In this document: positions 1-61,781 of the stretch, in pieces
Layout of the letters: each line of letters begins with the position of its first letter
Numbering within the stretch: position 1 is the stretch's first letter
IMG/VR virus record: IMGVR_UViG_3300038962_000198
Span: 1 to 61,781 of that record
Source of the DNA: a virus
Taxonomy: Duplodnaviria > Caudoviricetes
Length of the DNA stretch: 61,781 nucleotides
Strand: one strand, 5' to 3'
Translations under genes and position numbers: made by a program
Notes under the pieces: generated by a model
Told to the model about the DNA's origin: nothing
What the model saw: the letters and a program-made list of their open reading frames with translations, nothing else
Database searches by the model: none

Positions 1-1971
1 GCTCCTGTACAACTCGAACCCGGACCAAAACCATTTTTCGGAACCGCCACATCTGTTGGTGAAGATGATGATGGGCCTCAGATGCGATATAAGCCTAGTG
101 ATTGGGGCTTTGTGGTTGATAAGGACGGTAGATTGATTGTGGATACTGATGATCCCCGAACAGTTCTACCTCCAGACGACATTCGTACGAAGGCGGATAC
201 TCCAGCAGACCCTAGTCCAGATATGAAGAAATGGGACGATAGTAAAAAACGAGTCGCGGATGAGTTAAAAGATAAGGGACTTCCAGATCAAGCTCATCCA
301 ACTAAGTCTCAAGATAATAGGGGGCAGCTTGGAAGTGGTGCTATGATAGGGCCTGATGATCCTACAGCTTTGCTGAATCATATGATCAATGCCTCTCGAA
401 TTAATCCTAATGTTAATATAAATAAAAGCCAAAGCCAAATATCTAATAAAAAAAGACGGATGATACTAAGAAATTCGATGACTGACGATCAAAAAGAGGC
501 AGAACGTCAACGTAAAATGCAAAATACTCTTGAAACTCTAGAGAAGAGAGCTGCTACTTTGGAGGAACTTAAAACAGACAAGGGTATTATTAGCGACGAT
601 GAGTTTAAAAATCTTGACCCGAACGATCCCGAGTTCAAGAAATTAATGGATGAGTATAAACATTGGCATAGTTCGTCGGAAGGGAAACGTTTAAAGCAAT
701 ATAAAAATAGAATTGATCATCTAAAAAAGACGATGGCTGGACCTAAGAGGTATAAAGGAGGATCTGAACTTCCTAGATTTGGAAGAACTGGTGGTCTTCC
801 CCCCCAATGGGCCATAGATCAAAATAAAGCCCGGTGGGGAGGATCGGCACGCAGTTCTGCGACACTGACACCGGCTGACCTCGGCTTGACCCCGGGTGAT
901 GCCGACACTGGCCAATTCAGTGTGCCCAGTACAAAGTTCGGGGGGCGGGTGGCCGCACCCGGGGATCAACCGAGAGCCTTTAACGATTTTCTAGTAACAG
1001 ATCCGAAGTTTTATTCAAATACTACTGATCAGCCGTGGGTGACGAATCTCCCAGCAGCCGCGCTGGGTGACAAATATGTGCAAGGCAAAGGCTATGTTCC
1101 TGACCCGGACTACGATCCAAACGCGCGTAACTGGACGAATCTCCCAGCACTCGATCCGGGGCATCCAAATTATGTGCCGCCTACTGGTCCTGCTGCTGTA
1201 CAATTAGAATCGGCACGCCCCCCTGCGATGCAGCGGCCCATCCAGCAGATGAGTGCAGGTGCAGGTACACAGGTGCCTTTTAATGTGGGTGGAAACGTGC
1301 TGCCAGATTATAGCCATGTAACTTTTGAGGATACGCTGGGAATGAGCGCCGATGCTTATAGCGCCATGGGTCAACATTATAGCGATAAAGATCAGTGGTC
1401 TAGCAACTATAATCCCTTACTGAGAGCGTTCACGCGACAGGGTAGGGAAGGTGATTATCAAGAGTATCTGGACAAGCTACTCAATGTTACTGGGTCTCAG
1501 GTGCCTTTGGATGTGGGTGGAAACGTGCCGCTTCGTCCTCAGGGCGCGGCAAATGGACCACCACCATCACCAATGCAACGTCGTAGTGGTCATCAGGCAC
1601 CGGGTGTTGCTGGAGCTGCTGGAGGTAATATTGAAGAGTTACTAAAAGGAGACGCATTTGCAAAGAAGATTACAACCGCATTTAATACGGGAGGTACTGA
1701 CGTTGCTGACCAAATTAGAGCAGCATTTAAGGATGTTATTCCACCAAAAATTGAAATGTCAGCACAGCTAGGAGCTATTACGGTACACTTAACTGGTGGT
1801 GATTTGTTGGAAAAATTGAGAAGCAATATTGTTAATGAAATGAGAAAAGAAATTAAAACTGCGGTTGAGAATGCTATTCAGCCAGATGCTCGTAGCACTC
1901 TTGATGGTAATACTGGTACTAATCCAGCATCTAATGCACTATCTAATCCAAACATTACTATGATAGGATAA
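1..1971 (+). CDS. C-terminal part of a very large virion protein, probably tail tape measure protein (5' truncated by window edge)
   Basis: Frame is open from position 1 (APVQLEPGPKPFFG... into MRYK at 82), so the gene begins upstream. It has a coiled-coil stretch, Pro/Gly-rich segments and recurring aromatic-x(1-3)-GG motifs (YKGG, FGRTGG, FNVGG, FNTGG), and lies just upstream of tail-like genes. Confidence 0.5.
   Translation, partial: APVQLEPGPKPFFGTATSVGEDDDGPQMRYKPSDWGFVVDKDGRLIVDTDDPRTVLPPDDIRTKADTPADPSPDMKKWDDSKKRVADELKDKGLPDQAHPTKSQDNRGQLGSGAMIGPDDPTALLNHMINASRINPNVNINKSQSQISNKKRRMILRNSMTDDQKEAERQRKMQNTLETLEKRAATLEELKTDKGIISDDEFKNLDPNDPEFKKLMDEYKHWHSSSEGKRLKQYKNRIDHLKKTMAGPKRYKGGSELPRFGRTGGLPPQWAIDQNKARWGGSARSSATLTPADLGLTPGDADTGQFSVPSTKFGGRVAAPGDQPRAFNDFLVTDPKFYSNTTDQPWVTNLPAAALGDKYVQGKGYVPDPDYDPNARNWTNLPALDPGHPNYVPPTGPAAVQLESARPPAMQRPIQQMSAGAGTQVPFNVGGNVLPDYSHVTFEDTLGMSADAYSAMGQHYSDKDQWSSNYNPLLRAFTRQGREGDYQEYLDKLLNVTGSQVPLDVGGNVPLRPQGAANGPPPSPMQRRSGHQAPGVAGAAGGNIEELLKGDAFAKKITTAFNTGGTDVADQIRAAFKDVIPPKIEMSAQLGAITVHLTGGDLLEKLRSNIVNEMRKEIKTAVENAIQPDARSTLDGNTGTNPASNALSNPNITMIG
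1041..1528 (+). repeat. Short in-frame intragenic direct repeats
   Basis: gacgaatctcccagca is identical at 1041-1056 and 1134-1149. caggtgccttt(ta/gg)atgtgggtggaaacgtgc occurs at 1270-1300 and 1498-1528 with 2 mismatches. Confidence 0.8.
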
Positions 1972-2026
1972 GAGCTGGTAGTTAAGTAATTAATAAATTT
2001 AAAACTTATTTATAAAGGGCAATTCA

Positions 2027-3544
2027 ATGCCAGCAGGCGACGGAATTACGTTTTCATATGGGGATTATAGCTTAGATCCCCGACCATTATTTACTGTTAA
2101 TAAAACAGTTATAAAGACTCCTTCCAATACAGGTCTATCTAGCAAATACGTCCTAGTACTTAACGGTCATATACTTCCTACAGATATAGATCTATCAGAT
2201 AATAAGGGGGGCTTGACTACCGTCTGGGATGACACTTATGCATTAAGAGATGCTTTTAAAAAAGATTTTGAATTATTATTATTACAATGTGATGATACTG
2301 ATTCTATTATTAGCGGTTATCCTAAAGTAGTTAGTATTGATATAAATAACGCAAGTGATAATTATGTTCGTCGTGCTGACTATACTATTAACTTAGAAAT
2401 GGCTAGTCTTAGTGGCACCAGTGGTGATTGTGTAGGATTAGAAAATGGTATTGGGGATTTGTCTGCGGCGCGCCTTGTGTCACTTTCGGATGAGACAAGC
2501 ATTGAATTTTTAGATGAAAGAGTAGCAAACGCAAGTCCTGATCCTGTATGGGGTGAGACTTTCCCTACTGTTTTTCGTATTACCAGAAATGTATCAGCAC
2601 AAGGAGATTCCTTACCGGCGAGCCCAGATGTAGCAGGAGAGGAGAATTATATCCACCCATGGCAACGTGCTCGTGACTATGTTTCAGGTGTCTTGACTGA
2701 TGAAAGCGAATTTACTGACTATTTTAGCGGCACCATGTGCATGGACGGGCAGGATATAAGAAATAGTTTTAGAACTATATCTGTTAATAAAGCGGACGGG
2801 TCTTGTAATGGATCGCAAACATTTGTGGTTTTACCAACTTCTAATAGTGGGACTATAGAAGATTTTGAAGCTACTGTGGAGCAGTCTTTATCCGATAGCC
2901 CCTATACTACCGTAACGATAAATGGTACAATTCGAGGATTTGACGATATTTCTAACTCAGGATGTCCTACTTCAGCCAAGGATGGTGAGGATAAATTTAA
3001 AGTAGCGAAGACTAAATGGGACCATACTCACAATGGACTATACTCGAGGGCTGTGAACGCGGTGACCAACTCGCATCTAGCGCATAAGTCGATTCGCCCT
3101 CACCCTTATTTGTTACATCTAGTACCTTTAGGTGCTTCTGTTGGCTATAATCCTATAGCCGGTACTGTTTCATATAGTTATGCATATAACGATAGATTGG
3201 ACTTTGTAGATACAAATGCAATAAGTGAAACTATTACAATAAATTATAATCATAGGCCTGACTTATATGCTTCCATTACCATATTAGGTAGAGGAGATAA
3301 AGGGCCATTGTTGCAGAACTTAAATACTACAGGACCTGAAACCGAAAGTGTTTCTGTTGATGTACTATATAAACCTGAAGCAATTACTGCTGGAAGTCGT
3401 GCTAGGCCTACGAGTTGGGGAAACCAATATAATACTTTATTTACAACTCCTCCGGGTGGATTTCTTACTAGCTCAACTGAAACTTGGAACCCACAAAATG
3501 GACATTATACTAAAAGTATGTCTTGGGAAATTGGAGAATGTTAG
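2027..3544 (+). CDS. Putative virion tail/baseplate structural protein
   Basis: 505 aa, Ser/Thr/Asp-rich with beta-strand-like patterning. Position directly after the putative tape measure gene. No catalytic motif recognised. Confidence 0.45.
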   Translation: MPAGDGITFSYGDYSLDPRPLFTVNKTVIKTPSNTGLSSKYVLVLNGHILPTDIDLSDNKGGLTTVWDDTYALRDAFKKDFELLLLQCDDTDSIISGYPKVVSIDINNASDNYVRRADYTINLEMASLSGTSGDCVGLENGIGDLSAARLVSLSDETSIEFLDERVANASPDPVWGETFPTVFRITRNVSAQGDSLPASPDVAGEENYIHPWQRARDYVSGVLTDESEFTDYFSGTMCMDGQDIRNSFRTISVNKADGSCNGSQTFVVLPTSNSGTIEDFEATVEQSLSDSPYTTVTINGTIRGFDDISNSGCPTSAKDGEDKFKVAKTKWDHTHNGLYSRAVNAVTNSHLAHKSIRPHPYLLHLVPLGASVGYNPIAGTVSYSYAYNDRLDFVDTNAISETITINYNHRPDLYASITILGRGDKGPLLQNLNTTGPETESVSVDVLYKPEAITAGSRARPTSWGNQYNTLFTTPPGGFLTSSTETWNPQNGHYTKSMSWEIGEC

Positions 3545-3565
3545 ATTAGTTAGGAGCGTTTAAAT

Positions 3566-6500
3566 ATGGCATGTCCAACTATTCCGGGAGCTAAGTTTCT
3601 TGGCTGTAGCGTTGTTGATTTTAGTGCTTCGGCAGGATGGGGAGCGCAAAGCTCTGAGGTTACAATTAATCTAGTTGCAGATTGCGCAGAAGTTTTTATT
3701 CAGCCTCTTGTTGGTTCAGCTCACACCTTTAAAATTGGTGACGAAAATGGAGACTTTAGTTTTACCGGGTTGATACAATCATGGAATACTAGAGCTGGTT
3801 CCGATGGTCTTCTATATACCATAAAACTTATTTCTCCTCATCCTATATTGGATAATGCCCAAATTATCTTAGATAACTATCAAGATGATGTTAAACTTAA
3901 GAACATAATTAATGTATATGCCCATTTAGAATTTTTAACTGGAAATTGCGGTCAAAATTTCTATGGTAACGCAGTTTTTGGTTCTATGGCTCATGGGTTT
4001 GGTGGCTCTAGAAAAACAGCTCGTGGTATTCCATGGCCTTTGATTCGACATTCTCTGCAAGACTTAGTAGGTGGAGGTGAAAGTTCAAATCCAGTATACT
4101 GTAAAGGGTTGGAACTTGCAGGTGTTCAATATATTTTAGATATTTCAGACATTCCTTTGTCTGATTATAATTATCGTCTTATTGGGCCTACTATGTCTTT
4201 AACTGACCTTATCAATCAGGTTTGTGAGGACGCTGGATGTGATTATTATATTGAGCTATTAGATCCTAATATGAGTAATGCGGCTGGAATGCCGGTAGGT
4301 ATTATTAAGGTTGTTACTATAACAAGACAGAATGTTCCGGCGTTGGGCGCAATTTATAAGTTTGTAAATGAAGATCATAACGGGCAAGTTATTAGTAACG
4401 CTATAGGCCAAGAGCTACGTTCAGAAGTTAACAATGTATTGCTTATTGGTGGAAAAGTTAAACAATATTATCAGTGTTGGAATTCAAATCATATGACTCC
4501 TTTTTGGGGATGGAATACACAAGGATTTTTACTCAAATCTTTTCATACAGGCCAACCAAATGGATGGCAGGTAGAATTAGACTTTCGCGCTATTAACTTA
4601 ACTCTTTCCACCCCCACCGGTTTCACATTCGGTTGGGTTGGTGAAAATGAATTACGTGCTGCGGCAGGTGACTATGAAAGCTTTCAAGCATATATTCTAA
4701 GCGGTACTGAACCGAGCAGCGTTCTTCTGCAATATTTAAGGGACAGTCTGAGTTTATCGATTCCTTTTGACAGTAAAAAATGGGCTCCAAATGCAGTTCA
4801 AGATGCTAAGATTAATGCTCCAGATAATGATAATACTGGCGATCCAGCGTCTAGCAGTATTAGAGACGCCAAGGCTTTGCACCATTGGTTAAATTCTTAT
4901 GCATCTCAAGTCTATGGTAAACAATTTGTTGCAGGTTTTACGATAGGGACAGCAGTTTGTATATCTAGAGACTCTGAGACTGGAGAGGTTATATATAGCG
5001 ATGAAGTTTCTACTGATGGTGGATGGGCTAGTGCTGGCTTACTCTGGCAGAATGCTTCCGACATTTTAGGCATACCTAATCCAAGCGCACAAGCAGATCG
5101 CTTTAAGGATTTGACTGGTAAAGTACAGCCAATGGTCATGTTTGATGGTGGTCAAACTCAAATTAATACTAAAGGTCTTAGTAGTGACGATTATATTGTA
5201 GATGGGAATAGAATATGGATCAAGGCTACCGTACATGATAAATGGATATGGGGAACACCGCTCAATCCAGATGGTACTGCAAGTACGATTTTGTGTGCTC
5301 TGGTAACTATATCCAATCCTGTTACTAACGATGAGTGGACTGAAAGCTCAATGTCGTCATGTCGTCCTGTGGATAGTTTTAATCCTAACGGTCTTTTGAA
5401 TGTTGATCCTGTCGTTTCATATCAGGGCAGTGATGTTGGTGTGGGTAAGTACAATGTGGGTGGTCAGAGTCAAATGATCAGTGCTCTTGGCGACTCTTAC
5501 ATGACTTTCCCTCGTGCTATGGGAGTTCCAATGAAAAGTAATACCACTTCTTATGCTCCGTGGTGGAAGGCAGGTGTAAGTGCCGGTACTACACAAGTAG
5601 AAGTGGATGAGGGTTTGACACCGTGGGAATATGGTGGTTTTAATGCAATGGCTGCTGCTGGATGGGCTAAAGTAAGTAACGCTTGGACGCAGCAACAAAT
5701 GCTAGATCGTGGCGCCGTTACGATTCCCGGTACACCTTCTCTATCTCTAGCTCAAAATATTGATGGTGGTGGTGTCTTAACCGCACGAGGACGAATGGTG
5801 GCATCAGTACCCGGAACCAATCGGACTTATTCCTATTATAGTTATCAGTCTAGTACCCGCAATGGAGCTGCTATTATATCCAATATTAGTACTTCCGCAG
5901 GTGAGGGTGGAGTTACTACCACTTATACTGTTAATAGCTTTACTCCTGTTTTTGGTAGGTTTTCTAGACAAAATGCACAACGAATTAAACAAATTGGATT
6001 AAATAGACAGAGAGGGGAACGAGATCTCAGAGCTAGTGCTGCTTTAAGAAATTTACTTGTAGCATCCGAAAACCGTACAAATTTAGCCAATGCAGCGTCC
6101 GCAGCAGCCGAAGATATTTCTAAGGGAGCTTTAGCTCCTAAAACTCCTGCGATAACATTCGTTGGTAAAAGAACTGGTCATGACTCTGCATCGCATCAAC
6201 GAAATCTCGTTGTTGCTCCTACCAAAAACGATATGGTTTATTATGCGAAGTCTGAGTTTCAAAAAACAGCAGCCGTTACTATGGATGCGATATTTAGGCC
6301 TGTGCAATCACCCGGTAGTAATGATGGTGGTTTAGCGAAAGTAAATACGAATGATAATGAATGTTTCCTTACTAATAATAGTCAAACTACTGGGCCTCCT
6401 CCTCCCATTATAGACCACAAACCTTTAAAGATTACTGCTAAATATCTTGATTTTCTTACTAATCCAAAAGATGATGGTGATTTTACATCCTCCACAAGTT

Positions 6501-7951
6501 GGATTAACTCTAACACTACAGATGATGGTGGTCGAGCATCTAGTAGTACTAAGGGGCATGATATAGAAGGTGTGGCGAGAGGGGTTGCGGGTAATGAATG
6601 GGGTGGCGATGCTCCCGGTAAATTAGCAATGCATAGTGGTGGACAAACGACAGATGATGGCACCGTGATTCATGATTACAATGATAAATATAGATTTATG
6701 GCCCTTCGCGGCCCCTTAATGATACATGGGTGGGGATATGACGTTAATGGTAAGCCTATTCCTAATGAGAACGATTCTGCTCCCGACTTTCAAGATAATT
6801 ATGAAGACTTAACAGACAAATTTAAAGACAATTGGTTAGAGAATTCTGATATGTGGCCCGTTGCTCCTGTAGATTTACGGTTTGATCGACACAGGGGCGT
6901 ATGGACTACGCCGCCCGCATTTCGACTTTATCAAGTCGCGTTTACTGGGGGAGAGTTACCGGCTGGAGGATCCTCTATTGGTGACGTAATTAACTATAAG
7001 GATGACTTACCAGACGATCCCAAGGTTGAGGTACATAATTGGACCAAGAGCGATATTGAGTCGGGGGCTGTGGCATTAGCATATTATGATACAGCTGCTT
7101 GCGAATACTGGGTTATTCCACCGGCGTCTGGATCAAGTGGTGCTGGTATGAAAGTTGGCACAGAAAGCTGTTCGGGTTTTGATCCTCTAGCATCTATGTC
7201 TTGTGAGTCTACAAAATGTATTGTGTTTGGTGGTGGGATCAACGGTGATTGGGCTAAAAACGATGATGATGATCCATTGGTTGGGGAGACTTTCGTAGTT
7301 ACAGGTCCTAAAATTCAATCCCAAGGATGTTCAAATTTAGAAAGTGGTACGAGTGGACAACCGAAAGCTGCCGAACATTTTGATTCGCTTATAATTGGTG
7401 CGGGATTGACAATGGAGGTGAATAATTGTGTAGCCAGAATTGGTGGTCCTAAAATCAATAAGGAAGGGTGTAATAGTTTAAGTAGTGGTTCAAGTGGTGA
7501 GCCGCAAGAATTCCAAACATTTGAAAAGCTTACGATTGGACAAGGATTAAAGTTAGAGGCAGATGGGTGCCTAGCAACTATTACAGGCCCATCAATTGCA
7601 AGTGACCAACCCATTCCGGCCGATGCATCTGGTTGTAGTGGTACGGGCACTTATGCTACTGGCACAGGCTCTTATGGTTTTACAGGTGTGTGTACTCCTA
7701 CTGTAGACAATCCGCAACCATTTGAGACTCTTGTGTTTTCAAGCGGATTGACGGTGGAATATTCCGAGTGCGTAGCAACAATTACTGCTAGTGGAGGAGG
7801 TGGTTGTACAAGTGGCATAACTAGTGGTATTCCATTTGTTTCAGATGTATGCTGTAGTGGTTCTCATTTTATTGCTATAAAACAAGAATTTTCTTTTCAC
7901 AATGGATGTTTAACGGGTGTGACAGAAGCCGGTTCTTGTCCCACTTGTTAA
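3566..7951 (+). CDS. Large putative tail/baseplate hub-like protein with C-terminal Cys-containing repeats
   Basis: 1461 aa with SD AGGAG upstream. N-terminal region resembles tail hub proteins (LTDLINQVCEDAGCDYYIE). Gly/Ser/Thr-rich with ~47-aa C-terminal repeats. Confidence 0.5.
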   Translation: MACPTIPGAKFLGCSVVDFSASAGWGAQSSEVTINLVADCAEVFIQPLVGSAHTFKIGDENGDFSFTGLIQSWNTRAGSDGLLYTIKLISPHPILDNAQIILDNYQDDVKLKNIINVYAHLEFLTGNCGQNFYGNAVFGSMAHGFGGSRKTARGIPWPLIRHSLQDLVGGGESSNPVYCKGLELAGVQYILDISDIPLSDYNYRLIGPTMSLTDLINQVCEDAGCDYYIELLDPNMSNAAGMPVGIIKVVTITRQNVPALGAIYKFVNEDHNGQVISNAIGQELRSEVNNVLLIGGKVKQYYQCWNSNHMTPFWGWNTQGFLLKSFHTGQPNGWQVELDFRAINLTLSTPTGFTFGWVGENELRAAAGDYESFQAYILSGTEPSSVLLQYLRDSLSLSIPFDSKKWAPNAVQDAKINAPDNDNTGDPASSSIRDAKALHHWLNSYASQVYGKQFVAGFTIGTAVCISRDSETGEVIYSDEVSTDGGWASAGLLWQNASDILGIPNPSAQADRFKDLTGKVQPMVMFDGGQTQINTKGLSSDDYIVDGNRIWIKATVHDKWIWGTPLNPDGTASTILCALVTISNPVTNDEWTESSMSSCRPVDSFNPNGLLNVDPVVSYQGSDVGVGKYNVGGQSQMISALGDSYMTFPRAMGVPMKSNTTSYAPWWKAGVSAGTTQVEVDEGLTPWEYGGFNAMAAAGWAKVSNAWTQQQMLDRGAVTIPGTPSLSLAQNIDGGGVLTARGRMVASVPGTNRTYSYYSYQSSTRNGAAIISNISTSAGEGGVTTTYTVNSFTPVFGRFSRQNAQRIKQIGLNRQRGERDLRASAALRNLLVASENRTNLANAASAAAEDISKGALAPKTPAITFVGKRTGHDSASHQRNLVVAPTKNDMVYYAKSEFQKTAAVTMDAIFRPVQSPGSNDGGLAKVNTNDNECFLTNNSQTTGPPPPIIDHKPLKITAKYLDFLTNPKDDGDFTSSTSWINSNTTDDGGRASSSTKGHDIEGVARGVAGNEWGGDAPGKLAMHSGGQTTDDGTVIHDYNDKYRFMALRGPLMIHGWGYDVNGKPIPNENDSAPDFQDNYEDLTDKFKDNWLENSDMWPVAPVDLRFDRHRGVWTTPPAFRLYQVAFTGGELPAGGSSIGDVINYKDDLPDDPKVEVHNWTKSDIESGAVALAYYDTAACEYWVIPPASGSSGAGMKVGTESCSGFDPLASMSCESTKCIVFGGGINGDWAKNDDDDPLVGETFVVTGPKIQSQGCSNLESGTSGQPKAAEHFDSLIIGAGLTMEVNNCVARIGGPKINKEGCNSLSSGSSGEPQEFQTFEKLTIGQGLKLEADGCLATITGPSIASDQPIPADASGCSGTGTYATGTGSYGFTGVCTPTVDNPQPFETLVFSSGLTVEYSECVATITASGGGGCTSGITSGIPFVSDVCCSGSHFIAIKQEFSFHNGCLTGVTEAGSCPTC
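7304..7790 (+). repeat. Three tandem ~47-aa protein repeats (GPxI...C...F[DE]xL...GL...C[VL]AxI)
   Basis: Units start at 7304 (GPKIQSQGC), 7445 (GPKINKEGC) and 7586 (GPSIAS), a 141-nt period. The third unit carries a Gly/Thr-rich insertion. Confidence 0.8.
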
Positions 7952-7978
7952 TAATATTATACGAGAGGATAAAAAAAT

Positions 7979-10900
7979 ATGGCTGTTACCGAGATTATAG
8001 GATCTATGCTTCCTGATGGGTCTGAGTTTACTCAGCCCTTAGAATCAGAATATGTTCCTCATGATTTGTGGAAACAAGAATGTGAAGCAGCGATGACTGC
8101 ATGGAAAGTTGCTTTTGAGGATATTTGGCCAAATCTAACTGTAAATTTTATACCGGCAGAAAATTCAGACGATGGTAATGAGCTTCCCAACCAAATTGCT
8201 CCCGGCGATATTTATGATCTCCCACATGAAAAGGGTTTGGGTGATATTAGATTTGCTATGCATGGTCCTATCTCTGCCTTGGCCTATGCGTCATTTCCTA
8301 CAACTCCTTCAAGACTAGGAGAGGTAGGTACTATTGGTGGTGATATACATTTTGATCCTACCGATAGTTGGCGTATAGATACTGATACTACAGAAATGGC
8401 TTACAGTATTCGTAGGGTTGCCGCACATGAGATTGGTCATTCTTTGGGTTTGTCGCATTATCATGGTAATTGGCAACCTCAAACAGATAATAATGATAAT
8501 CCAGTTCTTAACGAAGGTGGAACCCCAGCTTATATAGGACAAGATAAGTTAATGTTTCCTGTTAGTCAGCACTCATACAATTTAGATGTTACTATAGATC
8601 AAATAACTAAAGATGCATTGAAAGCTTTATACACTGCTTCGGATGCGAGTACCAATTTAGATGGTTGGGATCGTACATGGTATAGATGGGAAAAAATAGC
8701 AGAACAAATTGAAAAAAGTAATAATGAAAATATTGTAATAAATATTACTTATAGCTATATGCCTGAAGGTATTCCTATCTCGGTAGATCGAAATATGATA
8801 GCCACTGATGGAGGCCCATTAGAAGGTTGTTGTGTATGTTGTGGTGCAAACCAAGCGAACCTGTCTTCGAGGAGGGGGCCACCTCAAAGAGTAGTCCGGG
8901 GTAGGGATAAACAATGGGATGGAAGGAATAGTGTGGGAACGTCTTGTTATTGTGGGTGTTGTCCGTGTAAGCCCGACGACTTAACATTTCGTTTACTTAA
9001 ATGTGAAACAGTGTCTATTAATTATGACCAAGGGGAATGGGTTCGTGGTGAGTGTGATGCTTTATCTGGCGATGATGGCATGGAGTTTACACTACAAAAG
9101 GAAGGAGGACCAAAGCAGTGTAAGGAAACACAGGATTATTTAAAAGTGAACTGGGAATGGAATGAGGGCAGGATCACGTTCCCCGACAAATTTGCTCGCG
9201 GTTGTCAAGGCTATATTGATTCCGAAGGTGATTATATGCAAAGTGTCGGTAATATGTATCAAGATGCAGAGGAACACCCGGAGAAATATCAAGAGGCTTG
9301 GGGTTTTTCAGGGGTGTTATGCGAAGGTATGATTACCACGCCTGACAGACCAGCTTATACTTTTGGGGAGAGCGAGTGTTTGGGAATGGGTATCTTATCA
9401 ACACTATGTTGTTGTAGAACTGGCAATAATAGTAACTATTTGGAAGGGCTAACTCCCAATGAGATAGCCGCTATGGCTAACGGTAGTAGGCTTTGGGACC
9501 CGACAAGAGAATATTACCCTTCCAACAAAGTGAGAGAGTTTGCCACAGCGGGAGAAGACTACAGGTGGGAAACCAATCCTGTGTGGGAATGCGTAAAGAA
9601 AGATCCACGAGATTTAACCACTCGTCAAACCCAAGGATTTAAAGCGGTAGTTGACGGAGAAACGATTTGGGTAAAGCTATATGATAAATGTTTTGAGGGT
9701 AGTGAATGCCCTCCAGAAATTAGCGACGATAGTATACTACGCAACGCATGTCCGTTCGTGCCACAGCTGGATGGGACGAATCATGCCGGTACGAACAAGG
9801 ACTTTGACGACGGGACGTTGCCGCTAGATCCGGGTCAGGTACATTACGATCAGTATGAAAACTGTGATTGGGAATATACAGATCCTGATGGGACGGAATA
9901 CAATTGGGAATATCTTACACCTACAAGTCCTCTTGAATGTAGTATGGATTGTTTTAGTTTTAATATTCGACCTGATGAAACAAAATATGAATATAAATAT
10001 TTAAAACCAGTAGTAGCAGATGGTCTAGATGGTAGGCCATTAGGGAATTGTGGAGGAGGCGCTGGATATACGGCGCAGGAAGTTGGGCAACCCTTTACTC
10101 CGGTGGGACAACCGGCAAACCGTAATCAATATGCAATGAGTACTGGTATTATTCACTCTGCTTGTTCTCCATGTACTTATAAACAAGGGACATGTTCGCA
10201 CGATAACTACAAAAGAATATTTGATCCGTCTATGCCTCTAAAGGGTACACTGGACTCGGTAGGCTTAGGCTCTACATATGGAACTATTTCATATGACGAA
10301 ACTCCACGAAATACTTTGACAGATAAAATAGGATTTCATTATATAATTAGTGGTCAGTGTCGGGATAACGATTGTGACAATCCACAAGAGTTTAAACTCC
10401 TAGTAGGAGGTGCGTGGCAAATACACTGTGATTGTCAAACTGGAGTTATTAATACGGGTGTTAGTTCACAAATGATTGGAGGTGTTCATTATGAGAGGGG
10501 TTCTTCATGTTATCTTAGGCCGGAGTCTCCTATCTGTATACAAAATACTAGCAATAATGCTTGGATGTATGATTGTAAGGAAGACGGTTGTAAATGTCTT
10601 GGTAATCCACAACTCTATGGTCCACGCGCTGGATTCACTGATAGAGGTTTAGTACTTAAAAATGCTGAACTACCCTGCACCCCCATAGATGGGGCTGCTG
10701 GTGGTGTTATGTGGGCCAACGTTCCACAAGTTGATCTGTACTGCCCAGAAGACAATCCCACTAACGTTAAGTCGTTTTACACAAATTGTAAGGACTTCCA
10801 AGAGGCCGGCAGTTACTTTCACGAATTGTATCGAGGCTGTATACCTACATATTCTAAAGACGGTTGGGAGATAGTAACCGACCCACACCCCCATGTCTCT

Positions 10901-11398
10901 CAGGCAGTTATGCCGATAGGAGCCGGTGCAGCCCATGAAGACCCTGACTGGGTATGCGACGGTGTGTCTTGGGCAGATCTAGATTGGCAAAATGGCACAG
11001 TAGTTTCATCGGCAGGGGCAGAGGGTTCATTGCCGGGTGCTTGCGGTTACTCAGAAGGAGATAAACAGTGTTGGTTTAATCCTTCTATGTGTCCTTACAC
11101 TTTAGATTTCGGAGCCCCTTTTGATACATATGAAAGTCCTTTTGTATATGGGCAGGACGGAGCAATATGTGGAGATAAATTTCTCAATGGAAATCCGGGA
11201 AGATTCGCTGGTCTAAGTTGTGGGTGCGGCCCCGATGGTAAATGCGCCTCTTTTTGTGAAACAGCCACTCCTGTCTGGATGTTTTATACGGGTATTATAG
11301 AAGAGGCGGCTGATGCTGGCGAACTACAACCTACCCGTATGTGTACTTATAATATACTGGCGGAAAGTTATGCGCAAGCAAACACAGAAAACATATAG
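7979..11398 (+). CDS. Matrixin-like (peptidase M10, metzincin) domain fused to a long Cys-rich region
   Basis: Zinc motif HEIGHSLGLSH (HExxHxxGxxH), upstream GDIRF...LAYASFP...GGDIHFD and Met-turn-like LMFP. Followed by ~850 aa rich in Cys (CCVCC, CYCGCCPC, CCC). Confidence 0.75.
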   Translation: MAVTEIIGSMLPDGSEFTQPLESEYVPHDLWKQECEAAMTAWKVAFEDIWPNLTVNFIPAENSDDGNELPNQIAPGDIYDLPHEKGLGDIRFAMHGPISALAYASFPTTPSRLGEVGTIGGDIHFDPTDSWRIDTDTTEMAYSIRRVAAHEIGHSLGLSHYHGNWQPQTDNNDNPVLNEGGTPAYIGQDKLMFPVSQHSYNLDVTIDQITKDALKALYTASDASTNLDGWDRTWYRWEKIAEQIEKSNNENIVINITYSYMPEGIPISVDRNMIATDGGPLEGCCVCCGANQANLSSRRGPPQRVVRGRDKQWDGRNSVGTSCYCGCCPCKPDDLTFRLLKCETVSINYDQGEWVRGECDALSGDDGMEFTLQKEGGPKQCKETQDYLKVNWEWNEGRITFPDKFARGCQGYIDSEGDYMQSVGNMYQDAEEHPEKYQEAWGFSGVLCEGMITTPDRPAYTFGESECLGMGILSTLCCCRTGNNSNYLEGLTPNEIAAMANGSRLWDPTREYYPSNKVREFATAGEDYRWETNPVWECVKKDPRDLTTRQTQGFKAVVDGETIWVKLYDKCFEGSECPPEISDDSILRNACPFVPQLDGTNHAGTNKDFDDGTLPLDPGQVHYDQYENCDWEYTDPDGTEYNWEYLTPTSPLECSMDCFSFNIRPDETKYEYKYLKPVVADGLDGRPLGNCGGGAGYTAQEVGQPFTPVGQPANRNQYAMSTGIIHSACSPCTYKQGTCSHDNYKRIFDPSMPLKGTLDSVGLGSTYGTISYDETPRNTLTDKIGFHYIISGQCRDNDCDNPQEFKLLVGGAWQIHCDCQTGVINTGVSSQMIGGVHYERGSSCYLRPESPICIQNTSNNAWMYDCKEDGCKCLGNPQLYGPRAGFTDRGLVLKNAELPCTPIDGAAGGVMWANVPQVDLYCPEDNPTNVKSFYTNCKDFQEAGSYFHELYRGCIPTYSKDGWEIVTDPHPHVSQAVMPIGAGAAHEDPDWVCDGVSWADLDWQNGTVVSSAGAEGSLPGACGYSEGDKQCWFNPSMCPYTLDFGAPFDTYESPFVYGQDGAICGDKFLNGNPGRFAGLSCGCGPDGKCASFCETATPVWMFYTGIIEEAADAGELQPTRMCTYNILAESYAQANTENI

Positions 11399-11423
11399 AT
11401 TAATTAGGAATAAGGAGATATAA

Positions 11424-12077
11424 ATGGAAAACGTCCAAAAGCATAGTGAGACTATACCTGACTGCCAATGTAACGGTCCCGGTCATTGTCCGGTGTATAA
11501 TACACATATGACTCAAGCAAGCTATAAAAAGTGTAAACATAATCGATTATGGCGTAAGGATTCGTTACGGTTTTTTAATATCGTTAATTCTTCTGAATTT
11601 CAAGCAGAGATAGAAAAAACGTCAAACTATCAGAATAAAATCGAATGGGAAAAATCATATATGGAGGCTGCGATAGAACAAAAAAAGCAGACCGATGAAG
11701 CAATGCTTGCAGCAGAACAGGCATATATCGCCACTCGTAAAAAACAAGAACAAGACTATCTGGCTACACTAACACCAGAACAACAAAAAGAATATCATAT
11801 TAAAAAAGAAGAAGCTATAGCTTATGAGCGAAGTCAACAATTAGTTAACTATGAACTGAATGAGGTTATTTCTACCATGGCACAAGAAGGCATTACCCCC
11901 GAAAATTATGAAGAAAAAAAGGAAGGGTTAGGAGATGCAATAAGTAACGCTTTATCCAAGATAGGGCTTACAACTGACGCTGTGGAAACATTACTAGGAA
12001 CTCACGGTGGATGTGGGTGTGATAAAAGAAAAAAGTTTTTAAATAAAATACTTCCCTTTACTAGAAAAAAAGAGTAG
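11424..12077 (+). CDS. Hypothetical protein (N-terminal Cys cluster, central coiled coil, C-terminal GCGCDKRK motif)
   Basis: 217 aa, SD AGGAG, motifs CQCNGPGHC and GCGCDKRKKFLNK. Confidence 0.6.
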   Translation: MENVQKHSETIPDCQCNGPGHCPVYNTHMTQASYKKCKHNRLWRKDSLRFFNIVNSSEFQAEIEKTSNYQNKIEWEKSYMEAAIEQKKQTDEAMLAAEQAYIATRKKQEQDYLATLTPEQQKEYHIKKEEAIAYERSQQLVNYELNEVISTMAQEGITPENYEEKKEGLGDAISNALSKIGLTTDAVETLLGTHGGCGCDKRKKFLNKILPFTRKKE

Positions 12078-12081
12078 TGTA

Positions 12082-12759
12082 TTGGCTAGAAAAAAACGTA
12101 AAAATAATAATACAGATAATAATTATACTTTACAAACAACGTTACAGCCCAAAAGCCCCAATCAGTCTCAATATTTGAAATCCATTCATCGTTCAGATGT
12201 TGTATTTTGTTCAGGCCCCGCAGGTTCTGGTAAAACCGCTATTGCTGTTGGCGTAGCTTGTCAGTATTTACTAACTAAACAAATTGAGAAAATCGTTGTT
12301 GCTCGTCCAACTATTGAATCGGGTCGTGGTCTTGGTCATTTACCCGGAAGTTACACAGCAAAAATTCAGCCCTATCTTATACCTGTCTTAGAAGAAATGT
12401 CTAAATATTTATCATCGGAAGCATTGCGTGTGTTTCGTAATTCTAATACTATTGAGTTATGTCCCTTAGAATATATGAGGGGAAGAAATTTCCATGATAC
12501 GTTTATGATTTTAGATGAAGCTCAAAATGCAACATTTGATCAAATAAAAATGTTTTTAACTCGAATTGGTCGTAACTCTAAAGCTATAATAAACGGAGAT
12601 CCTGAACAAACAGACCTCTATGCAGATATGAAAGGAGGTTTTGAAAAATGTATAAACAAGCTCGATGGATTAGAAGGTGTATCAATATGTTGCCTAGAAG
12701 GCACCGATATAGTACGTAACAATATTATAGCTCAAATCTTGAATCGGCTTCATAAATGA
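12082..12759 (+). CDS. phoH: PhoH family ATPase
   Basis: GPAGSGKT Walker A, LGHLPG, PLEYMRGRNF, ILDEAQN, GDPEQTDL and DIVRN motifs. TTG start. Confidence 0.95.
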   Translation: MARKKRKNNNTDNNYTLQTTLQPKSPNQSQYLKSIHRSDVVFCSGPAGSGKTAIAVGVACQYLLTKQIEKIVVARPTIESGRGLGHLPGSYTAKIQPYLIPVLEEMSKYLSSEALRVFRNSNTIELCPLEYMRGRNFHDTFMILDEAQNATFDQIKMFLTRIGRNSKAIINGDPEQTDLYADMKGGFEKCINKLDGLEGVSICCLEGTDIVRNNIIAQILNRLHK

Positions 12760-13007
12760 ATGGTAATGGCCCCCTACGAGAAGATAGGACTATAGAATAT
12801 CAAATTCGAAAATATCAACGAGCATTAGGAATGGTTCAAAGAACTAATTATAAAGCAGGTCACTACCGACCGGGGCAAGCATTGGGTGGTGATACTGTTA
12901 AGAGAGAGCATATACTTATATATGCAAATAAAATTATTGATTTAAAAAAAAGATTGTATGAATTGACTGGCAGATGTTCTCCATTACGCCCCAAATGGCC
13001 ACTTTAA
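12756..13007 (+). CDS. Hypothetical protein
   Basis: 83-aa ORF translationally coupled to phoH (4-nt overlap). Last + strand gene before the strand switch. Confidence 0.5.
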   Translation: MNGNGPLREDRTIEYQIRKYQRALGMVQRTNYKAGHYRPGQALGGDTVKREHILIYANKIIDLKKRLYELTGRCSPLRPKWPL

Positions 13008-14050
13008 CTAGCCTTTCCAAACAGTTGTTCGAGAGTTTTATTAAATTGGGGGTAGTTGAGGTCGCTATATTTTAAAACCTGTCTACCAATGTTAGATATG
13101 GCAATTGTATGGGCTACTGCCGCAATAGGAAACCCTGTTGCTTTTTGCATTGCAGAGAAGCGAGAATCAGATTTAATCACTTTTTCAAATGATAGATCGT
13201 CTACTCGTATCTGAATTATTACTAAATCATCTTGAGGAGGGCAAGTTTTTTTAAATATGTCTATAATAGATTGGTCGTCGAGTCCACTTTCATGAATTAA
13301 AAATTTAACTATTTTATGATGTTGAGGATATCTAAGAGTTTTATATGAACAGTTTAATACTCCGCGATTTTGCATGGTTGCAATAGTATGTGCGGCTCCT
13401 CCGCTTGTATAAAAGCCTTCAAGGGGTCCAACGTCCGTATCGATTGGATATTCATAACCTTCCATACCGTTAACACTTACTTGTTCTCCGTGCATTAACA
13501 CAATACAACGATCACGATATTCATTCACAAGACCATCGTGTGACCAAGTGCAACTATATCTCAATGTATTATTCGGGTGTTGTGGCAATCCCCCCACCAT
13601 CATTTGAATGTTATGGGGAGGTTTGTCATATTTAGATATGTATTCTTGATACATATTCTCAGCAATGATATTTGTCCATCCGGGGGCTAATCCTAAATCG
13701 GTCATTATAACAGTAGTTGCTTGCTGTTTACCAAAGTGATTAATAGATCGACTTGTTTCTACATTACCACCCAAGTCACAATAAGTAATTCCTTCAGATA
13801 TACAGAAACGTGCCAATGATAAATTTTGATGAAATGGCAATGAAGAAATAACTATTGTACAATCCTGTAGGCATTGAAACAAGGTACTGCGTACAAATTT
13901 GTGTTTAGAAGATAAAAATTTCTGACATTTATATAAAGATTTTTCTTGCCTATCTAAGATAATTAATTCGTAACCTAGTTCTTGCATCGCCCAAGCAATT
14001 GCTGTTCCCATTTGTCCTGCACCAGCAATACCTACTTTTATCTTGCTCAT
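13004..14050 (-). CDS. Saccharopine dehydrogenase / lysine 6-dehydrogenase family oxidoreductase
   Basis: Rossmann GAGQMG, SSLPF, YCDLGG, DLGLAPG, VGGLPQ, WSHDGLVNEY, FYTSGG, YKTLRYP and SAMQKATGFP motifs. Confidence 0.88.
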   Translation of the reverse strand: MSKIKVGIAGAGQMGTAIAWAMQELGYELIILDRQEKSLYKCQKFLSSKHKFVRSTLFQCLQDCTIVISSLPFHQNLSLARFCISEGITYCDLGGNVETSRSINHFGKQQATTVIMTDLGLAPGWTNIIAENMYQEYISKYDKPPHNIQMMVGGLPQHPNNTLRYSCTWSHDGLVNEYRDRCIVLMHGEQVSVNGMEGYEYPIDTDVGPLEGFYTSGGAAHTIATMQNRGVLNCSYKTLRYPQHHKIVKFLIHESGLDDQSIIDIFKKTCPPQDDLVIIQIRVDDLSFEKVIKSDSRFSAMQKATGFPIAAVAHTIAISNIGRQVLKYSDLNYPQFNKTLEQLFGKAS

Positions 14051-14073
14051 AATAACGAACCTTCAGTAAGTAT

Positions 14074-15300
14074 TTATTTTTGTGATAACGCCGCTGCTTG
14101 ATATAATCCGTTAGATACGGCAAATAAAGGCTGTTGGGCATGTCGAATATCAGAAATAGGAATGGGAAATTCATCATCAATTAATTCTCTTAACCTCTCC
14201 ACAAAACCAATAACTAAAGATGTACCACCGGCAATTACAATAGGCATTTCCATGGTAACATTCGGCAGTTCTTTTTTAGGTGTTCTTTCATATAGTACTT
14301 TAAACTGTTCTACTACATAACTAAGTAATGATTCATAGTATACAGAAATGGCTTGTTGAATTCCATTGGTAGAATCGTAAAGGCTGAAGCCTGCTTTTTC
14401 TTTGATACTTGTTACTACATTGTGTGTTTCGTCAGTATGCTGTGCTGCGTGTGCATCTATCCAGTCTCCACCTCTACTAAGACTAAAGGAAAATACTGGC
14501 ATTCCCATAAAGGAATAAACAATATTGCACATTCCGGCCCCAAAACTCATACCAATACCAGTATATTGCGTATCTGCTAGTTCGGAATAAATAATAGCCA
14601 ACCCTTCGGTCATTACATTAATATTTTTATATCCCAAATCTGCAAAAACACCATTAAGAATTTGTTTATGATATTCTACATCATAGTCAGCATCGATAGG
14701 TTCAGCAGGTACGCAGTAATATAATATATCATTATCTGACGTAGGACGCCCCGCGACAGCTTTTACCAATTCTCCAACCATAAGATTAGATACGGGCTGT
14801 TTGGGATTTAACACACCCTTAGACATTGGACGTAAGCATTCCTGATGAAATAGACTAGCAAATTTAAAGGCGTCATCACCTAATACATATATAATATCGT
14901 CCACTTTGACATAATGCGCTCCTGAATTTTTTAACATATTTTCACCAAACTGATTGGCTGCTCCTTCTAAAAATTTTGAAGGATTCAATTTGAAAAAGGC
15001 ATCTCTAATTTTTCTAAATTTAATTTGATCGGCTTCTTTTTCTGCGCACGAAATAAAACCTGTGCCAATATCTACGCCTATAGCACGATGGTTTGACGTA
15101 GTGGGTATATTGTTATCACTCATGGAAAATACCTCATATATTTTTGGATGATATGACTCTACCTCTTGACCATAGTAATTGTGACTTTCGTTATCAGCTA
15201 CATTTACAACCGGTGGTTTGGGAGGTTGAAAATTGTTTCCTCGGTCTAAATCAATAAAAGTCTCTTGTAATCCTGCAACCTTTTTAATTCTTTGTCTCAT
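14074..15300 (-). CDS. Actin-fold (ParM/MreB/FtsA/Hsp70-NBD superfamily) ATPase
   Basis: Phosphate-1 GVDIGTG, connect MTEGLA, phosphate-2 MSFGAGMCN and adenosine IVIAGGTS motifs. A second in-frame ATG at 15123 also has an SD (GAGGT). Confidence 0.8.
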   Translation of the reverse strand: MRQRIKKVAGLQETFIDLDRGNNFQPPKPPVVNVADNESHNYYGQEVESYHPKIYEVFSMSDNNIPTTSNHRAIGVDIGTGFISCAEKEADQIKFRKIRDAFFKLNPSKFLEGAANQFGENMLKNSGAHYVKVDDIIYVLGDDAFKFASLFHQECLRPMSKGVLNPKQPVSNLMVGELVKAVAGRPTSDNDILYYCVPAEPIDADYDVEYHKQILNGVFADLGYKNINVMTEGLAIIYSELADTQYTGIGMSFGAGMCNIVYSFMGMPVFSFSLSRGGDWIDAHAAQHTDETHNVVTSIKEKAGFSLYDSTNGIQQAISVYYESLLSYVVEQFKVLYERTPKKELPNVTMEMPIVIAGGTSLVIGFVERLRELIDDEFPIPISDIRHAQQPLFAVSNGLYQAAALSQK

Positions 15301-15559
15301 GACTATACACCTCGCCTATGCGTTGATCACCAAACGAAGTTTCAATTTTAGGAGCTTTGAAATTGATAGCCTTATTGGCTAGATTCTGCATTTCGTCCTT
15401 ATTATCTACTTGGCTTATTTTTTTTTGTTTATCTATTTTTTGTTTATAACCATGATTAAAATATTTATTGGCCATATATATACTTATAATGGTAAATATA
15501 AAAGGCCAAAAAGAATATGCTAAGCTTTGTAAAAAAATTTCAAATGCCTTAGTAAACAT
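15284..15559 (-). CDS. Small protein with an N-terminal transmembrane segment
   Basis: Hydrophobic LAYSFWPFIFTIISIYM followed by a Lys-rich tail. Confidence 0.6.
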   Translation of the reverse strand: MFTKAFEIFLQSLAYSFWPFIFTIISIYMANKYFNHGYKQKIDKQKKISQVDNKDEMQNLANKAINFKAPKIETSFGDQRIGEVYSHETKN

Positions 15560-15599
15560 TGTATTGGCCCTTTGACACTGTTGATATTATTAGATATCT

Positions 15600-16247
15600 T
15601 TATTTATCTTCATTAATTTTAACTTTTATTTGTTCTGATTGTTGAATGTAGCCATCAGTCGAGCACAACCGACATGGAATATTCCACAATACTCCTTTTC
15701 CGTTGCAAGAGTTACATACTGTTTGTTGTATCATGACAGGGCTACGAGGGTCTGGGCTCTTATGCTTTACCGTTATAATACCAGCGCCTCGACAATACCC
15801 ACAATGTGTTTTTTGTTGTCCACCTTGACCATTGCAATCTGGACAGAGTTTGTTTCGTTTATATGATATGGTAGCTGTTGCACCTTTTTTAATTTGTTCT
15901 AAGTTAGCTTTTAAATTAAATTCAATTTCAGAATCGGTTGTATTATATGTTACGGGTTTTGGTTGAGGTTTGTTTGTAAACTGAGAAAAAATATCTCCAA
16001 ACGGATGACGGTCTTCTGTAAATAAATCGGAGAATTCAGCAGGGTTTATATTGTGTGGATTGGTAGCGTGTTGTGGTGGGACAGTCTTATTGTTGGATAA
16101 TATATCATATGCAGATTGTACCTCTTTAAATTTACTTGCATCACCCCCTACATCAGGATGGTGTTGACGAGCCAATTTAAGATACGCCTGCTTAATGTCT
16201 TCGGAGCTAGCATTTTTTGCTATTCCTAATACGTTATGAGCATCCAT
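15600..16247 (-). CDS. dnaJ: DnaJ-like co-chaperone (J domain plus zinc finger, lacking most of the C-terminal domain)
   Basis: HHPD motif and four CxxCxGxG-type repeats (CPDCNGQG, CGYCRGAG, CNSCNGKG, CRLCSTDG). Confidence 0.9.
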   Translation of the reverse strand: MDAHNVLGIAKNASSEDIKQAYLKLARQHHPDVGGDASKFKEVQSAYDILSNNKTVPPQHATNPHNINPAEFSDLFTEDRHPFGDIFSQFTNKPQPKPVTYNTTDSEIEFNLKANLEQIKKGATATISYKRNKLCPDCNGQGGQQKTHCGYCRGAGIITVKHKSPDPRSPVMIQQTVCNSCNGKGVLWNIPCRLCSTDGYIQQSEQIKVKINEDK

Positions 16248-16292
16248 AGGACAGCGCCTTACCTAGTGTCTAATATATTATACACTAAAGGG

Positions 16293-16673
16293 TTATGATT
16301 TGGGCTTATAGATAAACCATCCCTTATCTGGCAAATATCCACGATTTTTGTCAGCATACACTTTTTCATTAATACGCTGTTCTTGCTGTTTTGTAGATAA
16401 CTGGTCCCATTTGATCTTAGGAAAGATAAGGCCGCCCTTTTTAGTACGTCCAAAGATCAGTTTAGCTCTACAATCTTGACAGGTAATTTCCAGCCAATCA
16501 TTGTCGGAATTATCTAAACGACATACAAACTTGAAATTTGTCGATCCACAAGCCCCACATCCCCTATATTGGAAAATTTCTTGAACTCGTGCAATTTGTT
16601 TGAAAAGTTCATCTTCCTGTTCTGCTTCCACATCAAACCATAGACTATCAGTGGCTTTTATTCTAGCTTTCAT
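16293..16673 (-). CDS. Hypothetical zinc-ribbon protein
   Basis: CGAC...CQDC pairs, coupled to the upstream gene. Confidence 0.6.
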   Translation of the reverse strand: MKARIKATDSLWFDVEAEQEDELFKQIARVQEIFQYRGCGACGSTNFKFVCRLDNSDNDWLEITCQDCRAKLIFGRTKKGGLIFPKIKWDQLSTKQQEQRINEKVYADKNRGYLPDKGWFIYKPKS

Positions 16674-17404
16674 TTGGAACTCCCATAAAAATTAGTTTTC
16701 CAGTTATCGTCATATCCGACACATGGCTTAGGAATATCTTTTGGCGTTCGTTGCAAGTCGGATAGTTTGCTAATTAACAATCTGCCTTCTAGATTTCTAA
16801 GGTCATTAATTTTTTTAACTTTGTATTCTGCGGTAACAAAAGGTACTACACCAATATCCAGTCTTTTACAAAGCTGATTAAGAGCTAAAACCTGTTGATC
16901 ATTTATCAATTCATCGGCAGACAACGCTTCTGATTCGTCTTCGTTTTGCAACTCTTCGGCGGTTACAACGCGAATTTTTAAAGCTCGTCGCAGTGCTTTA
17001 CCCTCAGCTCTAGTGTCCGCAGTTGCAACTAAATGATCTTTAAATGGATAAGGTGTTTTGTGATAGAGAACATCCACACAACCATCTACGGATATGCTTT
17101 GTCCACTACCATATTTATTAATTGTTAGCGTATGACGAATAGTGCAACGTTGATTGTTTTGCGAGGTTGGTGTTTCGATGATATCACTTTCGGACTTTAC
17201 AATTTCTCCAAAGCATTTTTCACTAATGCGACGTAATCCATCAACTGTAGGAGCCCCATTTATTAATTCACTATCGGATAGCTGGTCTAACAAATATTCG
17301 GACCATTCAGGATCATATTCCTGTGGTCTTTTATCATCGTTAAGATACGTAGGCTGATCTTCTACCATTTCTACCATGTCTGATAATTCGTTCGTAGTGT
17401 TCAT
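16670..17404 (-). CDS. Hypothetical protein, possibly single-strand annealing (Rad52/Sak-like)
   Basis: ATADTRAEGKALRRAL resembles the conserved helix of phage annealing proteins. Function is a tentative inference. Confidence 0.4.
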   Translation of the reverse strand: MNTTNELSDMVEMVEDQPTYLNDDKRPQEYDPEWSEYLLDQLSDSELINGAPTVDGLRRISEKCFGEIVKSESDIIETPTSQNNQRCTIRHTLTINKYGSGQSISVDGCVDVLYHKTPYPFKDHLVATADTRAEGKALRRALKIRVVTAEELQNEDESEALSADELINDQQVLALNQLCKRLDIGVVPFVTAEYKVKKINDLRNLEGRLLISKLSDLQRTPKDIPKPCVGYDDNWKTNFYGSSK

Positions 17405-18174
17405 ATTTCGAAATACCTTTCATCTTCCTTTGGATAGTCCTGTTTAATATTATCTAATAACGATAACAGTTTTTTAAGAATATCTCTCATGTAGCGCTGT
17501 GTTAACGACTTATCTTGTTTTATTCTAATCATGACTAAGTCCCCTTGCAAGATTAGTCCTGTTTTTTGTTGATCTGCTTTAATATTTCGTGCTAAATTTT
17601 CTTGTCCCCATACGGGTTTAAAATGAGATGGTCCATCAACCTCTATTGCGGCTCTATAAGTGGGTAGATATAAATCGATCTGAAGGTTTTGGTTTTGTAG
17701 CCAATGTTCTTTATGGAACTCCACTTTAATGTTTTGCTTACTTAGTTCAGATAATAAAAAATGTTCTAACTTAGATCCTTTCCGACTACTTTCTCTAACT
17801 GCTTCTTGCGCTTGCAAGATTAAATTAGCTTTTTCTATTTCAGTTTTTCGTTCCCATGCTTCTTTACCAATCTGAGATCGGTGGAGCTTTTCTTGTTCTG
17901 TCAAACTATCCCACACCAAACCTTGCGATTCACTAATTTTTTCCTTAGTAGATGCAGAACGTTTGGTGCCAGCTGTAGGGTGTTTGGCTCGACCATTACT
18001 TAATGCGTTTTTTTGAGCGTCGGTTGCCTTTCTCAATACTATACCATACTTTTGTAGAACTCGTCGAATTTTATTTGGGTAAGTATTCATTTTTTCTGCA
18101 ATTTGGTAGGTGCTCCATTGTTGCTTTTCATACAGATCTAGAATCTGTTTTTCGTTTTTATTCATTATTATCAA
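17401..18174 (-). CDS. HTH + NUMOD3-like + Vsr/DUF559-type endonuclease (homing-endonuclease-like)
   Basis: N-terminal HTH (STYQIAEKMNTYPNKIRRVL), KRSASTKEKISES (NUMOD3-like) and IDLYLP...IEVDGPSHF catalytic pattern. Confidence 0.75.
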   Translation of the reverse strand: MIIMNKNEKQILDLYEKQQWSTYQIAEKMNTYPNKIRRVLQKYGIVLRKATDAQKNALSNGRAKHPTAGTKRSASTKEKISESQGLVWDSLTEQEKLHRSQIGKEAWERKTEIEKANLILQAQEAVRESSRKGSKLEHFLLSELSKQNIKVEFHKEHWLQNQNLQIDLYLPTYRAAIEVDGPSHFKPVWGQENLARNIKADQQKTGLILQGDLVMIRIKQDKSLTQRYMRDILKKLLSLLDNIKQDYPKEDERYFEI

Positions 18175-18616
18175 TCTCTATAAGGGTTTTATAGTCCCAT
18201 TGTGGCATAACATATTTTGGTTCTTTAAATAGCTCACCTATTAGTTTGGCGTGTGAGTCACTTCGAGCAATTAATTCAATATTATCATTTAGCAGTATAG
18301 GTTCAATTTGTTGAAATTGTAAATTTTCTATATATGCCCATTCTAGATGATACAAATATATGAATTTCTGTTTTACATTAGGAATGTTTGGTAAGCTTTG
18401 GGCTTCGGTTAAGTCGTCTGTAATAAGAATGTCGCTAAAGTAAAACGTTTGTATTCTAGGAAATACATTGGTACGAAGTGGTGATATTACGCTTGTCTGT
18501 ATCTCATCACAAAACACACAGTGCTGGGTAGATGTGTTGTGTAGTTGTTGTATTGCTTTGGCCATAAAAAAATTTTGATCCGAATCTTTAATCGAAGCTT
18601 TTAGTATGCCGATCAT
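18158..18616 (-). CDS. Hypothetical protein (possible glycosyltransferase-derived domain)
   Basis: 152-aa ORF tightly packed in the glycosylation cluster. Confidence 0.5.
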   Translation of the reverse strand: MIGILKASIKDSDQNFFMAKAIQQLHNTSTQHCVFCDEIQTSVISPLRTNVFPRIQTFYFSDILITDDLTEAQSLPNIPNVKQKFIYLYHLEWAYIENLQFQQIEPILLNDNIELIARSDSHAKLIGELFKEPKYVMPQWDYKTLIEIDNNE

Positions 18617-19488
18617 ATGAGAGCCTCCTGAGTTTTTAATAAATCGCTGGAAAGTTTAGGCTCTCCTATACTATTAAATAATCTTGCAGAGAATAAAAAA
18701 GATGTATTATAACAGGATGCTTTATATGATTCGTCAATATATTTTTTTCTAATTAATTCTTTATTTAGTATACTGTCTAGGTTGTGTTGGAATGCAGCAA
18801 GATCTGCACAATATAAAATTACACTATGCGTTGGAGATATAGACAAAGAAGGAATTTTTAAATATGCAGCATCCCAATAGTCACCACTATTACCTATATC
18901 AACCACAACCTTGGCAGACTTGAAAAAATTGGCTCGATCTACCATGCCTACTCTGCCTAGATAATTATGCAAAGAGACATGCTGCTCTCCTATAATTTTA
19001 GTTGGGTATTGATTAGCAATATAGTTTAATAATTCTATAATGCTATCATCGAAGACTACGGACGTAGTATCTATCAAAATCGTAGATTTTAATTTGTCTA
19101 TATACTTTGCATTGTGTATATCAGGGATATTAGCCATGTGGGCTGGACGTATTATATTCTCACCTACTGGATTGGTTATACCCATATGCGATAGGTCAAG
19201 TATAGCGATTGGGGTCTGTGGTAGATTGTCTGTTTTTGGTATTTGATCTTCTGTAACTATTAACACATATTTAAAATCAAACTCTTTGCATGCCATAGCA
19301 AAGGTATTATCAATATGCGATGTGTGTAAAAATAGGATGTCTGGACGTGTTTCGTCAAACATGTCTAGAATAGATATTCTATTTATATCCCACATTATTA
19401 CTGCAAGACTATCGTCATTGACAGATTGTACACATTGAGCAATATATTTCAATATGTATATAGGTAGATTTGGAATAATAATTTTCAT
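18613..19488 (-). CDS. Hypothetical protein, GT-B-like
   Basis: RPDILFL motif and a C-terminal FKSAKVVVD...DAAYLKIPSL pattern reminiscent of GT-B C-domains. Confidence 0.4.
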   Translation of the reverse strand: MKIIIPNLPIYILKYIAQCVQSVNDDSLAVIMWDINRISILDMFDETRPDILFLHTSHIDNTFAMACKEFDFKYVLIVTEDQIPKTDNLPQTPIAILDLSHMGITNPVGENIIRPAHMANIPDIHNAKYIDKLKSTILIDTTSVVFDDSIIELLNYIANQYPTKIIGEQHVSLHNYLGRVGMVDRANFFKSAKVVVDIGNSGDYWDAAYLKIPSLSISPTHSVILYCADLAAFQHNLDSILNKELIRKKYIDESYKASCYNTSFLFSARLFNSIGEPKLSSDLLKTQEALI

Positions 19489-20186
19489 AATAAAATTTCT
19501 TTAGCTTTTTCAATATCTTTAGAGTTATCAATGTCTATAATTTTAATATTAGGATTTTGTATACATTTAAATGAACCTCCTTTATATAAAATTTGATTAA
19601 TAATTTCAAACCCAAATTTAGTATAATTTTTTTCATCCCAGCATAAACGCTTTAACAGCTCCAGTTCTTTATCCATAAAAACAGCCATTTGTCCCCATTT
19701 ATACGGAAGGTCATACATCAGGTTGGATAATTGTTGATTCTTATCATCGATAATACATCCTACTTCATTTTCACCCATGTCAGGACCTGCTATTACAATA
19801 CTAGATTCTTTACAGTCTAAGTCTTTAAGGGCTGCTGAATTAAATACAAGATCGCCATAAACAACAATAACTTTGGAAGCAGTAGCAACTACGCGTAACC
19901 CCAATCCTATACTTCGTGCTACATTTGTATCTTCGTAGCGTTCGTTTTCTATTTTCAAAATATATTCTGGTGTTTCATTCATTAACGTGGTCGCTTTAAA
20001 ACCACATACCAATACTAATGTGGTAGGGCCTATATGTGTTTGTAATAGGCTAATTTGATTTTTAAGAATAGTCGAGTTTCCAATTTTTATCAAGGGCTTA
20101 GGCCCATACGATTTCATTCTACGGCCCATACCAGCAGCGGGAATAATAACGCCTATATTACTTTGTTTTTGTTGGGGTAATTTCAT
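19485..20186 (-). CDS. Sugar-phosphate/choline-phosphate nucleotidyltransferase (NTP_transf family)
   Basis: IIPAAGMGRRMKSYGPKPLIKI, VVYGDLVF and IDIDNSKDI motifs. Confidence 0.85.
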   Translation of the reverse strand: MKLPQQKQSNIGVIIPAAGMGRRMKSYGPKPLIKIGNSTILKNQISLLQTHIGPTTLVLVCGFKATTLMNETPEYILKIENERYEDTNVARSIGLGLRVVATASKVIVVYGDLVFNSAALKDLDCKESSIVIAGPDMGENEVGCIIDDKNQQLSNLMYDLPYKWGQMAVFMDKELELLKRLCWDEKNYTKFGFEIINQILYKGGSFKCIQNPNIKIIDIDNSKDIEKAKEILL

Positions 20187-20191
20187 TTACT

Positions 20192-20713
20192 TTATTGTTG
20201 GGGTGTATTATGAATTGAAATTAAAGGAGATGCTATATGAAATATAATATTTTTTTGTGCAAGCCTATTTAATTGTTCTTGCAGTAATAGCTTTTCGTCA
20301 ACAAAAAGAATTTGATCGGCAAGATTACTACGTATAAAAAATGGTATATTATTGGTGGTAGCATAAGGATGAATATAGCTATATCTCTTAAATTTGGACT
20401 CTATATATAATAAATCAGAAACAACTATACCAATATCGTTGCTTTGTTGAAAAAAATCAACTATTTTTTGCACACTATGCTCATCTGTATATTCATAACT
20501 ATTTGGCATAAAGCCATATATACCAAAGTCCGATTGGCCTTGAGTAGAGCATGTTCGAATCTTAGTATTATAAAAGTCTGCATCGTTATTAAACCTAGAC
20601 AACCCAATATCCTTAATATTGAATTCGGTAAATAGATTTCTATATGTTTGTTGAGGAATATAGCCGCGATTACCTTCGCCTACAGCAACTAAGATGTTTG
20701 GAGACTGGGACAT
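20192..20713 (-). CDS. Hypothetical protein (possibly degenerate GT-A fold)
   Basis: QTYRN and DIGIVVSD motifs resemble GT2 enzymes. No clear DxD. Confidence 0.4.
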   Translation of the reverse strand: MSQSPNILVAVGEGNRGYIPQQTYRNLFTEFNIKDIGLSRFNNDADFYNTKIRTCSTQGQSDFGIYGFMPNSYEYTDEHSVQKIVDFFQQSNDIGIVVSDLLYIESKFKRYSYIHPYATTNNIPFFIRSNLADQILFVDEKLLLQEQLNRLAQKNIIFHIASPLISIHNTPQQ

Positions 20714-21528
20714 AACTCCTCCACTTTTTGGATTAAATTAGGTGCATCGTCATAATGTATAATTTTAGTTTCAAGTGGAATACCAAAAGCATTGCCTGAG
20801 TGTTTGGCATGGGCTGCTTTTAATGCGCCCGCTCCAACATTTTGCGCGTTTGGTAATAATACAGTAAAAGCTTTCATATCGTCTTGTATAGATGCGTGTA
20901 TCTCTTGGGAAAATGAGGTAGGGATAGGATAGCGAGCTTCGAAGGCTATATAAAACATAAACTTCATTTTTTTAGTGCTGTCGTATATTAAATCAATCAC
21001 TTCTATATCTGTTTGATCAACCGCCTGAATTGTTTGCACCCTCCAATGATCGAAGTTATAATTTTGAAATAATAATAAAAGTTCGGGTGTCATAGGCGTA
21101 GCGAGATGCGAACGGTCTACCAGTGTCACAATCTTAGGTTTAATATCTTGTTCTTGAAGTTCAGACAGTCTGGCCTTGATATCTTCTATAGAATCGTCTC
21201 GACGATAGAATACAATCGCATGGTATGGAATTTTTAATTGTGATTTTACCTTTGATAATAACTCTTCGTTGCTAATGTTTCCATAAGTTTCTGTGGCCCA
21301 GTCTTGATTGCGATAATACACACAAGCTTTGCCTTCTATAACATAGGACGTGATATCGTCAGTAGTAATTTCCGAGATAGGAATATCGGCGTTCTGAAAC
21401 TTTTCTATACGATTGGCATTACATCCTACTTGTATGTTGTCGTCATTATATTTGATAAACGCACAGTCTATGCAGAAGGTTGATGAAATAGGAACGGTTT
21501 TTAATTGTGATGAATCTTTTAACGTCAT
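20689..21528 (-). CDS. Hypothetical protein (Cys-containing N-domain, GT-like C-region)
   Basis: CIDC...C...C at the N-terminus and LQEQDIKPKIVTLVD resembling a GT2 N-terminal motif. Confidence 0.45.
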   Translation of the reverse strand: MTLKDSSQLKTVPISSTFCIDCAFIKYNDDNIQVGCNANRIEKFQNADIPISEITTDDITSYVIEGKACVYYRNQDWATETYGNISNEELLSKVKSQLKIPYHAIVFYRRDDSIEDIKARLSELQEQDIKPKIVTLVDRSHLATPMTPELLLLFQNYNFDHWRVQTIQAVDQTDIEVIDLIYDSTKKMKFMFYIAFEARYPIPTSFSQEIHASIQDDMKAFTVLLPNAQNVGAGALKAAHAKHSGNAFGIPLETKIIHYDDAPNLIQKVEELCPSLQTS

Positions 21529-21932
21529 GGTCGTTTGGCCTTAATAATAAAGGATAAGGAATCTACATTAACATTGGCTTCTTCTATAATATATCCTCGT
21601 TGCTCTAAAAAGCTTTTTGTTTCTATGGCAGAATGGTATGAGATACATTCTGAGATAAGCGATGGCAATTTATCTATATTTATTGTCCCCCAATATAAAG
21701 CTTTAGCCACCTCTAACATATCTACACAATGAATTGTAATTACTCCACCATGGCGAATTTTACTAAGTACAATTTCTAATTGTTCTAATGGTATGTATTG
21801 TAATACATTATGCAATATTAAACTGTGACATACATTATTACCTATCTCATTAATTTGATCAATTGCTATATTGTCATGTTCTGCAATGTTAGGAGCATTG
21901 TTAGAGATCGATCTAATTAAATTAATTTTCAT
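21525..21932 (-). CDS. Truncated class I SAM methyltransferase-like protein
   Basis: SLILHNVLQYIP...LSKIRHGGVITI matches methyltransferase post-motif patterns, but no motif I GxG is present. Confidence 0.45.
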   Translation of the reverse strand: MKINLIRSISNNAPNIAEHDNIAIDQINEIGNNVCHSLILHNVLQYIPLEQLEIVLSKIRHGGVITIHCVDMLEVAKALYWGTINIDKLPSLISECISYHSAIETKSFLEQRGYIIEEANVNVDSLSFIIKAKRP

Positions 21933-21964
21933 TTTTAAACAGCCTTCCTTATCTACTATGCTAA

Positions 21965-22933
21965 TTATGCTACAGGATGATATATAGCTCTTTTAATCAT
22001 ATTTAGTGCTTCAGCCCATTTAGATATAAAAGTCTCTAGCGAATGTTCAGAAATAATTTTTTGTCGTGATTGTTGAGCAATTGCGATTCTTAATTTATCA
22101 TTTTGTTCTAATGCATCTAAAGCGATTGGTAACTCCTTTAGATCGTTAAGTAACCAGCCGGTTTTTTGATGTTCAATATAGTTAGAGGTGTCGGAAGTAT
22201 TTAAACATATAACAATATTTTCAGCTGCCATAGCTTCTAGTGTTTTAATAGTAATATTTTTATAGGTATTAATAAAATACTTAGTTGTATTTACTGTAAT
22301 GGTTTGGTTATCATGATCTGTAGGGACAATGGTGTGAGCGTTGTTGATATATGTAGATATTATCGATCCTAATTCAGAAGCAGTGTTATTATCTAAGGCT
22401 ATACCTGATCGATTATGATCCTGAGTCTCAAATTTTTGTACGTCAATTCCAAAGGGAATTAACAGTGAAATACTATTGGCGCCAAATGTCCATGACTGTT
22501 CAGTATATTGATCACTATAGATATATAGTTCGGCTTTTCTATTTAGGCGTGCTAAGTCAATAGCGTTTAGTTGTTCTAAAAGATGTTGGGGTCGTATCAT
22601 CTGTTTGGAACACAAATCGACAATAATAATAGGTATGTGTAATTGCTTGGAGATTGTAACAGCCTGATCATACTGCTCAGCACGATCATAGCATATAATA
22701 TAGTCCATAGGAGGAGAGATATGGTTTAGAACGTGAACATTAGAAGGGCATTCTTCGATTAGATTATTCCAAGGAGTTTGCGGCAATATATAAAAATTAT
22801 GTTGTGTTTGTGCCAATAAACTGATATACTTTTCTGTGTTTTGGCATATTGTTAAAATATGAAGTGGGCTCTGAGATTGTTCGCGTCTGGTTGCGGATCG
22901 TATAAGATTTCTAACTATTGATATTGTTTGCAT
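21965..22933 (-). CDS. Glycosyltransferase, GT4-like (divergent)
   Basis: IPFGIDVQKF and TLEAMAAENIVI...IEHQKTGWL motifs. Confidence 0.7.
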   Translation of the reverse strand: MQTISIVRNLIRSATRREQSQSPLHILTICQNTEKYISLLAQTQHNFYILPQTPWNNLIEECPSNVHVLNHISPPMDYIICYDRAEQYDQAVTISKQLHIPIIIVDLCSKQMIRPQHLLEQLNAIDLARLNRKAELYIYSDQYTEQSWTFGANSISLLIPFGIDVQKFETQDHNRSGIALDNNTASELGSIISTYINNAHTIVPTDHDNQTITVNTTKYFINTYKNITIKTLEAMAAENIVICLNTSDTSNYIEHQKTGWLLNDLKELPIALDALEQNDKLRIAIAQQSRQKIISEHSLETFISKWAEALNMIKRAIYHPVA

Positions 22934-22937
22934 TTTG

Positions 22938-24074
22938 TTATATACTTATATAATTGTTAAGGGAGTTGTTTTCAAAGAACTGTTGTAATTCTTTATTGCT
23001 TTTTATTTTGTTATCACGCTTAAACTTATGTGAATAAGCCTCTTTCATAGTTTCTACAATAGACTTGACGATGGGTCGATACCATGACTCTCCAAAGGTA
23101 TATCTATATAACCCGCTAGGGAGTGTATTTTTATTTCTCATACAAACCTCTTCATATGAGTCAACGCACCATACATTCTCATCTCCTAACCATTCATGTA
23201 TGGCGCCGTTGCGATTAACAATCGGCATGCTATGGTATAGAGCCCCTTCAAGAACGTTGAAATTACTTGCCATAGAATATCCCAAACTGATCATACAATC
23301 TCCACCCCTGTGTAGAGATATTCGTTCTTCATCACTTAAAAAATTTCCCTGAGGAGGTAAAACGTTTAATAAGGGCTGAAATCTTTCTGGTGTGTTATAT
23401 GCTATTTCTTTTTTATAACTATCAAAACATTGTTGTATCGCTTGACCGGGCAGTGCCGTATCTAACGCAACAACTAAAGCAACAGGATCTTGCGCGGTAA
23501 AAGTATTTAAATAAGCTGTATAAACTTCTTTAAATCCTGATTGAGAGTCCAATATATTACCTATATAATAAAAAATAAATTTATCTTTCAAATGAGGTGA
23601 TGCATTTCGTAGTGTTTGTGTCGATGGTTGTTCCAATAATAGTTCGTTTAAATTTAATATGGGTGGAATAGCCCTAACTATAGTTGAGGTATTATAATAT
23701 TGAAAAATATTTTGGAGTTGTGTTGCAACCACTTTACTATCAACCCATATCTCATCCATTAGGGACTCATGAGTTAATTCTGCTATTGGTATATTATTTG
23801 GAATAGTTTCTGAATGGAAGATACCAATTCTCTTTTTAAAATTGCCTGCATATACAGCAAAGGAAGGTAGCGTGTATTGTATCAATATGTCGTATTCATC
23901 ATTTACTATATTTTCGGATAGTTCAAAATATTCATTATAGGTATTTGAAGATGTAAAGTATATGGGCCGAGAGGTTACCTTATGCTCACCGTTTTGTAAA
24001 CACTTAAGTATCGCTCGACTTTTATGGCCCCATTCATCTTGTTGTCTATAGGGACCAATAAACAAAATGTTCAT
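22938..24074 (-). CDS. Glycosyltransferase, GT4-like (divergent)
   Basis: MNILFIGP, MDEIWVDS, FIFYYIG, GDCMIS...VLEGALY motifs. Confidence 0.65.
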   Translation of the reverse strand: MNILFIGPYRQQDEWGHKSRAILKCLQNGEHKVTSRPIYFTSSNTYNEYFELSENIVNDEYDILIQYTLPSFAVYAGNFKKRIGIFHSETIPNNIPIAELTHESLMDEIWVDSKVVATQLQNIFQYYNTSTIVRAIPPILNLNELLLEQPSTQTLRNASPHLKDKFIFYYIGNILDSQSGFKEVYTAYLNTFTAQDPVALVVALDTALPGQAIQQCFDSYKKEIAYNTPERFQPLLNVLPPQGNFLSDEERISLHRGGDCMISLGYSMASNFNVLEGALYHSMPIVNRNGAIHEWLGDENVWCVDSYEEVCMRNKNTLPSGLYRYTFGESWYRPIVKSIVETMKEAYSHKFKRDNKIKSNKELQQFFENNSLNNYISI

Positions 24075-25729
24075 GTTGCTATTGTCCTCTGATGTCGTTG
24101 ATGAGCATCTATAAGAAATTGTTGTGGAGACATATGTTGTTGCCCAGTACGTATAGCTTCTACAGTGTTATTGTTATCAACACGGGCTTTGTATTGCGTA
24201 AAAATTTGCTCTCTATCAATAGGCTCTAATTGTCCCGGACCCACTTTAGCCCCACATACCAAATTGCGATACATACTCATAGCTTCCTCTGAATAGAGCT
24301 TGTTAGAATGTCCTATTACATCTACAAAAATCCACTTTATAAATTCGCGATGTGACAAATTAGGCGGAATACTTGTGGGAATATTACGTATTTTAGCAGG
24401 ACTATTCCAGTGGCCCTGTAAATTTTTAGGCTGATAAGAGTCAATATATTTTTCCCATACTTGAATACTACGACCCCAATCATACCTCTCTAGTGTAGCT
24501 TTGCGTACTTCTATAGATTGTTGCATACGTTCTTGCGATGTCTGTTGAAAAAACTGGACTAATATATCCGCAAATGCTTCATTGTCAGGATAAGCCCTTT
24601 CAGCATTAGTTTCCATTTCTTTAAAAAATGTACGTACTGGAATAGGATACCCTTTTGTAAGTCGAACCACATCATACATAGCGCTGTAGTCAGTAGCTGC
24701 GACTGGAATGCCAGATGCCGATGCTTCAACTTGAGGCATTCCAAACCCTTCACATATAGCATATTGCGCATATATATCAAATAGGTTATAAATTTTTGCA
24801 AGATCTTCTATTGTAAGTCCTAAAGATACAGTGGGACACACAGCAGATTGTTGCTTGCAGTGTTGACATTTTACGATAGCATCTTGAAAAAAATGTGGAA
24901 AGAAGTTTTTACATGCTTTGCAAATATACGTCATTAAGACTTTGCCACCAAGACGATGCTCTAGAATCCCATGCGATAGATCCCATCCTATTTTTTCAGG
25001 GTAGCTAGTATGTAAATATAAATAAGTCTTATTTGCAATCTCAGGGGGAGCTTTGTCCAAAAATAAACGAAAAGCTTTCATAAGCTCAAAAAATAATTTG
25101 CGTTTTTGATTACGCATAACTGTGCCGACGATAAAACAATCTGGGTCAATTCCCATGGATTGTCTATGAGGCATTTTAGGCATAGGCTTATAAATAGATG
25201 GGTCAATTCCCGGAGATGCACATCCTATCCAATTGATACTTTCTTTTCCTTGCTGTTTTAAAACTCGTCCTCCGTATTCAGAATAACTTAAAATGGCATC
25301 GCACTGAGAAAAGATATTGATCCATTCAGGACGTTGTGGAGCAGAGTCTACAGTGGGCATCCATACCCAATGGAAATATGGTCTTAATACCGAATGGGAA
25401 ATCCAATCGTCCATCCAAGGATCTCGATAACTAAGTACGATATCGGGTTTTACATCAAGACAAACCTTATCAAATCTCCATGACCCAAACTGATGGCTAG
25501 AACTACTATTATAAAGATTATGTTCGTCTTGATTGTTATTCGCTGGTAGGTTTGAAATAAATAACCATGGAGTATCACGAGCATCGTTAAGACTGCCGTA
25601 AGAGGCGAATTCGACTAAGTTATATTTACCAGTTTTATGTAAACGACTCAGTAATTCTTTTGCATAGGTTCCAAAACCCGAATTTAAGTAATGAGCTTCA
25701 GCCATTACTAATACTGTTTTCTTATTCAT
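24071..25729 (-). CDS. Glycosyltransferase family 4 with zinc-ribbon-like insertion
   Basis: SGFGTY, KPDIV, VMRNQKRK and CEGFGMPQVEASASG (E-x7-E). Contains a CKAC...CQHC insertion. Confidence 0.88.
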   Translation of the reverse strand: MNKKTVLVMAEAHYLNSGFGTYAKELLSRLHKTGKYNLVEFASYGSLNDARDTPWLFISNLPANNNQDEHNLYNSSSSHQFGSWRFDKVCLDVKPDIVLSYRDPWMDDWISHSVLRPYFHWVWMPTVDSAPQRPEWINIFSQCDAILSYSEYGGRVLKQQGKESINWIGCASPGIDPSIYKPMPKMPHRQSMGIDPDCFIVGTVMRNQKRKLFFELMKAFRLFLDKAPPEIANKTYLYLHTSYPEKIGWDLSHGILEHRLGGKVLMTYICKACKNFFPHFFQDAIVKCQHCKQQSAVCPTVSLGLTIEDLAKIYNLFDIYAQYAICEGFGMPQVEASASGIPVAATDYSAMYDVVRLTKGYPIPVRTFFKEMETNAERAYPDNEAFADILVQFFQQTSQERMQQSIEVRKATLERYDWGRSIQVWEKYIDSYQPKNLQGHWNSPAKIRNIPTSIPPNLSHREFIKWIFVDVIGHSNKLYSEEAMSMYRNLVCGAKVGPGQLEPIDREQIFTQYKARVDNNNTVEAIRTGQQHMSPQQFLIDAHQRHQRTIAT

Positions 25730-26177
25730 AATGCACTTCTTTAATTTTTTTAATAGCAGACTGGAAGTTTTTTTTAATGTCTGATCGCGAACGACTTAGC
25801 TTATTAGCAATTTCTTTAAAATTATGCCCCTCTCGTCTTAATTCGATGATTTGTAATTCTGGCGAAGTTAGATTAGGAGGCAACAACTCCCAAAAAGGAG
25901 AGGGGTGGCAGTCTTGTAACAGCCCGTAATTATCACTCTGTACAAACTTGTGCTTAGGTGTTAAGGTTCTAATTTCCTTAATAATTTCCCACGTAATAGG
26001 ATTCCAAGCATAGGGAGAAAATTTACTTCCTTTGTGTTTAGAAAATTTACTAAGAGCTTTCCAAAGCCCTATACGTCCCGCTTGTATATACGCTTCTTTG
26101 TCTTGATGGGTTTGTGGGTTAAATCTATTAACTATGGTTAATACCAATCCCATATTTTGTTCAATTAGATCTTCCAT
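25722..26177 (-). CDS. RNA polymerase sigma-70 family factor (regions 2 and 4 only)
   Basis: LIEQNMGLV, IQAGRIGLWKALSKF...KFSPYAW (region 2) and HNFKEIANKLSRS HTH (region 4). Confidence 0.88.
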   Translation of the reverse strand: MEDLIEQNMGLVLTIVNRFNPQTHQDKEAYIQAGRIGLWKALSKFSKHKGSKFSPYAWNPITWEIIKEIRTLTPKHKFVQSDNYGLLQDCHPSPFWELLPPNLTSPELQIIELRREGHNFKEIANKLSRSRSDIKKNFQSAIKKIKEVHYE

Positions 26178-26208
26178 ACACTTCCCTTCTATATTACTAT
26201 TATAGTAT

Positions 26209-27852
26209 CTAAACTAGATTTTTGATCTTAGAAACTGATTTTATTATGAAACTTCCCCGTTTTGTATCCCTACTACCAATCAGCAAAGCTATTTGTCCTT
26301 CTTTCGTATCTTTTTTATATTTGTCCCACTCATCGGAAAACATAGTAATATTATCCAAGCTGCATGTACCATCACTAATCGTGAGAAATGCCATTTTCTG
26401 TCCTTTGGAATTACCTTTTTTAATTTTCCACTCTCTTATATAGTCAATTTGAGCCGCAATACGTATACCTTTTTGAGAATTAAAGCCATCAATATACTCT
26501 TTACAGGTACAGTTAGCACGACTAGTATCATATTCATCAACCCTAGCACATGTTAATGCTACGCCTAAATAGTGTTCTTCTTTTCGGGCTTTCCACCCCG
26601 GTAGATCAACGAGATCGTACCCCGGATTATTTAAAGACTCAACTATACTTTCAACTACTTCTATGCGGTCTCGTCGAAATATGGGTCGCTTTCTATCTGA
26701 CCAGTCATTATGATCAATCATAGCCTGAATACATTGCGATAGAGTCTTGTCTATATTGTTTTGTTTATACGTTTCTAGCCACGGAATTTCTCTTTTGCTT
26801 AATTCTCGAAACATTTTCAATTCATGCAACATCTTACTTCGGCTTACATTAAAGCGATCTAAAGCGCCGCTTAGAATAATAGCTTCAAATGAGTCGGCTT
26901 TAATACACAACCCAAAGAAAATAAGAAAAGTGCTCCAGCTACAGGTATCTAAATCGATTTGATGCTTCTGTAGACATCCTAACATTTTATCAAAAACTGA
27001 ACCTCCTACTGTTTTGATTTCTGTAAGCCCAAAGGTGGGATTCTTATCAATAAGGGTGAAGTACTTATTCATTTTTTGAATATTGGGTGGCTTAACATCA
27101 ATATCCATTACGCGAGCATTGTTAACTAATTCTTCTATTTCTAGGTAAGCATCGGGTTTGCCAATAGAATTTTTCAAATAGGAGGTAAAAAATTCATGAG
27201 GAAAATGAGCTTTTGTATATGCGGTTAAGTAGGAATTATATGCATAACTAACTGAGTGTGACTTATTAAAAGAATATCTTTGTGACTTTTCTATCCAGCT
27301 AAATATTTCTTTGGCCTGTTCTTTTGTTACGGTTCCTTTTTCTTCAGCCTTGGTAATAAAGTCTTTTCTCAGATTCGTCATTAAGCTTACATTCTTTTTA
27401 CCAATAGCTTTACGGAGAATGTCAGCTTCCTGTAAGTCAAAACCTCCAATGTCTCTTGCAATTAGCAATGCCTGTTCTTGATAAACTAAGATGCCATATG
27501 TACTAATAAGAATCGGTTTGAGTGCATCATGAAAGTATTCTACTGGATCTATGCCATGCTTACGGTCTATGTAGTGCTGTGTAAGACTTTTACCATCGAC
27601 GATAGCTTCCATACATCCGGGTCTGATAATAGCAATTAAATCAGACAGCTCCTCGATATTACGAGGCTTAACTCGTTCAGCCATACTTCTTCCAAGCTGA
27701 GATTCTAATTGAAATACACCCTTAGTATTTCCACTACAGATTAGATCCCAACTAGCCGTACAGTCTAGCGGTAATTGTTCAATATCCGGCGTATATTGTA
27801 TACAATTATCCGCAATCTCAAAAGTACATCCGCAAGCAAATTCCTTGTTCAT
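26209..27852 (-). CDS. dnaE: DNA polymerase III alpha (DnaE), C-terminal half (fingers, HhH, OB)
   Basis: GVFQLES, IAIIRPG, TYGILVYQEQ, ADILRKAIGKK, YSFNKSHSVSY, PPNI and KGQKMAFLTISD motifs. Confidence 0.93.
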   Translation of the reverse strand: MNKEFACGCTFEIADNCIQYTPDIEQLPLDCTASWDLICSGNTKGVFQLESQLGRSMAERVKPRNIEELSDLIAIIRPGCMEAIVDGKSLTQHYIDRKHGIDPVEYFHDALKPILISTYGILVYQEQALLIARDIGGFDLQEADILRKAIGKKNVSLMTNLRKDFITKAEEKGTVTKEQAKEIFSWIEKSQRYSFNKSHSVSYAYNSYLTAYTKAHFPHEFFTSYLKNSIGKPDAYLEIEELVNNARVMDIDVKPPNIQKMNKYFTLIDKNPTFGLTEIKTVGGSVFDKMLGCLQKHQIDLDTCSWSTFLIFFGLCIKADSFEAIILSGALDRFNVSRSKMLHELKMFRELSKREIPWLETYKQNNIDKTLSQCIQAMIDHNDWSDRKRPIFRRDRIEVVESIVESLNNPGYDLVDLPGWKARKEEHYLGVALTCARVDEYDTSRANCTCKEYIDGFNSQKGIRIAAQIDYIREWKIKKGNSKGQKMAFLTISDGTCSLDNITMFSDEWDKYKKDTKEGQIALLIGSRDTKRGSFIIKSVSKIKNLV

Positions 27853-28523
27853 TTTGTTGACATTGCCCCTTTAAATTTTGCTACGCTAGATTGTCGTCTA
27901 TGGAATTTAATAAATTGTGTTAATAGTTTTGCACTATCTATTGTATCAGAATATGCTTCGTGCGCCTGCTCAGCTTTCACACCAAAAAAATCTCTCATAG
28001 TATCAAGTCGCATATTTTTTGGTTCATCAAGATTTTCAAACCAATAAAATAGCAGGTCCATTAGATCCATTTTATTTACTTTGGCAAACGGCATTGGCGT
28101 TTTATGCTTTTTGGCTAACCGTTCACAAATAGGCAAATCAAAGCCAATAATGTTATAGCCAGCAGCAATAGGTTCTGTATACCAATTTCCATATGATTTT
28201 TCAATATGAAATTTTTTACAATATTCGCAAAAGTTTTTCCAAGCAATTTTCTCGCTTTTACCTTTCTTCCATGCAGCTACTATGTCAGCGCTATCAACAC
28301 CACGTTGTTTAGCGTGCCACTCAATGGTCTTTTGACGTTCGTCTGTAAAGTAGTCTTCTTTTGTTATACCCGGAGGTTTAATGACAGTACTAAAAGCCTT
28401 ATCTGTTTTGATTTCTAAAGTTCGAGGTTCTATAGGAACTGCCGCTAATTCGACAGGATTGCAAGTGTTAGGATCAGTACCATCGGTCTCCCAATCAAAA
28501 ACTATAATCCAGCGATTATTCAT
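27849..28523 (-). CDS. DnaQ-like DEDDh 3'-5' exonuclease (proofreading subunit candidate)
   Basis: ExoI FDWETDG, ExoII GYNIIGFD and ExoIII AHEAYSD motifs. Confidence 0.9.
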   Translation of the reverse strand: MNNRWIIVFDWETDGTDPNTCNPVELAAVPIEPRTLEIKTDKAFSTVIKPPGITKEDYFTDERQKTIEWHAKQRGVDSADIVAAWKKGKSEKIAWKNFCEYCKKFHIEKSYGNWYTEPIAAGYNIIGFDLPICERLAKKHKTPMPFAKVNKMDLMDLLFYWFENLDEPKNMRLDTMRDFFGVKAEQAHEAYSDTIDSAKLLTQFIKFHRRQSSVAKFKGAMSTK

Positions 28524-28532
28524 TTTGCACCT

Positions 28533-30398
28533 TTATTGTTTGTTAAGTATAAGTGGAACTTCCATAATTTTATCTAGCATCCTAATTCCCAATACGTCTA
28601 ATTTCAGCAATCCTACATCCTCGCAACTTGGTCCTTCAAATCCCGCAAGTAAGTCCTTCTCTCCTTTATTGGCTGACTTAACCATAGGGCACGTATCCGA
28701 TATAGGGGATGGAGATACAACCACACCAGCAGCATGTTTAGATTGTATAATTTTTGTTCCTTCCATACGCATAGCTTGTTCAAAAATACGCGCCATTTTA
28801 CCTTCCAGTTTTCCATCTTCTCCTATTTCACACCAATCTTTTAATTGGTCTTTTCTGTTTTTAAGAGCCCATAAAATTAAAGATGCTTCTCCTAACTCTT
28901 CTTTCATGTCTTGAAGTTCATCGGCAATTTTAGCTTCGTCCATGATATGTTTAGTAATTTCATTCTGTTCTGTAAATGATATATTTCCTCGTGCTTGCAT
29001 TACCCGTTTGAGAGCAGAACGACCTTGTAGTGTTTGATAAGTAACAATTTGTGCTACGTTCGCTTTGCCGTACTTTTGTTTCATATAGTCAATAACTTTT
29101 TCTCTAGCTTCTTTAGGTACATCAAGATCAATATCGGGCATAGAGATTCGTTCTTCTGTGTTTCTACCCGCATTGTAAAATCTTTCAAAAACTAAATCAT
29201 ATTTAATGGGATCAATTTGAGTAATTCCGATCAAATAAGAAACCATACATCCTGCTGCGCTACCCCTGCCGGGACCAGTTAAGTAGCCTTCATGTTTACA
29301 ATATTTAAGAATATCTTGAACAATAAGAAAGTAACTAGATAAACCTGCTTCTTCAAATACTTCTAACTCTCTATTAACACGATCTCCATAGCGTTCAAAG
29401 TCTTCAGTATTCTTTTGGACATGACCCATTTTTTCAGCCCATCCCAATTTACATAAATGTCGTAAATATTCTCGTGGATTATATCCGGCAGGGGCTTTAA
29501 ATTCGGGAGGATTAGGTGCGCCTAAAATATTATATTGTTCACACATAGAGGCAATTTTAATTGTATTGTCTAATTCTTCATCGGTATGAAACATTTTCAT
29601 GTCTTCATACGATGGTATATGGTAATTGTTAGAGGCAAAGAACGAGCTTAATGATTTAGATTTGCCTTCTTTTAATTCTTGTCGGACTTGTCCTATCGTC
29701 TTTTTTAAAGACGTACACAGTAGTACCTGTTGGTCTTCTGCCGCCTCTCTGGTAGGGTAATGAGCATCGGGAGTTGCAACACATGGAATGTCAGTTTGCT
29801 TAGAAATTTCTCGCAATCGTTCAGCGACTATACGAGCGCTTTCATTGTTTTGCGAATCTATTAATTGAATTTCAATAAAAAAATTGTCTCGACCAAACAT
29901 GTTTTGTAATCGATGAGCTGCCTCACAAATAAACTTATCAGATTTATTCTCTAGAGCAACGTTACCCAAATAAGATCCTAAGTGACCACTAAATGAAATT
30001 AGATTGCCAGAAGATGCCGCCTCTCGTAATTGGTTAAAGTCAATACGAGGCTTATAATAAAATTGATCAGCATTATTAGATTGAGAAACCAAGCCGAGAA
30101 TATCTTTCCACCCCTGTAGGTTTTTGGCTAACACTACTTGGTGAATTAACTTTCTATTTTCAGATGTTTTTTCTGTAACATCTTTCTCTGATAAATAAAA
30201 CTCACATCCTAAGATTTGTTTTTGTGATGCACCCTTAAGAGTTCTGCAAAAATCTACAGCGCCTGATACTGTACCGTGATCGGTGAGCGCGCAAGTGTCT
30301 ATTTCTATATCGTTTAGTCTTTTAGAAATTTGAGAGGCTTGTGAAAGTCCATCTAGTAAACTATATTCAGAATGGACATGCAATGGAACGTAGGTCAT
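28533..30398 (-). CDS. dnaE: DNA polymerase III alpha (DnaE), N-terminal half (PHP and palm/thumb)
   Basis: LHVHSEYSLLDG, ALTDHG, DAHY, GPGRGSAAG, MPDIDLD, SKHAAGVV and GLLKLDVLG motifs. Confidence 0.95.
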   Translation of the reverse strand: MTYVPLHVHSEYSLLDGLSQASQISKRLNDIEIDTCALTDHGTVSGAVDFCRTLKGASQKQILGCEFYLSEKDVTEKTSENRKLIHQVVLAKNLQGWKDILGLVSQSNNADQFYYKPRIDFNQLREAASSGNLISFSGHLGSYLGNVALENKSDKFICEAAHRLQNMFGRDNFFIEIQLIDSQNNESARIVAERLREISKQTDIPCVATPDAHYPTREAAEDQQVLLCTSLKKTIGQVRQELKEGKSKSLSSFFASNNYHIPSYEDMKMFHTDEELDNTIKIASMCEQYNILGAPNPPEFKAPAGYNPREYLRHLCKLGWAEKMGHVQKNTEDFERYGDRVNRELEVFEEAGLSSYFLIVQDILKYCKHEGYLTGPGRGSAAGCMVSYLIGITQIDPIKYDLVFERFYNAGRNTEERISMPDIDLDVPKEAREKVIDYMKQKYGKANVAQIVTYQTLQGRSALKRVMQARGNISFTEQNEITKHIMDEAKIADELQDMKEELGEASLILWALKNRKDQLKDWCEIGEDGKLEGKMARIFEQAMRMEGTKIIQSKHAAGVVVSPSPISDTCPMVKSANKGEKDLLAGFEGPSCEDVGLLKLDVLGIRMLDKIMEVPLILNKQ

Positions 30399-30886
30399 TT
30401 CCTTCTCCTAAAGTTGCGTAATTCTGATATCGGCACATTGTAACAATCGGCTTTAACCATAAACCCATTGGAACGATCAATCTCTCCTCGATTAAGTTTT
30501 TCTGCTTTTTCAAAATATTCATCGTGCTCTAACCATCCCAAAACCCATGCCCTTCCCCATTTTCCATTTACCCATTCTATACGAACAAAAGCGTATCGGT
30601 CACACTTCTGTTTAGTATTATACGCCGCAACCGAACACTCGTAGTGAGATTTTGGTGGAGAAGTGCATCTTTTAGTTTTCACATCATATTTAATATTTTT
30701 ATAAACTATATCGTAATTATAAGTGTTAGTAACCTCTCCTTTTATCAGGGCGTTTGCAATTTCCTCTCCCAAAAATCCCGCTATATTTCCCTGTCCTCTC
30801 GTAATAGAGTTTTTCAACTTGCCCATTTTACGCGCTTTGGCCCATGCTCGTTTTTTCATTTGCGGCGTTATTTTAACTTCTATCAA
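30395..30886 (-). CDS. Putative PD-(D/E)XK-type endonuclease
   Basis: GFLGEE...YDIV...YDVKTK pattern. SD AGGAG upstream of a TTG start. Confidence 0.55.
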   Translation of the reverse strand: MIEVKITPQMKKRAWAKARKMGKLKNSITRGQGNIAGFLGEEIANALIKGEVTNTYNYDIVYKNIKYDVKTKRCTSPPKSHYECSVAAYNTKQKCDRYAFVRIEWVNGKWGRAWVLGWLEHDEYFEKAEKLNRGEIDRSNGFMVKADCYNVPISELRNFRRRK

Positions 30887-30904
30887 TTTATATCTCCTAT
30901 ATTT

Positions 30905-31157
30905 AAAAAACCCCGTTTAACGTTACATGAGCTTAAGCAAAGGCCGGGGTTCCACCTTACTTTTATGGCAACTCAAGGACCATTGTTATGTATTAATGTC
31001 CCGTTTATTCTCGAATGAGTTTAAGCAAAAGTCGGGACCACACTCTGCTTCTGGCAACTCATGACCTAGTTGTAAATTAAAGCCGCCTTAGCTGCTCATT
31101 GGTATTGGTGTCAGGCGACGGCAACCTGTACCCTTTGGCTACCAACGAAACCTAGTT
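30905..31157 (-). ncRNA. Array of three tandem ~70-nt pseudoknotted RNA elements (unassigned family)
   Basis: Units at 31082-31152, 30998-31066 and 30909-30981. Each reads GGU..P1-GCCA-P2-(9-nt loop)-P2'-P1'..UAA-pseudoknot strand. Loop/3' pairings are GCCGUC:GGCGGC, GUCCCG:CGGGAC and AACCCCG:CGGGGUU. G-U wobbles favour the - strand. Confidence 0.7.
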
Positions 31158-32226
31158 ATACTTCTCCCGGCGCTTGATAAGTTCCTATTACATGTTCGGG
31201 ATGAGAACAATTATTAGTTACCCAATCAATTCCATATTTTTTAATCATATATCTCGTTTGTTCGCACTTGGTCATAGGTTGTCCATAAGGAGTTTTCTGT
31301 CTAGGGCGGTGTTCTTTTATAGACTCAACATGTGTATCTTCAAAAGTACTCATCCCTTGATGGCATAGCTTTGTACATTTCCATGATTGCTTAGGATCTA
31401 TTTGTCTAATAGTTTTAGGCTCATCTGTATTCTTAATAAATTGAAATTTTTGCTTTAACATTTCTTCTGTGTCTTTTAAGTCTTCATCTTGAAATTGCAA
31501 TGTAAATGCACCACCATCATTAATAAAAATAATAGTAATTATAAACGCTTTGACATCTGGAAACATTTGTTTCATGGCATAGTGATAGATCCGTAGTTGT
31601 GCGTCATTAAACAAGCTGGCTTGTGTTTTTTCTTTACCTGTTGCCCAATCCAGTCTTCTGCCAGTTTTCCAATCTATAACCTCATAAACCCCATCTCCTA
31701 AATCGGTTACAAGATCTATAGTTCCTTTCATGGCTACGTTACCAATTAATTTTTGGTCATCGACATCATATTCATAAGATGCCCAATCCTTATCGATAAC
31801 AAAATCAAAGCGGGGTTCGGCAGCGACTACATTTCTATTACGAGGATCAAAAGACCCATCGTTAAGTTGTAGCGCTTTCCAAGCCCACAATTGACAATCT
31901 TTAGCATCTTTATCTGTCCATGTATGATGAGGGATGCGACTTGTGTAGTACTCATAAACTCTGGCGGCTATTTTGTTTAGATATTCTGGTTTATAATTAC
32001 TAGTACTAACCCTACCAATATGCTCGTCTACAATAATTTTTTTACCGTCTTGTGCTCCCTTTTTAGCTACTGCACATATTTCTAATACTTTGTGTACGAT
32101 AGTGCCTTTGTCGGCTTTTTTATTAGATGGACCTCTCCAACCTAGAGTATATTCCATATAATATTGCATCGGGCAAAATCGATGACAATTAAAAGATGAC
32201 GATCTAAAATATACAATAGGGATCAT
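31156..32226 (-). CDS. RecB/Cas4-like PD-(D/E)XK exonuclease
   Basis: N-terminal CPMQYY, GTIVH, AAE, KGTIDLV, VIDWKTG, QLRIYH and C-terminal CTKLC...C (possible Fe-S ligands). Confidence 0.85.
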   Translation of the reverse strand: MIPIVYFRSSSFNCHRFCPMQYYMEYTLGWRGPSNKKADKGTIVHKVLEICAVAKKGAQDGKKIIVDEHIGRVSTSNYKPEYLNKIAARVYEYYTSRIPHHTWTDKDAKDCQLWAWKALQLNDGSFDPRNRNVVAAEPRFDFVIDKDWASYEYDVDDQKLIGNVAMKGTIDLVTDLGDGVYEVIDWKTGRRLDWATGKEKTQASLFNDAQLRIYHYAMKQMFPDVKAFIITIIFINDGGAFTLQFQDEDLKDTEEMLKQKFQFIKNTDEPKTIRQIDPKQSWKCTKLCHQGMSTFEDTHVESIKEHRPRQKTPYGQPMTKCEQTRYMIKKYGIDWVTNNCSHPEHVIGTYQAPGEV

Positions 32227-32633
32227 ATTTTATTTCCATAACGATCTTTACCTTGTAAATTATTTACTTCTCTCCAAACCTGACCCCATCCATCTTTGTT
32301 GTCTCCTTCCACTCTGGCGGCTTTGTCGTCAATATATAAGGCAGCGGCAGGTTTGCCCATGAAAGCATGGTGATATTTTACACCGTGTTTTGCTAGCCAA
32401 TCAGTCCACTCACGATACCCTCGGTCGTATTGTAAGTGTATATTTCCTTGCTCTCGATCTCCATATCTGGCAGTATACAGAACGATAGTATATCCTTTCT
32501 CATATAGATTATTTACCTGCTCTATCCCATAGTGTAAAGGGCCAGCTTTGCTATAATCCCCACCGTGCGCTTTGTCTGCAATTACCCCATCACAATCTAT
32601 ACTTAAAACATTAGACGACTCTGGTAAAGGCAT
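32223..32633 (-). CDS. HAD-superfamily phosphatase (capless, small)
   Basis: IDCDGVI, YTAR and MGKP...YIDDK motifs. Confidence 0.85.
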   Translation of the reverse strand: MPLPESSNVLSIDCDGVIADKAHGGDYSKAGPLHYGIEQVNNLYEKGYTIVLYTARYGDREQGNIHLQYDRGYREWTDWLAKHGVKYHHAFMGKPAAALYIDDKAARVEGDNKDGWGQVWREVNNLQGKDRYGNKI

Positions 32634-32634
32634 T

Positions 32635-33402
32635 TTAGCCTCCTATCACTTCAGTCATATTCGTTAAATCTTTAATAGCAAAATATATTTGTTTATTTTG
32701 TTCTGGAATAGATATATTGGTATTATCAATAACTAAATTACATATATCTAAGCATTTTTCAATATGAGTTTCGCTTGCGTGTTGATCAGCCTCTTTGTAG
32801 GGATTACGTTTCAAACCAATTACAAAACCTCCTTTATCTTGAATGGCATGAACTTCGTTTTCAAATCTTACATCTGATATTAATGCAATCTCAGGACTTT
32901 CTTGTTCAATTTGTCTCATGCATGCATTAATCCAAATACTTGGATCAAGACCCCTAAACATATCAGTACCAACAAATTGTAAAACTTCCCTAGCTGTCAT
33001 TGGGCCGTTTGACGAACTTTCGATATTATTAGGTATTTGATCCCATGTAATATGTGTTGGAGTATTTTTTTGTTCATCCGTACCAAATACCCACTCTTCC
33101 TTAAGTCCTAATAATTCCACAGACAGCCTTTTTAACTTATCGGCAAATGCATACACCTTAATAAATTTGCCTAGCTCATTGTCAAATAGATTCGCAACGT
33201 CCACATATGGCGGTCTAAATGGAAACCATGCTTTACCGTCAATACATTCATTAAGAATATCGGTAATCTCAATTTCGCCTTTTTTTGATAGCCGAGTAGA
33301 CTTGCTAATGCCTAATTCAGCAATTTTAAGAGCTAAAATAAAATTACAAGCAGTATTTTTACCCGATTGTTTTTTACCTGCAAATGCTATAATTTGAGTC
33401 AT
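32635..33402 (-). CDS. Deoxynucleoside monophosphate kinase
   Basis: AGKKQSGKNT, AFADKLK, TAREVLQFVGTD, ISDVRFENE and HASE motifs. Confidence 0.88.
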   Translation of the reverse strand: MTQIIAFAGKKQSGKNTACNFILALKIAELGISKSTRLSKKGEIEITDILNECIDGKAWFPFRPPYVDVANLFDNELGKFIKVYAFADKLKRLSVELLGLKEEWVFGTDEQKNTPTHITWDQIPNNIESSSNGPMTAREVLQFVGTDMFRGLDPSIWINACMRQIEQESPEIALISDVRFENEVHAIQDKGGFVIGLKRNPYKEADQHASETHIEKCLDICNLVIDNTNISIPEQNKQIYFAIKDLTNMTEVIGG

Positions 33403-33677
33403 TGTGGTTGAGTTATCCTCCTTAAGGTGTCAATCATACCATCTGCTTCATCGATATCCTTTAGTAGTTTAATCGCTTCCCCTACAATGTCGGGATGTTC
33501 TGCTACACCCACAGACGAATTAAGATATCCATTAATATTGGCTGCGGCTCGTGCTCTTTGAGCAATAAAATGCGCTTCTACTGCCATTAGCAGTGGTTGT
33601 TGAGCGGGTGTTTGTTGAGTGGATTGATTTGTTGGGTTATTGGTTTCACTGTCCATTGTAAAACTTTGTTTAGCCAT
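33399..33677 (-). CDS. Hypothetical protein
   Basis: 92-aa coupled ORF with SVGVAEHPDI motif. Confidence 0.6.
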   Translation of the reverse strand: MAKQSFTMDSETNNPTNQSTQQTPAQQPLLMAVEAHFIAQRARAAANINGYLNSSVGVAEHPDIVGEAIKLLKDIDEADGMIDTLRRITQPQ

Positions 33678-34824
33678 AAGACTCTCCTAATTTAGAAATT
33701 AAAGGTTTTATATCGTTGGTAACTACGTCTACATTCATATCTCCTATGTCATTTGTTTTTAATTTGGGAAAATACAAACGGTACATTTTAGAACATTGTT
33801 CATAGATTCTTTTAGCTCCTTTCTTACCTGCTTCATCATTGTCTAACAAACCAACTATAGATAACGCTCCTGACGTGTCTATAATATTTTTTTGATTATG
33901 GCTCAGGTGTGCTCCAAAAATAGCGACTGAATTATGAATTCCAGCCTCTTCTAGTCGCCAAACGTTTCCGGGCGATTCAACCAAAACCACCACTCCTGTT
34001 TTGGCTATATGCTTTTTGGCGTACCAATAATTATACAAGCAGTTTTCCTTTTTGAAGCCTTTTGTGTGCTTCCATTTTGGAAAAAAGTGACATTTTTTTT
34101 CAGGGTCATGATAGTGTTTACACTGTGAACATTCTGGATGAATACTGCGTCCGCTAAATCCTAAAATATATTCTCCAGACTCATCATAAATAGGGACAAC
34201 GGCACGCTGATAAAGTTCCTTTTTAGGTCTTTTGCATGTGCCTACGTCATATTTGTCTAGGACTTCAATGGAATATCCTCGTTGTAAATAATAAGTGGCT
34301 GGAATTTCCACTTTTTTACGATATGTATCTATATCAAATTTAGTTTTAGTAATGTCTGGAGTAGTAAAATTATTAATTAATGATGCAAATTTTAATTTAT
34401 CAGCACTGTTAGATTTCTCATTGGATTTAATGTTGCCAAAATTTTGCTGCGTAATATTTAATAAAAATTCTACCGTTTCATTAAACGAAGCTTCTTTGTC
34501 CCCTTCAGTTTTCCAATTATATTTTACCCTAGATAATCCTCCTCGCACCAAACTAATTAGAGAAGATCCAAAAATATCTTCGCATTGATGAGTTCTACAC
34601 TTATAATGGACTCTAATATCTGCATTGTAGTAAAGATTTAAAGCGGTGGGATTGTCTCCTCCGTGAATAAAACATGGCGATTTAATTAAAATATTATTTT
34701 TATAAGATGGTTCTGTATCAAAATAGCTATAAATTTTATCAATATGATTAACAACTAGAGTAGTTAGCGCGTTTAGCTTAGCTTGATCTTTATACTTATA
34801 CATATTATGAGAAGGGGATGTCAT
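33670..34824 (-). CDS. dnaG: DNA primase (zinc-binding domain plus Toprim)
   Basis: CFIH...C...C zinc domain, YYLQRG, GFSGR, VLVES and LDNDEAGKKG motifs. Confidence 0.88.
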   Translation of the reverse strand: MTSPSHNMYKYKDQAKLNALTTLVVNHIDKIYSYFDTEPSYKNNILIKSPCFIHGGDNPTALNLYYNADIRVHYKCRTHQCEDIFGSSLISLVRGGLSRVKYNWKTEGDKEASFNETVEFLLNITQQNFGNIKSNEKSNSADKLKFASLINNFTTPDITKTKFDIDTYRKKVEIPATYYLQRGYSIEVLDKYDVGTCKRPKKELYQRAVVPIYDESGEYILGFSGRSIHPECSQCKHYHDPEKKCHFFPKWKHTKGFKKENCLYNYWYAKKHIAKTGVVVLVESPGNVWRLEEAGIHNSVAIFGAHLSHNQKNIIDTSGALSIVGLLDNDEAGKKGAKRIYEQCSKMYRLYFPKLKTNDIGDMNVDVVTNDIKPLISKLGESYG

Positions 34825-36256
34825 CGGCGTAGGTTCCTATATTGTCAGTGTCTATTATGTCGGTTCCGTCTTCTAGTTCAAATGCAGTTTTGCCTTCTAT
34901 TAATTTTCCATACTTGCCAATCATATTAACATTAATATAGTCCTTATCTTGGAGTCCTTCTCCATGTCTCGCAATTAATGGTACAAGCTTTCTATTTCCG
35001 TTCTCAGGCCCGTCTTTTGCAATCTCTTCGTCAGACTTGTTTTTATAAATACTGAAGTTAGAACATAGCCAAATAATTCTGTCTGACCCGCTCGCTGTAT
35101 CTGTTGACTCTTTAGTAATACCATCTCTATTGAGCTGAATAAAAGCTAAAATTGGAATCTCATATTTGATGGCAAAATTATGCAATCCTGTCATAAGGAA
35201 ACCCAACGCTTGATATTCTTTCATGTCTCCTTTAATCTCTGACGATTCCATAATTTTTAAATAGTCATAAATTACTACGCAATCATTGGCTTTACCTTCA
35301 GCATTAATACCCACTTCTTTTGCAAGCCATCTTCTCATAATAGAGAGTTGGTCTTCAAAGGGTTTTCCTCCAATAGATTTGTGATAGTACGGAATGTCTT
35401 TTACATTTTTAGCAGTATCACGAATCTTTTGATTTTTATAACTATTTGAGGCAAACTTACCAGTTTCAATATCGCTGATAGCTACTTCAGTTAGCATAGC
35501 AATACCTCTATCCTGATGGTCTTTCCGTACCATTTCGGTATCCAAATTCAAGACAGGAATATTGAGTTCGCGCGCTATATAAATACCCGCATTTTCTGCA
35601 AATAAAGTTTTTCCCGTTTTAGGTCTAGCGCCAATTACATTAACTGTACCTCTCCTTAATCCTCCTCCGATAGCAAAATCATAACGACTAAACCCTGTAG
35701 GAATTCCCACTTGATCAATAGGATTTTTTGATAGCTCGTCCAATCGGTCTTCTAAATCCGAAAAAACTTTTTGTGGAGAATCGTCGCTATCGTTTAATAG
35801 AGAAGTAAATTCAAATATCGATTCTTCAGCTATCCCTAGTATTTGAGAGATCGGCTCATCTCCTACGACTTGAGCATAACGATCCTTAGTAGATTCTAAT
35901 TGATCGTACATCATACGCGCAATTTGAAGTTTGCGTACTTTAACAGCCATCTTACGTACGTTATCTGGTAAGATCGGAAACTTCATTATACCCGACAGAT
36001 GTTGTATTTCTTCTTTACTGGATACTAATTCATGTAAATTTAACTCCTTGGCTGATGATAAAATAGTTGGTAAGTCTATATTCGCAACCGAATCTTTGTC
36101 CATTATTCGTTTTAAACAAGCATAAATCATAGTATTGGATTCAATAGTAAAGCTATTAGCATCAACCAAGTCTGCTACGTCATAGTAGGCTTGTGATCCA
36201 TACTTACATATTCCGGCCAGTATTGCTCTTTCGGCTGGCGCATCAGATAACATCAT
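34805..36256 (-). CDS. dnaB: Replicative DNA helicase DnaB
   Basis: AERAILAG, GIPTGF, GARPKTGKT, DTEM, IYDYL and IQLNR motifs. Confidence 0.93.
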   Translation of the reverse strand: MMLSDAPAERAILAGICKYGSQAYYDVADLVDANSFTIESNTMIYACLKRIMDKDSVANIDLPTILSSAKELNLHELVSSKEEIQHLSGIMKFPILPDNVRKMAVKVRKLQIARMMYDQLESTKDRYAQVVGDEPISQILGIAEESIFEFTSLLNDSDDSPQKVFSDLEDRLDELSKNPIDQVGIPTGFSRYDFAIGGGLRRGTVNVIGARPKTGKTLFAENAGIYIARELNIPVLNLDTEMVRKDHQDRGIAMLTEVAISDIETGKFASNSYKNQKIRDTAKNVKDIPYYHKSIGGKPFEDQLSIMRRWLAKEVGINAEGKANDCVVIYDYLKIMESSEIKGDMKEYQALGFLMTGLHNFAIKYEIPILAFIQLNRDGITKESTDTASGSDRIIWLCSNFSIYKNKSDEEIAKDGPENGNRKLVPLIARHGEGLQDKDYINVNMIGKYGKLIEGKTAFELEDGTDIIDTDNIGTYADDIPFS

Positions 36257-36274
36257 ACGACATGTCCTTGCTTA

Positions 36275-36955
36275 TTAATTCGTGTAGCAAATTGAATTAG
36301 CGTGCATAACCAATAATACGATAGCATGAAAATGGGTAATACTTGCAGCGATAACTAATATGTGCCAAATAGTATGAAAGTGATATTTACGATAGTCTAA
36401 AACAAGAAATATAGTTCCGATGCTATATAAAATTCCACCTATAATCATTAAATTTATAATGTTGGATGTTAAGGATGACTGTATAAGTAGAATCGTCACC
36501 GACTCTATCCATCCTAAAATTAGATATAACTTAACATCTACATTGTTAAGATTGTGTGAAAAAAGCAATTTAGAAAGACATCCCATTAGGGCCAATATCC
36601 ACAACGATGTTACTATTGATACTTTAACTATAAACGGAATAGATTGATCGCGCAGTAAAAAGTACATAAAAGGCGTTGCTGTTCCCACTATGAGTAAATA
36701 TATAAAAGCTTGGTCGCACTTACGTAAAAAAGTATTAATTTGTTTAAACATATACATATGTGACAGGCTAGAGGCGAGATATACCATAGTTAAAGTTATT
36801 GCATACACAACACATAAACTGGTTAGTAGTGCATTTGCATAACTATATGTCATATGCAACAGTATGTAGCCGCCGATAATGCTTAAAAGTAATCCTAATC
36901 CGTGTGTAATAACTGCTTCTAATTCTTCGCGCTTAGTGCGTAAGTTATGTATCAT
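36275..36955 (-). CDS. Hemolysin III / PAQR family membrane protein
   Basis: About 7 TM segments with EE...THG, SSLSH, CDQAFIYLLIVGT, LYLILGW, GGILYSIG and HTIWH...H motifs. Confidence 0.9.
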   Translation of the reverse strand: MIHNLRTKREELEAVITHGLGLLLSIIGGYILLHMTYSYANALLTSLCVVYAITLTMVYLASSLSHMYMFKQINTFLRKCDQAFIYLLIVGTATPFMYFLLRDQSIPFIVKVSIVTSLWILALMGCLSKLLFSHNLNNVDVKLYLILGWIESVTILLIQSSLTSNIINLMIIGGILYSIGTIFLVLDYRKYHFHTIWHILVIAASITHFHAIVLLVMHANSICYTN

Positions 36956-36961
36956 GAGTGT

Positions 36962-37384
36962 TTATCGGTTCCTTCCTCGACATATGCACGAATTACACTT
37001 ATAGCGATCTCGTTCAAGGGGTATTAGGGATGGTGATATATTAAATGTTTTTTTACATTCCATACACTGTATTGATACTTTCTCATATTTACGTCCCGGT
37101 ATCATTATACCATGTTTTTTGGGTTTGTCAAGCCCCTTTTTCTTATCAAATTTGGAAGCTTGTTTTAATTCTTTTTCTTCTTCGGGTGTTAATTGAAGAT
37201 CATCAACTACGTCGGGCGTAGACCGTGTTGGAGGTTTAGATTTTTGCTTTTTCTTTCTTTTTCCACTACCTCGTTTTCTATTTCTAGGCTTATTGGTGGC
37301 CTTACCAAGTAGCGTGGTTAATGTTAACAGCTCTTCTTCAGATAAATTTTCTAGTATTTGTTGTAGATCTTTTTTTTTATCCAT
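36962..37384 (-). CDS. Hypothetical basic protein with C-terminal zinc finger
   Basis: Lys/Arg-rich, CMEC...CNSC. Start refined to MDKKK (37384) to avoid a 107-nt overlap. Confidence 0.6.
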   Translation of the reverse strand: MDKKKDLQQILENLSEEELLTLTTLLGKATNKPRNRKRGSGKRKKKQKSKPPTRSTPDVVDDLQLTPEEEKELKQASKFDKKKGLDKPKKHGIMIPGRKYEKVSIQCMECKKTFNISPSLIPLERDRYKCNSCICRGRNR

Positions 37385-37874
37385 ACTTAAAGGCCTTTGA
37401 CTTTTGAACATTGATAAAAACATCGCTAACATTCTTAATAGAGGAAGATAAATAATTAAGACGATCAGCCCTCTGTTGAGCATATCGTTGGATATCTGCT
37501 ATCTTACTAGTATAGCCATCCTCTTTAACAGCTTGGTTAAATTGACTATCCCATGAACCTTTATAAGATTGTTCCCTACCAGACACACACGTTTTCAAGG
37601 TTTTAGTCGCCCAATTAACACGCGCTATTTCCCTGTTATAAGTTCTTTGTATGTGAAATGAAAGAGAGGCTAGTAAAAGTGCTGCCTCTGAGCATTGTTC
37701 AGGAGTTAGTTTTTCAATTTGATCCCTAGATAGTTGTAAATATGCTTGACCCACACCATCGTATAGACCTTCTTGAAATTTGGGCAATCCTAAAGAGGAC
37801 TCATATTCATCTAACACGCTATCTATTTTGTCTAGTTGCTGTTTGGCGAGATCCCCTTGAGTCTTTGATGCCAT
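37377..37874 (-). CDS. Hypothetical helical protein (possibly UvsY-like recombination mediator)
   Basis: Helical/coiled-coil 165-aa protein near recA. Function is an inference only. Confidence 0.45.
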   Translation of the reverse strand: MASKTQGDLAKQQLDKIDSVLDEYESSLGLPKFQEGLYDGVGQAYLQLSRDQIEKLTPEQCSEAALLLASLSFHIQRTYNREIARVNWATKTLKTCVSGREQSYKGSWDSQFNQAVKEDGYTSKIADIQRYAQQRADRLNYLSSSIKNVSDVFINVQKSKAFKYG

Positions 37875-38257
37875 TGGTCTGTATCCTCGTTAAATGGTAA
37901 TTCTATATAGTTTAGGTTATTTAGACTGCACCAATCTTGTAGGTCGATATCTCGTTTTTTTTGATTTAAAAAGTCTTGCGCACATGAATGGTATAAAGTA
38001 TTAAATTTATAATGTTGCGACCCATGCACCTCTATTACAGTTTTAATTGTGTTAATATAGAAGTCTAGAAATACCCTCTGGTTCAATCTTATTTGTACAA
38101 CTACTTCTTCACAAATTTGAAGCGTTGGATAGATTTCTTTAATCAAAGACCGAGCAGTTAAATGTAGCTGAGAACGAGGTCGTTGGTCATTGGACCGAAC
38201 AACCGATCCTTCTACTTTCCATTTATGAATATTGCCATCTAAATCTCTAATTTTCAT
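37832..38257 (-). CDS. Vsr/DUF559-like endonuclease
   Basis: CEE...FLDFYI...VIEVHGSQHY...QKKRD motif pattern. Confidence 0.75.
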   Translation of the reverse strand: MKIRDLDGNIHKWKVEGSVVRSNDQRPRSQLHLTARSLIKEIYPTLQICEEVVVQIRLNQRVFLDFYINTIKTVIEVHGSQHYKFNTLYHSCAQDFLNQKKRDIDLQDWCSLNNLNYIELPFNEDTDQWHQRLKGISPNSN

Positions 38258-38270
38258 TAGTAGTATAAGC

Positions 38271-39257
38271 CTATTGAATATTAAGTGGATTTACTTGACG
38301 CCAACCAGAAACATCAATAGGGGGTATGCGTCTAATAGGCTTTGTTGTAGGTAATAAAATCGGGAATTGCTTTGCATCTTCGCTCGTAGGACCTGAAATA
38401 CCCTTCTCTGCACCTTTATGTTCGCTAGGCATCTTTAAAATAGTTTCATAAGATGGAACTGGTAAGTTTTCATCTAAGGCCCATAATATGTTTTGTTTTT
38501 GTGCCCAGCTACGCATACGTCTAATCGGCACAATAAGATTGAAAGTTTCTCCAGCTCCTCTCACCAACATACCGGCATAGCGACCTGCGTACTCTCCCGA
38601 TGATTCAGTTAGAAAAATACCTCCTCCCGAACTACCCGGAAAGGCAGGAGCGCTAGTTTGATCAAACACTACGCCATCCCCCGTTCCCAATTCTAATACC
38701 CTTCCCACCTTGGACATTATACCCCTTGTCATAGAGTTAGACCCAACTTGCCCCAACAAACTTCCCACATGATATAACTCAGCACCTACTGGAACAGGTG
38801 TGTTATCAGGATAGAATAATATGTTTTGATCGACAAAATTTCGTTTTCTTACGACTAACAATGCCAAATCCTCTCCGCTGTCAGCATCGCTATATTTGAC
38901 AATCTTGGCATCCATTTTAATTTCGCCAACACGACGACCCTTTTCTACTAACTCTTTTACAATCTGCGCGTCTTTAAATTCTACAATCTTTTTAGGCATT
39001 CCATCTTCAATTGTATTTCTAACCGATCTTAAACGAGCTACTACATGCGCAGCAGTCCATACAAAATTAATTTTTTCTGTTGTGTCGCCCACTGGAACTT
39101 CGCGAGTGATGATTACTCCCGACCCTTCACTTGCGCCCGCCTTAACGGTTACAGATACATCCTGTAGTTTTTGATACAATGCCGCATCACCACCCCAAAC
39201 TTGAGCGGTAGTTACTGCCAATAAACATACTCCTAATAATGTTTTTTGCATCATCAT
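38271..39257 (-). CDS. Secreted trypsin-like (S1) serine protease
   Basis: Signal peptide, GSGVII, TAAHVV (His), EDLALL (Asp) and PGSSGGG (Ser). Confidence 0.88.
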   Translation of the reverse strand: MMMQKTLLGVCLLAVTTAQVWGGDAALYQKLQDVSVTVKAGASEGSGVIITREVPVGDTTEKINFVWTAAHVVARLRSVRNTIEDGMPKKIVEFKDAQIVKELVEKGRRVGEIKMDAKIVKYSDADSGEDLALLVVRKRNFVDQNILFYPDNTPVPVGAELYHVGSLLGQVGSNSMTRGIMSKVGRVLELGTGDGVVFDQTSAPAFPGSSGGGIFLTESSGEYAGRYAGMLVRGAGETFNLIVPIRRMRSWAQKQNILWALDENLPVPSYETILKMPSEHKGAEKGISGPTSEDAKQFPILLPTTKPIRRIPPIDVSGWRQVNPLNIQ

Positions 39258-39259
39258 AG

Positions 39260-40234
39260 TTACCTTTCTATTCCAATCATGGAGAAAATAGTGTCCTCAA
39301 ACTCTTTATATTGATCTGGATTTTCTTCTAAATATTTAGCTAGATTATTTTTACCTTGCATCTTTTCGTCATTAGGTAAGGTGAGCCATGCACCACTTTT
39401 ATTGACTATACCAAAATCGATTAATAAATCTGCTAATTCCATCTCTTTCCAAATTCCACGTCCATACTTAATATGGCTTTCTACTTTTTGTCCCGGTGGC
39501 CCTATAGCAGAAGTCACTACTTGCCAATGAACAGTTTGTCCAATTTGTGTTTCTCCTTGCATAATGGGCTTAGTGTGTGAAGCATGTAATTTAACATCTA
39601 CCTGATATTTTAAAGCAGTTCCAGACTTTTCTACCTTGGCTTTTCCTCTGCCAAATGCCACATTGGCCATCAAGTGTGTAATCCCCACCACTGTTACTTT
39701 ATTTATCGGTAGCGCTGGAGCAATTCTTCTGCAAAACTTGGCCAATATTTTTTGCACAGTCATTACTTGTTGGTCAGTCAAATCTCCTGTCAGTTCAGCG
39801 TCACTGGCTAAGGCCGAAAAAGAGTCCACAACACATATGGTGTTGGGATGTGTATGAATAATTTGATCAAAAATGCCTAAATATTGTTCTGCTGATAAAA
39901 TATTTCCTTGTGTCGATCCTATAATCTGAATTTTGTCAGCGTCAGTTTTTAATTCTTTAATACCTTCGAGATCCCTTTTCCGTAATCGACCTTCAACATT
40001 TCCATAATAGATTTTACGATCATCTTCCTGTGCGTTGGCACAAAAATTTAATGCCGTGACAGTTTTACCTGCTTTTTCCGGGCCTGTCATAATAAATAAC
40101 GAGCCCTCAGGTACTCCACCTCCCAAAGCAATATCTAATTTAGGACTTACCGATATAATTTTTAACTTTTGATCAATAATAGAAGATGGGTCATGTATAA
40201 CATTCCCATATTCTTTTGTAATTTCTTTAATCAT
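39260..40234 (-). CDS. recA: RecA/UvsX-like recombinase
   Basis: LDIALGGGVP, GPEKAGKT, VVDSFSAL, SGTALKY and KSGAW motifs. Confidence 0.9.
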   Translation of the reverse strand: MIKEITKEYGNVIHDPSSIIDQKLKIISVSPKLDIALGGGVPEGSLFIMTGPEKAGKTVTALNFCANAQEDDRKIYYGNVEGRLRKRDLEGIKELKTDADKIQIIGSTQGNILSAEQYLGIFDQIIHTHPNTICVVDSFSALASDAELTGDLTDQQVMTVQKILAKFCRRIAPALPINKVTVVGITHLMANVAFGRGKAKVEKSGTALKYQVDVKLHASHTKPIMQGETQIGQTVHWQVVTSAIGPPGQKVESHIKYGRGIWKEMELADLLIDFGIVNKSGAWLTLPNDEKMQGKNNLAKYLEENPDQYKEFEDTIFSMIGIER

Positions 40235-40710
40235 TCCAAATCCTCAAGTTTAGATATAATGGATTTTTTCTTATTGTTGGTGCTAAAGGATTCAGGCTTG
40301 GTAAACTTATACGATAAGTAATCATTTGTTGGTTTCGTTTTAGGTATATAATTATACTTATCGAGCTTTTCATGTACCCACTTGGGACGAAGGCTAATAA
40401 TAAATCTATTATCACGTAAAAATGCAATAATCTTGTCTACCGTATGGGTATTGATTAACTTGGTTAGACTACGATTATTAATTTGTTCAGTGTAAAACTT
40501 TTGCCATTCTATTAGGCTTAACTCTTTGGTATAGAAACCACGAGGTAGTTCCTTGGATTCTCCATTATTATAGCTATCTCGTAATGCTTTATTTTCACAT
40601 ATCAATTCCACAATATATTGTCTTCCAGTCACCCACGCATAACCGTTTTCGTCTACATTAGGAGAGTATCTAGAAGGATATAGATTGGTATCGGATCTTG
40701 ACTTAGCCAT
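40231..40710 (-). CDS. Hypothetical protein
   Basis: Start refined to MAKSRSD (40710). Operon-like packing. Confidence 0.6.
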   Translation of the reverse strand: MAKSRSDTNLYPSRYSPNVDENGYAWVTGRQYIVELICENKALRDSYNNGESKELPRGFYTKELSLIEWQKFYTEQINNRSLTKLINTHTVDKIIAFLRDNRFIISLRPKWVHEKLDKYNYIPKTKPTNDYLSYKFTKPESFSTNNKKKSIISKLEDLE

Positions 40711-41008
40711 TAATCTTATGAATCCAAGGTGAACGTTCTGTTTTATCGCTGGGTGATTGTGTATGTTTAGACTCGTCTCCACGAACCGCAGCAGCTTCTG
40801 TCATAACACTAACACCCTTGTTACCAGATGCGGTCGTCTTAATAAAAAGCTGATCTCTTACAGACTCTGCCGCAATACGCTCAATTTCTTTTTCAACTAT
40901 TGCAACGTTTCTGTTCAATTGAGTTGCCATTTCTTCTGTAGATACTTTATTAGCAATCATACCCTTTATACATGCTGTTTCAATAGTTGTAATCTTGCCC
41001 TTTTTCAT
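40703..41008 (-). CDS. Hypothetical protein, HTH-like
   Basis: STEEMATQLNRNVAIVEK resembles an HTH. Confidence 0.55.
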   Translation of the reverse strand: MKKGKITTIETACIKGMIANKVSTEEMATQLNRNVAIVEKEIERIAAESVRDQLFIKTTASGNKGVSVMTEAAAVRGDESKHTQSPSDKTERSPWIHKING

Positions 41009-41430
41009 AACAGTTCCCTTTCTGCATTGTGTAAATATGCAATATTTTTAGTTCGTAAGAAATCTCTATAAAATTCAAATGCTCTTTTTCCTATCTCAAT
41101 AAACCTCCATTCCAAACGACCTGCATGACCCAATCTTTTAGCCGCCATTCCCTCACTAAACATTCCTAGAGGATTATATAATCTACCGTGTCTTCCACGT
41201 TTGGCATAATACTTAGTTCTTTTACCAATACTTACTTGCATAGCAAATGCGTTAGGAGACTCTTTTGCGACTTCTGCATCCATTTGCACACAAGGATATC
41301 TATCATTTTCTAAGTAATCTTGTTGTCCAGTAATAGTGTAAATTACCTCTGTTCTTTCAGCCTCTTTAGCTGGTTTGTTTTTATTGATAATGTGTTCTTC
41401 TTGCGAGTTGTCAACTTGGTTTTTTGCCAT
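41005..41430 (-). CDS. Hypothetical protein
   Basis: 141 aa with SD GGAG upstream. Confidence 0.6.
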   Translation of the reverse strand: MAKNQVDNSQEEHIINKNKPAKEAERTEVIYTITGQQDYLENDRYPCVQMDAEVAKESPNAFAMQVSIGKRTKYYAKRGRHGRLYNPLGMFSEGMAAKRLGHAGRLEWRFIEIGKRAFEFYRDFLRTKNIAYLHNAERELL

Positions 41431-41446
41431 GACCTCTCCTTATCTA

Positions 41447-41794
41447 TTACTTAGTCCACTTGGTGCCACTTTTAGGCTTTGTTATACGAGTCATTCCTTT
41501 TGGTAGTTGTTTCATACCGCCAGTTTTTTTGGTTTTAAAATTTTCTACTATATCCTCTACTTGTCCCTTACTATATTTAGCGGTTTGCTTTTCCGCATAC
41601 TGACCGATTGTTTTACAATCAGATAAAGAAGAAGATACAACACCCCTAACATTGTCTGCTAAAAAATTTCTAATAAGCGAACCTTTACATGACGGACATT
41701 TAACCGTTTTGTGTTTTTTGTCATATTCAGACATGGTAAAAAAAAGCACAATCTGACTTGAGCATTTTTCACATTCAAATGTATAGTCTGGCAT
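41447..41794 (-). CDS. FmdB-family zinc-ribbon protein
   Basis: MPDYTFECEKC...CPSC motif. Confidence 0.8.
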   Translation of the reverse strand: MPDYTFECEKCSSQIVLFFTMSEYDKKHKTVKCPSCKGSLIRNFLADNVRGVVSSSLSDCKTIGQYAEKQTAKYSKGQVEDIVENFKTKKTGGMKQLPKGMTRITKPKSGTKWTK

Positions 41795-41855
41795 TGCCCA
41801 TCTCCTATTTACATTATACTGTAAAATATCCTACGGCAAACGAAGTTTTGCTTAT

Positions 41856-44354
41856 TTAGACACATTTCGACCACCCACACTGAACACATGTAATGCATCC
41901 TTCCTGCCTGACCAATCCTTTGCTTTCACATTCTTCGCAAATACCCTCTTCTTTAGTTCCGTCTGGTATATATTTTTTAAGTGCTCTGGCCATGCTTTTA
42001 GCTAAGCACGTCATGTCTCCTCTAACCTTTTCAAGTTGCTGTACTACCATGTGGATATCTGCGCCATGGCGAAGAGATGTAGAGGTCATTCTAGTTAAAG
42101 CGTCTTCTTCTGCACTACAAGTCGCATTAATAGGAGACAATTCTAATCCATCCTCCAAAATAGCTTTATATACCCCTTTTGGCCTCCCCATTTTAATTAC
42201 AACACCATTTTTAACCTTTTTTCCAATAAAGCCATTTTTACCAGCAAACACTTCATATGGTTCATCATTATAAATACCAACTATGACAAAATATTGTTCA
42301 CCTTTGACCGATATATGATATACATCACATGGTAGTTCTTTAGGTCTATCAGGAGAAACAGTTTTAGGTATTTTATTTGCCGAAGAAGTTTTCGACAATA
42401 CGTTAGTCATTGTACCAGCTCTATAAGTGGTAAATCCCTTAATTCCCTTTTCCCATGCCTTCTTATATACATTTTTAAAATCGTCATAAGGATAATTATT
42501 AGGTAAATTAATTGTTTTAGAAATAGCAGAATCTACCCACTGCGCAAAAAGCGACATGGTATTAACATGGGATGTGACATCTAAATCCATAGTGCAAGCG
42601 GCCCATCCAGCATCTGAGTTCCATTTTTTGATATTTTTAAGATATGAAACACCATAATCTTCCACCCACTCTTCTTTTAATAAGCCTCTAGTTCTATCAA
42701 ATTTCCAAGTTTTATCTGCGAATTGGGTAGCTAATAAGTCTTCATCACCTTCTTTAATCCAATTCCAATTAACTTCGTTATCTTCAACACTTTCTAGATC
42801 AAAAGTTTTATTTTTCCAATCTATATTCTTAGGAACTGGTAAACCTTCAGGAGCATTGGGTTGAATTGAAGTGCGTACATAACCGTGCATGAATAAAGGC
42901 TCTAACCCTCCACTGACCAAGTTCGCAAAACATGAACTATTACCCGTGGGTTGGATAGACGTGACATGAGAATTACGCATCCCATGCTCTTTTATTAAAT
43001 TGAGAGTGCTGCGATCTAGCCTTTTTATAAATTCGCCTTTAACATAAGACTCCTTATCGTATAATGGAAATGTACCTTTCTCTTTTGCTAGTAACGCAGA
43101 AGCTTTATATGCTTCATTAGTAAAAAACTTCATTAGCTGTTCAGTAAGCTCTAAAGCTTTGGTACTTCCATACTTTACCCGCGCCATTAGCAATGCTGAG
43201 CCGTATCCTAAAACCCCTAATCCAATACGTCGCTTACTTTTTAAATTATCTTTTTGTGACTTCAGAGGAACCTGTGTTTTATCATTAACGTTGTCCATAA
43301 ATCGTACAGAAGTATGAATGATTTTTTTTAGCTCATTATATTTCCAGTCCTTTTTATCTTCGTCAATAAAATGTACTAAATTAATTGAACCTAATAGGCA
43401 GACGCCTCCGATAGGTAGTACCTGCTCTCCGCATGGATTGGTGGCATTAATCCATTCACAATAATGTAGATTATTCATTCTATTCATATGGTCCACAAAT
43501 AGAACTCCGGGTTCATTACGATTATAGGTATTTTGCATAATCAAATCCCAAAGCTGCCGAGCAGAGTCAAATTCATGATAAGCTACAGTCGAGTCTTCTT
43601 TACCTATTAAAGATATCCATGCGTCCAAATCACCGTTCCAATGAGTCTTATATTCATTAGGATATTGCTCATAATTAGGAAAGACTAGCTTCCAAGGCAT
43701 ATCCATTTTCATTGCCATCATAAATTCATCAGTACATAATACAGACATATTGAATTTCGATAAACGACCGGGGGTTTTTTTTGCTTCAATATATTCTATA
43801 ATGTCAGGGTGCCAGCAACTCATTGTGACCATCTGGGCACCTTTACGTATAAAATTCTTTTGGTCTTTACGGGCGATTTTACCAGATCCAGATGTAATAA
43901 TTTCCGAAGACTTGTCCCATAGTTCCAAAAACTTAACTGCTCCGGGTGACTGGTTAGCAATACCGCCTATATGAGAGCCACAGGGTCTCATAATATCTGC
44001 ACAAAATCCATAACCGCCTTCACTTTTTAAGATTTGTGCTTGCCTAAGTAAGGTATTATAAATACTTTCAATTGAATCTAAATCTTTACCTTCAAAGCCA
44101 TCTACAAAACAATTAATATATGTAGTACCTTTTAATCCTGTGCCTGCATTCGAGGTAATACGACCACCGGGAACAAACTTAAAATCTTCTAATGATTCAT
44201 AAAATTTTTGCTCCCACTGTTCCTTATCTTCTTCCACAGAAGCTAAATCTTTTGCTACCCTATGCCAAGTATCTTCTACGCAAGTGTCAGTTTTAAATTT
44301 ATATTTTTGATACCATGTTTCATAACTAAAACTATTAGTAAATTTATTAGACAT
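41856..44354 (-). CDS. nrdJ: Class II (B12-dependent) ribonucleotide reductase
   Basis: VPGGRI, NCFV, FNMSV, EPGVLF, TNPCGEQ, CLLGSINL, IQPTG and DSAISKTIN motifs, plus a C-terminal TSCPD-like domain and Cys4 finger. No small-subunit gene adjacent. Confidence 0.9.
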   Translation of the reverse strand: MSNKFTNSFSYETWYQKYKFKTDTCVEDTWHRVAKDLASVEEDKEQWEQKFYESLEDFKFVPGGRITSNAGTGLKGTTYINCFVDGFEGKDLDSIESIYNTLLRQAQILKSEGGYGFCADIMRPCGSHIGGIANQSPGAVKFLELWDKSSEIITSGSGKIARKDQKNFIRKGAQMVTMSCWHPDIIEYIEAKKTPGRLSKFNMSVLCTDEFMMAMKMDMPWKLVFPNYEQYPNEYKTHWNGDLDAWISLIGKEDSTVAYHEFDSARQLWDLIMQNTYNRNEPGVLFVDHMNRMNNLHYCEWINATNPCGEQVLPIGGVCLLGSINLVHFIDEDKKDWKYNELKKIIHTSVRFMDNVNDKTQVPLKSQKDNLKSKRRIGLGVLGYGSALLMARVKYGSTKALELTEQLMKFFTNEAYKASALLAKEKGTFPLYDKESYVKGEFIKRLDRSTLNLIKEHGMRNSHVTSIQPTGNSSCFANLVSGGLEPLFMHGYVRTSIQPNAPEGLPVPKNIDWKNKTFDLESVEDNEVNWNWIKEGDEDLLATQFADKTWKFDRTRGLLKEEWVEDYGVSYLKNIKKWNSDAGWAACTMDLDVTSHVNTMSLFAQWVDSAISKTINLPNNYPYDDFKNVYKKAWEKGIKGFTTYRAGTMTNVLSKTSSANKIPKTVSPDRPKELPCDVYHISVKGEQYFVIVGIYNDEPYEVFAGKNGFIGKKVKNGVVIKMGRPKGVYKAILEDGLELSPINATCSAEEDALTRMTSTSLRHGADIHMVVQQLEKVRGDMTCLAKSMARALKKYIPDGTKEEGICEECESKGLVRQEGCITCVQCGWSKCV

Positions 44355-44383
44355 ATTTAACTAACTCCGTTATCTTTCCAACT

Positions 44384-45004
44384 CTAATCTAAGTCTATAA
44401 CATTGTGTTCGATCAATGTAGTACTACCATATTTAAAAAGCCATCGCGAACTTGTGTGGTAATCTTTTTCTTTAATACAATGTACTTCCTGTATACCGGC
44501 GTTAATGATAGAACCGGAACATTGTATACAGGGGACACCACACCAGCAGAACATTATAAGTCCTTTGGCTGGAATGGGAAGCTTGTTAAGGGCGTTGCGT
44601 TCTGCATGTTGACACGAGCATAGTTCAGATCTTTGACCAGATGAATAACCTAATATATTACGGGGACACTTATTACATTGAGACAATAGAGTACATGCAT
44701 GATCGGAGTCGAAGATGGATGGGCGGGTATAAGACAATGGGTCTTTAGTAGGAGAACATTGAAGATATTTGTAAATTTGTGACTGTTCTTTATCGGTCAA
44801 CTGTGGCCAAAAAAAGCCTTTTAAAAAATCTACATCGGTACAGTGCGGAGTATTTTCAGGTGGTCCATTATAGCCCGCACCTACTATACCATTAGTTAAC
44901 GGATCAACTACCACAACGCCCACCTTACGAGATAGGCAAGGGTTTTGGTCGTTTGCCATGACCTTTGCCAATCTCATATATTTCCTAACAAATTTATCCT
45001 TCAT
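44384..45004 (-). CDS. dCMP deaminase
   Basis: CLSRKVG, GYNGPP, HAERNA and PCIQC motifs. Confidence 0.9.
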   Translation of the reverse strand: MKDKFVRKYMRLAKVMANDQNPCLSRKVGVVVVDPLTNGIVGAGYNGPPENTPHCTDVDFLKGFFWPQLTDKEQSQIYKYLQCSPTKDPLSYTRPSIFDSDHACTLLSQCNKCPRNILGYSSGQRSELCSCQHAERNALNKLPIPAKGLIMFCWCGVPCIQCSGSIINAGIQEVHCIKEKDYHTSSRWLFKYGSTTLIEHNVIDLD

Positions 45005-45258
45005 TTTGTTGACTTATACTTCTTCCATTCTTCTTGGCGTTGTTTTTTAATATTTTTTTCAACACACCTACAGTATGTCTGGGTAGTCTTTGTAGGGCGA
45101 TTTTTTCTTAATGACGAAAATCCCTCGGAAGGCATGTCGGTAATCAGATATCCCTTACCATGACATTGATTGCACTTCTTATTATTATACAGTCGTGCTA
45201 TCAATGGATCGAAGGTCGATCTGTAATAAATTGTATTTTCCTCATCTTTTTTTTTCAT
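45001..45258 (-). CDS. Hypothetical small zinc-finger protein
   Basis: CNQCHGKG...YCRC motifs. Confidence 0.55.
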   Translation of the reverse strand: MKKKDEENTIYYRSTFDPLIARLYNNKKCNQCHGKGYLITDMPSEGFSSLRKNRPTKTTQTYCRCVEKNIKKQRQEEWKKYKSTK

Positions 45259-45849
45259 TTACCAGTCCTTTTGAAGTGTAAATTGATATTCAAATAGTGA
45301 TGATCTTGCCAAATCGGATGGTGTAACTGCTGAATCTGCTAAATATGGAACCGGGTCGATATATGCCGTTCGGTATGCATATGCCGCAGCAGTACTACAA
45401 ACAAAAATTTTCGTTGCGTTATTATCCTTAATATTTTGTTGTGCTAATCGACAAAACGGTAGATAATGCTTGACCAGCTTCCATATATTTCTCCATCCGT
45501 ATGGCAAGCCTGTAAGTTTTAACATAATAGTAGTAACTTTAGATTTGGTTAAATCATCTAAAATATAACTATCGTTTTCATAATCTACTCTTTTGGCAGC
45601 TCGAAAAACATCGATACCAAAAGGACTGTTATCTACTTGTGTTTTTAATGAAACAGAACGACCACCTTTAAATTCGCGAAATTCTACGCATTGCAAATTT
45701 TCATTATCCCAATGCGCAATTCCTACGTGACTATGAACGCCTGAGCCGTATCGTTTTATAAGCCACGACATAATACCCTTTCCGCGAAACAGTAATATGT
45801 CTGCTTCTTGGATCAGAGGCATAGCCTCCGAGTATGGGATTATATTCAT
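45259..45849 (-). CDS. Permuted papain-like NlpC/P60 (YiiX/YebB-like) amidase/peptidase
   Basis: ADILLFRG, HSHVGI (His first), GLPY, FVCS (Cys later) and VTPSDL motifs. Confidence 0.8.
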   Translation of the reverse strand: MNIIPYSEAMPLIQEADILLFRGKGIMSWLIKRYGSGVHSHVGIAHWDNENLQCVEFREFKGGRSVSLKTQVDNSPFGIDVFRAAKRVDYENDSYILDDLTKSKVTTIMLKLTGLPYGWRNIWKLVKHYLPFCRLAQQNIKDNNATKIFVCSTAAAYAYRTAYIDPVPYLADSAVTPSDLARSSLFEYQFTLQKDW

Positions 45850-46181
45850 GTTGAGTTGTTACCTGTTGAAAGTAGTTCTAGTGCATGAGAAAGTGTTGAA
45901 ATTTGAACCCGTAGACTATTAATAGCCTCTGTGTTTTTTTCTAATATTCTTTCTAATCTGTCGTTTGTTTTTTGGATTTCATGCTCATGATCTATTAAAG
46001 ATTCATGATATAGTTCTAATTTAGTTGCCATAGCTATAGTCCGTTGATCAACCAAAACAGACGCTTCGCTTCGACTTATAAGATCTTTTCCTGTCAGCAT
46101 CCAAAACCCTGCCATGCTAATAACAATCGTTGCTAAAAAAAACACAACGTCCTTTACATAGGGATTTTCTTTTATTGACAT
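45846..46181 (-). CDS. Single-TM coiled-coil protein (holin-like candidate)
   Basis: N-terminal hydrophobic helix followed by a coiled coil, directly upstream of the amidase-like gene. Confidence 0.45.
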   Translation of the reverse strand: MSIKENPYVKDVVFFLATIVISMAGFWMLTGKDLISRSEASVLVDQRTIAMATKLELYHESLIDHEHEIQKTNDRLERILEKNTEAINSLRVQISTLSHALELLSTGNNST

Positions 46182-46200
46182 ACCTATAGTTCTTTCGTAA

Positions 46201-46243
46201 GAAAAAGGATAGAAAGGGGCCTTGGAAATTTTCCAAGACCCCT
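46201..46243 (-). terminator. Probable intrinsic terminator
   Basis: The - strand reads AGGGGUCUUGGAA-AAU-UUCCAAGGCCCCU followed by UUCUAUCCUUUUU, just after the stop at 46261. Confidence 0.7.
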
Positions 46244-46260
46244 AATAATCTTAAATAATA

Positions 46261-46869
46261 TTACCAGTTGTTGCGTGCTTGATAGAAGTCGTTCGTCGGA
46301 TTTGGACTACCGTCTCGATAAGTCAAAGTACCCGGATAAGCTTGTGACGGATTGGCTGCAACGTCAGTACCCGATGCACGAACAGTACCAGCGGTATCAC
46401 TAGCTTTAGTGATGTCATACACACCTGAAGCGGCATTAGAAGGACCAGAGCTAAATGCTCCAGTAAATTCATTCCAGTTACCAGCTACAACAGCTGTTTT
46501 ATAGTAGTACGTTCTAAGAACATCTAATTGTAACGGAGTATTAGCTTCATTCGCACTATTAGATTGACCACCTTGTAAAGTTGTATTTGATATACCTGCA
46601 ATGGTGGTTTGAGCAACGCTAATAACTTGTGTTCCAGCATTAATTGAAGCTGCCTGATTAGCAGATACAACGCCACCAACACCAGAAACAATGGTTACAA
46701 TCTCACTACTGTCACCTAAGGCAGAACTTTTCCAATTAGCGGTATCACTAATTGTTCCACCATCACGAACGTTGCCGTGTCGATTGTCCACATATAGAGG
46801 CAAGCCATTTTCGCCATATACCCCAGTCGACGGACTTTTACCATAAGCTATGTTAGTAAAAAAAGCCAT
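46261..46869 (-). CDS. Putative virion structural protein
   Basis: Ala/Gly/Ser/Thr/Asn-rich 202-aa protein with its own SD and terminator, suggesting a separate highly expressed unit. Confidence 0.45.
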   Translation of the reverse strand: MAFFTNIAYGKSPSTGVYGENGLPLYVDNRHGNVRDGGTISDTANWKSSALGDSSEIVTIVSGVGGVVSANQAASINAGTQVISVAQTTIAGISNTTLQGGQSNSANEANTPLQLDVLRTYYYKTAVVAGNWNEFTGAFSSGPSNAASGVYDITKASDTAGTVRASGTDVAANPSQAYPGTLTYRDGSPNPTNDFYQARNNW

Positions 46870-46940
46870 AATAAAACCCTCTCTTAAAAGAGATTATATT
46901 TTCCTATTATTCCTATATTTAAATTCCTGTCCACCTATTA

Positions 46941-47627
46941 TTACACCAAAGCATCCTTAATTGCTTTGATAGATTTGAATTTTTCTGATCCCAACAATCC
47001 GTCTACAAACCCATAGGTTATAGCGTCCTTGGAAGATAGCCACCAGTCTTCTTTTGACTCTAACTTCCGTCGAATAAATGTTTTGGTTTTGGCTTGAGTC
47101 ATATCTTTAAAGTATTCACCTGTTGTAGAGCATACTTCTGCATATATATTGTACATCTGAGACTTACTTAGTCTAGTAAGTTCATAATAAGATTGTACTT
47201 GTTTTGTCGTACCTGACATAGCCTGTTCACCTTCGTGAATAAGCCAATAACAATTTGGCATTGTAATACGCAACCCCTTTTTGTATACTGCTTGTGGAAT
47301 AATACTACCCATCGAAGCAGCAACACCATGACATATAAAAATAAATGACGACGAACTTTGCTGAATAGCATCATAAATCATCATTCCACTTTCCCATTCC
47401 CCTCCTATACTCTGTTGATGGATAATAATTGGATTATTGTTAATACTATCTAAAATTTGAAGATTTTTCAAAAACTTATTAGACATTCGACTATCTATTC
47501 CTGAGTCTTCTCCGTCTTCCATATGTCCATGTAAAAATATCTCTCGACTCGATATAATAATATCATTGTCATGCGCTTCAGAAATATGAGAATATTCTGA
47601 AGCATTAATCTTTGTTTTGGCCGTCAT
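46941..47627 (-). CDS. clpP: ClpP-family protease
   Basis: SREIFL, SIGGE, IYDAI, GVAASMGS (Ser), LIHE (His) and DWWLSSKDAITYGFVD motifs. Start refined to 47627. Confidence 0.88.
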   Translation of the reverse strand: MTAKTKINASEYSHISEAHDNDIIISSREIFLHGHMEDGEDSGIDSRMSNKFLKNLQILDSINNNPIIIHQQSIGGEWESGMMIYDAIQQSSSSFIFICHGVAASMGSIIPQAVYKKGLRITMPNCYWLIHEGEQAMSGTTKQVQSYYELTRLSKSQMYNIYAEVCSTTGEYFKDMTQAKTKTFIRRKLESKEDWWLSSKDAITYGFVDGLLGSEKFKSIKAIKDALV

Positions 47628-48090
47628 ATTTACTGTTGTCCGTTGCAGTATTAGAACCATGGTTAGTTGCTACATATAGAACCATTTTATCGCGAACACT
47701 AGTCATTACATCTCTATCGATAAACATTTTACCTACCGCTATACGAAACCTATAGGGTGTTAATATGTCTAGAGCTTCGATACCGGGATGTTCTCCTATA
47801 ACTTTATAGAAAGCTTCTGTTAATTTAAAATTGGAATGGCCTACCCATAACTTAAAAGATTTACTTGCCATAGCATGTTCTGTTAAAGGTAAAACGCCGA
47901 AAGGCGTCATAATGCTACGTATATTAGAGATAGACTGTATATTCTCCGTAGATTCACCTATATCTTCACCAGCCAATATCTGTTCTAATTCAGAAATATG
48001 ATTTTCAAATACTTCTTCCTCTACATCAAAAGCATCTATCCATTTTTCCCAATAGACATCATATCCGTTCGGCTTAGGTATATCATTCAT
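47605..48090 (-). CDS. Hypothetical protein
   Basis: 161 aa with WEKW, TPFG, LWVGHSNF and YRFRIAVGKMF motifs. Confidence 0.6.
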   Translation of the reverse strand: MNDIPKPNGYDVYWEKWIDAFDVEEEVFENHISELEQILAGEDIGESTENIQSISNIRSIMTPFGVLPLTEHAMASKSFKLWVGHSNFKLTEAFYKVIGEHPGIEALDILTPYRFRIAVGKMFIDRDVMTSVRDKMVLYVATNHGSNTATDNSKYDGQNKD

Positions 48091-48099
48091 AATATCACC

Positions 48100-48924
48100 T
48101 CAAACTGCGACAGGAAAGTTAATTTTTGGATGTGGATTATAGTGATTAAGAATGGCATATTTACTATTCCAATCATAAATACAAGGAAATCTACCTAAAT
48201 CCACAGTAGGTAGGGTTCGTGGCTCTCGCAATACCTGTTCTTTTGCTCCCTCTATTTGATTTTCATATATATGACAATCAGCAAATGTCCCCTGTAAGAC
48301 GCCGGGCGTTAATCCAGACTCATGAGCTAACAGTAACAATAAAGTTGCATAACTAGCAATATTAAATGGAATACCCAGCATCAAATCACAACTTCGTTGA
48401 TGCCATATTAAATTGATGCGATCTTGAATAACTACCACATTCCATAATACATGACAAGGAGGGAGAGCCATACGATCAGTCTGTATCGGATTCCATGCAG
48501 AACAAACCATCCTTCTACTATCAGGATTATTTTTTAAAATATTTAATATATTATCTAATTGATCATATCTCTCTAAGCATCCGTCATCATTCTCATCAAA
48601 TACATGATTAAATCTACGCCATTGATATCCATAGATTGGTCCTAAGTCATTATCATTATCATTTAACGGATTGGACCATTCATTCCATATATTACAACCT
48701 CGATCTTGATACCATTTTTTAGAAGTTATTCCCTTAATAAAGCCTTCTAGTTCGGTCCACATGCTTTGGTATGCCATTTCTTTTGTTGTTAAAAGCGGAA
48801 AACCATGCTGCATATTATGTCTAAAAATTTGCCCAAATGAAGTTAGAGCCCTTTCTCCTGTGCGTGTTTCCTTCCAGTGACCATGTACTAATACGTCCTG
48901 TACGATATTTAAATATTGTTTCAT
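48100..48924 (-). CDS. thyA: Thymidylate synthase
   Basis: RTG, GFPLLTTK, LGPIYGYQWR, SRRM, MALPPCH, QRSCDLMLGIPFNIASY and DCHIYENQ motifs. Confidence 0.96.
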   Translation of the reverse strand: MKQYLNIVQDVLVHGHWKETRTGERALTSFGQIFRHNMQHGFPLLTTKEMAYQSMWTELEGFIKGITSKKWYQDRGCNIWNEWSNPLNDNDNDLGPIYGYQWRRFNHVFDENDDGCLERYDQLDNILNILKNNPDSRRMVCSAWNPIQTDRMALPPCHVLWNVVVIQDRINLIWHQRSCDLMLGIPFNIASYATLLLLLAHESGLTPGVLQGTFADCHIYENQIEGAKEQVLREPRTLPTVDLGRFPCIYDWNSKYAILNHYNPHPKINFPVAV

Positions 48925-49382
48925 TTAAAATCTCCTTCTGAAAGTGACTTTAAGGAGAATACCTCTGAAGGGTCTATGGCTAAAGCGCTTTGGCTTTCAG
49001 TATCAATCATCTCTTCGTCATATAGCATTTTCCATTTTTTAATAACGTCGCGTACTAAAGGCTGGTATTCTGGATTTTCATCAGCCCATAAATGTAATGA
49101 TTTTAAAAAATATTCTGACAATAGTCCAGAATTAATCATATGTAAAATAGTGCCTGTCATGTCCATTACCGCTTCATTATTTCTCGTTATTTCGGATGTG
49201 ATTGCAAACTCCCCATCTTCTCGTATATACAAAGCAAAAATTGCGCAAGCAGTATCTAAACTATCAGATAAATCTGGAAGTATGTCGTCGGTCGGAGTTT
49301 TATTTTCTACGGGACTGTCTGAAATAATAGCTTTATTATTGGACCATAACTGTGCTATTTTATTCAAAATTATATGTATCAT
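48921..49382 (-). CDS. Hypothetical protein
   Basis: 153-aa acidic ORF coupled to thyA. Confidence 0.6.
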   Translation of the reverse strand: MIHIILNKIAQLWSNNKAIISDSPVENKTPTDDILPDLSDSLDTACAIFALYIREDGEFAITSEITRNNEAVMDMTGTILHMINSGLLSEYFLKSLHLWADENPEYQPLVRDVIKKWKMLYDEEMIDTESQSALAIDPSEVFSLKSLSEGDFK

Positions 49383-49436
49383 AAATATAGAACCCCTCTA
49401 GATAATATACACCCAATACTAGAGCGTCTATAGATT

Positions 49437-49859
49437 TCATTTACCACTACTTCCAAAACCACCACCACCTCTTTGCGTAAAATCTAAAGATTGCACCTCT
49501 ATCAGAGGCAGTGCGGGAGCAGGCTGTACCAGTAACTGCGCCATTCTTTCTCCTTTATTAATTATGCAATGCTCGTCAGACGCATTCCATAAACACACTT
49601 TAACTTCACCACGATAACCACTGTCGATTACCCCTGCAAAACGATGAATCCCACGTTTAGTTGCCATACCAGACCGATCCCATATTAGTCCTACGTAACC
49701 TACCGGGATTGCCATAGCTATATCAGTACCGATTAATACGCGCTGAGAAGGTTCTATAATAACCTCTTCAGAGGCATATAGATCCCAACCCGCATCATCG
49801 GGATTGGCTTTTGATGGCAATCTTGCATATTTACTGAGTTTTTGTACCTTTAGTTCCAT
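49437..49859 (-). CDS. dut: Trimeric dUTPase
   Basis: AGWDL, RSG, GVIDSGYRGE, GERMAQ and RGGGGFGSSG motifs. Confidence 0.96.
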   Translation of the reverse strand: MELKVQKLSKYARLPSKANPDDAGWDLYASEEVIIEPSQRVLIGTDIAMAIPVGYVGLIWDRSGMATKRGIHRFAGVIDSGYRGEVKVCLWNASDEHCIINKGERMAQLLVQPAPALPLIEVQSLDFTQRGGGGFGSSGK

Positions 49860-50922
49860 AGATAGTCTCCTCTAGTTTATCTATTGTATTAGTCCATGAA
49901 AATTCATTAGCCGTTTTAATGCCTTCCTTATTACTAATAGAGTGATCCAACTTCCATTGGTGATAAAAAGACCGCATATGCTCTATACTTTGATTGATGG
50001 AGCTTTGATCTAATGATGCCCACTCTCCCATACTGTCTTTAAAAAAGACATCATCGTCGATATTTTCCAAATTAGTTATGTCGATTAAAGAACAATTTTT
50101 ATTGTTGCAAAATTCTGTATGTGCAGAATAGTTAGTAGCTATCACATGCTTACCCATAGACATCATTTCTAATAGTTCTAGATTCCAACCCTCGGCCCTA
50201 CTTGGGAATATACCGCAATTTGTAGATGCCATCACCTTTGCAACATCTACTGGGCCTTGAACCCTATCTAATAGACGTACTCTAATATCTGTCTTGTAAT
50301 ACCTTTCCCATTCTTGATGTATTTTAGGAGGTAAAAAGGGATTTGAACACATCATCCATAGTTCTACATCTTGTTCGTTAGGAAAGGCTTGTTTAAATAT
50401 TTCTAATAGAATGTCGTGACCTTTTCGCTTTTCCCATTTACCACAATTAAAAAAAACGCACTTATCGGTGATCTGGTGTGGTCCATCTGTAAATATGGAA
50501 GAGTTAACACCTAAAGGCACAACATGAGTTGAGGCGGATGGTATGTTATTATGAATAATTTCTTCAGCCCATTTAGACGCAATAATAATATGGTCTACAG
50601 AGCTAAGATGATTAATTCGTCGTTGGTCAAATTTATTAATTTCAAAAAAAGGAAATGCAAATGAAGTTCCACAGCCAATCCGATCCGCTAAATCAAATTC
50701 ATGCCATATTTTTAATGATGGCGCTTCTACAAAACCTTCAAATTGCTTACCTGTGTATATAGCCTTTTCAACAATTTCAAGATCTTTTTGATCGGAAACG
50801 CTTATATTACTAATTGGAAATAAAGATACATCAAATCGTGATACAGCCTGTTTTAATATATTAAGTCCTACTACTCCATAACCAAGCGGATTTATAGGAG
50901 CGATAAGATTAAGCTTATGCAT
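49831..50922 (-). CDS. Glycosyltransferase family 4
   Basis: GYG, VVPLGV, GKWEKRKG and PSRAEGWNLELLEMMSMG motifs. Confidence 0.88.
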   Translation of the reverse strand: MHKLNLIAPINPLGYGVVGLNILKQAVSRFDVSLFPISNISVSDQKDLEIVEKAIYTGKQFEGFVEAPSLKIWHEFDLADRIGCGTSFAFPFFEINKFDQRRINHLSSVDHIIIASKWAEEIIHNNIPSASTHVVPLGVNSSIFTDGPHQITDKCVFFNCGKWEKRKGHDILLEIFKQAFPNEQDVELWMMCSNPFLPPKIHQEWERYYKTDIRVRLLDRVQGPVDVAKVMASTNCGIFPSRAEGWNLELLEMMSMGKHVIATNYSAHTEFCNNKNCSLIDITNLENIDDDVFFKDSMGEWASLDQSSINQSIEHMRSFYHQWKLDHSISNKEGIKTANEFSWTNTIDKLEETIYGTKGTKTQ

Positions 50923-50949
50923 ATGTAGACATCCTATTAAAAGTATTAT

Positions 50950-50986
50950 AAAACCCCCCTACCTAGCAGTAACTAAATAAGGGGGT
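50950..50986 (-). terminator. Probable intrinsic terminator downstream of ssb
   Basis: The - strand reads ACCCCCUUAUUUAGU-UACU-GCUAGGUAGGGGGGU (15 bp including G-U) followed by a short U run. Confidence 0.6.
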
Positions 50987-51024
50987 ATAATAGAATCCTA
51001 AAACGGAGGTGATCGTTTCAGGTT

Positions 51025-51423
51025 TTAAAATGGGACTTCTTCGGTTTCAGCACCTACAGATGCGTTGGAGCTGGATTGAGGCTTATTGTTTTTGTTACCA
51101 CCGGGAGTGAGATTTATTTTCTCAGCAACCATAGTAAGTTTACTACGTTTATCACCCTCTTCTGTTTCCCACTTATTAAGTTTTAGTCGTCCCACCACCA
51201 TCAAATGTCGACCTTTAACTAGATATTCATTAAGAGATTCTGCTTGCTTGCCCCAAATAGTAACATCCACAAAGGTTGTTTCTTCTTGGCGATCAGAATC
51301 CTTGGACCAAATACGGTTAGAGGCAATTACAACGTCGGTAACGGGGGTTCCACTAGGAGTAAATCTAAGCTCACTATCTCTGGTTAAACGACCGCTGATG
51401 ACTACTTCATTTAGATCACTCAT
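51025..51423 (-). CDS. ssb: Single-stranded DNA-binding protein
   Basis: LNEVVISGRLTRDSELRFTPSG, WGKQAE and acidic C-tail EEVPF. Confidence 0.95.
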   Translation of the reverse strand: MSDLNEVVISGRLTRDSELRFTPSGTPVTDVVIASNRIWSKDSDRQEETTFVDVTIWGKQAESLNEYLVKGRHLMVVGRLKLNKWETEEGDKRSKLTMVAEKINLTPGGNKNNKPQSSSNASVGAETEEVPF

Positions 51424-51432
51424 TTAAATCTC

Positions 51433-51660
51433 CTACTTTAATAGATTGCGATATCTCAAAGCCTTTCTTGCGAGACGACGTGCGTACGTAGAACCGTGAG
51501 TCCGAACAAGCTTGCGAAATTCACCTGCCTTATCCGTATTGGCAAAGCAGGCCGTTGTACACTTGGCACTTGTTTCGCCAACGGCAAATTTGTTGAGAGT
51601 TTTAACACCGCATTTGCTAGATAATAGCAGGTTCCAGTCGGTAGTAGTCGTGTCCTTCAT
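51433..51660 (-). CDS. Hypothetical basic protein
   Basis: 75 aa with a strong SD (AAGGAGGAG) upstream. Confidence 0.65.
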   Translation of the reverse strand: MKDTTTTDWNLLLSSKCGVKTLNKFAVGETSAKCTTACFANTDKAGEFRKLVRTHGSTYARRLARKALRYRNLLK

Positions 51661-51765
51661 GTTCTCCTCCTTTGTCTTGGGTTGTAATGATGACTGACTA
51701 ATCTTGATGCCGATGCAATATTATACTCGCCTTTTTCCTGAAGAGGGTCAAAATTTTGAAAATTT

Positions 51766-52875
51766 TTATAAAGTTGTTACTTCAATCTCATCAGAATCAC
51801 CTATTGTGCCCACCCCTACTATTACAGACGTTTCTCTTTGGCCGTTATCTACCCCTACATTAGTTATCGGATAATACAAGGTATTGTAATTACCAGCTGG
51901 ACGATCTTTAAATAGTAGATAATTACCATCGGTATTATTTAATAACGAAATAGATGCCATTCTGCCAGATTCTGCCCCTGCTTCAGTTTGGCGACCCATA
52001 GCTATTACAAAAGATTCCTGATTATTCCCATCTATTGTTTTTGTTCCCCAGCTACCACTTGAAGTATGGTCTGTCCAATTAGTGAGTCTACCCGTAGCAT
52101 TAATAGCAGGAGCATCGTCAAGATTTAAACTAAATACATAGGAATAACGAGTATTAACCGTTTCGGAGTCAAGATTTTTGAAGGCTATATCTGTTCCACT
52201 AGACATGTTTTGTACGATAGAAAATGGGATAGATTTAACATCATGTATATCGGCCGCGTATCTAGCTCCGGTTGCTACTAACGCCGTGTCTACTAGCAAT
52301 CCTAATGTGGTTGGAGCGGTGGCATCGGATGATTTTGAGGCTGCTAGAACTAAAGTTGTACCACCAGTATTTTTTACATCATGAGTATGTATGATGTTGT
52401 TGGTTGTAGTTGAACGAAGGGTTGTGTCTACACTACTACAATAATCAATACCACTAACTAATCCGCCGCTTACTCCTGAATAAGATAGGTCAATAGCAAA
52501 ACATTGCCCATAGTGAGTAGTTTCTGCATTGCCACCGTTATAGATTCTTTTTCTATAAACACCAATACTTTGTGTAGGTGAAGGAGCAGTAAATTGTCCT
52601 ATGTGACAGACATATTGTCCTGAACTGTTAGTATCGTGCCTTTGATTTTCAGATCCCACAAGATCCCCTCCACCTCCTTGGAAAGCAAATTTGGTTCCAC
52701 CGGAATTATTACCGGGGCTCTTGCAGTTTACCCATGCTAGCATTACGTATTCGTTACCAGCTACCATTTTGTCAGCGTCTAATAACGTGCCTTGTAATAC
52801 CCAGTCGCTTGAGGTTGTGCTTTCTTCTGTAGCTTTTTCTTGATATATAAACTTCAGTTTGTTAGTAATAGCCAT
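51766..52875 (-). CDS. Hypothetical beta-rich protein (possible virion accessory)
   Basis: Gly/Ser/Thr-rich 369 aa with SD GGAG. Confidence 0.5.
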   Translation of the reverse strand: MAITNKLKFIYQEKATEESTTSSDWVLQGTLLDADKMVAGNEYVMLAWVNCKSPGNNSGGTKFAFQGGGGDLVGSENQRHDTNSSGQYVCHIGQFTAPSPTQSIGVYRKRIYNGGNAETTHYGQCFAIDLSYSGVSGGLVSGIDYCSSVDTTLRSTTTNNIIHTHDVKNTGGTTLVLAASKSSDATAPTTLGLLVDTALVATGARYAADIHDVKSIPFSIVQNMSSGTDIAFKNLDSETVNTRYSYVFSLNLDDAPAINATGRLTNWTDHTSSGSWGTKTIDGNNQESFVIAMGRQTEAGAESGRMASISLLNNTDGNYLLFKDRPAGNYNTLYYPITNVGVDNGQRETSVIVGVGTIGDSDEIEVTTL

Positions 52876-52892
52876 ATTATATTCTCCGTTTT

Positions 52893-54167
52893 TTAAATTA
52901 ATTCCTCTAAAGGGTCTCGATGCTCTAATAAATAGTTGGGTCGTCCCGTATTGTCTACGATTACTTGTGATGTGGTATCAATACCTAAACCATGATATAA
53001 TGTAGCACAAATTTCTTGCATATGTACGGGCCTATCTGATGCACGTTCACCTAATTTGGTGGTAGATCCAATCACTTGGCCATGATGAAAACCACCACCG
53101 GCCAATAAAGCACATGAAACTTGTGGCCAATGATCACGACCAGCGTCTTTGTTAATCTTAGGGGTACGACCAAACTCACCCCACACCACTACTGTCACAT
53201 CGTCTAGCATACCACGCTGTTCTAAGTCTTCTACTAGGGCAGACACACACTGATCTAATTTTGGGCCATGATCACGTACTAAATCAAAATTAGCTGAATG
53301 ACTATCCCAGCGACCATAAGATAATGAAACGGATCTAGCACCGGCTTCTACTAATCGTCGTGCTATGAGAAGGTGTTCATTTACCGTAGGTGCGCCATCA
53401 TATTGATATTTAAATGGCTTGCCATCACCATATCTTTCTCTAATTTTTGGATCTTCTTTTGATAAGTCTAAAGCATCAAGTAATTTATTAGAAGTAAGAA
53501 CATTAAATGCTTCTTCATTAAATGTATTGGTATTATTTAAAACTGTAGTGATACCACCCAATGTTGTTAAAAGATTTTTTCTATTAACAAATCTATCTTG
53601 TTCAATTTTAAGAATCAGATCGTCTATCATATCGCTATTTGGCTGAAACGCTTTATGTGCATCGCCTAAATAGCCAGCAGACCCTACTTCTGACCATGGT
53701 TTGTGCTTGGTAGGTTCTGCTAGTCCTATCGTAATCGGAACCGCCGCATCTATAGGATCTAATATTTTAGACGCAGCCGATCCTATGGCAGGATATTTTT
53801 GTGATCCAATTCCATCATCTCGCCCCCATCCGCTCATACATTGATATCCATCATGAGACCCTTTACATCCTACGACAGAACGAATAGCAGTAAATTTATC
53901 AAACATGGATGCAATTTTAGGAAAACATTCACCAATCTGAATACCTGCCACATTTGTAGAAATGGGTTTAAATTCTCCTCGAATTTCTGAAGGAGCATCT
54001 TCTTTAATATCCCACATATCTTGATGTGGAGGACCGCCTGCTAAAAATATATTAATAACCGCTCTATGTTGTGTGTTATTTTCATTTTGTGCTTGTAAAA
54101 CCTGAGGCATAGACAATATACCAAAAGCACCAACGGATAGAAAGTTGCGCCGCGATAAGTTTAGCAT
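52893..54167 (-). CDS. DUF1501 family protein with Tat signal
   Basis: SRRNFL Tat motif, IFLAGGPPHQDMWD, ARRLVEAG, WDSH, WGEFGRTPKIN...GRDHWP and LAGGG motifs. Confidence 0.92.
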   Translation of the reverse strand: MLNLSRRNFLSVGAFGILSMPQVLQAQNENNTQHRAVINIFLAGGPPHQDMWDIKEDAPSEIRGEFKPISTNVAGIQIGECFPKIASMFDKFTAIRSVVGCKGSHDGYQCMSGWGRDDGIGSQKYPAIGSAASKILDPIDAAVPITIGLAEPTKHKPWSEVGSAGYLGDAHKAFQPNSDMIDDLILKIEQDRFVNRKNLLTTLGGITTVLNNTNTFNEEAFNVLTSNKLLDALDLSKEDPKIRERYGDGKPFKYQYDGAPTVNEHLLIARRLVEAGARSVSLSYGRWDSHSANFDLVRDHGPKLDQCVSALVEDLEQRGMLDDVTVVVWGEFGRTPKINKDAGRDHWPQVSCALLAGGGFHHGQVIGSTTKLGERASDRPVHMQEICATLYHGLGIDTTSQVIVDNTGRPNYLLEHRDPLEELI

Positions 54168-54179
54168 AGCTTTACCTCT

Positions 54180-54578
54180 TTATAATTCATAATATTTTTC
54201 ACCATTATATACGGTAAAATTGTCATCATCGTTAAATAGATCGGCTTGTTCTAATTCTTCTTCATTAAGGGTAAATCCTACTTCTTTTATAGCTTTAATA
54301 ACTTTTCCTCCCGTGGTCATATATTTAAACCAGCCTAGATGACGGCGAACCACCCTTTTTAAAACAAGTTCTTCGTCCAACGTGGGTGTGTTTACGACCT
54401 CTTGACGTTCTTCTCTAGACTTTTTACACCCCTTAATTAAACGAATAAGAGTTACAGAAATTTTACCAATTAAAATAAGCGTGGCTGGATCTACAAAGAC
54501 TTCTTCGGTTTCTCTACCTTTATTATAAGCTTTGTTATAGATTTTTGTAGTTAGAACATTTTCTACATACAGATTCAT
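54180..54578 (-). CDS. Hypothetical protein
   Basis: 132 aa with SD GGAG. Confidence 0.6.
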   Translation of the reverse strand: MNLYVENVLTTKIYNKAYNKGRETEEVFVDPATLILIGKISVTLIRLIKGCKKSREERQEVVNTPTLDEELVLKRVVRRHLGWFKYMTTGGKVIKAIKEVGFTLNEEELEQADLFNDDDNFTVYNGEKYYEL

Positions 54579-54621
54579 ATCTAGCTCCTATATGTTAGCA
54601 GCATTATAAAATCCCCATAAT

Positions 54622-54655
54622 AAAAAAGGGGAGTAGGAGATACCTCCTACCCCCC
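54622..54655 (-). terminator. Intrinsic terminator
   Basis: The - strand forms a G-rich stem ...GGUAGGAG-GUAU-CUCCUACUCCCC followed by UUUUUU, downstream of the stop at 54678. Confidence 0.8.
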
Positions 54656-54677
54656 AGAGTAATTATCTAATATTTAA

Positions 54678-55313
54678 TTAGTTGCCACCAAATGTAGCTG
54701 CCTCATCAGAAGGTAAAGTTCCCGTAGGAATGTCGCTTCTGTTGACTTCACCACCCTTACGTTGCGTAAGCGTGTACAATACGTTCAACAACGAACGAAT
54801 CATAACCGATTCATACTTAGTAAGAGAGTAGGGCTGATGGCGACTATCTACACGAGTAAGCTCAACAAACAAGTTGTCAAGAGCAGCAATGAAGCTGCGA
54901 GCCGCATCGTTAGGACAATTTTGTGGATTAAGCTGTGGGATATCAATATCATTACCAGTTAAATCCCAAGTAACCGTTCTATTAACACCAACAGGCATTA
55001 AAACGTTATCTTGGGTCAGGGCCACATCGTTGTAATCATCAGCTACAGCACGAGTAGTATCTGCTGCTTGAGTTTCCAGCTCTTCTAAAGTAAGAGCATC
55101 AGGATTGTAGGTAATATTCTCAAGAGTATCACCAATTTTTTCGATTTCAGTTACCATATAACGGTTAAGAGCATTATTCCAGCCAGACTGTGACTTGAAC
55201 TCTTGCCGCACCGTTAATTGCTTTCTAAACTTAATGATTTCAGATAAAATAAAGTGAATGCCAAGATTTGGAAATTCGGTATTTGCGCCTTTAAATGTAT
55301 TCTGCGCTGCCAT
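54678..55313 (-). CDS. Hypothetical protein
   Basis: 211 aa with a strong SD (GGGAGG) and its own terminator. Confidence 0.65.
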   Translation of the reverse strand: MAAQNTFKGANTEFPNLGIHFILSEIIKFRKQLTVRQEFKSQSGWNNALNRYMVTEIEKIGDTLENITYNPDALTLEELETQAADTTRAVADDYNDVALTQDNVLMPVGVNRTVTWDLTGNDIDIPQLNPQNCPNDAARSFIAALDNLFVELTRVDSRHQPYSLTKYESVMIRSLLNVLYTLTQRKGGEVNRSDIPTGTLPSDEAATFGGN

Positions 55314-55355
55314 AACAATACCTCCCTTAATTTAAAGTTGTGTGTAAATCACTTG

Positions 55356-57737
55356 TTAAAACTCAAAGCCCATACGTTTCATGAACTGTGTTTTAACCCA
55401 CTTCTCTACTGACTCTGCAACTTCTTTATACCCCAAAACATTAAACTCACCTCTTTTTAGACGAGCTATAGCTTGTTTGTATAAAAATCCTATCATTGCT
55501 TCGTGATATAAAATATGACGATTAATAGTCGCGCTAGATACTCGCTTTAAAAATTGATTTTGCACATAACTGTCTATAGCATCAGCTGCTTTAGTTTGGC
55601 TATTTACTTTAAATGGTGCTGATTTTTTAGTAACAATAAGTCGGTCACGCTTGAGTAGTTCTACAGCTTCTTTATATAAATGGGCATAAAATGCCAGCTC
55701 TTCTACTCGTTCTCCATCGGACCTTTTCAATTCCATAAAATCTTTAATGCGGTCACTGGCCTCGGGAAATGTAGGCTCTTGAATACAATCTAATACTCGG
55801 TCACAATCGCTTTCTAAAGGCCGTGTCGGTTCTTTCTTCTTAGTATCAGAATGAGAAACATTAATGTGGTCCTTGTCATCGATAGTGTTATAAATGTTAA
55901 AGTCTATGTCTTTCGTGGTTGTTTTGAGGTCGTCAATTTTACTATCTATTTCCTGTTTAAGGTTATCAATCTTAGAGTCAAAAATTGAACCTAATCTATC
56001 TTCAAGATAATCAGCCAAACCTCTGAGATCTTTCTCATTGCCTACATCATTAGGCTTGGATTGTGGAGGTGGAACAGGACTGTCTTGTTCGTCGGTCTTT
56101 CCTTCCCATACATCATCAATCATATCTATTACCCTTTTCCTTCCTCTTATTTTCCAGTATAGTCCTAAAATCCCTACCAATCCTCCCGTTGCTGTCCCTC
56201 CAAATAGCCAGCCCAAAAGATTACGTTGACTTTTAACCTCAACTGTTTTACGTTCTAGGTCATAGTTATCATTCGTCAATCCGTCAATAAGGTTCCCTTT
56301 TTGGCTCAATTCGCTCTTTAGGATATCGATTTCACCAAGCTGAGTATCTATATCTCCTTTAAGGATGCTAATCAAATTTTCTAAACCAAGAATAGATTGG
56401 TTGTCTAACTCTCTAGCAGACTTTACAACGTCTATATCTTTCTTAAGTTGTGTTAAAGCGCCTTCTTTTTCCTCAATACTGGTAGATAACGAGTCTCTTT
56501 CCTGTGTTAGGCTTTCTATAGTGGTGTTTTGTTCTACCAAAGATGTATTCAAATCTTTCACCTTTTGGACTAATCCGCCAATTTCACCTTTTAAACTTTC
56601 AATAGTCGATTTATACTCTTCGAGCTTTTTATTAGTATCTGGCGCAAAATCTTTGCCGAAATTTGGTGGCAATACTCCATACGGGTTATTATTATCATTA
56701 CCTTCTGGCGGCGCAGGAGAAGGTCCAGAGGGTGGTGGAGTATTAGGATCAATAATAGGAGGGCAACGCCCACCGGGACATCTCACCTGCATTATTATAC
56801 CCCACTCAACAATCTCTACGCTGGGATATCCCGTTGGAAATGTAACAGATTTTTGCCATCCAGTCCTATTCCAGTCTTGCAAATAATAGCAGCCATTAAT
56901 TCCTCTTGCGTAAATTGCTTTACGGGTAACAACCGTAACCGTAGAGCTATGGTCGCCTTGACTAGAATACGTTGGAGCGTTGGACTCTTTTGTGTTGACA
57001 TATTCCCAATGATCAGGAACCTTAGCGATGAATAAATCGGGTTCGCTAGCAGCATACTCCCAATCTTCGGGAATATTCGTCGTATCATATGCAGCCTCAC
57101 CTTTAACGGCACGTAGGAAATTACCAATATGGATAGCTCCCCCTTTACTGTTTTCGATTCTCCATGTCAGAACTGCACAGAGATATGTATCACCATCAAT
57201 AACAGTATAAACACCCGATCCGCTTTGACCTCCCAGTGGAGGCGGTGTAAACAACACTCGGTTTTTAGACGCTTCTGAAAGTGCATGACCTTCCCACAAT
57301 TGGAGCCATCTAGCCCGAGGACAACCTGCGGATGCTATATAGTCGTCTTTATGCACTACATGATCAGCAGGGGCTAAGGGTACGATCCGTGGAGGAAATT
57401 CTCCAAACAAAGCTTTCTCAATACGAATAATTGCAAAGTCTTTGACGCTTCTATCGTTGTGAGACTTCCAGATAATTGTGCCGGGAAGTTTTTGCGTCTT
57501 TCTTCCATATCTAAAAAATTCACATGTGGCTGTTTTGTTTGACCCCACAACATGCGCATTTGTTAAAACATAAACATGTGTCTTATCAGAAGCAATTGAG
57601 GTTCCACTACCCGCAGAGCTAGATACTCGTACTCGACAAGAAGCCTCACCAATTTCGTTAAGACTTAAAAATTTCGCTTGTGCCATAGACACACACAAGG
57701 TAAAAAACAACACAAAAGAAAGGATTAAAGATCTCAT
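55356..57737 (-). CDS. Membrane-anchored trypsin-like serine protease with coiled-coil stalk and C-terminal domain
   Basis: Signal peptide, GSGT, TNAHVV, DFAII, GGQSGSG, Pro-rich linker, long coiled coil and a TM helix followed by KIRGRKR. Start refined to MRSL (57737). Confidence 0.8.
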   Translation of the reverse strand: MRSLILSFVLFFTLCVSMAQAKFLSLNEIGEASCRVRVSSSAGSGTSIASDKTHVYVLTNAHVVGSNKTATCEFFRYGRKTQKLPGTIIWKSHNDRSVKDFAIIRIEKALFGEFPPRIVPLAPADHVVHKDDYIASAGCPRARWLQLWEGHALSEASKNRVLFTPPPLGGQSGSGVYTVIDGDTYLCAVLTWRIENSKGGAIHIGNFLRAVKGEAAYDTTNIPEDWEYAASEPDLFIAKVPDHWEYVNTKESNAPTYSSQGDHSSTVTVVTRKAIYARGINGCYYLQDWNRTGWQKSVTFPTGYPSVEIVEWGIIMQVRCPGGRCPPIIDPNTPPPSGPSPAPPEGNDNNNPYGVLPPNFGKDFAPDTNKKLEEYKSTIESLKGEIGGLVQKVKDLNTSLVEQNTTIESLTQERDSLSTSIEEKEGALTQLKKDIDVVKSARELDNQSILGLENLISILKGDIDTQLGEIDILKSELSQKGNLIDGLTNDNYDLERKTVEVKSQRNLLGWLFGGTATGGLVGILGLYWKIRGRKRVIDMIDDVWEGKTDEQDSPVPPPQSKPNDVGNEKDLRGLADYLEDRLGSIFDSKIDNLKQEIDSKIDDLKTTTKDIDFNIYNTIDDKDHINVSHSDTKKKEPTRPLESDCDRVLDCIQEPTFPEASDRIKDFMELKRSDGERVEELAFYAHLYKEAVELLKRDRLIVTKKSAPFKVNSQTKAADAIDSYVQNQFLKRVSSATINRHILYHEAMIGFLYKQAIARLKRGEFNVLGYKEVAESVEKWVKTQFMKRMGFEF

Positions 57738-57741
57738 AATT

Positions 57742-57963
57742 TCACCTGCTGTTGTCAAGAGTTAAACCATTGCTTTGGACGAATTGTGTTATGATGTCCT
57801 CTATGCTATGTACATGATTCCAATAGTTTATTGATCCTCGACTCCATTCTTGCTGGCCATTCACCTCCTTTGGATAGAAAACATTAGCTATATCTTCAGC
57901 TAAAAACTTATAGTCGTCTACGTTTTTAGTATTATTAGTATCCATGGTCTGTTTCAGGAACAC
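57742..57963 (-). CDS. Hypothetical protein
   Basis: Small ORF filling the gap. Probable start is the internal MDTNN. Confidence 0.45.
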   Translation of the reverse strand: MFLKQTMDTNNTKNVDDYKFLAEDIANVFYPKEVNGQQEWSRGSINYWNHVHSIEDIITQFVQSNGLTLDNSR

Positions 57964-58291
57964 ATTTACCTTCTTTTTCTATATAGCCCTTATTACAGTT
58001 AGGAGGATATCCAGCTACTTTGTCTGCATGAGACGATAACGTGGAGGCTGTTGCTACAATAGCAGTAGCGCTATAGCCTTTTTCATACATCCAATCTGTA
58101 ATAACTTTAATATCGCTAGTGTCAAAATATATATTATTTTTCGTAGCCTTTTGAGAAAATTTTTCTGGGCCTTCTATCGCAACGCCTTGTTTAATAGCCT
58201 TTTTTTTGGCATCTGGACCAGTGTAACATTTACCTTTATTTCCCCATTTGTAACCGCTTTTTTGATTTTCTGTGCATTTTTTTAGAGGCAT
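57935..58291 (-). CDS. Hypothetical protein
   Basis: GYKWGNKGKCYTG and GYPPNC...GKCVP motifs. Confidence 0.6.
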   Translation of the reverse strand: MPLKKCTENQKSGYKWGNKGKCYTGPDAKKKAIKQGVAIEGPEKFSQKATKNNIYFDTSDIKVITDWMYEKGYSATAIVATASTLSSHADKVAGYPPNCNKGYIEKEGKCVPETDHGY

Positions 58292-58361
58292 TATTATTCC
58301 CTTCTGTCTTATAAGTCTTAGATTTTAGCGAAACCTCATTAATTTATACACCAGATTAAAG

Positions 58362-58838
58362 CTATTTTGCTAATATATAACCACATGCTTTTTCAATAAG
58401 ATCTCTAGAAGAATAGGTTTTACTGTCTCCGTATCCATATTTTAAGTGTATATTATGGGCATTGCAAAACTCTACTTCAGGAGTACAGGCTGAATTAGGA
58501 TCTCTGTCTCCCCCGTTGAAAAAATAAAAATTACACCCCTTTGTTGAGCTTGAGCATGTCAACATCATATGATTATGAATAGAAGATAGGCTTTGTAATA
58601 TGCTAGTGTCTTGATCAATAGACAAAAAGGCTTGATCTACATATTGAATATGTTGTACGATATAGCATCTAGCCACTTCGTCTAAGAATGGAACAGATTT
58701 TTTTAATTTTACTTGATGATCATTATTAACTATTGCTATTAATAGACAGTTAGGATATTCTAGTTTAATCTCTTGCATCATACTAATATGTCCCGGATGA
58801 ATGGGATTGAAATATCCTGATACAATACATATATTCAT
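58362..58838 (-). CDS. Cytidyltransferase-like (HxGH) nucleotidyltransferase, RfaE2/TagD-like
   Basis: VSGYFNPIHPGH, NGGDR and K..SS motifs. Confidence 0.85.
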   Translation of the reverse strand: MNICIVSGYFNPIHPGHISMMQEIKLEYPNCLLIAIVNNDHQVKLKKSVPFLDEVARCYIVQHIQYVDQAFLSIDQDTSILQSLSSIHNHMMLTCSSSTKGCNFYFFNGGDRDPNSACTPEVEFCNAHNIHLKYGYGDSKTYSSRDLIEKACGYILAK

Positions 58839-58858
58839 TTAATCACCTTTCTATTATT

Positions 58859-59809
58859 TTAAACGGTGTTCAATAATATATTCGACACACCCTCTGTTTC
58901 TAATGAAAAGTCTAGCACTTGCGTTTTAAATATCTCCTTTGCTTTTTTTATGGAGTGGAGAGACCCTATAGCCAATACGAATCCGCTTCCTCCACTTCCT
59001 AGTAACTTAAACCCGTAAAATTTATGCCTTATTAATATTGTTGAAATTTCCTCTACCTGAGAAGTAGTAATGAGGTCAGAAAAAGATTTTTTGATTTCCC
59101 AACTTTTTAATAATAACTTACCTATAGCAGGAACATCTTCAGATTTAAAACAATTAAGTGATTCGCGAGCTATGGATAATAAATCTATTTTATTTTTGTT
59201 TTCGTGAGACTTAGGGATTTCATTATTTGTTCTTTGACCGTTGGTATAAATCAATATCATACGCCTAGATAGGTAATTTATAAATTCTTCTGAAATAGAA
59301 AGCGGTTTAACATAAAACGTTCCATCTGTTTTAATTTCAATTATATTAAAACCACCATACGTAGCCCATATTTGATCTTGGATTCCACCACTCTCATTTA
59401 ATATATGTCTTTCTATTTCAATAGCAATTTGAGAGATAGCTTTATTATTTAAGTCTGGTTTCAATGCCTTAATCAACGAAACGCAAAAGGCAGAAGAGCC
59501 TCCTAGTCCTGTTCGAGATGGAATGTCAGAAAAAAAATGTAAGTCTACAGAATCTTTTATATTAAAATATTTTAAAGTTTCTCTAATAAGTGGATGTTGA
59601 ATGTCTTTAATTTGCGTTGGAGTTTCCAATTGAGAATATGCGATTACACTATTATCCGACACTATAGGAGGTCTAAACCTAAAAGACGTATAGATATACT
59701 TGTCTATAGTGGATCCTATTATTAACGAACCATGATCCCTGTAGAAGGATTCATAGTCAGTCGACCCCCCAAACAATGATATCCTAAATGGTGCTCTAGT
59801 AATAATCAT
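58859..59809 (-). CDS. GHMP sugar kinase, D-glycero-alpha-D-manno-heptose-7-phosphate kinase (HddA)-like
   Basis: RAPFRISLFGGSTD, DIPSRTGLGGSS, GIQDQ..A.YGGFN and KLLGSGGSGF motifs. Confidence 0.85.
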   Translation of the reverse strand: MIITRAPFRISLFGGSTDYESFYRDHGSLIIGSTIDKYIYTSFRFRPPIVSDNSVIAYSQLETPTQIKDIQHPLIRETLKYFNIKDSVDLHFFSDIPSRTGLGGSSAFCVSLIKALKPDLNNKAISQIAIEIERHILNESGGIQDQIWATYGGFNIIEIKTDGTFYVKPLSISEEFINYLSRRMILIYTNGQRTNNEIPKSHENKNKIDLLSIARESLNCFKSEDVPAIGKLLLKSWEIKKSFSDLITTSQVEEISTILIRHKFYGFKLLGSGGSGFVLAIGSLHSIKKAKEIFKTQVLDFSLETEGVSNILLNTV

Positions 59810-60754
59810 TTAATAATTTTTACACTTATCTATATCGTCCTGTGATAAAAGGTTATAAAAGCTACTCATTTCTCTAACCCCCTCTTCTAGTCCAATTCTA
59901 CATCTGTAACCAAGATTGTATAATTTTTGACTACTTACAATATAGTCTCGTTTATCAGGATCTGTTTGAGACGTGTCAATACTATATGTGGCTTTTAAAA
60001 GATGGCAGATATTGTAGACTAATTGCATCTTAGTCATATTAAGCTTATCGTTACCTAAGTTATACACATTGCCATATACCTCATCAGGCTCATCGTAGTT
60101 AATAATGAATAAAAATGCTGCTACAATATCCTTAATATGTATATAATTCCTTCTAAATTGACCATCGAAGATCTTAATCTCACCGTCATCCTTAGCTATC
60201 TTGACTAAGTTGTTAATTAGTAAATCGGTTCTGGGGCGATAAGACCAACCAAATACTGTTGCAAGTCTAAAACATATAGCTTTGTCGTATGAATTAATTA
60301 GTATGTCTTCGCTATTCTGTTTGGTTTGTGCATATAAAGAAATTGGTTTCGATGGAGTTTCTTCAGTGCATATTTCTTCTCCAGTGCTTCCATATCCAGA
60401 ATTGGTATTTGGATACATTACTACTTGATTATTTAAATAATTTAATAATTTATTAAACCATCTATAGTTTGTTTCGATTGCCAACTCTTTATTTTGTTCA
60501 CATAATGGCGCCCCAACCAATGCGGCTAAAGGAATTATAATATCTGCTTTATCTAATTCGTTAATTAAATTGTCGGACCAGTCATTAATATCCTCTCGAT
60601 AGAACTTTACTCTTTTGTGGGTTAGTGGTTTTCCCACCAAGGTTCCTTGGTCATACAACAAATTATCAAATACAGCCACTTCGGCTATGTCTGTTAGTTG
60701 TGCTATTAAGCTAGAACCTATATAGCCTGCACCTCCAGTTATTAATATGTTCAT
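59810..60754 (-). CDS. NAD-dependent sugar epimerase/dehydratase
   Basis: ITGGAGYIGS, LAALVG, YAQTK (YxxxK), RLATVFG and RNYIHIKD motifs. Start refined to 60754. Confidence 0.9.
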   Translation of the reverse strand: MNILITGGAGYIGSSLIAQLTDIAEVAVFDNLLYDQGTLVGKPLTHKRVKFYREDINDWSDNLINELDKADIIIPLAALVGAPLCEQNKELAIETNYRWFNKLLNYLNNQVVMYPNTNSGYGSTGEEICTEETPSKPISLYAQTKQNSEDILINSYDKAICFRLATVFGWSYRPRTDLLINNLVKIAKDDGEIKIFDGQFRRNYIHIKDIVAAFLFIINYDEPDEVYGNVYNLGNDKLNMTKMQLVYNICHLLKATYSIDTSQTDPDKRDYIVSSQKLYNLGYRCRIGLEEGVREMSSFYNLLSQDDIDKCKNY

Positions 60755-60768
60755 GTTGACCTTCCACT

Positions 60769-61674
60769 TCAAGATATAAAATTTTTATCATCATAAGCTC
60801 TTGTATAATTAGTATAGTCATATTTTAGACTAACTAGATCTATATCGTTTTCCTTAAGTAGCGATAAAAAGAAATTGAATTGATTTTTTAAGTTGGATTT
60901 GGTATTGTCGATAGGCAAGTGCCTTTTCATCATGTAGTTAAACATAAACTTATATTCCGCTGGAACCGTAACTGGTTCAGCTGAAGGATTGTTAGGGTCT
61001 TCATCATAATCATAATAATCTATAACATCATCTACGGGTCCGATAGTACAAATATCACTAATGTACATTCTAGTTAGGTTGTTCTCATTTTGAATTGAAT
61101 TATGTGCAGCTATCTCCAATAAATACTGGTTAATATTTTCAAACGGTTTTGTGAAATTTGTGAATGGATAGTCTTTTTGGTATAGAAAGCCAAGTCTGGA
61201 ATAATCCACTAAGTTTAAAAACTTATCCAAAGGGGAAAATACTAAATCAGACCTTATTTTAAGACAGTACTTAGCTCCCAGAGATTTCGCATACTCTAAT
61301 CCAATTTTTGTTGAGCGAGCCTGAAGGTTTATGTTACCAAATCCTGAATTTATCGGTTTCTTAGAGACTACAGGATTGATATGGCTTTCGTATATTAGAC
61401 TCATAGCTCTTAAGCTAATGTCATCATCTAACGACCAGACTATATTCTTGTAGCCTTTATAATTATTTAGGATTTCGGCAATGTGATTGGTGTGCCCCTG
61501 TATTACAACAAATAAATCATCATCGAAAGAATTTTTTTTAATGCAGTTTTCACACTCACACCCACCCTTTTTCTCTTGCTGCCAATAACTAATAGGTGTA
61601 TTATTACTTTCAGGATTAAGTAATCTCGTTTGTTCACTGAAGGCGTTTTCAACTCCACTTGAATAAGAATTCAT
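60769..61674 (-). CDS. WavE-like lipopolysaccharide synthesis protein
   Basis: VVIQG, GNINLQARSTKIGL and YCLKIRSD motifs. Confidence 0.6.
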   Translation of the reverse strand: MNSYSSGVENAFSEQTRLLNPESNNTPISYWQQEKKGGCECENCIKKNSFDDDLFVVIQGHTNHIAEILNNYKGYKNIVWSLDDDISLRAMSLIYESHINPVVSKKPINSGFGNINLQARSTKIGLEYAKSLGAKYCLKIRSDLVFSPLDKFLNLVDYSRLGFLYQKDYPFTNFTKPFENINQYLLEIAAHNSIQNENNLTRMYISDICTIGPVDDVIDYYDYDEDPNNPSAEPVTVPAEYKFMFNYMMKRHLPIDNTKSNLKNQFNFFLSLLKENDIDLVSLKYDYTNYTRAYDDKNFIS

Positions 61675-61781
61675 TACTTGTCTCCGAAGGGGTTTATAAA
61701 TTCAATTCCACGTTCTTGTAGATCATCACACTTAGATATAATCTCGTCCGCAAAATTCCAGCTTAAAAGCAATACATAGCT
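61674..61781 (-). CDS. C-terminal end of a probable NDP-sugar C-methyltransferase (truncated by window edge)
   Basis: Translates as SYVLLLSWNFADEIISKCDDLQERGIEFINPFGDK*, matching the YxLLLxWNxxxEI...FIxP tail of such enzymes. Its stop overlaps the next ATG (TAATG). Confidence 0.6.
   Translation of the reverse strand, partial: SYVLLLSWNFADEIISKCDDLQERGIEFINPFGDK

What the first reader, a model, noticed from the sequence alone, without database searches (positions are those of the whole stretch)
30905..31157. Tandem array of three covarying pseudoknotted RNA units in the largest intergenic gap
Seen on the - strand, the local sense strand. Unit A (31152-31082): P1 UUCGUUGGUA/UACCAAUGAG, loop UUGCCGUCG, pseudoknot GCCGUC:GGCGGC. 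Unit B (31066-30998): P1 AUGAGUU/AACUCAU, P2 AAGCAGAGU/ACUUUUGCUU, loop GUGGUCCCG, pseudoknot GUCCCG:CGGGAC. Unit C (30981-30909): P1 UGAGUU/AGCUCA, P2 AAGUAAGGU/GCCUUUGCUU, loop GGAACCCCG, pseudoknot AACCCCG:CGGGGUU. Stem sequences differ while pairing is kept. The shared residues are 5' AAC..GGU, a GCCA junction, a 9-nt loop ending in CG, and UAA before the pseudoknot strand. AU-rich linkers separate the units. This pattern indicates selection on RNA structure. I cannot assign it to a riboswitch, ribozyme or tRNA-like family. Inference: the topology (hairpin loop pairing 3' of P1, GCCA junction) recalls flaviviral exonuclease-resistant RNAs, and the tandem format recalls type III antitoxin arrays.
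Basis: partly seen in the sequence, partly recalled or inferred. Interest (0 to 1): 0.9.

Follow-up and report, generated by a model that had tools for sequence, protein, structure and literature searches.

The report
Tandem pseudoknot RNA modules in phage
Three neighbouring RNA units of about 85 bases each, folding as a hairpin whose loop pairs with a downstream strand, sit between two replication genes of an uncultured marine phage; they belong to no described RNA family, close relatives carry none, one or three of them, and their function is unknown.

Summary
On the - strand, the 269-nt gap 30887-31155 is filled by three units. Each has a GG lead, P1, a GCCA junction, a bulged P2, a 9-nt loop and a (U)AA-preceded strand that pairs with the loop.

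For:
- Each loop pairs best with its own tail.
- Related contigs hold single units at the same spot with compensatory changes.
- 17 of 19 listed natural variants lie in unpaired positions.

Against:
- The folds are thermodynamically weak.
- The bare topology is common: 32 matches in the window, and 1 of 60 shuffles gave a cluster of three.
- The family is tiny and no RNA data exist.

There is no Rfam match. It is not a type III antitoxin array: TRF finds no repeat, and the downstream 163-aa protein looks like a PD-(D/E)XK DNA nuclease that most relatives encode without any array. The xrRNA likeness is topological only and untested.

Best guess (0.35): a cis-acting intercistronic mRNA module that uncouples translation and acts as a structural barrier or stabiliser for the polymerase message. 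It is accessory, with 0-3 copies among close strains. A real, undescribed, clade-restricted motif of unknown function.

The parts
31071..31155 (-). Unit A. Lead 31155-31150 (contains GG). P1 31149-31140 / 31104-31095. Junction GCCA... 31139-31133. P2 31132-31125 / 31115-31107 (3 bp, 1x2 internal loop, 4 bp). Loop 31124-31116. Linker ending UAA. Pseudoknot 31122-31117 : 31087-31082. AU-rich spacer to unit B.
   Evidence: 17 of 17 stem pairs canonical, 2 G.U. A model built without this unit aligns it end to end: 12.4 bits, E 0.0023 in the 272-nt gap but only E 0.52 and rank 5 window-wide. Loop-tail duplex -11.6 kcal/mol, p 0.004.
30985..31070 (-). Unit B. Lead 31070-31063. P1 31062-31056 / 31021-31015. 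Junction GCCAG 31055-31051. P2 31050-31042 / 31032-31023 with one bulged U. Loop 31041-31033. Pseudoknot 31038-31033 : 31003-30998.
   Evidence: 16 of 16 pairs canonical. Loop-tail duplex -11.4 kcal/mol, p 0.007. In contigs of four runs the change at 31046 turns A-U into G.U. B-like units occur alone or as the last unit in contigs of run X9 and in L138.
30895..30984 (-). Unit C. Lead 30984-30978. P1 30977-30970 / 30933-30926 (one U.U). Junction GCCAUAA 30969-30963. P2 30962-30954 / 30944-30935 with one bulged U. Loop 30953-30945. Pseudoknot 30951-30945 : 30915-30909, followed by a U run and then the SD AGGAG at 30898-30894.
   Evidence: Loop-tail duplex -13.3 kcal/mol, p 0.0007. Shares a 37-nt direct repeat (76%) and a 13-nt repeat (92%) with unit B.
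31156..32226 (-). Upstream gene: PD-(D/E)XK (Cas4/RecB-like) exonuclease. Its stop codon (31158-31156) directly abuts the lead of unit A.
   Evidence: Pfam PF12705 E 1.2e-19. PHROG exonuclease. Cas4 models.
30395..30886 (-). Downstream gene: 163-aa protein with a TTG start and SD 7 nt upstream. It is a PD-(D/E)XK-like nuclease conserved across the phage group and overlaps the start of the DnaE N-terminal part (28533-30398).
   Evidence: No Pfam, PHROG, PADLOC or NCBIfam family. 256 relatives in IMG/VR and 251 in metagenomes. Invariant E/D/DxK residues. Model pLDDT 85.8. Best PDB folds are NhoI (E 7.5e-5, TM 0.46) and DpnI.

Best explanation
The gap holds an accessory array of three independently folding RNA modules that are part of the sense-strand polycistronic mRNA of the replication operon.

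Each module is a long irregular hairpin: P1, an asymmetric junction with GCC(A/G), and P2 with a one-nucleotide bulge. It is closed by pairing of the P2 loop with a strand 7-11 nt after P1. An A-rich run precedes that strand. The three loop-tail pairs are mutually orthogonal, so neighbouring modules do not cross-pair.

Inferred mechanism. The array replaces the stop/start overlap that couples the exonuclease gene to the 163-aa nuclease and DnaE genes in most relatives, and it supplies a new SD. It then acts in cis as a compact structural barrier immediately 5' of that SD. After cleavage in the AU-rich linkers, or during 5'-end-dependent decay (RNase J exonucleolysis or RNase E scanning), the modules would shield and stabilise the downstream polymerase message. 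More copies would make a tighter barrier.

Shown: the conserved fold, the sense strand, the position, and the copy-number variation. Inferred: transcription as part of the operon, and the barrier/stabiliser function and its direction.
For: - Position. Every unit or array starts 6-8 nt after the exonuclease stop codon and ends 7-10 nt before the SD of the next gene, in the window and in all single-unit relatives.
- Relatives without the element have overlapping or abutting stop and start codons, read directly.
- Fold. 148 of 150 P1/P2 pairs are canonical in 10 units. Five of these units share identical stems, so they are not independent.
- Compensatory double changes occur between A and B (3 in P1, 5 in P2), between B and C (1 in P2, 2 in the pseudoknot), between the L081 and L083 types (G-C to C-G in P2), and between L081 and L139 (U-A to C-G in the pseudoknot).
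- Sense strand. Six G.U pairs become mismatches on the other strand: 148 of 150 canonical on the sense strand against 143 of 150 on the antisense.
- Orthogonality. Cognate duplexes are -11.4 to -13.3 kcal/mol against -4.6 to -7.0 for non-cognate pairs among A, B and C.
- Purifying selection. 2 of 19 listed variable positions are paired although 138 of 261 positions are paired, and both changes keep a pair.
- Accessory and dosage-variable. Contigs carry 0, 1 or 3 units, and some lack unit A or unit C.
- The architecture matches the order described for xrRNAs: two 5' nucleotides that could pair with the junction, and a hairpin loop pairing downstream of P1. One xrRNA was shown to stop bacterial RNase J1 (PMC5760640, passages read). 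Tandem xrRNAs are common (PMC8374639, passages read).
Against: - No expression data. No RNA run holds the stretch, so transcription, ends and processing are unknown.
- The folds are weak. The consensus nested structure is -1.9 to -15.7 kcal/mol and MFE z-scores are -2.0 to +0.3. The whole gap has z +0.43.
- In the AU-rich L081-type units the loop-tail pairing is not significant on its own (p 0.08-0.58).
- The GG/CC lead-junction pairing shows no covariation.
- 9 of 10 units have no three-way junction, and P1 (7-10 bp) and the linkers are longer than in described xrRNAs.
- The host and its RNases are unknown.
- A simple stable hairpin would do for a stabiliser, so the elaborate fold is not explained by that function alone.
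- Close relatives do without the element, so any effect is dispensable.
Confidence: 0.35

Rival explanations
1. 3'-end stabiliser or intercistronic processing signal. This would resemble REP/BIME elements or the T7 RNase III sites (recalled, not checked in a paper here). The modules would stall 3'-5' exonucleases or be cut by a double-strand RNase, stabilising the upstream helicase-primase-exonuclease message and setting the ratio of upstream to downstream products.
For: The array starts right after a stop codon. The P1 + P2 irregular hairpin with an internal loop spans about 16 bp. Tandem copies and copy-number variation resemble REP clusters. AU-rich single-stranded linkers lie between the modules.
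Against: The conserved loop-tail pairing and the fixed 7-10 nt distance to the downstream SD are not needed for a 3' block. The stems are weak. No REP-like conserved sequence and no other copies were found in the window or in 5 related records.
Confidence: 0.18
2. Trans-acting small RNAs. The operon transcript would be cut in the linkers into stable ~80-nt pseudoknotted RNAs that bind a host or phage protein, for example as a decoy against a host defence nuclease, in the manner of phage pseudo-ToxI repeats (recalled, not checked in a paper here).
For: Modular units with conserved single-stranded residues (GG, GCCR, AA). Copy number varies among near-identical strains. The lead and linker sequence is conserved between units (repeat D3).
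Against: No partner protein is evident. The neighbouring 163-aa protein is DNase-like and is mostly found without the array. The units are not near-identical repeats. The pseudoknot sequences differ completely between units, which argues against sequence-specific protein recognition there. No promoter-like or terminator-like site frames the units.
Confidence: 0.13
3. Cis-acting transcription element. Either an attenuator/terminator, with the loop-tail helix plus a U run, or a processive antitermination RNA acting on RNA polymerase in the middle of a long operon. The analogues would be HK022 put and the Bacillus eps-associated RNA (both recalled, not checked here).
For: In unit C and in L083 the pairing strand is followed by six U. 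The element lies inside a run of genes on one strand that spans about 48 kb.
Against: The terminator scan finds nothing on the - strand in 29500-32500. Units A and B and the L081-type units lack a U run. The would-be terminator helix encloses 29 nt. Nothing matches the Rfam families.
Confidence: 0.08
4. A new small self-cleaving ribozyme used to process the polycistronic mRNA.
For: The fold is compact and pseudoknotted, about 8 nucleotides are conserved (GG, GCCR, AA), the setting is phage and intergenic, and the copies are tandem. These traits are shared with several small ribozyme classes (recalled, not checked here).
Against: No match to any ribozyme family in Rfam. I saw no hammerhead, twister, pistol or HDV-like core on reading the sequence. 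The conserved set is small and partly variable (GCCA against GCCG or UCCG).
Confidence: 0.06
5. No RNA function. The region would be a DNA-level feature (replication origin or iterons, a recombination hot spot, or the remnant of an insertion) or a decaying duplication whose apparent structure is inherited rather than selected.
For: The junction is an insertion hot spot: other relatives hold unrelated ORFs there. The region lies in the replication module. The topology alone is common. The folds are weak.
Against: Compensatory changes and the G.U strand bias are not expected for protein-bound DNA repeats. Variation avoids paired positions. There is no similarity to coding sequence of relatives (blastn and tblastx against all loci held at that point gave nothing).
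Confidence: 0.1

Closest known systems
Exoribonuclease-resistant RNAs (xrRNAs) of flaviviruses and of plant tombus-/luteoviruses
   Same: - Same order of elements: unpaired 5' nucleotides, a closing stem P1, a junction, and a hairpin whose apical loop pairs with a strand downstream of P1.
- A conserved GG before P1 and CC in the junction could mimic the two-nucleotide 5'-end/junction pairing.
- The pseudoknot sequence is variable and covaries.
- Copies are tandem.
- One relative (L137) even has a third hairpin in the junction.
- xrRNAs stop bacterial RNase J1 in vitro (PMC5760640, passages).
   Different: - This is a DNA phage mRNA, not an RNA-virus 3' UTR.
- No sequence or Rfam match.
- 9 of 10 units have a two-way junction.
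- P1 is longer (7-10 bp), loops are 9-16 nt and linkers are 7-11 nt.
- The conserved junction residues and base triple of xrRNAs were not identified.
- The ring fold and nuclease resistance are untested.
Type III toxin-antitoxin RNA arrays (ToxI, CptI, TenpI)
   Same: A tandem array of pseudoknot-forming RNA units directly upstream of a gene for a protein of about 160 aa. Copy number is variable.
   Different: - Units are 85-90 nt and divergent, and TRF finds none. Published arrays have near-identical repeats of 31-62 nt (PMC3401426, table 2).
- There is no ToxN/CptN/TenpN-like protein. The neighbour is a PD-(D/E)XK DNase-like core gene usually found without the array.
- No promoter or terminator frames the array.
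Intercistronic mRNA stabiliser or processing structures (REP/BIME, T7 RNase III sites, 5' stabilisers before an SD); recalled, not checked in a paper here
   Same: Structured, sequence-variable elements between cistrons of one operon, accessory and variable in copy number. They act through shape rather than sequence.
   Different: Those are simple or internally looped hairpins. Here each unit has a conserved loop-to-downstream-strand pairing and conserved junction residues, and the family is confined to one locus of one phage clade.
Leader pseudoknots that control translation (T-even gene 32 leader, rpsO/S15); recalled, not checked in a paper here
   Same: A pseudoknot placed just 5' of the ribosome-binding site of a replication or translation gene, next to AU-rich single-stranded RNA.
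   Different: No regulator protein is known here. There are three tandem units. Neither the SD nor the start codon is part of the fold.

Membership tests
xrRNA (flaviviral / plant-virus exoribonuclease-resistant RNA) | Halts a processive 5'-3' exoribonuclease at a defined site without protein cofactors | not testable with these tools
   Needs an in vitro Xrn1 or RNase J1 challenge. No RNA run was available.
xrRNA (flaviviral / plant-virus exoribonuclease-resistant RNA) | Ring of about 15-16 nt encircling the RNA's own 5' end (PMC8374639, passages) | not testable with these tools
   No RNA 3D modelling or probing was available.
xrRNA (flaviviral / plant-virus exoribonuclease-resistant RNA) | [quoted passage not shown] | tested here: met
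   Cognate loop-tail duplexes have p 0.004, 0.007 and 0.0007 in units A, B and C. Compensatory changes occur between units and relatives. No listed natural variant lies in these strands. The AU-rich L081-type units are not significant on their own.
xrRNA (flaviviral / plant-virus exoribonuclease-resistant RNA) | Pairing of two 5' nucleotides with the junction (PK1) | tested here: inconclusive
   GG before P1 and CC in the junction are present in 9 of 10 units. L083 has AG. The residues are invariant, so there is no covariation.
xrRNA (flaviviral / plant-virus exoribonuclease-resistant RNA) | Three-way junction (flaviviral classes) | tested here: not met
   Only L137 has a third hairpin in the junction. 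9 of 10 units have a two-way junction. Plant-virus xrRNAs also lack one (PMC8374639).
xrRNA (flaviviral / plant-virus exoribonuclease-resistant RNA) | Match to a curated family model | tested here: not met
   0 Rfam matches at gathering scores for the window. At E up to 10 there were 3 unrelated matches in 30700-31350.
Type III toxin-antitoxin antitoxin array | Near-identical short tandem repeats (31-62 nt) detectable with Tandem Repeats Finder | tested here: not met
   TRF gave 0 rows at minimum score 30. Units are 85-90 nt. B and C share 76% over 37 nt, and A shares only an 11-nt lead with B.
Type III toxin-antitoxin antitoxin array | Downstream endoribonuclease toxin of the ToxN/CptN/TenpN kind | tested here: not met
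   No family in Pfam, PHROGs, PADLOC or NCBIfam. The fold resembles the NhoI/DpnI PD-(D/E)XK DNases. The gene is present without an array in most relatives.
Type III toxin-antitoxin antitoxin array | Own promoter before the repeats and a terminator between the repeats and the toxin gene | tested here: not met
   The array abuts the stop codon of the upstream gene. No terminator-like site lies on the - strand in 29500-32500, and no promoter-like site is placed to drive the array. Only a U run follows unit C.
Any described riboswitch, ribozyme, tRNA or tmRNA family | Significant match to an Rfam covariance model, or a tRNA/tmRNA call | tested here: not met
   Rfam 15; ARAGORN found 0 genes.
Intrinsic terminator | GC-rich hairpin with a short loop followed by a U run | tested here: not met
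   One search found none on the - strand. In unit C the helix before the U run is the loop-tail pairing, which encloses 29 nt. Units A and B have no U run.

The most novel reading that the evidence does not exclude
These are the first xrRNA-type mechanical roadblocks found in a bacteriophage. Each module would close a ring around its own 5' side through the loop-tail pseudoknot and a GG:CC lead-junction contact. It would stop 5'-end-dependent decay (RNase J exonucleolysis or RNase E scanning) at the entrance to the polymerase genes. Orthogonal pseudoknots would let up to three blocks fold side by side.
Probability: 0.15. Interest if true: 0.85.

Novelty: new variant of a known kind. Interest (0 to 1): 0.58.

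Why it matters
If the modules are functional, they are a compact, shape-defined RNA device that a DNA phage can gain, lose and multiply between two cistrons. Their pseudoknots diversify so that tandem copies do not misfold.

If they block 5'-end-dependent decay, the xrRNA principle would extend from eukaryotic RNA viruses to phages and bacterial RNases. That would also give small portable insulators or stabilisers for synthetic operons.

If they are only structural spacers, the case still shows how translational coupling is replaced by an inserted RNA module in natural phage populations.

Caveats: the family is tiny, being one locus in one marine phage clade, and nothing here shows expression.

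Tried and rejected
**Known RNA families**
- Rfam at gathering scores on the whole window gave 0 matches.
- Rfam at E up to 10 on 30700-31350 gave 3 chance-level matches.
- ARAGORN found 0 genes.

**Similarity searches**
- blastn of 30700-31400 against phage records gave no match.
- tblastn of the exonuclease against phage records gave no match.
- blastn and tblastx of the array against all loci held at that point gave nothing.

**Search for more members**
- Model R1 was built from units B and C plus L081, L083 and L009.
- Whole window, filters off: only the three units. A scored 12.4 bits, below two unrelated hits of 14.7 and 13.6 bits.
- 100 IMG/VR loci: 4 with a unit.
- 5 related records searched whole: only the known copy in 2 of them.
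- 80 metagenome loci: 5 strong matches, L137 at 32 bits and a partial match in L138.

**Pattern scans**
- IMG/VR, first pattern: 19 stretches. 3 are known contigs. The other 16 fall in three groups that read as coding sequence and score at most 15.1 bits.
- IMG/VR, second pattern: 5 stretches. 4 are known contigs. L211 is a plain terminator-like hairpin at 9.2 bits.
- IMG/VR, A-type pattern: 0.
- GTDB genomes: 20 stretches, none above 15.6 bits.

**Thermodynamics**
- The whole gap has z +0.43.
- Single units have z -2.0 to +0.3.
- This gives no support for the fold.

**Expression**
- No RNA holder is listed for 30300-32300.

**Rejected readings**
- Type III TA, for the reasons given under Membership tests.
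- Coding. No - strand ORF of 40 aa or more lies in the gap. 1-nt indels occur among natural variants. The mini-ORFs that start in units A, B and C are not conserved in length or sequence (read).
- Promoter in the linkers. Only weak -10-like words are present and the scan found nothing.

**Not done or not available**
I saw only the search listing and the start of the abstract.
Full report
**Setting**

The window is a whole record of 61,781 bp. CheckV estimates for related records (53 kb = 36%, 61 kb = 42%) suggest that it is about 40% of a genome near 150 kb.

Relatives come from marine metagenomes. The nearest cultured phages are very distant:
- DnaE part: at most 36% identity.
- 163-aa protein: 39% to a Ruegeria phage and 46% to an uncultured Caudoviricetes record.
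- Exonuclease: no match.

The finding lies on the - strand inside a replication module. The gene order is DnaB-like helicase, primase, dNMP kinase, HAD-like phosphatase, PD-(D/E)XK (Cas4/RecB-like) exonuclease (31156-32226), the gap, a 163-aa ORF (30395-30886), and then a DnaE polymerase. DnaE is split into an N part (28533-30398) and a C part (26209-27852), with an RNase T-like exonuclease gene between them.

**The observation**

It adds a P2 for unit A. Coordinates are in the parts list.

Each unit has the following elements, in order:
- a lead containing GG;
- P1 (6-10 bp);
- a 5-7 nt junction starting with GCCA;
- P2 (7-9 bp) with a single bulged base, or a 1x2 internal loop in A, on the 3' strand;
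- a 9-nt loop;
- 1-2 nt, then the 3' strand of P1;
- a 7-11 nt linker ending in UAA(A);
- a 6-7 nt strand complementary to the loop.

The three units tile the gap from 6 nt after the exonuclease stop codon to 10 nt before the SD of the next gene.

**Is it more than chance?**

Thermodynamics does not help.
- The gap folds no better than shuffles (z +0.43).
- Single units give z -2.0 to +0.3.
- The consensus nested fold is worth only -1.9 to -15.7 kcal/mol.

Topology alone does not help either. A sequence-free descriptor of the fold matches 32 places in the window against 18.4 +/- 4.4 in 60 block shuffles. One of the 60 shuffles had three matches within 280 nt.

The support is comparative.

1. 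*Cognate pairing.* Each loop pairs much better with its own tail than with shuffled tails (p 0.004, 0.007 and 0.0007). It also pairs better with its own tail than with the tails of the other two units (-11.4 to -13.3 against -4.6 to -7.0 kcal/mol).
2. *Unit A is recovered by a model that never saw it.* A covariance model was built from B, C and three relatives, without A. It aligns A end to end with all helices in place. The score is 12.4 bits, E 0.0023 within the gap. Over the whole window it is only E 0.52 and rank 5.
3. *Homologous single units fill the same gap in relatives.* They occur in 4 of 100 IMG/VR loci. Among 80 metagenome loci there are 6 units (5 strong matches and L137 at 32 bits) and a partial one. 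Some of these records are the same contig in both collections. They give five further distinct sequences plus one three-way-junction variant (L137).
4. *Stems are kept.* Across the 10 units, 148 of 150 stem pairs are canonical, and 6 are G.U, which would be mismatches on the other strand. Five units share identical stems, so the independent evidence lies in the compensatory changes:
   - A against B: 3 in P1 and 5 in P2;
   - B against C: 1 in P2 and 2 in the pseudoknot;
   - G-C to C-G in P2 between the L083 and L081 types;
   - U-A to C-G in the pseudoknot between L081 and L139.
5. *Natural variation avoids paired positions.* Contigs from two other studies (runs X3 and X4) span the whole three-unit array with 22 and 34 differences over 762 nt. 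Of the 19 variable array positions listed, 2 are paired, although 138 of 261 positions are paired (hypergeometric 9e-5). Both keep a pair. That table was truncated to the best-supported rows and several positions are adjacent, so the number of independent events is nearer 8-10.

In the AU-rich L081-type units the loop-tail pairing is not significant by itself (p 0.08-0.58).

**Distribution and dynamics**

The 163-aa gene has 256 relatives in IMG/VR and 251 in the metagenome collection.

In most of them its start overlaps or abuts the stop codon of the preceding gene. In some, other ORFs sit at this junction. These points were read directly.

The element is confined to the closest relatives and is patchy there:
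- loci at 99%, 95%, 87% and 84-86% protein identity carry it;
- loci at 96%, 92% and 88% lack it.

Contigs of run X9 show forms without unit A and forms without unit C (a B-like unit next to the SD, as in L138). Runs X2, X4 and X9 show forms in which the whole array is skipped.

No further copy exists in the window, in five related records, or in any credible form in IMG/VR or GTDB genomes by pattern scan.

The motif is therefore a young, single-locus, copy-number-variable accessory element of one marine phage clade.

**What it is not**

- *A described RNA family.* Searches gave nothing.
- *A type III antitoxin array.* TRF sees no repeat. The units are too long and too divergent compared with published arrays (PMC3401426, passages and table 2). 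The downstream protein has invariant E/D/DxK residues. Its confident model (pLDDT 85.8) resembles the PD-(D/E)XK restriction endonucleases NhoI and DpnI, not a ToxN-type RNase. The gene usually stands without the array.
- *A canonical terminator or promoter.* One search found neither.
- *Coding.*

**How it may work**

Shown:
- a conserved sense-strand fold;
- exact placement between a stop codon and an SD;
- orthogonal pseudoknots in the tandem copies;
- dispensability.

Inferred: the array replaces translational coupling with an independent SD and places one to three compact, pseudoknot-closed modules at the 5' edge of the ribosome-binding site of the nuclease-polymerase genes.

The order of elements is the one described for xrRNAs: 5' GG, P1, junction CC, hairpin loop pairing downstream of P1, A-rich run before the pairing strand, tandem copies. 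Xrn1-resistant RNAs also stop bacterial RNase J1 (PMC5760640 and PMC8374639, passages read).

I therefore favour a cis-acting barrier or stabiliser against 5'-end-dependent decay. Confidence is only 0.35, for four reasons:
- no expression or probing data exist;
- the folds are weak;
- the GG:CC contact does not covary;
- the host RNases are unknown.

Rivals and their confidences:
- 3' stabiliser or processing site: 0.18;
- processed trans-acting RNAs or decoys: 0.13;
- no RNA function, or a DNA-level feature: 0.10;
- transcription element: 0.08;
- a new self-cleaving ribozyme: 0.06.

That the structured RNA motif itself is real I put at about 0.85.

**Novelty and verdict**

It is a real, previously uncatalogued pseudoknot module that belongs to no known family. 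It is best filed as a new variant of cis-acting viral or phage structured RNA.

No description in print was found in two literature searches. Supplementary lists of large phage-RNA screens could not be opened.

Interest is moderate to high (0.58). The tandem, orthogonal, xrRNA-like architecture is striking and directly testable. Against that, the family is tiny, the element is accessory, and its function is unknown.

Noticed in passing
window 26209-30398 (-): The DnaE-type polymerase is split into two ORFs. The N part has PHP + NTPase domains (28533-30398). The C part has finger + HhH + OB domains (26209-27852). An RNase T-like exonuclease ORF (27849-28523) lies between them. A Bacillus phage record also annotates two adjacent DnaE pieces.
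   Followed up: no
window 30395-30886 (-): The 163-aa protein of no family is conserved in hundreds of marine phage contigs. It has invariant E/D/DxK residues, and its model resembles the methyl-dependent restriction endonucleases NhoI and DpnI. It uses a TTG start here where relatives use ATG.
   Followed up: partly
window 51433-51660 (-): A 75-aa ORF with a strong SD fills most of the other large gap (51424-51765), upstream of an SSB-like 132-aa gene. It was not in the 80-aa ORF list.
   Followed up: partly
L084-L098, L030, L071 (junction between the exonuclease gene and the 163-aa gene): The same gene junction is an insertion hot spot. Some relatives carry one or more unrelated ORFs there. 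In L030 and L071 the upstream ORF reads like a GIY-YIG homing endonuclease. This is a by-eye reading and was not scanned.
   Followed up: no
L104, L105 about 3640-3900: The exonuclease homologue stops matching after residue 208. It continues into sequence that, read by eye, carries a LAGLIDADG-like motif. This may be an intein or a homing endonuclease insertion.
   Followed up: no
L137 935-1043: One relative has an extra 4-bp hairpin inserted in the junction between P1 and P2, which turns the unit into a three-way junction.
   Followed up: partly
window 31158-31147 and 30898-30884; same places in L081 and L083: The sequence just before the array (GGAGA..GUAUAA) and the SD-to-start stretch after it (GGAGAUAUAAA) resemble each other. 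They look like a duplication of the original stop/start junction flanking the insert. This could be a target duplication or only the shared need for an SD.
   Followed up: no
window, both strands: The sequence-free pseudoknot descriptor matches 32 places against 18.4 +/- 4.4 (maximum 27) in shuffles. The 29 matches outside the array were not examined, including one at 31558-31484 inside the exonuclease gene.
   Followed up: no
L211 4202-4267 (-): A 180-kb viral contig has a plain terminator-like hairpin flanked by the same 14-nt and 8-nt strings that flank P2 in the L083-type unit. This is probably chance.
   Followed up: partly
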